Numbered from the stretch's first letter, positions 1 through 64,000 are shown. The stretch: 64,000 bases of DNA from Moniliella sp. 'wahieum' (GCA_003971905.1 RSEE01000081.1:1-64000); one strand, 5' to 3'. Numbers and translations: made by a program. Notes: generated by a model not told the origin, from the letters alone.

Positions 1-413
1 ATAGCGAGCTACCCGAAGGGGAGAGAGTTATGCCGAGGCGATAGCGAGCTACCGAAGGGGGAGAGAGTTATGCCGAGGCGATAGCGAGCTACCCGAAGGG
101 GAGAGAGTTATGCCGAGGCGATAGCGAGCTACCCGAAGGGGAGAGAGTTATGCCGAGGCGATAGCGAGCTACCCGAAGGGGAGAGAGTTATGCCGAGGCG
201 ATAGCGAGCTACCCGAAGGGGAGAGAGTTATGCCGAGGCGATAGCGAGCTACCCGAAGAGAGGGAGAGAGTTATGCCGAGGCGATAGCGAGCTACCCGAA
301 GGGGAGAGAGTTATGCCGAGGCGATAGCGAGCTACCCGAAGGGGAGAGAGTTATGCCGAGGCGATAGCGAGCTACCCGAAGGGAGAGAGTTATGCCGAGG
401 CGATAGCTCGCTA
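1..413. repeat. 40-bp tandem repeat array, ~10 units, unit ATAGCGAGCTACCCGAAGGGGAGAGAGTTATGCCGAGGCG; runs off the left edge
   Basis: Units read directly at 1, 41, 81, 121, 161, 201, 241 (43 bp), 284, 324 and 364 (39 bp). No spacers; variants are confined to the C/G/GA runs. Confidence 0.97.
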
Positions 414-480
414 CGAAATCGTCCGCTCTATGCAGCATATGCCCTCCGTTTTCCCATCCGACGCCCCGTTCAAAAGTTAC

Positions 481-790
481 ACCCACCCCACCCTAACCCT
501 CACCCCCTCACCCACCCCACCCTAACCCTCACCCCCCTCACCCACCACCATGCCTGACACACCCCCCCGACACACCAAGACCAGGCGTCGCATCACAGTG
601 AGAGTGGTAGGGGTGGATAGCTACAGCCTTGGGCTACTCAAACTAACTCACTCCCGTGGTCTTCCAGTCAAAAGTTGTCTCAACCCTGAATGGGTGGGGT
701 GGGCATGCCCTTGTAAGTGACACCCCCCACACACCACCACCCGTGACACCCCCACACACCACCACCCGTGACACACACCCCCCCCACCCA
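481..790. repeat. C-rich degenerate minisatellites: 29/30-bp duplication containing CCCTAACCC (481-539) and ~25-bp GTGACACCCCCACACACCACCACCC repeats (~718-790)
   Basis: Direct repeats visible in the sequence; the minus strand is G-rich. Confidence 0.8.
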
Positions 791-1172
791 GTGGGAAGGG
801 GCTCATTCGAAAGCGACGATGCTAGAGGATGCAAAAAAACAATCGCTACCCGCATCGTCAATAAGGTGGGGTCGCTATTCTGGCTTGAGCATCCCAGGCG
901 GTACCAGTTCTATAAGATAAACGACTTGGGCGGCGGCGTATAAATGCAGCGGGGTTACAATGTTCAAATGTGACGTTTTTCGGCCAGCCCTTATTTTTTG
1001 GCGGGGCATGCCATTGTAAGACACACCCCACACCCATCAGGGCTTGTCGGCCCGTCGGCCGGCCCAGAGCTTGTCCAGTTTTCACCAACCGGGCTCGCTA
1101 TAGTTCACCTACCCGTTTTTGAAACAAGGTGGGTGTCTTTTTGGAATTGCAAATCATCAAGTGATTTCAAAC

Positions 1173-2819
1173 TCATAAGTCTAGGGTCAGGGGCGCGGTG
1201 TTGTACTGCGAGTAGGACGGCACACGTAGATTCTCCAGAAGTTCATAAACCCTAAAGCGCGGAGCAGCTCCTTCGGCGTCTTGGGCGTGGGCCAATCCAA
1301 TACTGCCCTGACCCGATCGACCTCCATGGATAGACCTTGTGTGCCAACCCGGTGCCCCAAGAACGAAATGGAATCTTGGAAGAACTTGCACTTGTCAATA
1401 CCAACCACCAGATGGTTGTCGGCTAGACGCTTCAAAACCTCTTTGACCACTCGAACATGCTCATCTCGATCATTGTGCACGATCGCGAGATCATCCAGGT
1501 AGCAGAAGACGTGCGTGTCTATAAAGTCCGATAGTACCGCGTTGATGAGGGTAGTGAAGGTGGAACCCGCTCCTTGCAAGCCGAAAGGCATCACATTGGA
1601 AACGAAAGAACCGAATTTGGTACCCACTGCGGTATACGGAACAGACCTGGGGGCAACTCGTACCAGGTTGTAGGCACTCTTGAGATCCAACTGGGTGTAG
1701 TACTTCCACCCCGACAGGCGCTGGAGCGTTTCGTCGATGAGAGGAAGAGGCACTTTTCTTGACAGACCTAGCGTTCACACCACGCAGATCCGTCACGACT
1801 CTGACCTCTCCCGACTTCTTGCGAACGAAAAGCACCGGGGAGCGCCACGCGGATGTGGACCGGCTAATCCACCCTCTGGCCAAATTTGAACGGATCCACT
1901 CGGCGAGCACTGCCGATTCCGTGGTGGACAGAGGATAAATCTTGCCGAAGAAAGGCTTTGCACCCGGTAGGAGCTCGATCTCATGGTCATAACCAGGACG
2001 TAACGGGGGGAGACGATTGAGCCGATTCTCATCAAAGGCATCTAGGCAATCGGCGAATTCTGGGGGCACGAGCTTGGCAATCTCCTCAAGGGGGCGCGGC
2101 TTTGGAGGCTCAGGGAAAACCCCATCCACTGGGTCGTCAACATCCAACTGCCCCGGGCCTGGGTCCTCGACCATACGCAACTCGTTGGGCATCGTACTGA
2201 CGGCGCGCTCCTCCACCGGCGCGTCATCCGCGTCCGTCTCGGTCTCCGCTTGAGCAACTTGAATCTCTCCGGGCGTAGCCACCACCTCGCCCTGATCGTC
2301 AACCCACACTTGGCCAACTAGGAGATCATCATCTTGTTGGAGCTCGTGATTGAACTTGGAAGCCGAGACTAAACGTATGTCCATGATACCACAACACTTG
2401 ATCGAAGGGCCATCGCCCTGGAAGCTAAGCTCGGCTGAACCGTCACGAGCAAAGGAGAGCGACACATCGTTGGCGTAAAGGAAGTCGGTACCCAAGACCG
2501 CTGGATAGCGCAGAATCGACGTAACGAGGAACTCGTGGCTGAATGTTCGGCCGCCCAGGTTGAAAGACAGAAGGCAAGAGTGAGTAACCTGGCCTGAGCA
2601 GCTTCTTCTTCCGTCCAGTAGCCGCACCTGGAGAGGGGCGGAGAGTGGATTCATGACGTACCCGTATTTGCGCACCTCCGCGCGGTCAATAAACGATCTC
2701 TCGGCCCCCGTGTCCACTAGGCTTAACGTGGTTTGCGTGCCCAACTCCGTCTGGAAACATGTAGGTGCGGTCGCTAGGCGACCATCTTGACGGAGAAGGT
2801 GGACGTGGCACACATCCAC
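1173..2819 (-). CDS. pol: Gypsy pol fragment: aspartic protease plus reverse transcriptase, frameshifted, ending in the RT thumb (…LGFMNFWRIYVPSYSQ..APLT)
   Basis: ORFs 1491..2819, 1187..1753 and 1173..1391 join into a PR-RT; YLDD at ~1491-1502. Confidence 0.92.
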
Positions 2820-3912
2820 GGCGGGGCCCGGGCCCCTAGTTGCGCGCCTGCACCGGCGCGCTCGACGACGAGCCGCTCTTGGCCCGTCTGGCTCGACCCC
2901 CCTTGGTTCGAGCTGCTCTGACTTGAATTCCCTTGGGACCGAAACCGACGACCACGCCGCCCTGAGCGCTGGTCATTACGGCCCAACGGGCACTCGTGAC
3001 GCCAATGACCCGATTCTCCGCAACGCATGCAGAGGTCGTTGTTGCGGCGGCGAGCGTATTCTTCATCGCTGATTCGGGACCGATGCCCCTGGGGACGGAC
3101 CTCCGCTCCGTCTAAATCCATCGGCTCGTAGTCCTGGTTGTTGTTGCTGCTGTTGTTGTTGTTGCGCGAGCGCGACTGGAAATTGTGCCGCCGCGAGTTG
3201 CTGGAACGGTCGCTGCCGGGGAGAAGATCCTTCGACAGCTCGGTGCGGGTAGCCCACTCGATTAAATCATCCAGCTCTTGGAAATGCATCGACGCGTTGA
3301 CGTAGAAGTAGGCCCGACGTAGTTCCGGAGACATGCCTTGTTTGAAAAGACTGATCGCCGTCGCGGGTTGGCCGCGATACGCCTCAATCTCGCTGAGAAT
3401 GTCTTGGAACCGATCCGCGTACTGGCCGACTGTCATGTTCCCTGCTTGAGCGCGAACAGTCGCTGCATGGCATGCTCCTCTGCCTGCATATCTCCGAAGC
3501 GACGGAGGAAAACCGTACGGAAGGCGGACCAGCTGTAGAGATGGTGGTAACGGGCGGCTTCGTCAGGGCCAACGCCAGCTTCCTCATGGCCATGGATGCG
3601 ATTGAATTCGCTGGTTTGGTGACGGGTCCACGTCGAGGTTGAGTCTGGCATGCGCAGCAACGCCAGGTGAATAAGGGTGGTGTCGTCTCGAACACCGGCT
3701 TGATTGGCCACACTTTGGATCCGGTCCAGGAAAAGGCACGCGGCTGCATGGTCGTTCACATTGTTGCCTGTGTGGGCGAAAAGAGGAAAATCGCTCAGGC
3801 GGAAGGTACGATTGCTGGGACCGGCGTTCCACGTCGGTGCTGGGGCGGGCTGATTGCCCGGCGCGTGCTGGCTCTGATAAAGGCCTGAAATGGGTTCGCT
3901 TGGCTGACTCAT
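2774..3912 (-). CDS. gag: Gypsy gag (capsid plus CCHC zinc knuckle), one frameshift near 3435
   Basis: ORFs 3433..4143 (from MSQPSEP at 3912) and 2774..3436; the conserved LKQG/MTVGQY motif straddles the frameshift. Confidence 0.88.
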
Positions 3913-4101
3913 GAGACTCAGGAACTTGAGGACCAAACGGGGAAAGGGGAAGGTGCGATAGAAACACCCTGGGACGAAGAGACTGGGGGGAAACGCTTGG
4001 GGGGGGAAAAGCGGTGGACTGCAAAAGACACGACCAGCGTGGGAGTCAGCGGGGCCAGCCCAATAACGAAGAACCCTGAGGACCTGCCGAGGGAACCCCG
4101 G

Positions 4102-4111
4102 ACCCTCCATT
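4102..4111 (-). promoter_or_regulatory. Primer-binding site of the self-priming (Tf1-type) kind
   Basis: Minus-strand AATGGAGGGT lies 1 nt after the LTR end and is exactly complementary to minus-strand ACCCTCCATT inside the LTR (plus 4542-4551). Confidence 0.75.
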
Positions 4112-4112
4112 A

Positions 4113-4935
4113 TGTCACGGGCGGGCCCCGCCAGGGGGCTCACCCAGGTTCTTGGGGTACAATCCCTTAGGAGACGGAAGGTCGACTCACGGTAGTTCGG
4201 GCTTGGGCTGGTTGGTGTGTCCGAGCGGAGCTAGGGACAAGGAGAGGCCTTTGGTGGGGCGGCTGCACGTGTGGCAAGGCTGCGTCTACACCGGGGGCCG
4301 TAGTAACGTGTCTGAAGCCTCCGGGACTTAGGGACGGGAGGAGGCAGAGGCGGACAAACACTGCCTTAACTGAGACGGGGAGAATCGCCGCGACCAAAGG
4401 AGGGCTCGCGCGATTGGACTGACGAGGGGCTGGAGGACGAGGTCGGAGGAGAAGTCGGACGCTAACAAGAGGAGCTGCCTGTACTGGATAAATTGGCTGG
4501 AAACGGGCAGGGGTCGGACAGGATAGGCGGGAAAGGGACGAAATGGAGGGTGGAGGAAAAGATCCCCACCAACCGGGGTACAGGCTTAATCGAGAAAAAG
4601 GGAAACAGACACAAAAGGGGGTGTAGAAAGAAAGGCACGTCAAAAGAGGGGTTGATCGCCGCAGGCGCGATCGAGAAAGGAAAATAAGTGGTGACGGGGC
4701 GACTGACGTCGCAAAGATACTGAATACTTGGTGGTCTCGTTTCGACCACCGACTTGGACTTGGGCGGGAGGCGACTACCGTCGCGCGCGCGCATGGCAAC
4801 TTGTGCCACCGCACAGGGTACAACCAACCATCGACAGACTTGGTTGGGCTTGGGGGCGCGCTCCACTGGGCTGGTGCAGAGCAGGCGGGCCTTAGCTTGG
4901 ATCAGACCATCTTGGATCCGACGCGGCCCGTAACA
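4113..4935 (-). repeat. 5' LTR of the gypsy element (823 bp)
   Basis: TG...CA ends with inverted termini TGTCACGGGC / GCCCGTAACA; directly upstream of the PBS and gag. Confidence 0.88.
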
Positions 4936-5863
4936 CAGATGGGCAACAAAGAACGTAATAGGTATGTCTCACAAAACAAGTCCCGCGGGGTTAGGTCATG
5001 GTAAGCTCAGTTCGAGCGTCCAGATTCTGCGCGCCCAGACTCTTACCCTCCGGCCTTCGCCGGACCTCCAAGTCAATTTCTGACGTGGCCATACCCGCTA
5101 CGGGAGATGCTTCGGACCCGGGTACATCGACGGAGCCATTGCGCGCACCAGGACCGATGTTGTCTCCCTTGTGCTCATCCTGTGTCGCATGGAGGTACGC
5201 CTGCTGTAGCGCTTGGTCCTCTGGTGTGCCTGCTTCTGGGGGAGCATCCTTCTCTTCGCCAGAAGACACAGGCACAATCACATCTACCCCGTCCCACCAG
5301 CATTTTCATGCAGGCTTGCGCCAAAACAAGAGGAGCTTCTCGGCTGTGGCCAATTGGGCCTGATCGATCCGGTAGCCATCAGGGCCGGGGATGTACTGCT
5401 CTTCTTCTTGTGCATGGGGCTGAGACTGTCGTGCGTCAATCGCTGCCATCGCATCTGTCTCGCCCGCGTGGATCGTACCCGTTTTGAGCAACACGAGAGC
5501 GATGGACATCATGCTGCATCGTTCGGGCTCCAGAGCACGGAATCCCCAGTGGGTCAGAGCGGTCAAAGCCACTGCAACAAGGAGGAAATGGTGCAGGGCA
5601 AGAGACAAGGGTCTTGAAGACCCGCCTGATCCGCACATGCCCCAGTGCCCCCCTTCTTTTCCACCGCAGATGCCGGACACGACCGCATGGATGGATGTCT
5701 CTATGTGAGCCAACCGAAATTCATCGCCGAGACGCTTGCCAAGCAGATGACCCACAATCATAGCTTATCTTTCTCGCCGCCTCCCGCTCCGCCAAATTCT
5801 CCCTTCCCAATGGTCCCGAACACGAACCGTGCTCGGTACACCCCGCGACGCGACTTACAGCTC

Positions 5864-6670
5864 TGGTCATGGGGGGAGTCCCGAAGTAGGACTCACCCCA
5901 GTAGTTTAGGGGTATAGCCCCTTGGACAGGCCAATCGGAGTCTCGTACGTTAGGTGACGGTCCTGCCTCAGATCCGGGTTGAAACGAGCGGGTGTAGAGG
6001 CGTGGCAGAGACCTTTAGTTTGGGTGGCTGCCTTCGTACAAGGGCCGCATCTCAGACCATCCGAGGTAGGAGCCGCGTACGTAGGTCGTCGGACCACAGT
6101 TGAAGGGATCGAGGATCGCGGGGGAAACCGGTAACGCTGTTCCCCCCGCAGCGCCAACAAACTCGACGCGCTGTAGTAGGCGGAATCAGACGGAGTCCTA
6201 CTAAGGAAGAGCAAGCGCTATACTGAGAGTAACCGTGGCTTGCAGCGTTATCGACGCGAGTCTTAAATTGGTAAGGGTGGTGGTGGTAAAAGGTGGAAGG
6301 GCGAGAGGGGAACGGAAAGTCGGCGGAGACCACTGGCGGGATGGTCGACAAGGGCCACAACCAGCAAGCCTTAGACATAGCTACTTGTATACAGAAGGAA
6401 CCATGCTTCAAGTACCTCAAGACAGGTATAAACAGAAGGGGGCGGGATCTACAATAGCAAGGGATAAAGCGCGGTCTGTTCTGCCACATAACTGCCATAA
6501 TGTCGTGGGCCGCAGTAGGTGCGCGGTTTTGCCAAGACCGGGCACCGCAGATGCGAAGCTTCGTACTGTAAGTCCGGTTCGCCCTGCGGACAGTATCCGC
6601 GGCATGGATAAGGTTCCTTCTGGCTCTGTCTCGCTAGTCTAACGGGACTGAGACGCGTGTTTGGATGACA
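5864..6670 (-). mobile_element. Probable solo LTR of a related gypsy family (~807 bp)
   Basis: Ends T(G)GTCAT...ATGACA. Similar length and shared blocks with the LTR at 4113-4935 (CTCACCC.AG...GGGGTA.A..CCCTT, TAAATTGG, GACGCG near the end). No clear target-site duplication. Confidence 0.65.
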
Positions 6671-7055
6671 TGTCTACGACGTGCGCAGCTCAGCGTCCGG
6701 AAAAGATACCCGGAGCACCCCGTACCATCGTCCAGAAGGCTGGGAGATGGGATCCCCTGCGTCTCAGCACTGCCGTCCCCCAGTATTTGAGGACATGCAT
6801 CGTTCACGCCGTGCGTCGGTGCCCCAGTTGTCGGCGCCCCAGTTCATCAAATTGATGATGACGTTGACGACACCACCCAAGCGGCATGTCTTCCCTACTA
6901 ACCCCCACCCCGACCCACCATCGCCCGGACCTCTCTCACTAATCTCTTCCTCCCCCCGCCCCATACCCGACTGCTATCCCCTTCACCTCCCTCCCTCACT
7001 CGGAGTCACCAGCACACATTCCATTCGTTCGGTATTCATCTCCATCTTGATGTCT

Positions 7056-8887
7056 TTATGCGCCCAACTGGAGTGCCTGCCACTCCGCCACCGAGCCTTT
7101 GCGCACATCCGGCGCACCTGGCAGCACGGGATCCACCTGTTGGTCACCGGTTTGCCCCATCCACCTCCTCCAGGGGTCAATACAGCAATCCGATCCCCGC
7201 GCCCCATGCGGGTAGGTAGTGCCTTGGGGCCCAAATTGATTATGCGCGCCGGCTGACCGAGGATGTGGTGCTTCCTTTCTTCTTCCGGCTGGGCGGCCAC
7301 TTGCTCGGCAGAGAGAAGGTCGCCATCCTCGCTGCGCCGCTGCTTGATCCACAAGTTAAGACCGACCTCACCTGGCTCGCCGCCTTCCATCCCGTACGGT
7401 CGATGCACCCTGCGCTCCGACAGAATCGACACCTGCATGCCCGGTTGGAGGAACTCAATCTCCCGCACCGTTCCATCGCCACCGTGGTAGGCCCCGGCTC
7501 CACCCGAGTGCGGCCGCAGAGCAAATTGCGTACCAGCACAGGAAACCTGCGCTCCATGACTTCAGCATCCGTAATCCGTGTGTTGGTCATGTGCACCTGC
7601 ACGCCCGACGTGCCGTTCCACCCAGGCCCGGCCCCGGAACCCCCGGCAATCGTTTCGTAGTTACTGATGCCTTGGCCGTTTGCGTCAACCGGCGTACCCA
7701 GGTCAGATTGTTGCAGCACCCCTGTGACGCGGCCGCAGCGTGGAAGGCGTGCAGGACGACATCGGTGATTCGCTGCGAGGTCAGGACGTTGCCGCCTACC
7801 ACAGCGGCTGTGTCGCTGGGGTCCAACAGGCATCCGGGTGGTATGACAACGTCGATAGGCACGAGGCAGCCTTGGTTCAGGGGCATGTCGATGTTGACCA
7901 TCGCCCTGAGGCAATAGATGATCGCACTGTACACTACACTCCGGGGGCAATTGAAATTGGCCAACACTTGTGGGCCGGTACCGGTAAAGTCAAAGGTCGC
8001 CTTCCCCTCCCGCGGGTCAATGTCAATCGCCAGTTGGATCGGTGTACCATCGTCCATCCAGTCGATCGCCTGGAGGCGTGTGCCCTGCTCCGATGCCACT
8101 TGTCGGAGCAGGTTGCGAACTGCAAGTTCGGCGTTAGACCGGATGTGGACCATATACTTCCCCATTGCCCGTTCGTCAGTTTCCACTCCGGATCAGAACA
8201 GAGGAGAGAGAGAGGGTATAATACGAACCTCTTGTACAACGGGCAAGGTCCACTTTGATGAGCGCCTGCAGCAACTTGATCCCTTTGTTGTTGGCGGCAA
8301 TTTGGGCTTGCAGGTCCGACTCAACGTCGCGAAACGCGCGCGAGCCTGCACAACCCGCGTACTGAGCAGGCTGGGTGACAAGGTAGTCATACAGCCCCTT
8401 GTGGTCATACACGCCCCTCCGGACCAACTTGAAACTGATGATCTGTGCCCTTCTTCCCACAGCGAAGTCGAAAGTGGGTGGCATGGAGCCCGGGAGGATG
8501 CCGCCAATGTCGACGTGGTGTCCGCGCGAAGCGCGGTATAGAAGATGATTTGGCCCTTGTCAAACACGGGGGAGATGACGGTCATGTCGGGCAGATGGCT
8601 GCCGCCTGCCTTGGGATGATTCGCCAGTAGCACATCCCCTCCTCGATGTTGCTCCCCAGCAGGCCAATCTGGTAGCGCACGGCAAACGACATGCTGCCCA
8701 GGTGGACGGGGAGGTGGGGGGCGTTGGCAACGAGCGCGCCGGTGGCATCAAAGATGGCCACCGAGTAGTCCAGCCGTTCTTTGATGTTGGCGCTGATGGC
8801 GGTCTTCTGCAGGGTCAGCCCGGCGGTCTCGGCGATGCCCTGGAAGCGGTGGCCAAAGAGCGAGAGGAGCACGGGGTCGGCCGGCAT
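7056..8887 (-). CDS. 5-oxoprolinase, hydantoinase B (C-terminal) half as a standalone gene; intron ~8157-8228
   Basis: Begins [15 protein letters not shown]...NIKERLDYS...[12 protein letters not shown], contains [41 protein letters not shown], and ends [15 protein letters not shown], like the eukaryotic OPLAH/OXP1 C-terminus. Confidence 0.93.
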
Positions 8888-9307
8888 TGGTGGGAGAGTG
8901 CAGTGGGTGGTGGTGGTCGGGGTCGTGGTGGCAGTGGCGGTGGCGGGGGCGGATAGCGGACACGCAGACAAACACTCAATCGAGCGTCAGGCGCGTCAGG
9001 GCGGACCAGCGCGGACGGTGCCAGTGGCGGTGGGGAAGCGTGCCGGTTGAGCGCTTATCGATGACAAACTGAGAAGAAAACACGCTATCTCCGGCGCTGT
9101 GCACGGACCACAGGGCGCCCTGTCAGCGCTGCGTGCTCCGAGCCAGTATCGCACCTCCGCCCGCCCAACCCTATCACGTCTATCACGCCTCACGACAGAC
9201 ATCGCGAGTCGGGCAACCCACCTTGCTTCCCTCGCACGCCACCCGCTGCGCTCCCTGGGCTCCTGGACCATCCGCACGCCCCTCCTCTGCTCTTGCCCCC
9301 ACCTGCC

Positions 9308-11615
9308 ATGGCTGCTGCCCCCACCCCCACCGCCGTCCCCCCGGCAAGAAGATCCGCATCGCGCTCGACCGCGGCGGGACGTTTCTCGACGCCGTCGCCT
9401 CCATCCCTGGGCGCGGCGACGTGGTGTTCAAGCTCCTGTCGCACGACCCTGCGCACTATGCCGATGCGCCGACCGAGGCCATTCGGCGCATCCTCCAGAT
9501 CGCCCTCGGCCGCCCCCTGCCGCGCACCGAAAAGCTCGATGCCAGTCCGATTGAAAGCATTCGGTTGGCCACGACGGTCGCGACCAATGCGTTGTTGGAG
9601 CGCAAAGGCCAGCGGCACGCGCTGGTCACTACCCAGGGGTTTGGCGACTTGCTGCGCATCGGTAACCAAGCCCGGCCGGATATTTTTGCCTTGGCCATTC
9701 ACAGGCCGGAGGTGTTGTTCTCCGCGGTGATCGAGGCGGAGGAGCGGGTGACGTTGGTGGGCGCGACCAACGACCCGCGCCACGCCGAGCAAGCCGTCAA
9801 GTTTGACCAGGGCAAGGTGGTGCGCGCCTATTCGGGACCCGACCTGCCCCCGCTGGTCTACAGGGATGGGGAGTGGGTCGAGCCGGAAATTGTGGAGGGT
9901 GTGTCGGGCGAAGCGGTGGCGATCCTCACCCCGCTCAACCAGCCCAAACTGCGTGCGGACCTGAAACAACTGAGGCGAGATGGGATCGACGCTTTGGCCA
10001 TCGTGTTGTTGCATGGATTCACGTTCCCCCAGCATGAAGATCTCATTGAACAGATCGCACGTGAAGAAGGATTCAAGTACATTTCCACCTCGCGCTTGCG
10101 CCCCGTGATCAAGGCGGTGGCAGAGAGGACACTCGGTCTCGGCCGATGCGTACTTGACGCCAGTGTTGCATGACTATCTCCACTCGTTTTTCCAGGGCTT
10201 TACGCCTTCGCTGCGAGATGGCACGGCGGGGACTAAGGTGGAGTTTATGATGTCCGACGGCGGCTTGACCCAGGTCGATCGCTTTTCAGGGCTGCAGAGT
10301 ATCCTCTCTGGTCCGGCCGGTGGCGTGGTCGGCATGGCCTTGACCACTTTTGATCCCGTGGATGGCCGTGCAGGTGATTGGGTTCGATATGGGCGGTACC
10401 TCGACAGACGTATCCAGGTACGACGGGCGGTACGAGCACGTGTTTGAGTCGACCACCGCCGGCGTGACGGTGGCTGCGCCGCAGTTGGACGTGAACACGG
10501 TGGCATCGGGAGGGTCGAGCATGCTGTCGTATCGCAATGGCATGTTTGTCGTTGGCCCGGAAAGTGCGTCAGCACACCCGGGCCCAGCTGCGTACCGCAA
10601 AGGAGGGCCATTGACCATTACGGACGCTAACCTCGTTACCGGCCGGTTGGCCGTCGAGATGTTCCCGCGCATCTTTGGGCCGAACGAAGACCAAGGCCTT
10701 GACTTTGACCGTTCCCTTGAACTCTTCACCCAACTTACGACGAAATTAACAAGGACCGGCAAGCGCAGGGCCAACCCAGCTACAGCGTGGATGAAGTGGC
10801 CCACGGCTTTTTGCGCGTGGCAAACGAGACGATGGCGCGGCCGATTCGCGCATTGACCGAAGCCAAAGGCTATGCTGCCTCACGGCACATTTTGGCCTCG
10901 TTTGGTGGCGCCGGAGGGCAGCATGCATGTTCATTGGCGCGCGGGCTGGGGATCAAGTTGGTGGTGGTGCACATGTACTCGTCTCTTTGTCGGCGTATGG
11001 GATGGCATTGGCAGAGCGGGTGCACGAAGTGCAAGTACCAGCGTCGATGCGTTTGGAGGCAGCGACGATGCCGGCGTTGCAAAGCGCTTCCAGGAGTTGG
11101 AGGAGCAAGTGGGACAAGTGTTGGGAGGAGAAGGGTTTGCACCCGAGCAAATCAGCTGCGAGCGCTACCTCCACCTCCGGTACGACGGTACCGACACGCA
11201 GCTCATGACGCTGGTCCCGCCCACGTGGGACGGCGTGGCGGACGCGTTCACGCAGGCGTACCAGCAAGAGTTTGGCTTTGTTTTGACGGACAAGGCGGTG
11301 ATGGTGGACGATGTGCGAGTCAAGGGCATCGGCCACGCCTACTCCCACCTGCCGCCGCCGCTGGTGGAGGACTTGCGGACGCACGAGGGAGGGTTTGTGT
11401 CCACCGCCGCGCACGGGTCCACAAGGCCGATCTACTTTGCTGGGCAGGGGCGTGTGCCTACGCCGGTGCTCAAGCTGGCCGAGGTGGGGGTGGGGGAGAA
11501 GGTGGTGGGGCCGGCGGTGTTGGTCGACGAGACGCAGACGCTGTTGGTGGAGCCGGCGTGCACTGCCTACCGCCTCGCGCGCGGCGTGGTGGTGGAGATC
11601 GGCGACGAGCACTAG
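9308..11615 (+). CDS. 5-oxoprolinase, hydantoinase A (N-terminal, ATP-binding) half as a standalone gene
   Basis: [92 protein letters not shown]; ends [16 protein letters not shown]...VVEIGDEH* with TAG at 11613-11615. Confidence 0.93.
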
Positions 11616-11801
11616 AAGGAGCGAGCGCGCAAGCAAGCGACGCGGCGGCTGGAATCGGAATCCAATCGACAGGTAATTAATTAATTGCCGATGCGAAGCA
11701 AGAGAAGACAAATAGCGAGTGATTGTAGATGGGTTGCTAAATAGGCCAGCCGGCGTCTTGCCGTTCTTCGTCCCCACCATCCCGCCCCGTTTTTCGTCGC
11801 C

Positions 11802-14800
11802 ATGGCCGTGGCTGCGGAGCTGCTCGGCGCACTGCAGACGCACCTGGCTGTGCCCAGCTCCAGGGCGCCGAGGCGCATGTGTGCTTCTGCTCGACACGGC
11901 CGCCTTCCTCGGCGCGCCCACCGCCGCCGCCTTGGCCACCGCCTGGACCCGCCTCGTCGCCACCCACCTCGCCTCGCACCCTGTCGTGCCCACGTCGGAC
12001 CTGGGCGCGCTGCGCACCCAGCTCGTCTCGTCGCCGCTCCTACTCCGCCCTGTCCAGCGTCTCATCATCCAGCACGCCCCCACCCCTCCGCCTCCCACTG
12101 TGGCACAGCGTCGTACGCGCCTACTTTGTCCCCGCCGCTCCTGCTGCTGCCAACGCCGAGGCAGACGCCGCAGACGTCACAGCTGCCCAAGCAGCAGCAG
12201 CAGCCGTGACACGCTGGGGACTACGTGTGTTGTCCCAGGCACAGGACAAGGCCGCCGTTGCGATTGCGACGTGGTCGCCTCCAAGCTGGATCTCGCTCTT
12301 CTCCTTGGTCCCGTCCTGTCTGCCGCCCCTGGAACTCCGCATGCGCACGCACAAAAGACCGAGTGGGACGAAACGCTGCACTTGCTCACTGCGTTCCCCG
12401 CCCGGATGGCCAATTTAGCCCAGGGCCATACGCCGACCAGTTTGGAAACGAGGTACGTCCTCCCTCTTCTTATCCTCCTTTCTGGGTGATTCCCACGGGT
12501 TGGGCAGCAAGCACCCTTTTCTCTCTGCTTGGTACAGCTGGCTGATGCGTGTCACATTCTGGGGGCAGTACATTCTACGCCGCCTGACGCGGCAGTGGGA
12601 CACGCTGCTCCGTCCGGGGAGGGGTCAGTTCCTGGCAGGCTTGGCGGTCCGCTTGCTCAAGCTGGGGTGGGTGCGCAATGCGAACGGGTGGTGGTACACA
12701 CTCCTGCCGCGCATGTTGGACCGATGGCAGCCTGGTCTGGGCTGGTCTACGAGCTACGTAGAGCATGGCGCGATGTGATGCGTGCGCTAGGACCCTACCG
12801 GGCCGAGGTGGTGGCGTCCCTGCTGGGATGGATTGAGCAGCGATCGGGGCAGGTCCACCCTCCCCTGGTGGGAACGGAGTTGACCGATCCAACGAGGCAG
12901 GAAGAGGATGTACGTTTGGCGTATGTACTCGCGCTCGTCTGTCCGCCAACCTCCACGCCACCTGTGGGCTCCCCGGCCTCCCCTCGGACGCGGACTCCGA
13001 CGCGGACTCAGAAGAGGACGAGGAGGAGGAAGAGCAGATGGACATATTGCTACCCAGTGTGGGATGGAGCTCTGTGTCGCTTGCGCGCGCCTTGGTCCTA
13101 TGGTCCTCCTGGCGCCGTCGCCCGAGAGGACCGAACAGCTGCTCCGCCGTACGTGACCCATGGGGGGATAAGACCACCATCTTAGCTCAAGGCCGGAGCA
13201 ACACGTGGCACGTGCAGTCTTGCTTACGGTGGCGCTAAACCGGCTGAAGTTCCTAGCTGCCCTCTGCCCCCTTGCCTTCTTCCACAGCGGAACCTATGGC
13301 AGCGTCGACCTCGGCCCATGGGCCAGGGAAATCCGGTAGTGCAGCTCCACTCACGCGGGAGCAGGAACCGAGACGATCGTCCCGTTTCTGCTAAAAACAC
13401 GGCACGACCCAGCGTTCCTAAACGGTGTCCAGGCGTACCTTGACCACCCGTCCCCGGCCATTCGGCTCGTGGGGCTGGCAGTGGCCGAAATCTTGGTTGG
13501 GACGGTGCGCACGCTTGTTCCCACCGAGGTTCCCTTGGACTTTGGCGTGTGGGGCGGCACGGGGCAGGGCAAGACCTAGCGCGTACCTTGCGACAGATGG
13601 AGTGGCCTGTCGTCCCACTCTCCCGCGGCGGTGTGCTGGGCATAGTGCCAGCGTCCGATGAGGCTGGTGGGGCAGACCAGCCAGGCGAAAGTAACAAGGT
13701 GGAGGAAAGTGCGGATCGACTGGCCGATCTGACGTTGATGCGTCCGGCGCGGACCATGCCCCGTCCTCGGCGCTTGGGGGCGCATCGCGCCCCGCACAAA
13801 CCACTGATCCAGCTCCTCGACTCGGACGGGAAGGAAGAAGAAGACACAAGCGCCCGTTCTCGGCCCTCGTGCCGTCTTCCGAGTCGGAGGGAGAGGATTC
13901 CTCTGCGGACGAACAAGATCACGACCTCGATCCCAATTCCGAGCTCGACCCAGGGGACGTGCTGTCTTTGTTAGAGCGCGCCCGCGGGGGCGGGAGGCAG
14001 AAGTACAAATGACCGAACGCACGAAAGAGTTCAGTGCGTCCGATGCGGCGCAGAAGCGGGACGCAATGGCGATGCGCATGCCTGGGCCGCGCCGACGTGC
14101 GGTGGTGTACGTGCATGAGCTGCCGCCTTTGCTCCGAGGCAAGAGAGAGGAAGTGCGGCATGCGCCACGTGCTGCCGTCGCTGGTGCGTGCCAAGCGAGG
14201 GTGGGGGAGCGAGGTGCAAGACTCGGCGGTGGAGTTGGTGCATCAGCTGGTGCAGCTGGACGACCGGTTTGGTCTGAAAGCGTTCGAGGAGTGGATCGCC
14301 GTTGGCATGGTCGCACTCTCGTCTCGGCGCCCGTGGGGCGGTAGCGATCGAGCTGGTGTTCAGCCCGCACCTGTCCTTGGTGCGAAAGGCGATGTTGCTC
14401 AGTGCGTTGCTGTATGCGGCGCTGGAGGTGCGGGGTGACATGCCGGCGCTATCTCGGCCGGCGCCCACCAAGATCGCAGACCAAGTTGCCGCCCATGTTG
14501 GCTTGCTCGTCCGCCATGCCGTCGAGCGCGCCAGGCACGAGGGCGAAGCGCACGTGCCTTCTCTTGCACGCCGTACGGCGCTCACTGCCACTCCACTACG
14601 GCCACCACCCGCGCCGCCCAGCGCCGGCATCGCCCCATCACCCCCGCGGCAAAGCAGGAAGACTACCTTGCGCCGCTGATCACACGTACCTTGGCCCACC
14701 TCACGCTCCAGGGGCAGGGGGGCTACTTTACCCGTTCGTCGGTGTCTCCGTGGCCGATGGCCACGCTGCCGCCGCTGCTGCTGCCCTGGCTGCTGCAGAC

Positions 14801-15128
14801 GGTGGCGGGACTGCTGCCTACGGCGGGGGCCTGCGGACGCAAGCCATGAGCTGGCGCTGGGGTGAGCAGGGCGGCGTACGCGTTGCCCTCGGAGCGTGCT
14901 GTGCCGATACAGACAGCAGCGATGGAGGTGGTGCTGCTGGCGCTGCAGGGGCCGGTGGCGGGGGGTAGCGGGGGTGGACTGGGCGGCGGTGCAGCAGCAG
15001 GCGGAGAGCGTGTTTGCAGTGCCGGACGCGGCGGCGGTGGCGGTGGCGGCGGCGGTGCAGCTGGCGGTGGGCGAGGCGCGGGCGGATGGAGCGAAGCACA
15101 GAGCCTCCTGGCGCTCGAGGGATGCTGA
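11802..15128 (+). CDS. TEL2: Telomere length regulation protein Tel2 (TTT complex); intron ~12453-12537; multiple indels
   Basis: AFPARMAN, acidic linker, and Telomere_reg-2-like segment AVVYVHEL...LPSLVRAKRGWGSEVQDSAVELVHQLVQLDDRFGLKAFEE...MVAL followed by LSLVRKAMLLSAL. 3' end approximate. Confidence 0.75.
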
Positions 15129-17007
15129 GGAGAAGCAGCCGCGTCGAATGGCCAATTGTGCTTGCCATGTCCCATCGACCAAGTCGAGTATGTAGTAGGC
15201 ATGGCAGTCGGTAGAACACAGTCCACACGCACCCAAAAATATGCCTCTTGGCCGAATCGAACGACCGATCTTCTCATGCCGTAGCAGTGCTACTAGTGAG
15301 ATGCTTTACCACTGAGCCAAAGAGGCTTGCGTGGGCGTTCCTTTTCCCATCACACGTGACACGGCGAGTACGTAATCAGCCACCAGCGTTGTCCCCGCCT
15401 ATCCTTCCTGCAGAGTAGAGTGCAGAGAAGCTCGCCTACCCCCACCGCGCGAAGCGTAAGTACTAGTTGCCCCCCCCGCCTCGCTTAGGATGAGGAAGAC
15501 ATGGGTGATCCACCGCCCCGGCTCCTCCCGGCGGAGCCACGCACGGTCCACATGTACCCCCACCCCTTGCTCGCAGCGGGGCAGTGGGACCAACCAAGAA
15601 CAGATACCTGATCGATGATCCCCCTCCCCCGCCCTTGCTTCTGCTTCTCTGTGGCTGACGCTCCTTCCCCCGCATCCATCATCCAGCCCAAGCCATGCGC
15701 CGAGGCGTCTAGGGCCACGCCGCCGGTCCCCTGGACACCCACTGCCTCCGTGTCCTGGCCATCGCCGGCCCGCTCCGCCCTTCCCGTTCCGCCCCCCACT
15801 CCGCGCTGCTGCGCGCAGGAAAGGTGTCCGATCCATCCAGGCCACGTGCAGGCTGATGGGTGGACGTGAGATGTGATGTGACAAAGGGAAATGGGAACGT
15901 GTGTTGGACGAAAACATCATCTGCGTGTGGACATTGGGGGGAGGGTCGTAGTGTAGATCGATGCATCATTGTGCCGCATTTTCTGCTTCGTTTACGTGGC
16001 AGGCCTGGGCGGCGATGTTACCGGGGGGGGGTCGCTTATTCACCACCGAAGAAGAAACGGACGTTCCGTGCTGCACTGCATGTTCCTCATCAGCCCCCAT
16101 TCGGCATTGCACCTTCTGCTCCCTGCACTCGCCTTCCGCCTCCTTTTACCGTTTTTAGATGGTGTATAGTCTGCTCCCCGGGCGTGTCACATCCAGCTGG
16201 CTCTCTGCGGAGAAGTGCAAGGCGCTCGCTTAATTCGGTCCAGTCCTTCAGGTCTGTATCGCTGCATCCAGACGATCAAACCGAACAAGATGGGGGGTCG
16301 GTTGGAAGTTAGTTCACATACTCGACCACAGCTCCAACTGTCAGAGTCATGGGTAAGTTTTTCCCGAAATGTCCATAGAAAGAGAGTGGAAACAAGTTTG
16401 TGAGTATAGAGGCCAGAGAAAGCGGACAAAATGCGCTGAGGGCGGCATCGTCCATGCGCCATGTCCTACCGACCTTCTCCGACAACAGGTTTGTATAGGT
16501 ACGTTTACAAAGAAAAAGAGCCAACCGCGGTTAGTTGTCGGCGCCCAGCGCGGCGCGTGCAGACGCAATGTACAAAGGAAGGAGGGGGAGGGAGAGTGGA
16601 TGGCGGGGCAGCTCTGTTGGGGCGCGGATCGAGACCACATCGATCATCAATGTCGCTGGCGAGGAGGTTGGCGGCGAAAGGACGAGGAGGAGACGAGGTG
16701 GTGGCTACTCAATGTGGCAAAGGGGGAGGATACGCAATCGGAAAGTGCCACAGGCGGCACCAGGCAGCACAGGGCGCTGGCGCCGCGCTCTCCTGGTCAC
16801 GCGTGGCGACGAGCAGCCAGACTGATTAAAGATTGCTGATTGCTGATTGCTGATTGGTCTCTGAGAGGCGGTGCCGATCGGAGCAGATGCTGGGGTAGCT
16901 AAGCCGCCTTGCCCTCCGCCGCCCCGCATCGCCCCTCTCTCTCCCTCCGGCTTCTGCCTCCTGCCCACCTCACCGCGCCTCCGTAGATCCCCACCCCGGC
17001 CCCCACC

Positions 17008-18383
17008 ATGCCCACCGACTCCGAAACCAACCCTGCCGCCGCCCTCCCGCCGACGCCTCCGACGACGAGGGAGAGGTGGTGGCGCTGACCATCAAGGGTC
17101 CCGCTGGTCTCCAGCTGCCCATCCAGATTGGGCTTGCTGCGCCCGTGCGCAAGCTCAAGCACGCCATCCAGCAGGCCAAGCCTGACTTTCCCGCCACATC
17201 GCTGCGCCTCATCTATGGCGGCAAAGTGCTCAAGGACGACGTTCTGTTGGAGAAGTACCATATTCAGGGCGGCCATACCATCCACATGGTCCACTCTGGT
17301 GGCGCCCCCCGCCCTGCTTCCAGCACCACGACATCCACCACCACCGCCCCACCGCTGGCACAGGACCCGGTACCGGCGCAGCTTCGCCAGCTCCTGCAAC
17401 CTCCACCCCGGCGGCGAGTGCGGCGGAACGGGCCGAGGCTCGTGGGGTGCCCAGCACGTTCGGTGCCGGGCAGACGTTCACCAACAACCCGCTTTCTGCG
17501 CTGCTGCGTCCTGATCTGGCCGGTCCGCATATGGCCGCGCTCAACCCTTTTGCGGGCATGAATGGCAACCCGTCCGACCCGAACTTTATGATGAACTTGA
17601 TGGCGGATGAGAGTTTCCAAGCGCAGGCGCGCGAAGCGCTGGCCCAACCGGGCATTGTGGACCAGATCCTGCTTATGCGACCGCAGTGCGGCCGTACCGT
17701 GCCATGCTCGAGACCATGCTCCAGTCCGAACAGTTTCGCGAAATGATTACCAACCCCGAAATGGTACGGCGCAGCCAACAACTGGCCGGCGCGATGGGCG
17801 CAGGTGCAGGTGGCATGCCTGGCTTGGGCCCCTTTGGCTCAGGAATGTTTGGTGCACCGCCTGCCACAGGCGGTGGCGGCGGTGCACTGGCGCTGCTCAG
17901 TGGCCCACATTTGCTCCCCCTGCCAACCCGGCGGCGCCAACGCCAGGCAGCACCGAATCGCCTCCCACTGGTGCGGCGGGTACCACAGGTGCTACAGGTG
18001 GTGCCAACCCGGGCCGGGCGCACCTGGGTCAGCGGACTCGCTGGAGCAACTTCTGCACGCCTTGGGAGGCGGAGCTGGCGGGGGGCCTGGGATGGGATTC
18101 CTCCCCCCAACCTGTTTGGCGACCTTGGCGCGGCAGGGGGACTAGGTGGGTTGGGTGGCCTGGGTGGCCTGGGTGGTATGGGTGGCCTAGGCGGTGCCGG
18201 CGGTGCTGGTGCTGGAGCGTCGGCTGGCGATTCTCGCCCCCCGAAGAACGGTATTCCAACGAGCTTGCCCAGTTGCAGGGAATGGGCTTTACCAATGGCC
18301 CGGCCAACCTGCGGGCGTTGTTGATCAGCGGTGGGAGCGTCGAGGCCGCCGTGACGCTCCTGCTCGAGGGAGGGGGGATTTGA
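17008..18383 (+). CDS. DSK2: Ubiquilin (UBL-STI1-UBA) proteasome shuttle
   Basis: N-terminal UBL (LRLIYGGKVLKDD...HTIHMV), Met/Asn/Pro-rich STI1 region, C-terminal UBA PPEERYSNELAQLQGMGFTN...NLRALLISGGSVEAAV. Confidence 0.93.
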
Positions 18384-18851
18384 AAACGAGAAGGGGACGA
18401 GGGCCGGGGCCCGAGGGAGCAGACATCGACAGCAACGTGCTTCTTCGTACCTGGTTGGGCCTTTCTGCTGCCCGATCCCATGGGGGGCGGCCAGGCACAA
18501 GACAAGCGGATTGGTGTCTCGGGGCTCCGACCTTTGCACTTTGTATCAACGTTGCTCGATCGGCCTTGTTTGCTTGCCCCACGCGTCCAGCCCAGTCTAG
18601 GGCAGCGCCCTTGTGTGTGTGTAACTGATGTCTGGCATCGGCTGGGGCGTGGTGCTGGCGATGGCGTTCGTGCGTGCTGTCTGTGCGCGGCTGTGAGAAT
18701 GGAATGAGGGATGGGGTGCTGCTTGCTGGAAGCGAGTGAGGGCGAGGTGGAGATAGATGCTTGGTTGACTGTCTGTTGTCCAGAGATGTCGCCGGGCAGA
18801 ACAACCGGCTGCCACACAGGTCGAATGCAGATGTGATAACTGCAGCATCAC

Positions 18852-18941
18852 TCCTCAATGGTCCAACGGCTATGATGTCACGCTTTCAAGGCCTGTGTGG
18901 TCTGTTCCGTGAAGACCCGGGTTCGACTCCCGGTTGGGGAA
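18852..18941 (+). tRNA. tRNA-Glu(UUC) with 18-nt intron (18889-18906)
   Basis: Acceptor TCCTCAA/TTGGGGA, anticodon stem TCACG/CGTGA with CT-TTC-A loop, T-arm CCGGG-TTCGACT-CCCGG, downstream T-run. Confidence 0.93.
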
Positions 18942-19248
18942 TTTCTTTTGGCGGCGGGATGGTGATGTGATGGTGATAGATGGGATGCGCGGGTGGGAGC
19001 AGCGCCACTTCGATCGGAGTTCCGCTGGGCGGCGTCCCGCGGCCGCAGTCACATGTGATGTCGCATCGCCGAGGGCTGCACTGCCACTCCGTACTCCTCC
19101 CACTCCCCACCGCCGTCTGCCGCTGTCCGGCGACGACCTGGGCGCTTGGCTGGCATGCAACCCCAGCAACGCCACGCCTGTCGATGCGCCCCAGAGCATC
19201 TCGGACCCTTCGTTCGTTCCCCCGCACGCCGAGGGGCCCGCCCCGCGC

Positions 19249-22200
19249 ATGACGAGCGACGACTCGGCCAGCGAGTACTCCAACCAGGACTCCTTCGCCC
19301 CCTCGTCCTTTGACCACAGAAGCAGCGCCCCCAGCCACGCTCTTCCGTCTTCCCTGTCCGCCTCAATGGCCGTGCCGCCCAGCCGCCCCTGCCGTCCAGC
19401 GACGTGTCCGATGTCGAGTCCCAGCTTGCCCAACTCAACCTTCACCTCACCGCCGCCGCCGCCGCAGACCAGCGCCCCCCTGCTCCTCCTGCCTCCCATG
19501 TTTCCGACGCGACGACCGACGTTGAGCGGCAAGCGGCGCAGCTCACATCGCAGCTCGCTGCTCTGTCGTCTCACTTATCTCCCGCGCTGCCCGAGCCCAA
19601 CGCTGCTCGCCACTCGTGCCTTCTCCCCGCTGCGGCCGCTGCTGGCACGCCCCACCACGCACCCTCCCTCAGCTCCGGGTCCGAGTATGGTTCCGATGCC
19701 GATACGCACGAGGAGGTGCTCACCCGCCCCCCGCGCCGCCGCGGAGTTACGGTGGCCAGTGCCGCTCCTATGGAGGTGGCATCTGTCACCGCCGAGCAGC
19801 TGTCTGTGCAAGCTGCGCTCGAGGCCGAGGCGGACGCCCGCAATCCCAATCGTCCACGTACGTTGCAGGAGGCGCGAGCGCGGGCCAAAGCACGTGCCCT
19901 GGCCAAGCAGTCCCTGTCGCATCCTCTTCCCTTGCCTGCACCTCCTCTGGAACCCAAGAGTCGTCTCAAACAAAGTCTCCGCTGTCTGCTCCCATCATTG
20001 CTTTCGACCCAGCTTTGACCTTGGCCGAGCGCTCCGATTCGCCCACTCGTCGCCCCGCCCGTTCCCCGCGCCGTTTGTCAGACCAGCCAGCCATGGACGG
20101 TGCCTGTCCCATATCGACGCCCGGCGGGGACTCCCCGCTGCTTCAGCAAGACCGTTGGTTCAGACTGCCGTGCCCGGCAAGTTGCGTAGCGAGGGGGAAG
20201 ACACCGAGGAGGGCGTACCTGGAGATACAACCATGATTGCCGCACCTTCACCTGGCTTGGCCCCATCTGCTGAGATCGTCACGTCACCTGATGTATCCAT
20301 CGCTTCGCTGCCCACCTTTGGCCATGCTACGTCGCAGGGAATGTCCATTTCGTCCTCAGGGCGCTTACGCCAACGCACAAGACGCTCCCTGCGCTTCTGC
20401 CCGCCCCTGCCCCGTCGCTTCACCATCGATGGACGTGTTTGGCATTGACTGTCCCTGGCCCCGGCCCTTTTTTCAGTGACGCCCCAGGCCCGCAGGCACC
20501 CGGCGGTCGCTTCCTTCGAGCGGCAACCAACTTGGGTGCGGTACGCAAAATTACCGAGAACCATTTCCCGCCCAAGGCAGCGTCCATTAGCGGACCGTTT
20601 CCGACAACGGCCTCGGTCGCAGTAGCCTATGCTGAAGCGGCAGCCGACTTGCTGGCCACGCCCACGGGGCTGCCGACCTGGGTCAACCTCATGTCCAATC
20701 CGTCGAACCGTGGTGCGTATTAAGTTGTCTGTTGATCCTTATATCCGATGGTCTTGCGCCATGCGTGAATGAACTGCTGACCTGTATCTCTTGCGTTAGG
20801 AGATACTGTGACTCCGCGCAAGGCGCAAGCGCCCATTCCGTCCGAGTTTGGTGGGATTTGGACAACGACGACGATCAACACGGGCTTGTCCGATGTCACC
20901 TTTCCCGTCCGCGGCGACGGTGGTCGGGCTGTAGCGTTACCCTTTTCGTCGTCCGAGCCGGTTATCTCGTCTCCCATTGATTCTTCTCCGCACTCGCCCT
21001 GCCGATGGACCAGGAACGCTGACCACGTCGCACGGAGACGAGCAGGCGAAAGTGCAGGCGCTGAGCGAGATGCCTCGTAACCTTCCCTACCCAGGTGCCT
21101 ATGCCATGCAGCAGCAACAGCAGAACCGTGCCCACATCCAGCACGTCGCACAGCAACAACAAAGTCTCACTCGTGCCCAGCGTCCGCGTGCTGAACCCAA
21201 CGCGAAGTCCGCGGGTTAGTCCTGGGCCCCTTTCGTGCCCGAGCACCCGAATCTCCATCGGGATTTACTTTTCTACGAAGGGGTGAGACTCCATCATCAG
21301 GCACGATGCCGCTCATCTCCAAACCCTTGCCGTCTCCCAAACCCGAATCGGTTTCTTCTTCATCCGACAGGTCGCTGTCGCGGAGAACGTTGCCCGGTGG
21401 GATCGGGGGTGGCCAAGCGCCCGCCTTACCGACGATTGATGTGATGCAGACGTCGATGCAGACGCAGACGCCGATGCAGACACCGATGCAGACGCCAATG
21501 CAGACGCGACACTTTCGGGCCTGGCAACCATCGTATCAGTGCAGTCTCGAGGTTCCGCGTATGTTGCGGGACGCGCCGCGCCCGATGCACTCGGTCCGAG
21601 CCAGTATCGATTTACCGCACGGCTCGCCGCACGCGCCTGGTTTGACGCCCATCGTCCGTCGGTGGCAGTGGGCACGGGTTTGGCTCGACGCGCGTCTGTC
21701 GCCCCGCGCGGAACGGATCGAGGAGTGGAAACAGGGATTGGACTTGGCTGCGTTGGAGCGCATGTGCGATGCGCTTCCTCGGCCGAACCACGCGACTTGG
21801 CCCACGCCCTACGACGGTCTCAGGATGACGTCCAGGCCATCTCGCTCTACCTCAAACGAGCTGCCGGCGCACGCAAACCCAGTCCCGTCCGCCGATCCAA
21901 AATGTCCCTCTTGGGCGGCCGGTGACCCGAACTGGGACCCCCCTACTGTGCCCTGTACCCCCTTCCCCCTTCTGCGTCTCTCGCCTCCCTCGCCCCCTCG
22001 CCTCCCGACGGGTGCGGGGGGTAGGCTAAGCACCGCGGACCCAATGAATTCATACCCTTGCTTTCCCTTGCAGCCTTGTTCCCCGCACCAATGCATCCGC
22101 TTCGCTGACGTGTCCAACGACGTGTCTTCCCCCCCACCATGATTGAGCGTCGGCGCCCCCAAAGCGTCGAACTCCAGTAGAATGGATACAGTGGTACGCA

Positions 22201-22471
22201 AGCTTCCTTTGGGATCTTGTTGGGCAGCAGACGGGCGAGTCAATGGGTTGGCCTTGTATGCGGGTAAAGGGGAACTGAGCCATATTTGGAAATCGTTCCT
22301 GTCAGGGCATCCGCAAGACCACCAAAGACTGTCGTCTGTGCCCTACGGAAGGTCGGAAGGTCGGCATTGACTGGTAAACGTGAATTGGAAGCGCGTTCGA
22401 CCAGTAACAGGAATGACTTTCGTGACGCTCTCAAGAGGATTTCGCGTCGCATCCGGGGCCGACTTGCTTAG
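19249..22471 (+). CDS. Hypothetical Ser/Pro-rich, largely disordered protein (fragmented by indels)
   Basis: Chain of overlapping plus-strand ORFs with coding-like composition (MTSDDSASEYSNQDSF..., EEWKQGLDLAALERMCDAL, ...DFRDALKRISRRIRGRLA*). No recognisable domain. Confidence 0.45.
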
Positions 22472-22762
22472 GTGTAGACTCCGATGTCGTAGCACAAACA
22501 ACCGCTCCCATCCTCTTTGTGGGGAACATGTGCGAAGGAATGCTATGCTATGGGTTCAGGCAAGAGCGCGTGTGCGAGTGGGAGTCAGGTGCCACTAGCC
22601 CGCACCCCAACCTGCAGCCTCGTCCCTGTGTCTGTTGCTGACTCCTGCCCAGCGCTATGCTCTGTGTGTCGCGCTCTCGCCTAACCCCACTCGATCCATC
22701 GAGACAAGCTGCGCGTCCATCCATTCCAGCGCGCCAACCGAAACGGGGCGGTGGCGTACCGG

Positions 22763-24001
22763 TTACATAACGGAGCACTCTTCGTCTTTGCCCAGGCCGG
22801 GCAAGTCGAGGCCTTCCGGCACGTCGCCCACGATTTCGTCCGGTGGCGCACCGCAGTCTTGCATAGCGTTCATCAGTTCGTGCACCTTTTCTGCCGTGCC
22901 TGTTGCGCCGGGGAAGGGGAGTGCGCGTTGCCGGGTCAGCGCCCTCGGGCAGTGCCGGTTCCTCTTCCCATTCCGGATCTTCAAACACGGCGACCACTTG
23001 GGTCACAATGCCCGCTTGCTTAGTGTAGCGTTCTTGGTCCGGCTTGGGGAGCGCTCGGAAGTGTCGCTGGCCAAGTAGGCGGGGTACTGCTCGTTCATCT
23101 CCTTCATCGGACCATACAGCACCTCTTTGCCCATCAAGTCCGACATCATGTTTTCCAGCATGGCCGCCATGCCTTCTTCTCCCTCGCCAGTGCCCAGGTC
23201 TCCTAGCGACTTGAACAGTTCTTCCATCGAAGGGCCTCCTTCGCCCCCGGCGCCCCCAGCTCCGATAACATACGCAACAACTCTTCCTGCCCTGCGCCGC
23301 CCGCGCCAGTGGACGAAGTCGCATTCTTGTCACTCGTCTTGAGCCGGTTCATCGTCGCGGCAATCGTGTCTTGGAAGCTGGCCGGGGCAGCTCCGGGGGC
23401 AGTGGCAGACGCCGTCGACGAAGGTTGCGACGTCGACGCGCCGGCATTGGGGTCGAGTCCCGTCCCACCAAACAGCAACCGTTCAAATTGTTTCATCAAT
23501 GCCTCCTCGTCCATCTCTCCCTGGGAGCCGGATGCGGCCGCCGACGTAGACGGGGACTTGGACTGGACTCGGACCCAGACGAGGTCGGGCCGCACCCGCC
23601 GTCGCAGCACTGGCGTCCAGACCAGCTAACATGTCTCTGGATCCCTTGCGCAAACTGAGCGGCAAAGTCTTCCGACAAGAAATCGTCCTCGTCCTCAGCG
23701 GCCGCGGAGGTGGGCTCCTTCTCTCCCTCTCCACTGTCGCTTTCTTGGCAGGGTGGAGGCAGGCTTTCCGGGGGTGGGGGGTAGCAGGGCCGCAGCAGAA
23801 GGTGTGGCAGCCGCAGCCGCAGCCGCCGGAGCGGGCTTGGCCGTGTCGTTAAATTCGTCCAACACACCTTGAGGCGGGGGCGGAAGCGGGGTCAGCACCA
23901 GGCGTGTCAGCAGGGCAACAGCGGCGCGGAGGAAGCGTACCATCCAGATCGTCCAGGTCGTCCAGGCCGTCGAGGGCGTGGGGGTCGGTGTCAGGGGCCA
24001 T
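22763..24001 (-). CDS. PEX19: Peroxin 19; intron ~23868-23940
   Basis: N-terminal DDLDDLDGVLDEF, SFQDTIAATMNRLK, MMSDLMGKEVLYGPMKEMNEQYPAYL, MQDCGAPPDEIVG, C-terminal CaaX CSVM. Confidence 0.95.
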
Positions 24002-24410
24002 GGTGGGCAGAGGCAGAGAAGCGCACCCAAGCCGAGGTGCGAGGTGGTGGGCAGTGGCGATGGAGTTGGACGTGGCGCCGCCTGGAACGAATCGGGACTG
24101 CCTTCCGCCCGCTCGCTCCTCCGGCTTGCCTGAGGCCGTACCGGCGGCGCCGCCCCACACCCGCCCCCATTCCGCCCGGCGGAATGCAGCCGGCGCACCA
24201 GCACGCAGCCGAACGCCCTCGAGCGCTGTGAAAGAGTACCCTGCCTACTCACCTACCCAACCTACCGCCCCTCCCGCCCTGCTGGCTGCTGCGCCCCCCC
24301 CATTTCCCTGGATTCGATCCGTGCCCCACCGCGTCCAGCTCGTACAGTACGTCTATGAGAAAAGGTGGCAGGTACGACGCGCTGGCCCGAGGAGATCGGT
24401 GGCGCCGGAA

Positions 24411-26686
24411 TCAGCAGCACACGCGTTGGGGTGCATGTGTTGTAGGAGTACCCGCCGGCCAACCAACCCGTCGAGGAATCGGATTTGGATATAGGAAAGG
24501 GGAGGCGCCGATGGGCTCGTGGTGCGGGCGCTCAGGTCCAGGCTGGTCTGCTGATGTATATCCAAAGCGTTTAAGCTGGAGGAGGAGGGGGAGCCGAGCA
24601 AGCCGGCTCACTGCCGCGGCACTGGAATCAAAGAATCCAACCCCAGTGGGTTGAATGGATGGATGGGATGGATAAATGGATAGATGGATAGAAGGATATA
24701 GGGAATTCCAAAGCAAAAGCAGGGTGTCGTGATATTTCCAAAAAGGGCATCGTGAGTAAAGAGAACGAAGGGGTCATCGATCATCGCCAGAACGACGTCC
24801 CAGGGCCAGGAACCAGGACCGTCGTCGGGAGCCAAGCAGATCGGGCAAAAACCAAGAAAAAGAGCAAAAGGGAGAGGGTTAGAAATGCGCACAAGTCGCG
24901 TCGCAGGGCGCGAAGGGGCGCCAGCGCTCCCAGCTGCCATGCAGGCGCTAGGACAAAGCGGGCGCAGCGGTCGTTCATCCAACTCGTATGCAGGGGGGAG
25001 GTCGTCCCCGCTGTCGGGGCGGGCAGGGGGGAGGCAGCCAACGGAGTGGGGCCAGACAAGGAGGGAGTGCGAGGGGCAGGGGAAGAGAGGGAGATGGAGA
25101 GGCGGGGGGTGGATAGCGTGGGCATGGCCGTCTGACGGCGTGGGGGGTCAAGGAAACGCCTGGAAGAGAGCCCAGGCTTCGGCTTGCACCCAATGACCAC
25201 CTAGGGCGGGGTGGCGCAAGTAGATCATTGTTACTTGTCTCGGTGGGGGATATGAAGCGCTCCAACGGTACTGGCTCTTGTCTCTGCACGTCAGGACACT
25301 GGACGGGGACGGAAGCACGGCGTGGGCCCAATCCAAAGGACCAATTGGGCCAACGACGATCTTGCCTGACCAGGGGGGAAGCGGGGGCGAAAAGTGGGTT
25401 GCTTGCGAGAAGGAAGAGGCGAACCCGTCCGTGTGGCACCAGAAACAGCACCAGAAACGGGCGAACGCCGGTCCGAGTGCCAAGACACACTAAGGGGGAA
25501 ACCGACTGCTCACCAGGGCTGAGGCGGGGCTCACCTACGCCGATGGACGTGGCACTGAGACTCAAGCGGAGAGGATTGCGCTCGTCCGAATCGGGGTCCA
25601 CGGAGAAGGACATGCGAGTAGCCGAATCAGTAGGCGTGAGGGGGCTCGGGTGGTTGGACTGACGCTGCGACGGGGAGCTGTAGTTTGGGGGGTTCCCTTC
25701 GATGCACACGCCTCTCGTACCCCCCCCCTCGGTCCACTCTCCCAGAAGCGGGTCCACCTCTTCTTGTTCAGGGGCCAGGTTGTAGCTGGCTGGGTAGGCA
25801 TAGGGGAGCACCGAGAGCGAGTGGAGGAGCCAAGCCGTGCTTGCTTCCGCTCGCAGTGGGTCGTTTGGATCGTGGTGTTCGGCCGCAAGACGGAACAATT
25901 GAATCTCTCTCGGCCCCACCGAGCCGTCCAGCGCATCTCCTGCATCTGATAACGTCGTTACAGCCGGGGCGGTGGAACGAGACCTGTGGCGCCGTGCGGG
26001 GCAGGACGACGGTAGACCAGAGGCTCACTGCCCGCCCTTCGTGTCACTCCGCGTGGGGGGCAGGTTGAGGGGATGGGGGGAGCAAGGGGTGAGAACAGGA
26101 GAGAGCGAAGCCGGGGATGAGACGGAGCCAGCAGAAGCGGGAGAAGTAAGAGAAGGAGTAGAGATGGAGACAGTGCGGGGGAGAGGAATTGCCGCTCGTT
26201 TCCGGCTCCTGGTTCGTTAGTGTGGGTTCTGTGGGATTGGTAGGGCTCGAAGCGGCGGCGCCGAATTACCCCGGCGACGGCGCGCCAGACGTGGTGTCCA
26301 CTTGGCGGCCGTGAACAACTTGGCTGGCCTTTGTGCGCGGACGACCGGACGGCGAGAGGGGGGCACTGTGGTGTTGCGTGTTATGGTCGTGGGCAGGGTG
26401 CCTGTCATCCGGTACAGCAGGCTCCGAAGTGGGAGAGGTGGCCAGACTGTGGGTTGGGATGGCTTCGGGGCGGAACGGGGAAGGGGGTGGGGAGCTGAGG
26501 GAAAGCTCGGGATACTTGGTGGTGGCCGGGGGGTTGGGGGCAGGGCGGTGGGCGAGTGGGTGGCGGCCAGGCTGTGGTGTGTTCGGGCACGCTGGGCAGG
26601 CGGGCAGTGCGCCGACGCGCCTTCTTGCGCACGTTGAGGGCGGATGGGATGGAGGGCATGGCAGGCAAGGCGGGCAAGACAGGCAT
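24411..26686 (-). CDS. Hypothetical protein with a probable single transmembrane segment near 24850-24900
   Basis: Minus-strand ORF chain from MPVLPALPAMPSIP to the hydrophobic LCAFLTLSLLLFFLVFARSAWL. No domain recognised; ends uncertain. Confidence 0.35.
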
Positions 26687-27557
26687 GGCCAGCAGGGAGA
26701 CGACCCGCTGGAGAGGGTGGGTGGGTGGTGTGGCCCGCGGGACGAGGGGTGGTGTGGTGGTGGTGGAGGGGGTCAGCCAGGAATCATTCTGAATGTCGAT
26801 ATCAACGGCGAGCGGACGAGCCAGGGAGGGTTATGCGTTCGTTACTTTGGTTGGCAAATGCGGGGGCCGCCAGTGGCACGCCAGCCACGCACGGCGCCAG
26901 TCTCCCTCTGCGCCACCCCCCCGGGAGCGCAGCACCCGCCTGCGGGGGCGCGCAGGAGGACAGCGGTCGACGGAGGCATGGAGGCAGTCTCTGTCCCTGT
27001 CGACCACCTAGCTCGAGCGGCAAGTGGCGTGCCGAGTTCAGGCACCATAGGCTGATAGCCAGTGCCTCGTCCTCGACTCGCAAGGTGCAGTACCCTCCTC
27101 TAGCGCGGTGCTGCTCGTTTGCCGCGGACGAGCAGCTGTCGTTCTTGTCGGCGGACGAGCGTAAGCATGAATGAAGCATCCTCCGGCCTCCCTCCCTCCC
27201 CTCCCCTCCCCTCCAATGCCCCCGGCCAGCCTCCAACGTTTCGCCGTTTGTAAAAGCTTCCAACGGCAAAAACACTACAAACGATACTCGATACCAGAGC
27301 TACGTATAGACATGGAGGTGGGCCTAGAACGCAGCCGGTTGCGGCCTGTGCGGCAGTGCGTAGCCGCACCCTGCCGCACCAGGCCGCACACATCGAAGGA
27401 TAGACGGGTGGCTGCCTGTTTAATTAGACAAAAAGAGTATACATAGTGCCTAACGGATGCGCTGGGCGCTGCATAGGAGACGCTGTACGTATAGGCCCTG
27501 TCCATATATCGAGTATCGCCTTCAAGCATGACTTCACGCGTCACGCGTCAACCGTCG

Positions 27558-28836
27558 AGCTTCAAGCTGGACTGCAAGCCTCAAGCTTCAAGCTTCAAGC
27601 TTCAAGCTTCAAGCCCTTCCAGCTACCGGCTACCAACACTGGCACCACCTTTCCCAGCATATACATAACGCGCAAGTTACTATTTACTACAGCTACCTAA
27701 TTACCACAGTTCCTAGTTGCTAGTTAAGACGTTAAGTGTTGCGCGTGTTACATGTTACACCTAACAGGCTAACCTCAGTAACCGGTATCCCGGTAACCGG
27801 GGGACCTAAGGCCTAAGGCCTAAGGCCAAATCCCCACAAAAACTTAACTGCCTCTCCCCGTTACAACAGCGGTTTTTGTGGGTAACGCGTAGCGCATACA
27901 AGGCCTAACCGGCGTAATCGACGGAGAAATCAACGAATTGCTCCTCGATCAGTAGAATCCCTTGAAGCTTGAAGCTTGAAGCTTGATCATCGATCCCTCT
28001 CAGCCACGAATCATTTGTCCTTGGCAAACGGCAAACCCGATAGGCGCTATATAGGCGCTACAATAGCCAAGGAGCATGTCTCCGTTGCCGAGTTGGCTCA
28101 CATGTCACGTCGATCAGCGAGCGCAGCGACCATCGATGATCACGTATCGAGTATCGAGAATTGCTCCCAGATTGATATCCACCACAGCACCATTCCATAT
28201 CCATCGACCATCCAGGAATTTAAGCTTAATCGATTCTCCGTATCCACTCGCGTCGCGCGTTAGCGATTGTCCTGATCGATCATCGATCATGGATAATCGA
28301 TAATCAGCTACCGTCCAACGCTTCCCCCGTCTTCTCATTGGGAGCCTTAAGATCATGAGATCCGAGATCTGAGGTGGGTTGTACTTTAACTGTGGCTTAG
28401 CTAACGCTTAACGTTAACGCTTAACGTTTAACGCTTAACGGTTGGAGAGTGTAGTGCTATAGGCCATAGGGCCTTAGGGTTCCCGGCGCAACCCTCTCAG
28501 TTGTCAATTGATCGGTGATCTAACCCCTCCTGCTCGCTCCATCTTCCTCCTCATCCTGCTGTCGCCTTTCCCGTCAGATGTTGGTTGTAGACTTGTGGCT
28601 CTGCTCCCATTGAAACTTGAAGTCGGACTCTAGCAGTAGAAACGCATTGTGACAGGTGTTCTAAGGCCAAAGGTATGGAAAAGTTAGTGTGGAGCAGAGG
28701 TGCCCCCTCTCACTCGCGGAACAAAGGCAACCTAGGTCACCGGTCACCCCCCAGAAAAAAAAGAGGGGTGTGGCATGTGGTGGAGGAAGAGGCAGGGAGT
28801 TCAAGCGTCATAAGCGTCAAGCTTCAAGCTTCAAGT
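27558..28836. repeat. Cluster of heptamer tandem repeats (TCAAGCT, CCTAAGG, CTTGAAG, ATCGATM, TAACGCT) in a low-GC non-coding segment
   Basis: Arrays read at 27581-27614, 27805-27827, 27961-27986, 28274-28305, 28401-28440 and 28817-28835. Confidence 0.85.
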
Positions 28837-29356
28837 TGAAGTATCGTTTCATTGAATATGGAATGGGAGCCCTCAGATTCAGCTTTGATAGGAGCAGAAG
28901 GGAGGGAGACGCATGGAGATAAACATGCGGTGTCCATGTGCATAAGTGGGAAAGCAAACCAAACAAACCCTAGGAGGAAAATGCCTTAGATCAAAACGAG
29001 GACAACTGTGCGCCCCTCACGGCCTCGATCAGACTCAGGAACGTATAATGTTCATGCAGCCAGAGGAGGGCCAGGGGACAAGGAACTTGAAGAAGGACAC
29101 GAAGAGGAAATGATAGAGATCGAGAGCTAGTGTAGAAGGGGGGAAAGGGACGAAAGGGGATGACATGGACATGGGATAGTGGATTATATAAGAAGCTGTA
29201 TGGCATGCACAGCTGTGAAACACGCACATACAGCCGTGCCCGTCCCAGCCAGCAGCTGCTGCCTTTCAGCAAAATTCTCTGGGATCAACATTGAGTTCAA
29301 GAATCAAACCAAATCCCCAACCAATCTGCCTCATTGGCGAAGGACATCAGTTGCCC

Positions 29357-32249
29357 TTAGACGGAAAAGGCAACGGTAACCATTGTCCGTTGGGCGCCGG
29401 TGCCCAGGCGTTTAAAAATGGGCTTGAGCGTCAGGCTGCTGGGAATTCGCTTGTACCACAGCGTCCCAGCACCAGCGACTTGATCTTGATATCCTTGGCG
29501 CGTACTGCCTTCGATAGTGTTGGGGGCCCACTTGAGCGTCTTGACAGGAGCACCAAACGACTCATGAGCATGCTCGGGCCCAATGCTGATCAGAAAGTAG
29601 CTGATCACTGTTGCGGTCGTCAAGGCAGCAGAGGTGAGATAGTTGAACTAGAAGAGAGTAGAAACAGATTAGTACTTAGTAGGCAGCCAATGAGGGTGAA
29701 GGAAAGCAAGGCAAAAGGGGGCGTACCTCATCCACCAGTTCTGGTACTTGCGCCGCAGCGAGAATTGAAAGATAGCGCCGGTGAGGAACCAACTGGTAAA
29801 TGAGATGGGTAGCCAGCCCGGCAACGTTTGAGCCGAGTTGAACATGATCGGCCAATTCACCAATTCCCATCGAAAGCCCGAGACCGACAGACGACGAACC
29901 GGAACAAAGCGGTGCAACAGTAACCTGGGAAGGGCGCCAAAAGCCAATGAGGAAGAACCAGTTGATCCATCGGTAAATTGAGTCCTTGTCAAGGCCAAAC
30001 CCCGCTTCGATCCTAGCATCCCCCACACCACAGCCTTTTGGAAGGTGGCTTGGAATGTACCCCAATTCCTTACCGAACACAGGGGGCATGGCAGCCTGGA
30101 CAAAGGACGTGCTCACCTCGGCCAAAAGATGGCGATAATACAAGTCTGGGGGACAACTTGAAGTACATCCCAACTTGAACTGAGAGAGGATTGTCAGCGC
30201 TTGGTCCACCGCGGTGATGCTGAAACATCCGGAAAAGAAGCCAGGGAAGTGCCTTGCCAGGAACAATGTAGCCGCCCATCAGTTGCAAAAAGTCGATTGG
30301 CTCGCACGAAATCGCCGAAAGCGCAAAGAGAGCGCCCATGGGAAGGACATAGAAGGCAGAGAACAGGATGCACACAATAAATGCCCAGACGGCAAAGCCC
30401 GTGTCATAACCCCTCACAGCTCCCAATCCTAACCCAAACGAGAGGGAAAGTGGCGATCCACCAATAGTAAGGGATCTGGGGGTAGCGAAGGGTGGCCTGA
30501 GCATGAACGTCTGGCTCCTCCTCCTTTGGCGTACGTAGGTCTTGCAGTATTTGTCTTGCGTAAAACAAAACAAAGTGAACCACCGCCGCCACGGCCAAGG
30601 CCATACCGCTCCCATAGCTTACTGCAAGAGATGGAGTAAAGTAGGGTTTGCTGTAAGATTCGTACGCCTCTTCATTCAGTGTGATTTGGGTCCCCTTATG
30701 CAAGACCGGGGCAATGTGCGTTTCGTTGAACGACCCGGCAAACCGATCCATGGGAAAGACAACAAGCCAGGGCATATACCATCCATGTTGGGCACCCGTG
30801 CAGTACAGTGCCCCGCCAATGATGCAGATGAACAGAAGGTAACCGCAAATCGTGTTGACCTGCGCCCAGAAGGGAACAACGAGCGGACTGAATGAATCAA
30901 GACGAAGAGGGAGAGGTTAGCATATCGTCCCTGGTAAGAATGTTTGTTATTGTAAGTAATAGGAAAAGAAGAAAGACTAACCTTGACAATGCGGCAGTAA
31001 TGGTAGACCAGTCAAACGCCATAAAATGGAGAGCCATGCCTCCCATGCCACCAAACATGAGGTTGACAGCAAAATTGTGCTTGGCGCACCAGGCGATCCA
31101 GCTAAACTGGGCAAAACAGGTCATCAAGTACCCTGGCACCCACGCCCATAGGAGCGCAAATCCAAACACACCCCAAAACACCGCCCGTCGGCTCCAATGG
31201 GTCTCGTTGGTGCGATGTAGGGCGCCAAGCAGCGCACGTCTCGAGGATGCGAGGCCAGATCATGCGGCCCGGAATAACCAATGCTCGGTAGCCCAAGCCA
31301 GCCATCCCATGAGAGTGGAGGAGAGGATGATCAGCACGCGGTACCCGTACGGCCCCGATACCCCTACCATGCCCTCTGCATGGATCCACATTAGTTCCAC
31401 AGGCCAAGCCGGGCCTGGGCCCATAAACGCCATAATGCATATCAGTGCATGCTCCTTAATGTTAAAAGGGCCCGGATTGATGAACCAAGCCAGGGGCCAG
31501 TGGGATGGGTAGGGAATCCAGGCCATAAGCAAGCCGAGCGGCCAACAGACAATCTGCGCAAGTACCGCCGAGGTGACCAAGCGTGTGTTCCACCCCCAGT
31601 TGAAGAGAAGAACAAAACAAAACCGCAAACCATTGGCGGCCCCGAGACCCAGCAACCAGGCACGCAGGGTATTGACTGGCATGGTAATGTCATCGCCTGA
31701 TGGCACACTTGCTCGGACGGAGGCCGGGCGCGAAACGCGAGGGGGGGGTTATCTGAGTCTGCCGAGTCTTCTGGGGTGCTGCCGTGATCATCAAAGATTT
31801 CTTGCGAGGGCGGCTGTTCGGGAAGTTCGGCGAGGGAAACGGCGTCTTCTTCCTCATCGCGCCCGCCAATTAGGGCGCGATCGGTCATAACGGACCCGGG
31901 AAATGTGCTGGGGTGTTTGGAGGGGGTGTATTGTGAGGAAGAGGAGGGGCTGAAGGGTGTTTGTGGCTCGAGGCCGGTCAGGTTCATCTCATACTTTTCG
32001 GTCATGCCGGGCAGAAAGCCGGTGCCCTCGTCGCCGTCATGGGGGGGGATGGAGGCGGAGGAGTCGATTGGGGGGAGCTGCGTGGAAACGCCACGCATGG
32101 GCATGGCCGACGGGTTGGTTCTGGCCGTCGTCCGGCTGGCCAGGGAGGCGGGCAGGGTGGATGCGCCGTGGCTGGCGACCGGGTGCGCATCGGCCGGGCG
32201 CCAGTCGGTTGGGAGGGGCAGGCAGGGGATCGATGGCGTCCGGGGCCAT
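29357..32249 (-). CDS. OPT-family oligopeptide/glutathione transporter, several introns
   Basis: DDITMPVNTLRAWLLG, NPGPFNIKEHALICIM, MIWP, DVHAQ..RYPQIPYYWW, FKLG, RRKYQNWWMR/FNYLTSAAL. Start approximate. Confidence 0.9.
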
Positions 32250-35200
32250 GGCGATGGGGGAGCCGAGGGGGGGCAGCGCCGACAGGATGGTGGAGGAGAG
32301 GGGTGGGGGCTGAGCGGAGGGTGCAGGCTATAAGCAAGGGGCGGGAGGGGCATGCGAGCACCAGGGGCTACACTGGCGCCGTGGGGCTGCGTCGCTGTGC
32401 CGGTGCTGCGGCAGCAGGGGCTGGTGGCCAGTGCGAGCGGGCGAGCCATACGTATGAATATACGTATGAATATACGCGCTGCTCCTGCATTTCGCCAGGG
32501 CCGACCCAGGCTGCGGCGCTCGCCAGTGCCGCAGCACACCGCGCCAGACAGTGGCGCCGCGCCCGCGCTCGCCCGCCCCCCACCCGCCCGGACTTCCGGC
32601 GCACACAGCGCTGGTGCTTCCCCGGGCGGCAGGCGGAGACAAGCGGACACAGGCCCAGTGCGGCGCGCGGGACAGCCGCCGCAGCACGTTGCTGGTGTCG
32701 CATGGGCGCACATATACCACACGCCCCTGCGCCTCTTCTGATTGGCCCACGTACAGATTTTGTTGTTACCGCTTCTCTTGCGTCTGCTGCCCATACAGCA
32801 GCACCCTCTCGTTCCGAGTCGATTCATCCTCCCTACCTTACACTACATCATATAGCAGCGCTCAGCACCCGCTCCCCTCCCCCCTGTTTGGCATACGTAT
32901 GCTGCCCTCCCAGAAGCAAGAAGGATCACCACCGATCAACAAGCTCATTTTGGTGGATCATATATAGTGCAACCTACCATGTATTCTGCGGGCGACTCAA
33001 TCAGTTTTCTAATGGGCTTGCACAGCCAAGCACTTGCCGGATATAAGTGAGCCACAGATGTGCGCAGCGCTTCTTTGTCCCACAGCCTATTATTATGCGC
33101 TGTAACATGTAACCGACTGTACGTGATGAGATGTAAGAAGATACATCCGTAAATTACGGAGTATGTACTGACAACCTTGACCGTTGAAAAACCCACCACT
33201 GGGAAGAGTGTAAGACCGCAGGAAACCCAAGGGGTTGGGGCCCCAACGATGAGCCTCTGGAAATGTAGAGCAATGCAACCGCGGTGGTGGTTTCGGAGGT
33301 CAAATAAGGGGCAAATGGTGATAAGGTCGATAAGGCGCTTGGGTCTATGTACGAGACCGCGGGTTCCAACAAATAGCGATCCCATGGCACTCATCCCCGT
33401 TGCACGATAGGCATATGTCAAGCAGAAGCAACGGCCCACACACACAGATCCAAAACAAACAAACGTTTCGGCTGGATATAATACCGTTCAGGTTCAGGCC
33501 GTTCAGGACAGACGTGCTATATATTACTGCGTCCCAACCTCAGTGAGACCTTAGGCCTTATGCCCCTCGGGCCACCGCCTCAAGCTTCAGTGAGGTGTCT
33601 GAGAAAAGATCGCCAGACGGAGCTTGACGTGGTGGTGCGTCCTCTGCGTTTGTATTTCCCCCTTCCCCCCGTTTGTTATAGGGAACACAGGTAGCGATCC
33701 AACAAGGAGTCTCTCTTCCAAGTCCCAAAAGAGGCGAGCATCTGCCGGTCAGAGCCAACGAGCCCCAAGAAATCATCCCCTTCTGTTTCCCTGCTCCCAA
33801 AAAAGGCGTTGACTCACACTCACGACTACCGAAGGAAATGCAGGGGCGTTTCAAGCTCCCGAAGAAGGAGGGGCGTACGTAAGGGGCGCGTACCAAGCTC
33901 CCGAAGGGAGGAGGGCGTTCCAAACCTTCAGTCCTCGCTCCCGGTTTTGAGGAGCGCACAGATAATAAGGTGCTGACGCCGGAGATGCAATAACCTCCAA
34001 AGAAAAAAAGGCATCTTCCTCTCCACGGCATTTCCCGCATGGAATGAAGAAATGTGCCAGCGCAGCACGATTAAGTATTGGTACGTGTCCACTGGGGCAG
34101 ACTCACCTAAGCAACCCATCTACTCCGTTGAGTCTAACAAACGGAACATATTCCCATCAATATACACGATGTGTGTGCAACCAAAATCAAGTCCTTTTCG
34201 TACAGCCGAGAGGTGGTCCGCAGGCGAGCTTCTGAATCCCTGATTTGTCCTTCCTCCTTTTAAAGGGTACTGCTACTAGGGATCCCCTGCACGACCCTCA
34301 CAGTGGATCGGTGACGCCCGCTTAGCCCGGCGGAAGAGTTTCGCTCGCAGCCGCGCACTCCCTGCTCGCTTCATCTCCCTTCTCTCTCTCCTGTCTCCTT
34401 CCCTTCAGACGTTGCTGAAGACTTGTGGCCCACCACTTTTTGCCTTCACGCCTTGTCTGAAGGCTGCTTTGCAGCTGATCCGTAGGATCGCGAGTGCTCC
34501 CAAGTTGCACTCTAGCACCTTCTTCATTATTTGGGCTTTGGTCTTCCTGGATGCAAATGAGGTCTATAAGCTGAGCCTCTGAATCTGGAAGTCGGTTTCT
34601 TATCTATAGCGATTGTTTTTGTTGTGAGATTCTCCCCTCATCCCTTTTTCGTTGCTGTCTATTCCCGGGCCTAATTAAGTGTTGGGATCTTTCCCTACTT
34701 GCTGCATGCTGCTTTCAGTTGGAGACACTGATACTGACATGATTCCGTTCACCTTTCTTCATATGGTTGTCTATCCTTGTAGATTCTGTGCCTGTATTAT
34801 GGCCCTACTTAATCCATCATCCTTTCTCCGTAGTGGCAGTCATTTTCGTCTTTTCCTTCGTCTTCTCCGTCCAAATTCTGTCTCTTCTTCTCGACTTTCT
34901 CGTCCTTGTACGACTTCCATATTCTTGACCCACCAGTAACTCCTGCGCCACTGTTCATTTACCAGCAGCCCCCTTTCGACCTGTTTCCAGCGACCACACA
35001 CACACTTTTCTCTTTCCATATCCTTTCACACCGGGCATCCATTACCGTATCGATCTCCAGCTTTCAGTCTTTCTTCTTGTAAGTAGCGAGTCTACCAGCC
35101 GCCAAAAGGAGTGGGTGTGGTAAAGAATAGCATTGTATACCCGCGAGGGGTCGTCCTACTTCTACGCAAAGTAGGGAAAAGAAAAAAAAGATAACTCGAG

Positions 35201-36019
35201 CAAAAAGAACCTTGCAGCTCAGACCACCAAGTCGGTTGGCCCATCACAAAGCAGGACGAACATGAAACCAGTGCCAAACCAAACTGTTGAGACTCAAATC
35301 CAGATGATGTGGTCTTCCACTACTCACAGTTCTTTAATACCAATTCCGCAGCGAGATCCTACAAGAGTTTAGTATTGAGCAGTTCTGTCAGAGAGGACCT
35401 GTCTTGCTTGCCCTCTGCCAGTTTCCCTGCGGCAGCCTTCCGACCAACCTTCAGGACCTCGGACTATAAGCACGCTACTAGCAGTTGTGCCTGTCCCGAT
35501 GCATACACACCCTTGCCACGTGAGCCGACGCCTCAATTAAATGGCCTCGCATCACTCGTCTCTAGCGCCGTTCGGATCTGCCGGTTGTGTCTGTGCTGGA
35601 CCAACCGTGAGAAACTCTGACTTCCATGGGAAAGCACCCCTAGGGTTATGCGGTGAGGCTCCAGGTTCGTGGCCAGCCCATGACATATACCCACCTTAAC
35701 CTCCCATTTTGGTCACCCGTTTGCGCCTTCACCTCCCATCTTTGACAATCATGGGCGTCTCCACATCTTCGTCAATCCATACGATATGGGCAACTCAGTT
35801 CTGTACTCATCCTCCTCTTGCTAGCCGCTCCGTGCTTGGATTCCCGAATTCAACAACCTGTTTTCAGGCCCAGGCCTGACTAATCACAGTAACACTGTGA
35901 GAGGCGAGCAAGGCAAAGGGGAGATGGTGTGGATGCAATGAGGGGAAGGCAGCCCGGAGGCCGCGCAACAGGAGGGGCGGAGCAGAGGCGGAACGGGGCC
36001 GCCTCGCACAAAAAACTCA

Positions 36020-36095
36020 TAGTGACTCGAGTGACTGGGGGGACTAGGGACTAGTCACATGTGAGTCACGTGGGTCACAGTGACTACGGACTAGT
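36020..36095. promoter_or_regulatory. Cluster of GTGACT/AGTCAC motifs, including a perfect TGAGTCA (AP-1/Gcn4-type), upstream of the F-box gene
   Basis: At least 6 GTGAC/GTCAC copies in ~75 bp; TGAGTCA at 36062-36068. Function is inferred. Confidence 0.4.
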
Positions 36096-36143
36096 GCCTC
36101 CTTTCAGCCGATGACGTCACCGCCGCGCGCCTATCCTTGTTGA

Positions 36144-38355
36144 ATGGGCTCGGCTCAACCCTTGGAAGTTGACCACCTTGACCCTTGAGCTTGACCAGAG
36201 CTTGGGCGGTAAGCATCCCAGTAGCCCACCAACATATCCCCCGTGGCATGGTCCTCGACATCCTTGCCACGGTTCCGTTGGAGGTGGCCATCAAAATCCT
36301 CAATTGCGGCGTTTTGGACGTGCCCAGTGTGCTGGGACTCGCGCTGGTGTGCAAGCGCTGGCGCGATGTTGTCCACCACGAGACCCTCTGGAGCATGTGG
36401 GCCTGGCGCACAGGACTGGTCCCGCTCCACGTCCACCCCACTCCTACTGATGCTCGTACCAGTCTTCTCCAGATCGCTGCCGAGCACACTTTGGGATCGG
36501 AGAAAGAGCGTTCACAAGTGATATCGTCGGGATCGTGGCGCGGTTGGTTCTAGCTGTCCATGCGATTTCTGCTCAGCAAGGATACGACCTCAACATTGGG
36601 TGGAGGGCGATGCCGCGCGGGACAGTGATTCAAGTTCTCGCGCCTCTCAATTTGAAGCAAATTGAGATGGATCCAGAGACATCGAATCTCATCCCGCGGC
36701 CGGGGTTACATTTGGCCCTGACAGAGAAACGCCATTCCCTATACTAAACTCTGACTTCGTCATCTTTCCCGGCAACGTGGGTCTATTTTGCGTCCAAAGG
36801 AATGAGTTTCGTAAGGGAGGGTCGGCGTGGTTACTTTGGACCTCGTCTCTGAAGAAATCTGTTTTTCTCTTCGCGAGAGGACATGTTTTTGAGTCATTTG
36901 CCCACGACCCTTTACGTCCCGACATTGTCCTGGTTCAAGCAGTATTTCCTAGTAGATGCCCACCCTTCTCGCAAATTGACGTGCTGCAGGCTGGCTGGAT
37001 CAACTCACCTTCATCCTCTCCCCGAGGCAGTCTGCAAACCATTACTAGGCTCGATGCTCAAGGTACATTCATTGCCCGTGGTGTAGAGGAGTATGATGTC
37101 ATCCGCCTCGTTTACCCTTATGTTGCAGGCTTTACCTGTTTAGAGCCTAAAGCACTCGCAATATGGGATATGACATACTGTATGTTCATCTCCCCTTCTG
37201 ATGGTAGCTTGATATTTACCGTATGAGTGTCAGGCACTATTCAGAAAGCGATTGACCTCGGGCCATTCTTTGCCGGATGGGGCGGGGCTTCGTTGGATGA
37301 CCTTGGAGCACAGTGCGTAACTCCCTCACGAGGCGACAGCAATGCTTTTTACCTGTGACCTGAACTTGGAGTACGTGACTGACCTGCCAATACGCCTGCA
37401 GCGATAGAATCGACTTATCATTGATATCGCCACCAACAGCATCTACTTTGTCGTGCTGTTTCGGGATGCAGTGTGCATTCAGCGCATCCCTCTTGATTTG
37501 GACCGTGCTGGCATAGAAATGACACGCACGAAGGCGGTCCTGTTAGGCCCCCCAAAGACGGGAATCCGCAGCATCGCGTTTTTCCGCGCTTGGGCAGTTC
37601 TTTCCTTACGAATGTCTTCGTGTCACTCATCCTTCCCAAACGGCTTCCGACGCTGGTGTTGTTGAGGAGGGGCCTCCGATTGACGTGCGTATATCCTGTT
37701 TGGTCTCCTCAAATTCTGAGGGACCCAGTTTACTGATTTGATGAGTGGATACAGCCACGCAGGTGCCCTGCTTTCTTCGGCATGCAGGTCATACAGCAGG
37801 ACACGTCCACCGGCATGCTCGTCATCATATTGGAAGAGCAATTACTACTGGTTCCCATCCCATGGCTACTGGATCGTACAGAATATGTTGGCCCAGTTCC
37901 TCAATATGACTTGCCAGCGCCTCAAGAACCGATTCTACTGGACCTCAACGGCTTTCCGGGATGGTGGGATGTCCCTCAAAAGGATTTCTTGGAATCCAGA
38001 CGTGGCCATATTTCGGTTCATGGCGGAAGATGCTTTGGGGCCCCAATACGTTGATCGATTATGCCTGCCGATGCCACAGGTATCTTGGTCGACTTTCTCA
38101 ATGTGGGTAACGAATGGGCAGCGAATTGCCAATGGCAACATTGGATTCCCTTGTGCTCCACCTGACACACCAACACAGCATCGTCCGCACATTGGCATTC
38201 AACTCTATTCCTTCCGATGCGTTCAATTTAGCGGCGCAAGCGCCTTCGTGGTTTGCACTGCTGACAGACCATCCTACGACGACCAAGACGATTCTGATGA
38301 CGATCCGTATCGATTGAGCTGGGACGTGGATTCCGGCAAGAAATCAGTATGCTGA
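36144..38355 (+). CDS. F-box protein with a divergent C-terminal region (multi-exon; may be degenerate)
   Basis: F-box consensus DILATVPLEVAIKILNC..LDVPSVLGLALVCKRWRDVVHHETLW. Downstream exons only loosely traceable. Confidence 0.7.
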
Positions 38356-39028
38356 AACGCTGCCTTCTCCAGACGCTATTTCCTCCGCCGTGCAGGGGAC
38401 TACCTACCTCCTTCGCATTGACTTTGATGCGTCGTATCGCCTGGCTCGCACAACCGCCCATACCACCGCCTCTATCCTTGGCGTCTGGGGCCAGCGCGAC
38501 CTGTATTCTTCGGTGTATTCCTGATGTTGGTGTGACATGATGGGAATACTACGCTCATGTAGCACACGTGCACGCAGTCTACAGTGCCCCACGAAATAGT
38601 AGCAGTGCTGCTATGATATTGTATCCGCTTGGCTCTGGCGCACACGCCGGAGAAGCATGTTGTGCTGCTCTGGTTGCATCGGTTCATCGACGCGGAGACC
38701 ACACACGAAAAGGGCAGGAGGTGGCCTGAAGGCGGGCGTGACCTGGCGTATGTATACTTGGGCACACTCGGCGTCGCTAGAGTGCAGCGTGAATCTTCAG
38801 GTGAAGCTTGGGGTGACCGGTGAGGCTCGGGTGGGTGAGGTCATGTGACCTCCCCGATGCTCCCCGCCACCAAGGCCCCCGCTGGCCATTGCACCGAACC
38901 CCCATGTGTGCGGCCGGCTGAGATGCGCCGCGGTGGTTGGCCAGACGACGCGACAGCCTGGGCGGCTCCCACCACCACCACCTCCTCCTCCTCCACTACT
39001 CCTCCCTTGTCCAATTGGCGCGGCGGCC

Positions 39029-40131
39029 ATGGCGAACGCGACGGTGCGCGATGCCAAGTGGGTGCACAGCACCAACCCGCAGTTTCTGGTGGACCAAGTG
39101 CTGCGGACACGCATCTACGACAGTCGGTATTGGAAAGAGCAGTGTTTTGCATGAATGCAGCGTCGCTGTTGGACCGTGCGTGGAGGTGCAGGCTGTGGGC
39201 GGTACGGTGGGCGCAAGGCAAAAGCCCACGCCATTCTTGGCGTTGACACTCAAGTTGCTCCAGATCCAGCCGCAACGGGAAATCGTGCTGGAGTACTTGG
39301 CTGCCTCGTTCAAGTACCTCCAAGCCCTTGCTGCGTTCTACATTCGTCTCACTTTTTCCGCAGTGGACATTTACGAGCTGCTGGAACCGCTGTTGGAGGA
39401 TTACCGTAAACTGCGGTATGCCCAACCGAGTATGTCATCTAAATCGTCTTTGCTCTCCCTCTCATTGTCCCCCTTGTGCTGCCGCGGGACTCAACCCACT
39501 GACCCAACCGTCTGATTGACTTGCCCTTGCAGGCGGGGAGTTTCGCCTGACGCACATGGACATTTGTGGATGAGTTGTTGACGAGGCAAGGGTGTGCGAT
39601 GTGACGTTGCCGCGCCTGGCCAAGCGAGCGGTGGTAGAGGCCAACGAGGGGTTGCCACCGCGCGTGTCGCCGTTGGAGGATGCGCTGTTAGCCGGGACCG
39701 GCAGCGGGGAGGATTCAGATGACTCGACGCCGGAGCGGCAAGCGCGCAAGCAGAAGTTGCGCCATGCCAAGCTGCTCCGCCAAGAGCGCGAGCGACAAAT
39801 GGCGTTGCGCACGCACCACCCTGCCTCGCCACACGAGCAAGAGGAAGAAGAGATCGATTACCCTTCCCAAGAACTCTCTTCGGCCGACGACAACGACAAT
39901 GACGCCGACGACGTCGGCTACATCTCCCGCAGCCCCAGTCGGAGTGTCAGCCCGGACCGGCGCCCATCGGGGGCGAACCGAGCCAAGTCGCGAACCCAGT
40001 CTCCCTCTCCCTCCCCTCCCCGTTCTCCCGATGCGATGAGCTACCAGTCTCGCTCTCCCTCTCGCTCACCCGACCGGGCTTTGTCTCCCGGCTATCAATC
40101 TCGCTCTCCTTCCCGGTCGCCGGGGAGGTAA
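39029..40131 (+). CDS. PRP38: Pre-mRNA splicing factor Prp38; intron ~39416-39532; RS-rich tail
   Basis: MANATVRDAKWVHSTNPQFLVDQVLRTRIYDSRYWKEQCFA, KPTPFLALTLKLLQIQP, FKYLQALAAFYIRL, LEPLLEDYRKLR, VCDVTLPRL. Confidence 0.95.
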
Positions 40132-40419
40132 CGGCTCAAGGCTCAAGGCTCAAGGCTCGAGGTGGTGGTCTGGTTGGTCCAATGGGATTGGGTCAGACAA
40201 AAAAAGTCAAATGGATTGAACGTGCGTGTCATGGAGAGAAAAGATGATGCGGCCCCGCTCGAGAATGGGGGAGGGGGGGGGCAAGGGAACAAAACAAAAC
40301 AAAACCAAAACCAAAAGATGTATGAGGTCCACGGGGAGAAAGCGGAAGAAGAGGGAAAGCAGAATGGGTAGAATCGATGCTATTCAATATTATTCAGGAT
40401 AAGTACGGGGACTGACCAC

Positions 40420-42885
40420 AGCCACAACCGGTGTCGTGGGGGCACTCGCCCTTGGCTAGTCGATGAGCGCGTGCGCGGGCCCAGGAACGTGACTCTTCTG
40501 CCCGCACGCGCCTACGGACCGAGGCAAGCATGCGCGGTGTCTCGCCATACAGCAGCTCGTAGTCGCATAAAACACACCCACTCGTCCGGAAACAAAGCGT
40601 TGGACGTGCTGGGGTGGTCGAGGCACCCAGGGGGAATCGCACTGCCCGTCTGGTGGGGAGAAGGAGAGGTGGCCCCCTTGGTTTCTCTGCTGCCACCCCT
40701 TGGCGCCCAATTGGACCGGTGGTGCACATTGTTCATCGTTGCCTTTGCACGGCGCGATATCTTTTGGGTTTGGATTTGGATTTGCGTCCCGCCGGGTCGG
40801 GTGAGGGTTGGCTCTTGCACCTGGGGTAGGTGGGGGGGTTGGTCCTGCCCTGGGCGCACCACGCTCGGTATGGGAAGGAGTAGGTCGTCGGCTCGATGCC
40901 GCAGGGAGCGACGACTCAAACGGGCTGGACTCAGCCACCTCCTCCAACGACTCGACCAATCCTGATTCCTCCTTCTCCTCCTTCTCCTCCTTCTCCATCT
41001 TCTCTTGTGTCATCCTTCTCCTTCCTATCCTTCGTGTTCACCTCTGCCTCTTCCTTGCTTATTGCAGGCGGCACCGCCACCGGCACCTCATCACTCTCCC
41101 CTCTCTCCCCCATTCTTCTCCGCGTCCGTTCGCGCCCCCCATGTCCGTGCACCGTGGCCCTGGCGTCGTACTGGCCCGACGGGGACCAGAAGCGGGCAAC
41201 GTACGTCCGATTCCGATCGGGGGCGCGAGGGGCGATGCAGCGGGCTGCACTGGTGCCGGGACTGGTGCAGGTGCTTCGGCACGTGGCAGCAGAGCCGGTC
41301 GGAGCGCCGCTTGGGCCGCCTTGATCGCCCCGAGCGCAGTCTGGATCCAGTGGACCGTGGGTGTACCGAGGCCGGTGGGAGTGGGGTCTTCAGGGCGGGC
41401 GGCGCGGGCGCGGGCCAGTTGTCGCTCGGCAGCCAAAATGGCCGATAGGCAGGGACCGAGGTGGTGTAGCCACCGAGGAGCGCCTGTGGTGGGGTCCAGC
41501 GGACGAGCGGGCGCAAGTCGGGGCAAAATAGGCCAATTGAGGTACCTTGGTCGGAGGCATGAGCGGGGGGAAAGTAAATCGACGAGGGGAGCTTGAAAAA
41601 GAGCGAGACGTCAATGGTAGGACCAGCCAATTGAGAGCTTGGATGGGCGGCCGAGGCAAGGGAGCAGCGGAAGAAGCGATAGGCCAGGTGATCAGTGGGG
41701 GGTGCCACTGAAATGGCTTGGTTTGTGATCCCGGAGACGGAGACAGAGGCCGAGGCCGAGGCCGAGGCCGGGAGAGGCGATCGTCGTCTTTGGACTCTTG
41801 AACGCGGGCACGCAGTTGGGCGAGGGAGGGACGGGGAGCACGAGGCTTGTTGTGGGCCTGGGCCTTGGCTTTCTTTTCAGCTTGGACAACTTTTTCTTCT
41901 TGGCCGGCTGGGGAACCGGGACGCGGGCCGTCAAACCAGGCAACCTGTTTCCCGTGGATCGAACCATGCCGTCCCATCGGGGCGCACGGGGGGTCAAGAA
42001 CGTAATGAAAGGGAGGTGTAGAGGAAATGCGAGGGTGGGGGAAGATATTCCAGTCGGTCTCGGTCTGGTCGTATTCGGAAGGGGAGGGTGGAGGGCTCGG
42101 AGGCGCGCCAGATAGGCGGTGCGGATGAGACGAGTCACGTTCCCGAGAGAGTGGGGGACGCGAGAAGGAGGTTCATGGTCCAGCTGGGTGGGGCGCACAA
42201 GGAACAAGTTGGACACAGCTTGGTAGCGGGCCGCACTAATGTGTTTGTTTGGCGGGTTGGCCACTGAGGAGGTAGAGGCAGCATCCGAGAAGCAACCGGT
42301 GCCTTCTTCAGACTTGGGCCGGACAGACTTGCGTTTTTTGTTGTTTCCGGGACACCCGGACCAAGGGGTTAGCTCGGATGCATACTCATCATCGTATGTC
42401 TCCCCGTCCCCATTACCCGCTTCCTCCTCCTCTTCTTCGTCTTCCCCGTCTTCCCCGTCCTCGTCTTCCTCTTCCTCTTCCTCCCCCTCCTCTTCTTCTT
42501 CCGCTACGTCCCCTTCCTCGCCCTGTCCCCTTTCTCCTCACTAGTGTCGGGAACTGTGAGCTGAGAAGGGTGCGTGGGCCAAGCGGGGAGGCGAGGAGAA
42601 GCGATGTAGAGGAGGAAGAGAAAGGAAAGGGTGGCCAGGCGTGGTCCCCAGATGCCGAGAAGAGGGAAGGAGGATCAAACTGTGGGACGGGTGGGGGGCC
42701 TGCTGATCCCAAAGGGACAGGCCGTGCTGGTCGTGCCAGGCAGACTGGGTGCCGGTGCCGGGATGAACGGCAGGGATGGTGAAGGGGCAGGGACTGGGGC
42801 TGGTACGGGATGGGGGCGCGGCGCTGGCCAAGAAGGCTTCGCTATGCTGGCGGATGGAGTCGACAGCCGAGCGGAGGCGGGCCAT
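40420..42885 (-). CDS. Hypothetical protein with acidic tracts and a basic, NLS-like segment
   Basis: ORF chain from MARLRSAVDSIRQHSEAFL through an E/D-rich tract, ANPPNKHISAARYQAVSNLFLVRP and KKKKLSKLKRK. No domain recognised. Confidence 0.4.
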
Positions 42886-44538
42886 GGTGGGTAGGGGGCT
42901 GGAGGGGAGGGTTAACAGGGGGGTATGTGTGGCGAGCGGGGCTTCGGAGATAACAGCGGAGGAGGACGGAAAAGAAGATGGAGACGGAGATGGAGATGAA
43001 GATGGAAAAGGAGAAAGAGAAGAAAACGAAGGCGAGGGCGCAGGAGGGCCCGAAAGGCAAGCTGAAAGTGCGGTGGCCGTCTGTTCGGATGCGTCGAGGA
43101 GGGCGGCAGAGGGTGGCGCAGGTCGCAGAGCAGCGCTGGGCGGCAGATGAGACGGGGCTGGCAGCGGCGCGCGCAGCAGGAGGTCAGCATGGGGAGGATG
43201 CGGCGGGCGGGAGAGCGGGTGGGGGTCGTCGGGATCGTCGGGATCGGGATCAGGGTCGGGGAGGGTGGTGGTGGTGTTGTGGGTGAGGCAGGACAGGTCG
43301 GCGCTGGCGGTGGTGGAGTGGCTGGACTGGCGGTGTGGGAGGGGGGGGGAGAGGGAGGCGGTGCTGGAGGCCGAGGCGGGCAGCGGGGGGGGCGGGCGCG
43401 GCGGGCGGAGGGCGAGCGGGAACGGTGGGGCAGCGCCTGGGGAGCACAGCAGACAAGCAGGGAAGAGGTCAGGTCAGGTCACGCAGGCATCCTGGCTGCC
43501 TCTGCGCCGCTATGCGCATCAGCACATGGCTGCGCCCCGGCTGCACTCACCTTGATGGCGCGCTCGGCCAGCGGGAGGGCGCACATGGGGTGAGGGGGGG
43601 AGATGGAGGGGGAGGGGGAGGGGGAGATGGAGGTGGAAGTGGAAGTGGAGGTGGGAGTGGAGGTGAGGGGGCCGCGGGCAGAGGAGGCGGCCTGAGCGGT
43701 GCGGCTGAAGCTGGCGGCAGTGCTGGCTGGTGCCGGCGACCTGCTGAAACATGCTGCTCCACAGCCCACCGCCGCGCACACCCATTCCGCCCGCCGACCC
43801 CGCCTTTCGCCCGCCGCCACTCCGCCCGCCCACGTGCAATTTCAACTCCCCCCCGGCCGCCCAGCGCATCGATCGGGCCGCAGCCTGCCCGCCGCACCGC
43901 GCCCGTGTCGATCGGACGGCCAGCCACGCGCACGGCGCGTGTGTGCCCCACGCCACAGCCGCCGTGCAGGCGCATCGGACATGTGCACAGGGGCTGTGTA
44001 CCTGCTCCTGGCGGGCCTGCCTTCGCCAGTGACCGGGTGGCGGTGTGTCACAAGTCACGCGCTACGCACCACGCTGCGCGTGCAGGCCAGCTGCCGGCCG
44101 CATGCATCCCTGCACCACGCCGCCCGCACATTGAGATCTGAGATCGGGCACGTGTGATGCATGATGCATGATGCATGATGCATGATCGCTGCCTCATCGA
44201 TCGCTCGATCACCCGATCACTAGCACTTCCTCCCGAGCGCCGAGCGCCGAGTGTCCACCACGCAAGCCAGCCAGCCAGCCAGCAGCCCCAAAGCCACACT
44301 GGCACGCTGCCTCGCCATCGGCGCTCGTCCCGCCTTCCTCCGCCCTCAGCCGCCGCCTTCCCCGGCGGCCCCCCCACACCACCACTCGGCTGCCCAGCGC
44401 ACTGCTGCTGCTGCCGCTGCTGCTGCTGCTGCCACCCGCCTCCTCGCGTCCCGCCCCGTCCCCGCGCGCAGGCCGTCCCCGCTCTTGTGTGCGTCTGTTG
44501 TGCCTGCGCCGTCCGTCCGTCCGTCCGTCCGCTCTGCC

Positions 44539-45381
44539 ATGCCCCTCTGCGCCTTCGCTACATTGATGCCGCCGAGGCCGCCGCCATCGACGCTGCGCTC
44601 CTGTCCCCTGCCAACGGCTTCAGCCTAGCAGCTCATGGAGCTCGCTGGCTGGCGTGCGCCCAAACTGTGCTCGAGTGCTACCCCCCTACGCCTTCACGTC
44701 CATTCTCGTCGCTGCCGGTCCTGGCAACCAGGGCGGGATGGGCTGGTGGCTGCGCGCCATCTCCACCACTTTGGGTACGATGTGCAGGTGTGGGTGTCCG
44801 CATCCGAAGCAGGGCCGCTGTTTGAGCGTCTTTTGCCCAGCTGCGTGCGCTCCACATCCCCCTCCTCTCGCTCGACGACTTTGAAGATGCGTACATGCAA
44901 TGCGACGTGGTCCTCGATGCCATCTTTGGCTTTTCCTTCCAGGGGCCTGTGCGCGAGGGCGCGTTTAAGGATGCGATTGATCTGCTCAAGAACGACTCGC
45001 TGATGGAATTTGAGTACCGTCGCAAACGGCCGCCGATTGTCTCGGTCGATATCCCGAGCGCATGGGACGTGGACAAGGGCAACATCCCACTCCTTTACCC
45101 CGCATGTCTTGCTCAGCCTCACGGCACCCAAGCGAGCCGCCGCTCACTTTACCGGCCAGCACTTTCTCGGCGGCCGCTTTGTGCCGGACGACCTGGACCG
45201 TACCCACAACCTCTTCCTCCCTGCCTTTCCCGGTGCCTCGCAGATTGTCGACATTACCGGCGCACGCGCCCTGGAAGAATCTGAGATTGCTGAATATGTG
45301 GAACAGCGGGACCGGGACCCGTCGTCGCCTTCGGCTGGCTCGGGGGGCTGCAGCGCACCGTCGCCAGTTGAATTGGCCTAA
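44539..45381 (+). CDS. NNR1: NAD(P)H-hydrate epimerase (YjeF_N family)
   Basis: [10 protein letters not shown]...[74 protein letters not shown]. Confidence 0.93.
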
Positions 45382-46239
45382 TCTGTGACGTTCTGGCCTC
45401 TTGGCATTTCGGTTTCTGTTACCACTTTCCTCGTTTCCCTTTGCAAACGGGTCGAGCAGCGTTGTTGGATTCTTTCCCCCTCCATTTTTATGTCCTTCAC
45501 ACAGCTCCTGCCTACCTCCCCTCCGAGCTCCACGCCCCCCTGCCATACCCCCCTCCTCCCCTCTCTCTCTCTGGCTGGCAGACCGTGGGCGTGAGCCGGC
45601 CGGGTTTCCTTCTTCTTTTCTCCTCTTCTTCTCTCCCGTCACCCATACATCCCGGCGCATCTCATGCTTGTGCTTACCTGTGGTACCTGTTCTGCTTATT
45701 TGGCTTTGCTGGTCCATGTCCCCAATTCATCTCGTCCCGTTGTCCCGTTGTCCCGTTTGATCCCCTTTTTGCCCTCATTTGTACGACCACGTTATCTCTC
45801 TCATACTATCCCGCCCGCCTCATCTATCCCCCAGACCCTCAGGATGAGCTGCCCCTTGTGTTGGTTGCCCTTCTGACGGTTGCCCGCGACACCTTGTATC
45901 ATCACACTGTGCATGATGGTCCCTCGTTCCCTCCACCGTCCCGCGTTCTTATATTCATACTGCCCCCTCGGGTTGCACGAACGACAAGACGTTGCATTCC
46001 CCGTCTCTTACTCACCTTCCTACCCCGCCAGAGGAGGAAACCAAGACAGACAGTCAGAGGCGCGCGGAGGGGAAGCAGGGCGGAGGCAGGGTTATCAGTT
46101 GGTTACCGGTTACCCCAGCGCCCCTACGGTCAGCTAATAATCAGATCTGAGCCTCAAATTCTACCCTTGGGCCTTGCTGGACTGCAACATTAACATTCAA
46201 CAATTCAACGCCCTACCCCGCCGCGCCAAAAAATCATAT

Positions 46240-46342
46240 CGACCTGTGAGATTCGAACTCACGCCCTCAGAGAGATTCGCTGGCCCTTGGAGCAAGGTGC
46301 TACACATAGCAGGCGAACGGGGTACCACTGCCCTAAAGTGTC
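46240..46342 (-). tRNA. tRNA-Ser(GCU) with 25-nt intron (46282-46306); 3' acceptor strand appears 2 nt short
   Basis: Anticodon stem TTCGC/GCGAA with CT-GCT-A loop, long variable arm, T-arm GTGAG-TTCGAAT-CTCAC, T6 terminator just downstream. Confidence 0.8.
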
Positions 46343-48499
46343 GCTTGGTCGCAGTTTTGCCGTACACCATAGACCAGCTCACCTACCATAAAGCACCTTC
46401 TCCTTACGATGCAATTGCGTTCCCATTGCGCACAGAGAAAGCCAGCCCGCCTCGCTACGTATCAAGGAAGTCCCAGAGGACCCACCACGCCGAATCTGCA
46501 TGTCTCTACATGTTGTTATCTCTCGCTACGCCTCCATCCTCCTCGCCTGCGGTTCGAGATCAGTGCGGCGTTTTGGCAGCGGTACACAGTACTACACACG
46601 CACCTCTCGCGGTGTGGTCCGCGGCTGAAATTGTACGTTCAACCGGGTCTTCAGGGTATCAGTCTGGTGGGAGAAGATCCGTATAATCACTGTACTGTGC
46701 CCATCGCCTCGACAGTATAGGTGCTTCGTATTGTTCCCGTCGGCGCGTCAGGCCGCAAAACAGGTCCTACGTTAGAGTCAGAGCGGGTCCCTCAATGCAA
46801 ACGGAACAGGCCACGAGGGGTTGGCCGGCGTTGTCTGCATCTCCTCAGGTCCTGATCCGGGCGCACGCGCAAGAGGCATGCATGCGGATGGCCGTCTGGG
46901 TTTCGATGGTACGGTGTCAAGTTGAGATGTTGAGGTACTTGACTCACGACTGTCTTCGTTCCTTCTGTCCTCGAGGACGGAGCATCAACACTCACACCCT
47001 GTAGCAAATTGCGTGGGACCGGGACATATAATAAGAGAGGAGAAAACGTGGGCCAGTAGGCAAACGATTGGACAGCGGGCTGTAGATATATAACTCGCGG
47101 TTCTTATGGATGTGGAACCCGTCAGGCGGGCCAAAGGCGGGGACCTCTCGATCATCGAGCATGCGTCTGTGCCTTTTCTTTCACCTGGGCAGATCCAGGC
47201 TCCGATCGAATCTTTTGACCACGGGTTTGCGCATCCGACGTTCGTGAATGGGTTGAAACGCATATGGGTCGCGCAGGAATCCCAGAGGAGGAGAAAGTAG
47301 GTGTAAGTGCAGGCGCTGGCAGGGCTACCCCGCCTCTCGAAAACGACAACTATGGACAGACCGTCAGTGGGACATGCGCATACGACGAGGAAGGGACTGT
47401 ATACTAAGGTCGGGCTACACGGGACACGACAACCACGGAGCAATGATTAATGGACTGTGAATGAGAAAAATGTATAAGCGATGGAATCGAGCACAGATGG
47501 CTAAGCAGCACAGAGGTGTTGTTGAGCCACCGCGGGTGGGTCGTGTGTTTTGGCCAACGTCCTTTCAGTCCCAGGCTTCTCAGGCTCAATTTCTAATAGA
47601 GTCCGTTGTTTCCCCTCCTGGTGTCTGTTTTCCTTTTGTTCCGCAGTCCAGCGCCTGCCAGTGGCGACTGGCTGCTTGATGTTCTCCTCTGTAGTAGGCG
47701 TTGCTGGCTGGCTTAAGTACACTGTGGCACCACCAGGGCAATTGTAAACCATCGATGACAGCTGTTTCTCTTGTGAGGAGGCCGGTGAGGGTTCTCGGAT
47801 AGTATAACAGGGACACACACAGCACTTCGGCTGAGGCTGAGGGCGAAGCAATGGAGGGGGAGATGAAGCTGAAGAGGGGAATGGAAACAGATGCGGTGGA
47901 ATGAAGCAAGTCGGCGAAGAGAAACTTAGCAATGCAATGTGCAGAGAAGTGGATACCTTTCTTGTCAACAAACCGCGCAGTAGGGCCCAAAAACGGGCGA
48001 GAGAAGAGACAAAAGATACGAGCCAGAGAGGTGGCAAAAAGGCCATCTGTGCGATCGAACAAGACCGCGCAGGCCAGATAGGGCGTCGGCATCTATCAAT
48101 GTCATGGACAATCATCGATCTTCGGGTATTTCTCACAGGCTAATCTTAATCAACTGATTGAAGCGCAAGTGGGGGCGAGGCAGGTGGAGGAGGCCCCAGT
48201 GGTCGGCAAACACAGGCGAGTCACGCGCCGGCGCCAAACGCCAAGACTCCAAAGCCACGCGCAGACGGCCGCTGTGGTGCGATTGCAAATCTTGCAGAAC
48301 ACACGCCGGGCCGGCAGTGTGTGCTGTGCCTGGTGTGCCGCCAATCTGACATGGCGCATCAGGACGGATGCATGATGCCTGGTGCATGATCGATGCATGA
48401 TCCCACGATGTGCCTGCCACGGCACAATTTTAGCGCTTCTTGCCACTTTGGCCCCAAGCCACCATCCCCACCTCCATCCCCCCCATCGCCCCCATCCGC

Positions 48500-49463
48500 A
48501 TGGCGGCACCAGCGCGTCTGCCACGCACGGTGCGCCGATTCGGGCTGCTTCTCCTGCTCGCCTCCACTGTGCTCCTCCTGCCCACCTACCTCTACCTCCA
48601 GCACACCACCGCCTTCGACCCTTCCACCCTGGAATGGGCTCCTGTTCCCGCCGGTGCTGCGGCCGGTGCCGACCCCGCCGCCCCGGCCCTCTTCCATCCG
48701 GCTGGACAAGTGGGCCAAGGTCTTCCGATCGGCTACCCCACTCGGTTCGATAGGATGCCTACCTTTTTTGAAGCGTGTCTGATGAACCCGAATGTGCATT
48801 GGGCCGACCTGGCCGCGTGTGACCGTGCCCGCCCGCACCTGCATGCGACCCTCCACCTGCGCCGCCGTCTGCGGCTTCCCCGCTGGTTCTTCCAGCCCGG
48901 CTGTGGCTGCTGCGCAGGCCACCGCTTCCGCCGCAGCTTCCGCAGGCGCAGTGGACACTGTCGACCCGGCTGGGCAAGCGATTATGCCGCAAATGGGCAA
49001 TGCGACAGCCAAGGCGCAGCTGGGTCGTGCTACCTGGCACTTTTTGCATACCATGACCTTGCGCTACCCTGATCGTCCCGACGAGGAGAACAAGAAGATG
49101 CTGCAAGACTTTTTTAGCTTGTTTGCCCGTCTGTATCCCTGTGGAGACTGTGCGAATCACTTCCAAGCTATGCTGGACCAGTTCCCGCCCCAGGTAGGTT
49201 CGCGCAAGTCGGCCTCTCTCTGGCTCTGCTCGCTGCACAATAAAGTCAATGCTCGGCTGCACAAGCCGGAATTTGATTGTGCCACGTTGGATCAGACGTA
49301 CGATTGTGGCTGTGGGCCTGACCCGGATGCGCATGCGGATGCGGATGCGGCCTCCGGTACCACGGCGGACACGTCCCCCGTGGTTCCAAGGTGGAGTCCG
49401 TTCGAGGGGTGGACGCCGCCTTGGCATTGTAATATGCAAAAAATACATCGTCCTGATGCCTGA
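48500..49463 (+). CDS. ERV2: FAD-linked sulfhydryl oxidase Erv2 (ER, N-terminal signal anchor)
   Basis: N-terminal TM (FGLLLLLASTVLLLPTYLYL), IMPQMGNATAKAQLGRATWHFLH, YPCGDCANHF, WLCSLHNKVNARL, C-terminal shuttle YDCGC. Confidence 0.93.
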
Positions 49464-50339
49464 TGCCTGATGCCTGATGTTTCTGCCACCTGCTTTCTTT
49501 TCCAGCTTCCTTCCCCTTCCCTTGATATCCACCATTGTGTCGTTGCAATGGATCTGCTATAGCCCTCCCTCGCTTGCATCGTATTGCTTTTGGGGCATGA
49601 GCATGATCAGTCGTTTGGCACCTTGCCCGCAGGGCACATGCCTCGATTCATTTGTTGCGGGTCTTGCTTGGAACGGACAGGAGGTCCGCAGGGCTGTGGG
49701 CTTGTCCTTGGTGCTCTCCTCCTTAACGTCGGGAATGCCGACTGGGTGTAGTGGCTGGTGGGAAGATAGCTCGTCCCGTTGAAGTCGAGACATTTGCCAC
49801 GGCCGGCGGGGGGAAAACACTGTAGAATGCCCCAGCCCATGCTGCATCCACCTTGCATTGGCCGGCGCTCGGCTGTTTTTTTTCTTGCTCTTTTTGGTGA
49901 TTGAAACAGCGAGTTGGTTGCATTTTGTGCTGCGTTTGTCATGAAGGGCATGACGTCAATTCCCAATTCCGCGGGGCGGAATGGGGCGCAGAAGAGCGTA
50001 GATAGCAAACTGTGGATGGAGGCAGCACCTGCCTGATTGGGGCTTGTCTGGAGAGACATATACTTTTAGTTGCGATCGCAGCGCCTCAGCGCCTCAGCGC
50101 GAAAAGTTGGACTGAGTTTGAAGCATCCCACACGCCTCGCACACTCTGCGTGAGGCGCTGACGCACCAGCTGCTCTTCTTCAGCCCCATCCCATCCCATC
50201 CATCCCATCCCATCCCATATTGTTGGCAGCCACCGCAGTGGCCTGATTCACCTGTTGGTTGCCTGTGCTTTCCGCCGGTACACCGCAAACGTTAGTACCC
50301 ATCCAACGTGGGTGCCGACGGAACGCGCTCTGCCATCTC

Positions 50340-50410
50340 CTCCTCCTTCCACTCCCACTCCACTCCCACTCCCACTCCACTCCCACTCCCACTCCCACTC
50401 CCACTCCCGC
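50340..50410. repeat. (CCACTC)n hexamer microsatellite
   Basis: About 10 copies read directly. Confidence 0.9.
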
Positions 50411-50619
50411 TGCCCCGCCTGCTGCCCTCTTCATCGCTGACCGCCCGCTCAAACGCGACGCGCCGCCTTGGGGTCCTTCCTTGCCGTGCACCCTCCCTCC
50501 CCTCGTTCTTCCTCACCGAGCTCGTCTTTGTTCGTGCACGCTCTACCCTGCTACACCTATCTGAGCCCTTGGTTTGCCCTTCTCCTCCTCCGCACGTGGC
50601 GACAGCTTGACTCGCACCC

Positions 50620-51598
50620 ATGACCCCCGCATCCCACCGTCCAACCAGGCGGCTCCCTTTTGGCATGGCCAGGAATTCGCCACCCCCGAGCAAGCCCATC
50701 TGGCCATTCGAAGATGGCAATCCACGTTGCCTGGATGTCCTCCGGGCGCGGAAGACTTTCTCATGTGGGACGCGAGCCTGAGTATTGTGCACTGCGTAGC
50801 GCCTACGCGCTCGCACGGCCCAGTGCCCGAACAAGTGCACGAGCACGAGCCCACGCCGTTCCCTCTGGCCCCATGCGCGTTCAAGCGATCGTGCAACGTC
50901 AATCCTTTCTCCCCGCGCTGGACCCGTGTGACGAATCGGGGTATTTCGCCTTCTTTTGCACTCCGCATTCGAGTAGCTGTGTCGCCTGTCATGATCCGCG
51001 CCTTCGGGCCTCTACGGCACCCACTCCCCTGCCTGACGAAGGCGACGCAATGGCACTGGACGTGCCTGTGCGGCCACGCAAAAGGCTAGGCGGACCCGAT
51101 TCGCCCGTGCGCGCTGGAGGCACGGGCGGGGGAGGTACGTCAGGCCGATGGGGTTCGGACGGCATGTACCTCGAAACGATGGTGCGGCATATTCATCTGC
51201 TACTTGCTTCGTCTCACCCGGTGTACGGTGGTGGTCCCGGCGGTGGGTACGGCGCTGGGGCTGGGGCGAGCACGAAAGAGTCGGTGCGGGCACAGCGCAA
51301 GAACTTTGCGGTAACGGGGCAAGCATACGCGTCGGGTGTCCCGCCCGGTCCGTTGGCACACAAATTACACGACTGGATCGTGACCCAACGCGCTCCTTTC
51401 CCCTATGGCCACCGGACCCGTTCCTGTTACCTGCGTCGCCACAGGGCGCGTCGCGCTGCTCCCTCGTCCTCTCCCTTCGTCCCCACGCGCCTTGGCTGCT
51501 TCCCCTCCGTCTCCGTCGCCCGTCGGACTCTTGGTCGCGCCGGCGACGCGCAACCCGTCCTGGGCGTCCAAACGCGACAGCCGGTGGCGCTAACTTAG
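50620..51598 (+). CDS. Possible FAR1/MuDR (WRKY-GCM1-like) DNA-binding domain protein
   Basis: GQEFATPEQAHLAIRRW ... VHC ... CAFK ... RWTRVT ... PHSSSC resembles the G-x-E-F-x-T...C...C-x-F...W-x-V...H-x-x-C pattern. Pattern recognition only. Confidence 0.4.
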
Positions 51599-52485
51599 CT
51601 GTCGCATGTGCCAAAGCCAAGCCCCCGCCTGCGGATTCGGATCTTCCTATTACTAGGTTTCTAGCCCCCCCCCTATGATCTCTCATCATATCTGTCCTCC
51701 TCTTCTCTGAATGTCTCCCTTGCCAGCCATCTGCACCTTTCGCGCAGTGCCACACATGATTCATGAATGCCAATGTGTCGTCTCATCCTATGCTGTTGCG
51801 AGCCACTCCTCGTGAGAGAGGTTGGGATTGGGTTTCCTTTGGGGGCCGGTTGGGTCGTGTGCAGGAGTGTGTGGATGGAATGCATACTATATACTGAGCT
51901 AGACGGCGCTGAGAGGCGCTCACACGTGGTTGCGCTTGACTAAAGGTGCTCGCATAGCGCGGGCAGGGTCAAACTCTTGACGCGGGGTTGAAAGAGGTCG
52001 TGGATGCAACTGAGACTGCGGGAACCCCTCAACCAGCCATCGGGAAGCCAGCGTACGCGTCGGATGCTCTGGCAGATATACTGGGGAAAGGGTAAGAACC
52101 AAGAAAGGTGCTCTTCATAGCGGTGGGGGGGGGGGGGGGGGGTCAAACCTGTCGTTATGCACGTCATGTCATGTCATGTCATATCATATCACGATAGGAC
52201 TCCCGTTCTTCCAACCTCCCTGTTACCACGTCCGTCCCCCATACCGCTTTAGCTGCGGTCCCCCCACGCCAGTCACCTCTGTGCCGACTTGTGGTTGAGG
52301 CGGAACGGGACGGGACGGGACGGAGGCCACACTAATCCCTAGTATAGTAAACACCAGCGTCTCTCTATCCCCTGCCACGCCACCCTGTTGGTATTGCCAC
52401 GACTCAACGCTCAACTGAGACTCTTACTCCCCCCTCTTCCTCTATCGTTTCCTTGATCTTTTCAGATCGATTTGTACCCCCCTGC

Positions 52486-53812
52486 TCACCAGCTCGCCTG
52501 GCCTCTACCCGCCGCGCCTACGCCATGGCCGATGCGTGTAGCTCTGAGATCCTGGCCACCGAATTCACGCACGGGCCCCCCGGACGGCTTGCCCGAACGG
52601 CTAGAATGCGCGGGGGAAAGCTGCGCGTGCGGTTGTGGTTGTGCTTGCGCTTGCGCTTGGCGGACGGCTTGGCGGGAGAGCAGATCGGCTTGTCGAACGG
52701 GCTCCGGGACGCGGAAGAGGGAACATGCGCGGACGAGGACGATTGCGGTGGCTAAGGAAAGCTTGTGGCCCTGCGACACAAAGATCGGGTTGGTCGCCTG
52801 GGCTCCTGTGCCAGACCGCGATGCAGATGCAGAGGCAGATGCACATGCTGATGATGAGGTGAAGGTGAAGATGAAGATGTCAATCGAGGCAGGGGAGCGG
52901 GAGAAATGGTAGGGGACGCAACGCGACGCGGCCAGTGTTCATCCGCATCCTGTCGCTATTAAGATCCATTTGCGCCTCGTTCTGGTGGGTGCGGTAGAGG
53001 GGGAGGAGGACGCGTGCTGGGTCAGTGCGGAAGAGGGCTTTGACGTGAGGTTCGGTAGGGGCGTCCTTGTCGTACCGGAGCAAACTTTTGGCGACGCCAA
53101 TGGTAGGAAGGTCGAGGGCGATACCTAGGTGGCACGCGGACCCCACTCCACGCGGATGCAACCGTCCATTCCCATCGACCAGGACACCTGCGGCCGCAGA
53201 TGAGCCGGCACGCGTGCAAATAGCGCCGTGTACACGGCGGCCTCACGGAAACCAAGGTACGTAGGCACATAGGGCGTGTGAAGCGGTACACGCTCCACGA
53301 CCGTGTGGACGACCTGCAAGGACGGGTAGGCGAGAATGACCAGAGCCTATCCTTTCGGTGGGCGGGGGCGTGGGTGGGGGTCCAGGTCCGCCATGGGCAG
53401 GGGAGGGGGGAGGTGGGTCCTCCGTTTCGGTCCCAGGGACAGAGCCAGGAGCAGGAGCAGAAGCAGAGGCAGGGGCAGAGCGGAAGAAGCTAATGTCGAC
53501 CAGCCACGAGGGTCAAGCCAGTGATGCGAAAGGGTAACGTAGCAGCGCACTGCAGCCTGTCCAGCACGCCCGAGCGCACCTGAGCCGTGCCGACGGTAAC
53601 AGGTGTCCCGGGCATGGTCCTCGCTCTGCCCGCAGCCTCGGCGGGCGGGGGGAAGGCAGGCTGGATGGTGAACGCACGGGCGAGGGCGGAGCGGGATAGT
53701 GAGGACGAGCGCGAGCGCACACGCGCATCGTGTGTGCGAGCATAGGACCACAGGCGGGCGAAGGTGCAGGAGGGGGCGTCGGGAGGCGTGTGGGGGGCAG
53801 TGGCGGACCCAT
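52486..53812 (-). CDS. ENDOV: Endonuclease V
   Basis: [70 protein letters not shown]...[15 protein letters not shown]. Start approximate. Confidence 0.92.
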
Positions 53813-54028
53813 CGCCGACAGTCCCTCCGCTGGCCATCGGGGCGAGGCGATGTAGCAGCCAGCATTGCTTCCACGCATTATCAGCCCATCACATGTGATG
53901 CCACCCATCGCTAATCAGTAATCGATAATTACGATCAGCCCCCAGCGCTTCAGCCGGGCCCAAGCGTCAGATGGGCACAGCATGAGCATGACGGCATGGG
54001 GCGACACTTCTCCTTCCTCTTCCCCACC

Positions 54029-56905
54029 ATGTCGACGCGCGTGCCCAGCACCTCGCACGCCACGGGCGCTCCTGTGCCGCCACCTACCTCCAGCCTCGGG
54101 CAAGCATTTCCGTGACACTGCCGGCCGCACCGTCCTGCTCCATGGCGTCAATCTGTGCGGCGGCAAGCAACCCTGCGGCCGCAGCACTTTGATCCGCCCC
54201 ACCTCGTCTGGAGCATCGCTGAAACCGGCGGCGAGTCCTTTCGTCACTCCCCGTTCCGCCTCGACGAGGCTCGGCCGACGAACACTTGGCCCGCCTCCGC
54301 GCTTGGGGGTTCAATGTCATCCGCTACCCGTTCACGTGGGAGGCTCTCGAGCACGCTGGCCCGTACGTTTGGTCGTGTCCCCCGTCCCCCTCCCCCCTGC
54401 TGCTTGCCTGCCTTGCCGTTCCCTCTGGGATGTGCGCATCGCACTGATCTGGATGGAAGCTGACCCGATCTGCTTGGCGCGCCGCGTGCAGGGGCAAGTA
54501 CGACGAGGAGTACATGGACTATGTGGTGGAGGTGCTGCGAAGCTCAAGGAGTACGGTTTTCGGGTTATGGACCCGCACCAAGACCTATTTTCGCGCTAAC
54601 AGGTGGCTGTGGAGCTCCATTTTGGGTGTTGCCCGCCTGTGGGATCGATCGGCGGTTTGTAACACCGACGCAGGCTGCGTTTTTGCAGTTCGAATGGCCG
54701 TCGGCCCAGCACCCCGAGCCGCAAAGCTTCCCGCCCATGCTGTGGGCTACCAACTACTCGCGCTGGCAGCGTCGACGTTATCGTCGCTGTTTTTGCTGGG
54801 CGCGACTTGGCGCCGCAGTGCGTGGCTGGATGGCAAAAATATCCAAGATTGGCTGCAAGAGCACTTATCGCGGCGTGTGCGCAGCTGGCCCAGCGTATCC
54901 ACGATGCGGGCGATTTGGAAGACTGCTGTGTGATTGGGGGGGATAGCCTCAATGAGCCCAACCCGACGTATGTGGGATTGCGCGTCTGGGACGAGATCCC
55001 CACAGTGGCCGCTCAAGATGGGTCCTATGCCCAGTCCGCTGCAGAGCATGCGCCTGGGGATGGGCCAGGTGCAAACTGTGGAGCGGTGGGACTTTGGTCC
55101 GCTGGGGCCCAAGAGGATGAAGGACATGGAAGTCGATCCGAAGGGCGCTGTGCTCTGGCTGACACCGAGCAAGATCGGATTGAAGGCGGGACCAAGTGGG
55201 GGTGGGAGCGTAGTGCGAGTTGGCCGTTGGGCGTTGTCCCTGGGGCCATGGGGCGTGGGACGTGGCAACGGGCCAGGTGAAGGAGAAGGACTACTTTTGG
55301 CGGTCGCGTAGGCAGGGTGCCGAGCCAACAGAGTCAATTGAGTTTATCGAGGACTATTGGTTACCGTTTTGGCGTGTGTACTGCACTGCGATCCAGGCCA
55401 TACACCCGATGCGATTGCGATGGTGCAACCACCCGTGTTTGAGCAGCCGCCAGCGCTGTCGACGAGCGAGCTGGCGCGAGCGTGTGTGCTCAACGCCGCA
55501 CTTTTACGAACGGCCTAACGTTGATCATCAAGCACTGGAACTGGTTCAACGTGGATGCGCTGGGCATCTTGCGGGGCAAGTACCCTAGTGTACTGTTGGG
55601 GCTCAAACTGGGTCTTGGGCGATCCGACGCGCGATGCACGACCAGCTCACCTACTTGCGCCAGGACACGTTGGATCGAATCGGTGCCTGTCCCACTTTGA
55701 TGGCGAGTTGGGCACGCCGTATGACTTGGACAAGCGCAAGGCCTACTTTGGCGATCCCAAGGGCAAAGGTCAAGGCGATTACTCCAACCAGCTCCGGGCG
55801 CTCGACACGACGCTCCGCGCTTGTGAGGGGACCAATATTTGTCCTTACCGCGTGGAACTATGACCCGTTCAACTCCCATCTCCAAGGCGACCAGGGAACG
55901 GCGAAGATTTCTTTTGGTCCCTGACGATATATGACTTTGCCTCGCCACGGAAGGTGAGTGAAGTACCATGCGCCCTGGCCGGCTCCTCTGCCACGTTGGC
56001 GCACACCTCGGACCAGTGTGCCCTTGTTGGAGGGGGCGGAGGAACCCGGGTCGAAACCGACACAGAAAGTATCTTCAATCGATCAACTCAGATACGCTCC
56101 TCGTCTGACCCAGGCCACCGCCCAAGCCGGGCAGTGGAACCACCATCACCGATTGGCGACATTACCTTCCCGCGTGCCTATGGGGGACCTGCACCGTGGC
56201 GGCCGGGCGAGTCGGGCATTTTGTCGTGCGTACGCGCGTGCCACAGTGGGCACACCGCGCTTGATGACGTTTGATTGTGACTCGGGCTTGTTCCAATTGG
56301 AAGTGGAGCTGAGTCGAGCCGATGCTCAGGCAGCGACCGAGCAGGGTTGTCGCAACGGAAATTTACCTTCCTATGCTGCACTATGCCCGTTGGGCCCAAC
56401 CGGACGAAGCCAAAGCGTTATCCCGACCTGCTCGTGGCACACCCGATTCCGCACCGCTCCCACCGCTCGGGCCAGTCGAGCCGAACGGTGCTTCCCCCCG
56501 ACTCGCATGGCGGCGGGGAGGACGAGACGATCGCCGGTGGCCAAGGGGTCAGCGAGATGGGCTTGGTGCGGGCTTGGTGCGGGGGGTAAAGGGCCACTTT
56601 GAAGATCGCGCTTGGATCTGGGGAGTGCACATTGACCTTCAAGCGGAACGTACGAGATGGATTCAGGGGCGCAAGTGCTCAAGTGGTCAATTGCCTTCGG
56701 ACGCACTGTTTTCCTCTTCTTCCCCGCTAGCTCATTTGGCTCAGCTGCGTGCGGGGGGCAACGCGGACCATGTGCTGCACCGCGCTCGCTTGACATCTAT
56801 CGTCGTCCGGCTGGCAAGATGGCCTATGGCCCGCTCGACCGTACCGTCACCTTTGTCCGTAACGCGCGCGGCGAGGTCGTGCAAACGCTCCCCTTGGAGC
56901 GTTGA
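54029..56905 (+). CDS. Glycoside hydrolase family 5, endoglycoceramidase-related (EGCrP / steryl-beta-glucosidase type); intron ~54363-54491
   Basis: [68 protein letters not shown], acid/base DSLNEP, nucleophile-region GE.GTPYDL, WNY. Confidence 0.9.
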
Positions 56906-58549
56906 CTTTTGGGGTACTTGGCTGAGGGCCGAACGCGCTTGGCCAATGCGCTGTACTGGCTGCGCACGCTTACCCACCCTCCTCTTCTTTGCACAAGGCG
57001 CATAGCGTCTATGCTGAAGCCTCGTATCAACGCATCCCCCGTCCCTCTCTGCTCTCCTGAAATCATCTCTTGTGTATACTTCCCTTCATCGTTCGCTATC
57101 CGTCGCCATCTTGTCTCTGTTCTCACGTCTCACGTCTACGTTTCGTCCTCCCACTCTGCTCCATTCTGTCCTGGCCCTGTTACGTGTGACTCAACGTCAC
57201 TTGCACCCTACGCCGCATTCGACTGAAAATACAGAAAGCACAGGAAATAGGAATCCAACGACATGCACTGGCAGGAAAAAGAGAGGGAAAGACCCCCAGC
57301 CCCAGGCCTTACCATCTCACTAGGCCATGCACCGGGCGGTCGACGGACGGTGCGGCGGCCTTGCCCTGCTCAGAAGGGACCTCGTCTCCCGTCCTGGGGG
57401 CGGAGGAACGTAGGTCCCACCCGAGCAAGAAATGAGATCTACATGGGCAGGATATGCGTTTGCCCGTACCCACTGCAGGAGCGAATGAAGGGGTAGGTCT
57501 CAGGTGACCAGTGGGTGCGTGGCGCGGGACGATCGATGGCGACAAAATGCATGCCAGCGCGCCGGGCACGACCGTCGAATTATTGGGCCCGGCTAGCGGA
57601 CAGGGCAGGACAGGATAGGACGGGACAGGACGGGACAGCGTATACGAGCAGCAGGTAGAGGAGGCGCCAAACGTCAACCCAGGCGTCAGCCTAGGTGCAA
57701 GCACAAGCGCAAGCGTCAGCGCAAACGTCAGTGCCAGCCAGGCGCCAACACGCAGCACCCATCCCATACACTGCCACGGAATGATGCGGTACGCTCCGTC
57801 TCCTTGGCCGCCGGCACTGGCATTGGCTGTAGCTGTGGCATTCAACGCGAGCGATGGAGCGGACCGAAACCGATCGGCCCGAGGGGGGAAGCAGAGTGGC
57901 TAGTAAGTAGGGGGCCAGTCACTGTAACTACTAGTAGTCAAGCGACTAGTTATTCGAGAGAGTCCCCCCCCATACGGCGTGCGGTAGGCGGTAGGCGTTA
58001 TGCGGTAGACGGTACGCAGCACGGGTAGGAGTTAGCCCATGGGACCGATCCTAGATCCAAGAGCGTAGCCGCGTCCTGGGTCTGCCGTTCGGCCTCCCTC
58101 GTGGGCAGGGTGGCGGAAGGCGGAGGCGGAGGCTGGACACCGAGTCGTCGTCGTGTGGCGCGGCAGGCTTAATCGGTACCGACTATGTACGACCGACGAC
58201 GGGGGGTACTGACTCAGGCGCGGGTTACCATGCCAATCGGGGGGGACGGGGCAGTAGGTCCCGGTGCTGGTTCAGCTTCAGGGGCAGGGGAAGGTTCAAG
58301 TTCAAGTTCAAGTTCAGGGCATGGGCAGGTTGAGGGTCAAGTTGGCGTGGCGCAGGGGGGGGCGGGCCGAGACGGGGGGTACGAGAGTAAGATGCGGCAA
58401 CGTGGTCCTACCTGGGCCCGAGCGTACCAGGCGCCGGCGTGGGGATCGGGGGGGAGGCTAAGGTCTGTGCGCGGGGGGAAGCGTGGGCACCAAGGCTGGG
58501 ACGAGGAGCACGTGCGCGTGATGTCCACGGTTGGGTGCGCGTGGAAGTA

Positions 58550-60160
58550 GCAGCCCGTTGAGTGCGCCACCCCGACCCCACCACCGAGCCAGGGATGTGC
58601 GGGGCAGTCAACGCTCCACCGGAAGTAGGAGGGCCGCGTGCCGTGGACCGGCTACGAGCAAACGGCCAGCGGCCAAGCTCAAGTTCAAGTTCAAGGGATC
58701 TCCAAGACCCGTCACGTGTCTGTCCTACCGCGTGTTCGACCGGTTTGAGCCGGGGAGGAGACCGCGGGACGCTTCCCATGGTAGCGCGAGCAAGTTGGCA
58801 AGCGGACGGGAGGGCATGCGCCGCGGGCGGGGAAGAAGGAGGAGAGGAGAGGAGGAAGGCGTTCGTAAGTTGGAGTTGGGCGCGACTCTGAGGCGCATGA
58901 CACTGCCAAGTCCAAGGTGCCCGTGGGCGGGGCATACGATGCGTGTGCACCCTGCCCCAGCTCCTCCTTCGTTCCCGCAGAGCTCGGGCACGCCCATGGG
59001 CAACGGACGCAGGTCCAGCCAGGTCCAGCCATAGGTCCAACCCAGGTACGGGCACAAGCACGGGATCCGACCCTGAATCCGATTCCGACTGCGACTCGAA
59101 TCCGAATCGAATTCGAATTCCAGTTGGTCAGCCTCATCGGTCGAGTCGGGAAGCGGTGGGTCGGGGTGGTGAATCGTGGTGGGAAGCGCGACGCGGCGGC
59201 CCAGCCGGGACAGAGGGACCTCCGAATCGCTCCTCCGAGAGCGAGAGCGAGACTGAGGACCGATACCGAGTCCACTTCCAGTCTTGGTCCAGCGGTGGGA
59301 GCGGGGGCGGGCGGCAGAGCCGCTTGGCCGGCCTGGAGGACATCAGAGAGGGACGCGCGGGGACGTTTGACACGTGGGTTGCTCGGTGCAGCTGGGTGGA
59401 GTAGGACGTGGAGTAGGACGTGGATGTGGATGTGGATGCGGAACGTGGTGGAATTGGACTGGGGTGCGGCACGCGTAGCTTGTTCCTCCGTGGGCCTACT
59501 GCCCGGGCCGAGGAGGCAGAGTAAAACTCGTCCAGACGGTGGAAAGTTTGGCGTGCCATGGCACGATCCAAGGTGCCTGCCACAGCGGCGTTGGGGCGGG
59601 CGTGTGGGCGAGCGGGCGAGAGCAGGAGGGGAGTGGATATGGATGTGGATGTGGAGTGGAGATGCGTCTGGGGGGTTGCGAGTGTGAGGGCTGGTGGGCA
59701 CGCGGGGGCCGAGCGGCGGGGGCGGACAGGCTGGGCCGGCAGGAAGGAAGGGTGCGGCGGGGATGGGGATGGGAGCTTGGCCTGTCGTGCCTGGCCGGGG
59801 GGGCGGGCGCGACGAGCGCCTGGGGGCCGTTGAGGACGACAGTGCGCAGGGCGGCACAGCATCCATCCGTGAGGGCTGGGCGCAGGCGGGAGAGGAGGGG
59901 TGGAGGGGGGGCTGGAGCGAATGTGCGCCAACAGGTTGGCGGGTCGGGGCTTACGGGGGGCGCCGGGGGCCACGGGGGGCGCCAAGAGGGCGTCGAGGTG
60001 GGGAAAGGCGCAGAGAGCTTGGGGCCTAGTGGTGGGCAGGGGAGGGGAGCGGGGCGGAGGAGTGCGGAGCAGAGGCGGCGCTGGTGTCGGTGTCGGTGGC
60101 GCATCAGGTGAGGCTGGGCACGGAGAGGCTGGTGTTGGGGGTGGGGGTGGGGGGGGCCAT
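58550..60160 (-). CDS. Hypothetical Pro/Ser-rich protein
   Basis: Long overlapping minus-strand ORFs (59134..60408, 58712..59866) of low complexity. No domain recognised. Confidence 0.3.
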
Positions 60161-60537
60161 GGGGGGGAGGGAGAGGTGGTGGTGGAGGGGGGGGGCACCA
60201 GATACAGGAGACCATCACCCAAAGTGTGCTTTGGTGTTCGTTCGCCCATCAAAGCCGCGACGCGCCACTCAGCGTGCCACCGGTCACCCGCGTCCCGATC
60301 GCCGTCCCTCTCCATTCCGCCCCGCGTTCCGCCCGCTGCGCTCTGGCGCCTATGGACAGCCCCAGCACACGCTAAGCACCACTCTCCGCGACCAAGTCCC
60401 CCCAGCATAGTATAGCAGAATAGTAAGCATCCTCCACCACCGTGCCCAGGCGGCGGGCCGCGCGCGTCGCTCCCTCATGCCGAGACGGTCGTTTGCGGCA
60501 CCGGTTTTGGACCGCGCCTGGATCCGCCGCGCGCGGT

Positions 60538-61505
60538 TCAGTCCACGGCCAGCTTGAATGCTCAAAGAACATCCAGATCAGGATCGTGTTGGGCGTGAGA
60601 CGGATCCAGGAGGGCACGTAGCCGCGGAACAGGAACTTGACTCCATCGGCACGCAAGTTGGTTCTGAGCGTCTGCAGCCCCACCGACGCTGTCGGCGCGT
60701 TCATCAGTGTTGCCTTCACCACGTCTGCCGGGCTGGTCACTGTCGTTGCCACAGTGCGGCCAAGAAGGAGGCGGTAAAATGCAAACACGGGCCCTCGCTA
60801 AAGTAGCCCGTACCAAGCAACGACGACTTGAACATGTCGTACGTTGAAGCTGCGTCGCGTTCATCAGTACCGCCCGCACCAGGTTTGGCGCCAACCCCGG
60901 AACAGCGATCCCACCCCTTCCTCCCGTGCCATCCGCACCACGCCCGTCACTGCATCGTGGTAGTTGAACCGCTTCTCCACTGGCTTGTTCAGATCGGACG
61001 TCATGCGCACCAGCATAATGTCTGTGCGCCGCGCACGCATCGCATTTGGCAGTCAGCTCAGGCCAATCGAAACGCACAACGCAAAGACATGTATGCTAAA
61101 AAGATGGAACGGCACGTACCAGCGGGTTGCCCGCCACCCCACCAATCACACCGGCGCCCATTGCCGATAGGGCCAGCGCCGTGTGGAGATGGATCCATCG
61201 GGCGAACGGCGGGCCAAGACGTTTTTAAAGTGGTCGTAGGCAGCAAAGCGGCGAGGGAGTAGGTCATCTGGCGCAAGACCGAGCGGACAAGCCTTGGTAC
61301 ACACCAGCAATGCCATTGGCGTGCGGTGGTGACCAAGACAGAGGCCATGGACTTGCGCGCACCCGTCTGGGTTTGCATTCGGTTCTTGACCGCATCGAGG
61401 GTGGGGTGAGACGACGGCGCAGGTGGCTGCCACGCCGCCGAGGTAGAAGGGATAGGGAGGGCCGGGGGGAGTCAGGCCCTTGGTCTGCTGGGCAATGGTC
61501 GACAT
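60538..61505 (-). CDS. DIC1: Mitochondrial carrier, dicarboxylate transporter type; intron ~61022-61119
   Basis: YPFYLGGVAA...HP.DAVK.RMQ, LRQMTYS..RF..YD, GNPADIMLVRMTSD...KRFNY, PNLVRAVLMNA, SPADVVK, FRGYVPSWIRLTPNTIL. Confidence 0.9.
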
Positions 61506-62877
61506 GGTGGGGAGCGCGGGGGGGGCAGGCGGGAGGACCGGGCAGGGCAAGGCAGCACAAAGCGCGTCGAACGTCGATAGGAGCAGTGCGTGGTGCGGGA
61601 GAATTTTTGCCTGGGACGCTGATCGCAGAGTTGAGACCACTCGCACGGCCAACGCCAACGTGAACTCCGAGAAAGCGATGGCCCGTGCAGTGGCCCCGTG
61701 CGGGCAAACGCACCTGCTTGGGTAAGCAGCCGTCATCACCATCGAACCCGTCGGTAATCAATTAATCACCACTGCCCTTGGACGGATGGATGGACACGAG
61801 CACGGGACACGGCCGCCGCCAAGCACACACCGCCACGCACCGCTCCTGCGCCCCAATCGCTATCATCAGGTCCTATCTCAAGGTGCACGGCGTCAAGTTT
61901 GCTTCGCCCCTGTCTTCGTCTCCTCGGCCCTCTCCAGCGCATACACTGCCCTCCAGAAAACCATCCGTTTGTCATCCGTGTCGGTGATTAATTCCTTGGT
62001 CGTTGCAGGACATAGATACCGCCAGCTCGGGACCCTCCGACACAAGAACTTTGATACGACCTCTTTTGGAGCGAATGCAGCGGTAGGGAGCGTGCGTCCT
62101 GATGATCCACATTCTGTCACGTTCGGAAGGACATTGATATGCAGGAGAGCAGACCACTGGTAGCGCGGCAAGGTGTTGTTCCTAGAACCCTGAGTACGAC
62201 AGAAGAAAGGGGGCTATGAAGCAACAGGATTAACAGGATTGCAGTCATGAAAAAGGAGACTGTTGACTGAATATTGAGAGGTGCGTCCCCAGTGGCTGGC
62301 TGCCTGCCAGAATCCTAGCAAGCAGGGGGTCTGCTTTCAACTTGAACACAAAGGGGCTAGCTAGAAGCGCAGGTGTGTGCGGCGGGATGCTACAAAAGCC
62401 ATGGGCGGCAGAAAGGCAGGGTGAGCTGACCCGCGTCAGGCGTCAGGGGGGGGTCAGCTACGCACAGTGCGAGGCGCCTGGCGCGTGCAGAGCCCTGGCC
62501 GCGGTGATGGATGAGACGGATGAGCGGAAGAGGGCAGGGGCAGAATATGGAAGGACCAGCAGGACCTCGGTTCGTGCAAAACGGCAAGCGGATGATCATC
62601 AGGCGAGATGGGGGGGGTGGCGCGACAGACTGGCAGATGGTCGAGTGGGCCCAGGCAGAGGCATCTGCCTGGCCAACACGCGGTGGAGGACGAAAAAAAC
62701 CCAGCCGGCCGAGAAAAGCGATTTGAGTTTGGGGTGCGCAGCCGGTTCTGGCCGATGCGGCGCGGTGCGCGGTGCGGCGGGCTGCCGGCCAGGGCCGGGA
62801 TGGGCGCGGGGGCAGTGTCGGGCGGCGGCGGCGGCGGCGCGTGAGGTGGGATTCTGGTTTGGGCGGGATTTCGGCGG

Positions 62878-62939
62878 GGATTGGGTGGGAATTGGGTGGG
62901 AATTGGGTGGGAATTGGGTGGGAATTGGGTGGGAATGGG
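62878..62939 (+). repeat. (GGGTGGGAATT)x~5 11-bp tandem repeat, G-quadruplex-prone
   Basis: More than 10 GGG tracts with 1-4 nt loops. Confidence 0.9.
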
Positions 62940-63081
62940 TCGGGCGGGGGCGTGTGCGGTGTTCCCAGGCATTCGCCAGAATCGGGGCGGCAGACGCAAA
63001 CGCAAACCCCACTCCTGGCCCGAGCGCGGTGGCCTCCGCCTCGACCGGCCAACCACCGTCGCTGCTGCTGCGCCCACCGCC

Positions 63082-64000
63082 ATGTCCACCGCCCCGCCGC
63101 CGCCGCCAGCGCCCTCCCCCTCCCCCGGCGATGCGGTCGGTGTGCTGCGAGCACGCCTCCACGCCCTCGACGCCGCCCTGGCCCACGTCGCCCCCTCGCC
63201 ACCGCCCTGGCCGACCCCCACCGCCGGCGCCGCTCCCAGCGTGCGTCCGCAGCCCCTCCCGCCCGCCTCCTCCTCTCCCGCCCCCGCCGCCTATGTCCGC
63301 CCCACCCTCGCCCCCGACGGCCCCGTCGGCCTGCCCCTCTCCGCCTTCCCGGCCAGAGCCCCATCCGAGGGACAATCCGGCCGGCACCCGCCGCCTCTTC
63401 CCTTCCTATGCTGCTGCCCGTGCTGCGCTGGCCAAGCAAACTGCTGCGCTCACTGCCGAGCGCGAGCACGTGCGTCAACTGGTCATCGAACACGCCTCCG
63501 CCGCGCTGCGCTCGGCGCTAGGTCTGGCTGCTGGGCCACAGCAGGACGGCGAGCCCCTGCTTGACCTCGATTTGGACCGCAAGACCGAGGATGGCCTGCC
63601 GTTTGTCGACCCGGTAGAGCGCCTGCCCGAGGAGGAGGAGGATAAAACAGCCGGTGCCGGTGCCGGTGCCGGTGCCGGTGCCGGATCGGACGACAAGATC
63701 CCCCTTTCTGCCTGGTCACATCTCCAGGGCGGCGCGGCGACGATCGCACCCTTTACGCCGCAACGGGTGGATGCCGAGGAGCGGCGCAAGTGGATTGACC
63801 AGATGTTTGCCCAAGCCGGGCTCGACGAGGACGATACGTCTTCGCCCCCAGCACAGTCCGAGACGGATGTGGCAACGTCACCAGACAAGCCTGTGTCTGC
63901 TGCTTCGACGTCTACTTCTGCTCCTGCTTCTGCCTCTGCCCCTGCCTCTGCCTCTTCTTCTGCTTCTGCTTCTGCTTCTGCTTCTGCTTCTGCTTCTGCT
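63082..64000 (+). CDS. 5' part of a protein, possibly URI/Bud27 prefoldin-like; runs off the window in a Ser-Ala repeat
   Basis: MSTAPPP...VLRARLHALDAAL coiled coil, then TEDGLPFVDPVERLPEEEE resembling the Bud27 EEGLP motif; (GCTTCT)n at ~63915-64000. Confidence 0.35.

Follow-up and report, generated by a model that had tools for sequence, protein, structure and literature searches.

The window analyzed here, a stretch of 64,000 nucleotides of genomic DNA from Moniliella sp. 'wahieum' (RSEE01000081.1:1-64000), contains two divergently oriented genes that together code for the two halves of an enzyme of the hydantoinase/oxoprolinase superfamily. As read from the sequence, the hydantoinase-B gene (hereinafter B) lies on the minus strand between an ATG at 8887-8885 and a TAA at 7058-7056, and the hydantoinase-A gene (hereinafter A) lies on the plus strand between an ATG at 9308 and a TAG at 11613-11615, with 420 bp (8888-9307) separating the two start codons. 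The features of the locus, in window coordinates, are as follows:

7056-8887, minus strand: B-subunit gene (Hydantoinase_B, PF02538), matching the B-only proteins P0123, P0122 and P0126 in tblastn/blastp searches; its read-through is stop-free
8254-8887, minus strand: B exon 1 (Met to ...ALIK), from the sequence
8186-8253, minus strand: putative 68-nt spliceosomal intron (GTGGAC...CTGAT...AG), from the sequence and family spacing
7056-8185, minus strand: B exon 2, including the TAA at 7056-7058, from the sequence and homologues
7145-8640, minus strand: span of the B frame breaks, the one at 8165 being in a G4 run
8888-9307, no strand: spacer between the divergent starts, 67% G+C, presumed shared promoter region
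9055-9185: four HGATAR (GATA-factor type) motifs in one orientation, at 9055, 9085, 9171 and 9180, from a motif scan
9308-11615, plus strand: A-subunit (ATP-binding) gene (PF05378, PF01968, PF19278), intronless and collinear with P0001, a relative whose 837 aa are uninterrupted
9337-9342, plus strand: apparent one-base deletion in a C6 homopolymer, an example of the A frame breaks

Pfam searches recovered the Hydant_A_N, Hydantoinase_A and Hydant_A_C domains from the plus-strand pieces (profile positions 1-176 of PF05378, 8-277 of PF01968 and 14-179 of PF19278) and the Hydantoinase_B domain from the minus-strand pieces (1-519 of PF02538). The A-type and B-type domains are divided cleanly between the two products, with the profiles covered end to end. 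That the genes for both halves of the same enzyme should sit next to each other is far from what is expected by chance. Both the sequence and the Pfam matches uphold the layout proposed in an earlier note on this DNA, namely a minus-strand B from the ATG at 8887 and a plus-strand A from the ATG at 9308 to the TAG at 11615. At the break between the halves, A terminates in ...VVEIGDEH and B begins with [11 protein letters not shown].

In the sequence as it stands, neither gene is intact, with some 14 one-base frame breaks distributed over the two genes, all within 4.1 kb of coding sequence. The earlier note, which implied an open reading frame for each half, missed these breaks. Six frame changes occur in A (the C-run at 9337-9342, 10123, 10373, the A-run at 10743-45, the T-run at 10985-87 and the A-run at 11081-83), while those in B are at about 8640, 8531, 8165, 7698, 7528 and 7145 along with a compensating pair near 8445-8470. 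Most of them are at or beside short homopolymers, and the homologue and profile coordinates continue across all of them without a gap. The ATG at 9308 is in frame with the first conserved block of A only if the C-run at 9337-9342 gains one base. Read-throughs joined with an X at each break yield products of 771 aa (A) and 580 aa (B), without a single in-frame stop in these 771 + 580 (1351) codons. Gapless frame switches likewise occur in four other genes of the window, namely those for Pex19 (two), endonuclease V (one), PRP38 (one) and OPT (one).

The conservation of the two products bears on how these breaks are to be read. A retains all 93 invariant columns and, of 201 columns with a conservation of 90% or more, 198 (194-200 of about 202 in the controls). 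The actin-like ATPase fold has two phosphate-binding motifs, which the Figure 2 legend of PMC8453981 gives as P1 (DxGGTxTD) and P2 (DxGGT); both are present, and no position at which the 49 other sequences are invariant has changed. The one variable P1 position is a leucine in the window's A, while 39 of the others have T, 6 have C, 3 have L and 1 has S. In B, excision of the putative intron, which has GT..AG borders and a branch-like CTGAT site, brings the KGI and HIR blocks back to the distance usual in the family, lending inferential support to the spliceosomal intron proposed in the earlier note. B retains 93 of 97 invariant columns, with three of the four misses inside one local double frame slip, and it departs at 13 of the 210 columns with a conservation of 90% or more, compared with 0-7 departures in the controls; several of these departures are common to P0122. 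Both halves also evolve rapidly. In the trees described below, the end branch of B measures 0.92 as compared to a median of 0.26, and a stem branch of 0.81 is common to the window's A and P0001, with the clade of the window, P0001, P0121 and P0122 showing A identities of 55-60% versus 66-67% for the other split genes. Such long branches, together with the departures in B, could mean a relaxed or shifted function.

Might the pair then be decaying pseudogenes, whose breaks are real mutations and whose enzyme has been lost or is supplied by other copies? The density of frame breaks, the long branches in both halves, the above-control departures of B at conserved columns and the subtelomere-like setting next to a retroelement (see below) would all fit such a scenario. 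However, the reading frames are stop-free, the invariant columns are nearly all kept, comparable breaks affect the window's genes for Pex19, endonuclease V, OPT and the essential PRP38, the breaks mostly fall at or beside short homopolymers, and the long branch is shared by the intact relatives P0001, P0121 and P0122. We accordingly rejected the pseudogene reading as very improbable on the grounds of conservation, stop-free frames and the occurrence of the same breaks in other genes, a very recent pseudogene being a slim formal possibility. For the same reasons, we read the frame breaks as one-base errors of an indel-prone assembly rather than as signs of gene decay.

The separation of A and B into two proteins is widespread among basidiomycetes. 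All 120 of the best matches listed for A carry A-type Pfam domains only (507-882 aa), all 120 of those listed for B carry PF02538 only (353-966 aa), and these listed matches span Ustilaginomycotina, Pucciniomycotina, Agaricomycotina, Wallemia and Malassezia. Across Basidiomycota, the split type thus consists of an A-only protein of ~770 aa and a B-only protein of ~580 aa, and many of the listed proteins are already annotated, the former as '5-oxoprolinase' or 'related to 5-oxoprolinase' and the latter as 'Hydantoinase B/oxoprolinase'. The genes of Pseudozyma flocculosa (PFL1_00797/PFL1_00156) and Rhodotorula paludigena (Rhopal_006302/Rhopal_000916), for example, match the window pair in domains, lengths, break point and clades. 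Among longer proteins, the nearest relatives are of the fused fungal type: all 120 listed combine A and B domains and show 56-65% identity to a basidiomycete B, and no basidiomycete was found among those bearing an organism name (18 of the 120 are without one). In an exhaustive search of representative sequences, an A-only query recovered a single A-only cluster, after which the next-best clusters were of 1222-1375 aa. Between them, HMMs of the A-only and B-only proteins account for the whole length of the fused proteins, the one taking over where the other stops (e.g., 1-737 and 737-1314), confirming that the break falls exactly at the A/B junction, as the earlier note had it.

We placed the halves in quick IQ-TREE phylogenies with SH-aLRT supports and without bootstraps, from which Agaricomycotina B and Cryptococcus sequences are absent; an insect protein with an aberrant gene model (P0354, 1803 aa) was left out of both trees and two bacterial loci lacking the A part (L077 and L079) out of the A tree. 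In the B tree (52 rows), the basidiomycete split proteins form a clade (support 100) that is sister to the fused proteins of Ascomycota (94), with fungi separated from bacteria (99). In the A tree (50 rows), the split proteins again form a clade (99), Ascomycota are their sister group (86), and fungi are separated from bacteria (100). In both trees the window halves lie inside Ustilaginomycotina (95 and 100). Thus, the pair belongs to the basidiomycete split type by its product lengths (771/580 aa), its break at the junction and clade supports of 99 and 100, and it groups with the fungal 5-oxoprolinases of the OPLAH/OXP1 group rather than with bacterial homologues, the identities being 56-65% for the fused fungal proteins as against 46-62% in the best tblastn segment (most 51-57%) for the 80 bacterial loci recovered. 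It does not constitute a single A-B polypeptide (~1250-1350 aa), the halves being on opposite strands as well as likewise split in all listed basidiomycete relatives.

These results separate the parts of the earlier note's account. Its view that both halves are eukaryotic stands, specifically as fungal, with trees that include fused fungal 5-oxoprolinases and bacterial homologues placing them with the fungal fused proteins and not nested in bacteria. Of the proposed gene fission, descent from a fused A-B gene holds, but the event did not occur at this locus, as all listed basidiomycete matches are split. The premise that separate subunits are typical of prokaryotes fails for the nearest bacterial relatives, as 10 of the 12 bacterial loci inspected possess fused A-B ORFs of 1206-1307 aa.

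The visibly error-prone assembly, and the existence of two-subunit forms in bacteria (reported in the sections consulted of PMC8453981 and seen here in L077 and L079), might invite the suspicion that the split and adjacency are artefacts, such as a misjoined inversion, or that the genes are bacterial in origin. We give this very little credence: in every listed basidiomycete match A and B come as separate proteins with matching termini, the fused fungal proteins are the group into which both halves fall, to the exclusion of bacteria (SH-aLRT 99-100), and indels cannot invert a gene, the last point having been rightly made in the earlier note. The 420-bp junction itself may nonetheless be an assembly join. 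Horizontal transfer of the halves from bacteria was rejected on the same placement in both trees. Descent of a bacterial, operonic type is further at odds with the divergent gene orientation and the spliceosomal-type intron in B. With a single basidiomycete clade for either half, nested within the fused fungal 5-oxoprolinases, the split is better explained by an old fission than by transfer or misassembly.

In contrast to the split, the adjacency of the halves is not shared with relatives. Among 18 related species of Ustilaginomycotina and Pucciniomycotina with both genes listed, none has A and B adjacent: in nine the locus tags share a prefix but are non-consecutive (e.g., PFL1_00797 and PFL1_00156), and in the other nine the genes are on separate contigs differing in size. 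This unlinked state (18 of 18) is thus read from locus tags, assuming positional numbering, and contig sizes; it is the usual state of the split genes, though not part of their definition, and the window pair departs from it. The earlier note suggested looking for the same pair in related genomes; the A-only and B-only proteins do occur there, but in none of the 18 species are their genes adjacent. As the halves are unlinked in these relatives, adjacency is the only unusual point of the window pair, the split itself being phylum-wide, and the head-to-head linkage is more likely to be secondary. By the same token, neither the suggested inverted duplication with reciprocal loss nor an inversion at this site is needed.

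Fungal gene order erodes quickly, and an inversion through the A/B linker would give exactly the geometry seen here; one could therefore regard the head-to-head layout as a scar of the ancestral fission, kept in this lineage and lost elsewhere, and the halves are adjacent in Cryptococcus, one species of Agaricomycotina, too. Against this, adjacency is found in 0 of the 18 Ustilaginomycotina and Pucciniomycotina species, and the window clade is nested in Ustilaginomycotina rather than basal to Basidiomycota, such that many independent separations would be needed. We hence consider an ancestral scar very improbable and retain a secondary linkage as the preferred reading.

A bidirectional promoter in the 420-bp spacer is a reasonable supposition from the divergent layout. 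A post hoc look at this spacer revealed the HGATAR cluster, which we offer as a lead to a candidate regulatory feature: the window averages 0.47 such motifs per 420 bp, and 0.9% of sliding windows contain four or more. The window's left end, lying within 7 kb of the pair, carries a satellite of 40 nt together with a degenerate tract resembling CCCTAA and ORFs of retroelements. From its sequence, the context of the locus looks subtelomere-like. No inverted repeat flanking the pair was found in a repeat search over 1-13 kb, and no Pfam families were detected in ORFs of at least 110 aa at 5.7-7.0 kb or 11.7-13.2 kb.

Published tables for Cryptococcus neoformans H99 offer a potential parallel (PMC7067042). 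There, the A-only CNAG_06872 and the B-only CNAG_06873 are adjacent, ~14-19 kb from a chromosome end, and flagged as subtelomeric with zero counts in two strains (Tables S1b and S3), while CNAG_02464 carries both A and B domains. Both are reported to be up-regulated in one lineage and are called 'two 5-oxoprolinase genes' in the passages concerned, which leave their being halves unremarked. A correlation of their counts would be confounded, as these are fractional shares of overlapping annotations. The likeness to the window pair lies in domains and adjacency, as known from tables that do not give orientation; unlike the window genes with their 420-bp divergent spacer, the annotated spans of the Cryptococcus pair overlap by 1.7 kb.

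This parallel raises the prospect that the window pair is an accessory subtelomeric A/B cassette, i.e., a paralogous pair that has stayed together and perhaps moved as a unit, with a possibly shifted lactam substrate, the core unlinked or fused genes being elsewhere in the genome. The satellite, CCCTAA-like tract and retroelement ORFs would agree with this, the H99 pair sits in a subtelomere of a genome that also has the two-domain CNAG_02464 (PMC7067042), the two window halves evolve fast, and B is altered in this clade at several highly conserved positions. Yet both halves nest in Ustilaginomycotina among ordinary split genes and keep the catalytic-type motifs, and a second copy is pure conjecture, as the window alone is visible. 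On balance, we deem such a cassette unlikely and favor an ordinary split 5-oxoprolinase.

Comparison with known systems offers precedence for predicting the activity of the pair. The fused enzymes, namely OXP1/YKL215c of S. cerevisiae, mammalian OPLAH and the fungal proteins P0241-P0360, are homologous to the window halves over the full length of both and share the conserved phosphate-binding motifs with the window's A, and the reaction is presumably the same; they differ in being one polypeptide of ~1280-1350 aa rather than the products of two genes. Kumar and Bachhawat reportedly found in 2010 that the yeast 5-oxoprolinase is functionally separable into two domains. Members of the hydantoinase/oxoprolinase family act on hydantoins, caprolactam and ketones. 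Bacterial CapAB, HyuA/HyuB and the acetone/acetophenone carboxylases consist of separate alpha (ATP-binding) and beta subunits of the same Pfam families, but they are distant, encoded in operons and directed at other substrates, and the window halves fall outside the bacterial clade. By sequence, the closest solved structures include the caprolactamase CapAB (6yra; E-values of 9e-38 for A and 1e-35 for B) and a fused N-methylhydantoinase (7hk5; 7e-54 and 4e-43). The relevant passages of PMC8453981 present oxoprolinases as counterparts of lactamase subunits in fused form and describe CapAB as made up of two subunits.

Taken together, we consider it likely that the locus encodes the two subunits of a basidiomycete-type split 5-oxoprolinase, which arose by an old fission and are linked here, with the frame breaks being assembly errors. 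Under this proposal, A would give rise to a ~770-aa subunit with an actin-like ATPase fold and two phosphate-binding motifs, and B to a ~580-aa Hydantoinase_B subunit. It is reasonable to predict, by analogy with the fused enzymes and CapAB, that these assemble into a heteromer. As an orthologue of yeast OXP1 and animal OPLAH, from which its substrate is predicted, this heteromer would be an ATP-dependent 5-oxoprolinase that opens the lactam ring of 5-oxoproline to form glutamate at the expense of ATP. The fission would have happened once, exactly at the domain junction and before the radiation of the sampled Basidiomycota, leaving A and B on different chromosomes or contigs in most relatives, while in the window's lineage the halves would secondarily have ended up as head-to-head neighbors at a distance of 420 bp, where they probably share regulatory DNA. 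More tentatively, a lineage of Ustilaginomycotina may have re-clustered the scattered halves into a divergent pair with a GATA-rich spacer in a subtelomere-like setting, both subunits evolving faster, perhaps as a Cryptococcus-like cassette; we regard this as possible but doubtful.

In practical terms, gene callers would miss or truncate A and B unless the assembly is polished, and their products are to be annotated as subunits of one enzyme, not as a new fission. A full-text literature search found no description of a split 5-oxoprolinase across Basidiomycota; as no paper was found stating it, the split merits a short note. It is a clean, rare genomic change common to all sampled Basidiomycota and hence a candidate phylogenetic marker, and it serves as a natural experiment indicating that the eukaryotic enzyme known in fused form can function with its halves on separate polypeptides. 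The linkage in the window, along with the Cryptococcus pair, could be used to probe whether selection for co-regulation re-links split subunit genes. If true, such re-clustering would be a eukaryotic example of selection gathering the subunit genes of one enzyme.

The earlier note had described a eukaryotic 5-oxoprolinase split into two head-to-head genes sharing a promoter. Reading of the sequence, together with Pfam profiles covered end to end by the combined pieces (Hydant_A_N, Hydantoinase_A and Hydant_A_C on the plus strand; Hydantoinase_B on the minus strand), bears out its coordinates, orientation, termini and spacer length, the start codons being 420 bp apart:

7056–8887, minus strand, hydantoinase-B gene (B), ATG 8887–8885 to TAA 7058–7056
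9308–11615, plus strand, hydantoinase-A (ATP-binding) gene (A), ATG 9308 to TAG 11613–11615

For the intron placed in B, the candidate is a 68-nt GT..AG segment at 8186–8253 with a CTGAT branch-like site, whose removal restores the spacing typical of the family. However, as the assembly stands neither gene reads as one uninterrupted frame: alignment to the uninterrupted 837-aa relative P0001 uncovers six one-base frame switches in A, and alignment to B-only proteins six plus one compensating pair in B. Homologue coordinates continue unbroken across every switch, and the switches mostly lie inside or beside short homopolymers. Comparable breaks affect four other genes of the window, listed here after the homopolymers at switches in A and B:

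near 8165, G4 at a switch in B
9337–9342, C6 at a switch in A
10743–10745, A3 at a switch in A
10985–10987, T3 at a switch in A
11081–11083, A3 at a switch in A
22.5–23.7 kb, minus strand, Pex19, two gapless one-base switches at about 23245 and 23050
29.6–31.8 kb, minus strand, OPT oligopeptide transporter, gapless switch at about 30440
38.8–39.6 kb, plus strand, PRP38 (essential splicing factor), gapless switch at about 39152–39176
52.4–53.4 kb, minus strand, endonuclease V, gapless switch at about 53185

Decay of the pair is one reading of such breaks, and three observations speak against it. The read-throughs, with X at the breaks (771 residues in A, 580 in B), contain no in-frame stop. A retains all 93 columns that do not vary among 49 other sequences (split proteins of basidiomycetes, fused fungal proteins and bacterial ones) and 198 of the 201 columns conserved at 90% or more, which matches the control sequences. 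In B, 93 of 97 invariant columns are retained, and three of the four misses lie inside one local double slip. Finally, Pex19, endonuclease V, PRP38 and OPT are broken likewise. We therefore favour errors of assembly over decay as the source of the switches. In the two genes an error falls about every 300 bases, so the locus sits in sequence rich in errors; the entire window seems to derive from an assembly that is unpolished and prone to indels, and gene calls based on its ORFs are expected to be fragmented.

The split itself extends far beyond this locus. Searching with the A fragment for longer relatives, all 120 matches listed had A-type domains only (507–882 aa); they came from Ustilaginomycotina, Malassezia, Pucciniomycotina, Agaricomycotina, Wallemia and one tremellomycete, and many were already annotated as 5-oxoprolinase. 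The equivalent B search listed 120 of 120 matches with only Hydantoinase_B. When proteins at least 1.75 times the length of the full B-only protein were sought, all 120 matches listed were fused A-B polypeptides with 56–65% identity to the query, from Mucoromycota, Glomeromycota, chytrids, Zoopagomycota, Ascomycota and one insect, with no basidiomycete among those bearing organism names. In an exhaustive search of representatives with an A-only protein as query, a single A-only cluster ranked ahead of clusters of 1222–1375 aa. Since the A-only and B-only profiles tile fused proteins end to end (e.g., 1–737 and 737–1314), the break, as judged from these alignments, is exactly at the domain junction. 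A-only and B-only proteins recorded for the fern Adiantum nelumboides (P0004, P0151) also fall among the Ustilaginomycotina matches, and probably reflect fungal sequence contaminating the fern assembly.

Quick maximum-likelihood trees group the split sequences of basidiomycetes in a single clade (SH-aLRT 100 in the B tree, 99 in the A tree), sister to the fused proteins of Ascomycota (94 and 86, respectively). This clade lies within the fungi, from which bacteria are separated at 99 and 100. On these trees a bacterial origin of the halves is rejected; they are eukaryotic as proposed. The topology and a fungal group order roughly matching the species tree support vertical descent, with a single fission that preceded the divergence of the Basidiomycota sampled. 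Thus, fission stands, but as a lineage-wide event predating this locus. Both window halves fall within Ustilaginomycotina on long branches, shared by A with P0001 (75% identity) and by B with P0121/P0122 (about 75%). As these relatives are equally far from other Ustilaginomycotina, the divergence of the window halves is read as real and not an effect of errors. Around residues 380–423 of the B read-through (7.5–7.7 kb), several sites that 51 other B sequences conserve at 90% or more are changed (Y->N, H->Q, Y->F, L->V). P0122 has these changes too; they are clade-specific and might signal a shift in function.

Separate subunits had been considered typical of prokaryotes, which does not hold for the nearest bacterial relatives. 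The best of these (51–57% identity to fungal B; Nitrospinota, SAR324, Desulfobulbia, some Cyanobacteriota/Melainabacteria and others), from 80 loci fetched with the B alignment, have a fused A-B ORF of 1206–1307 aa at 10 of 12 loci inspected. The other two (L077 and L079, Snowella) are B-only, with no same-strand ORF above 400 aa able to encode A in either 4-kb flank. Going by these predicted frames, genes of the fused OPLAH type are thus not confined to eukaryotes.

The same pair did not turn up in the relatives compared, with A and B adjacent in 0 of 18 species. Same-prefix locus tags lie far apart in nine (Tilletia maclaganii, T. horrida, Pseudozyma flocculosa, Exobasidium rhododendri, Rhodotorula paludigena, R. 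kratochvilovae, Rhodosporidiobolus ruineniae, R. nylandii and, counted here, the probably contaminant fern record), and the proteins lie on contigs differing in size in nine more (Sympodiomycopsis, Ceraceosorus, Violaceomyces, two Malassezia, Tilletiaria, two Ustilago and Sporisorium reilianum). Hence, the head-to-head linkage is most simply read as secondary. One precedent is a neighbouring pair on chromosome 5 of Cryptococcus neoformans H99, B-only CNAG_06873 (14471–18539) and A-only CNAG_06872 (16856–19548), listed in Tables S1b/S3 of PMC7067042 with zero counts in two strains; the text of that source calls them 5-oxoprolinase genes without remarking that they are halves, and CNAG_02464 carries both domains. 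That pair is flagged subtelomeric, and the left end of the window likewise looks subtelomeric, or else like an interstitial telomere remnant. Its features come first below, followed by other recognisable genes of the window:

1–414, satellite with a 40-nt unit in 10.3 copies, truncated where the window begins
480–567, degenerate CCCTAA-like tract
1190–2972, possibly to about 5.7 kb, minus strand, retroelement ORFs (RVT_1 reverse transcriptase, gag-type aspartyl protease)
13.2–15.3 kb, Tel2-like telomere length regulator
16.9–18.4 kb, ubiquitin-like plus UBA protein
44.6–45.3 kb, YjeF_N protein
48.8–49.5 kb, Erv1/Alr sulfhydryl oxidase
60.4–61.1 kb, mitochondrial carrier

The retroelement ORFs lie about 1.3–4 kb past the 3′ end of B, with no long flanking repeats found within 1–13 kb; the last five genes have no evident tie to the pair.

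Orthology and conserved motifs make it likely that the A and B products would form a heteromeric ATP-dependent 5-oxoprolinase. Oxoprolinases are described in PMC8453981 as counterparts of fused lactamase subunits, CapA/CapB being a two-subunit enzyme with both genes in one operon. The A/B spacer has four HGATAR motifs in one orientation within 130 bp (9055–9185), against a mean across the window of 0.47 per 420 bp and at least four in 0.9% of sliding windows, computed post hoc; these could be GATA-factor (nitrogen control) sites. In proteomic data of the basidiomycete Rhodosporidium toruloides (PMC11982011), several '5-oxoprolinase' proteins rise after rapamycin. Together, these suggest nitrogen/TOR-type control of the pair via GATA factors, as a post hoc lead rather than a result.

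Overall, the note's observation holds in part, and its interpretation is likewise partly borne out. A full-text literature search found no paper describing a phylum-wide split of 5-oxoprolinase, and this gap is the by-product of more interest here. The locus itself is an ordinary member of the lineage-wide basidiomycete split 5-oxoprolinase with divergent adjacency as its one uncommon feature.
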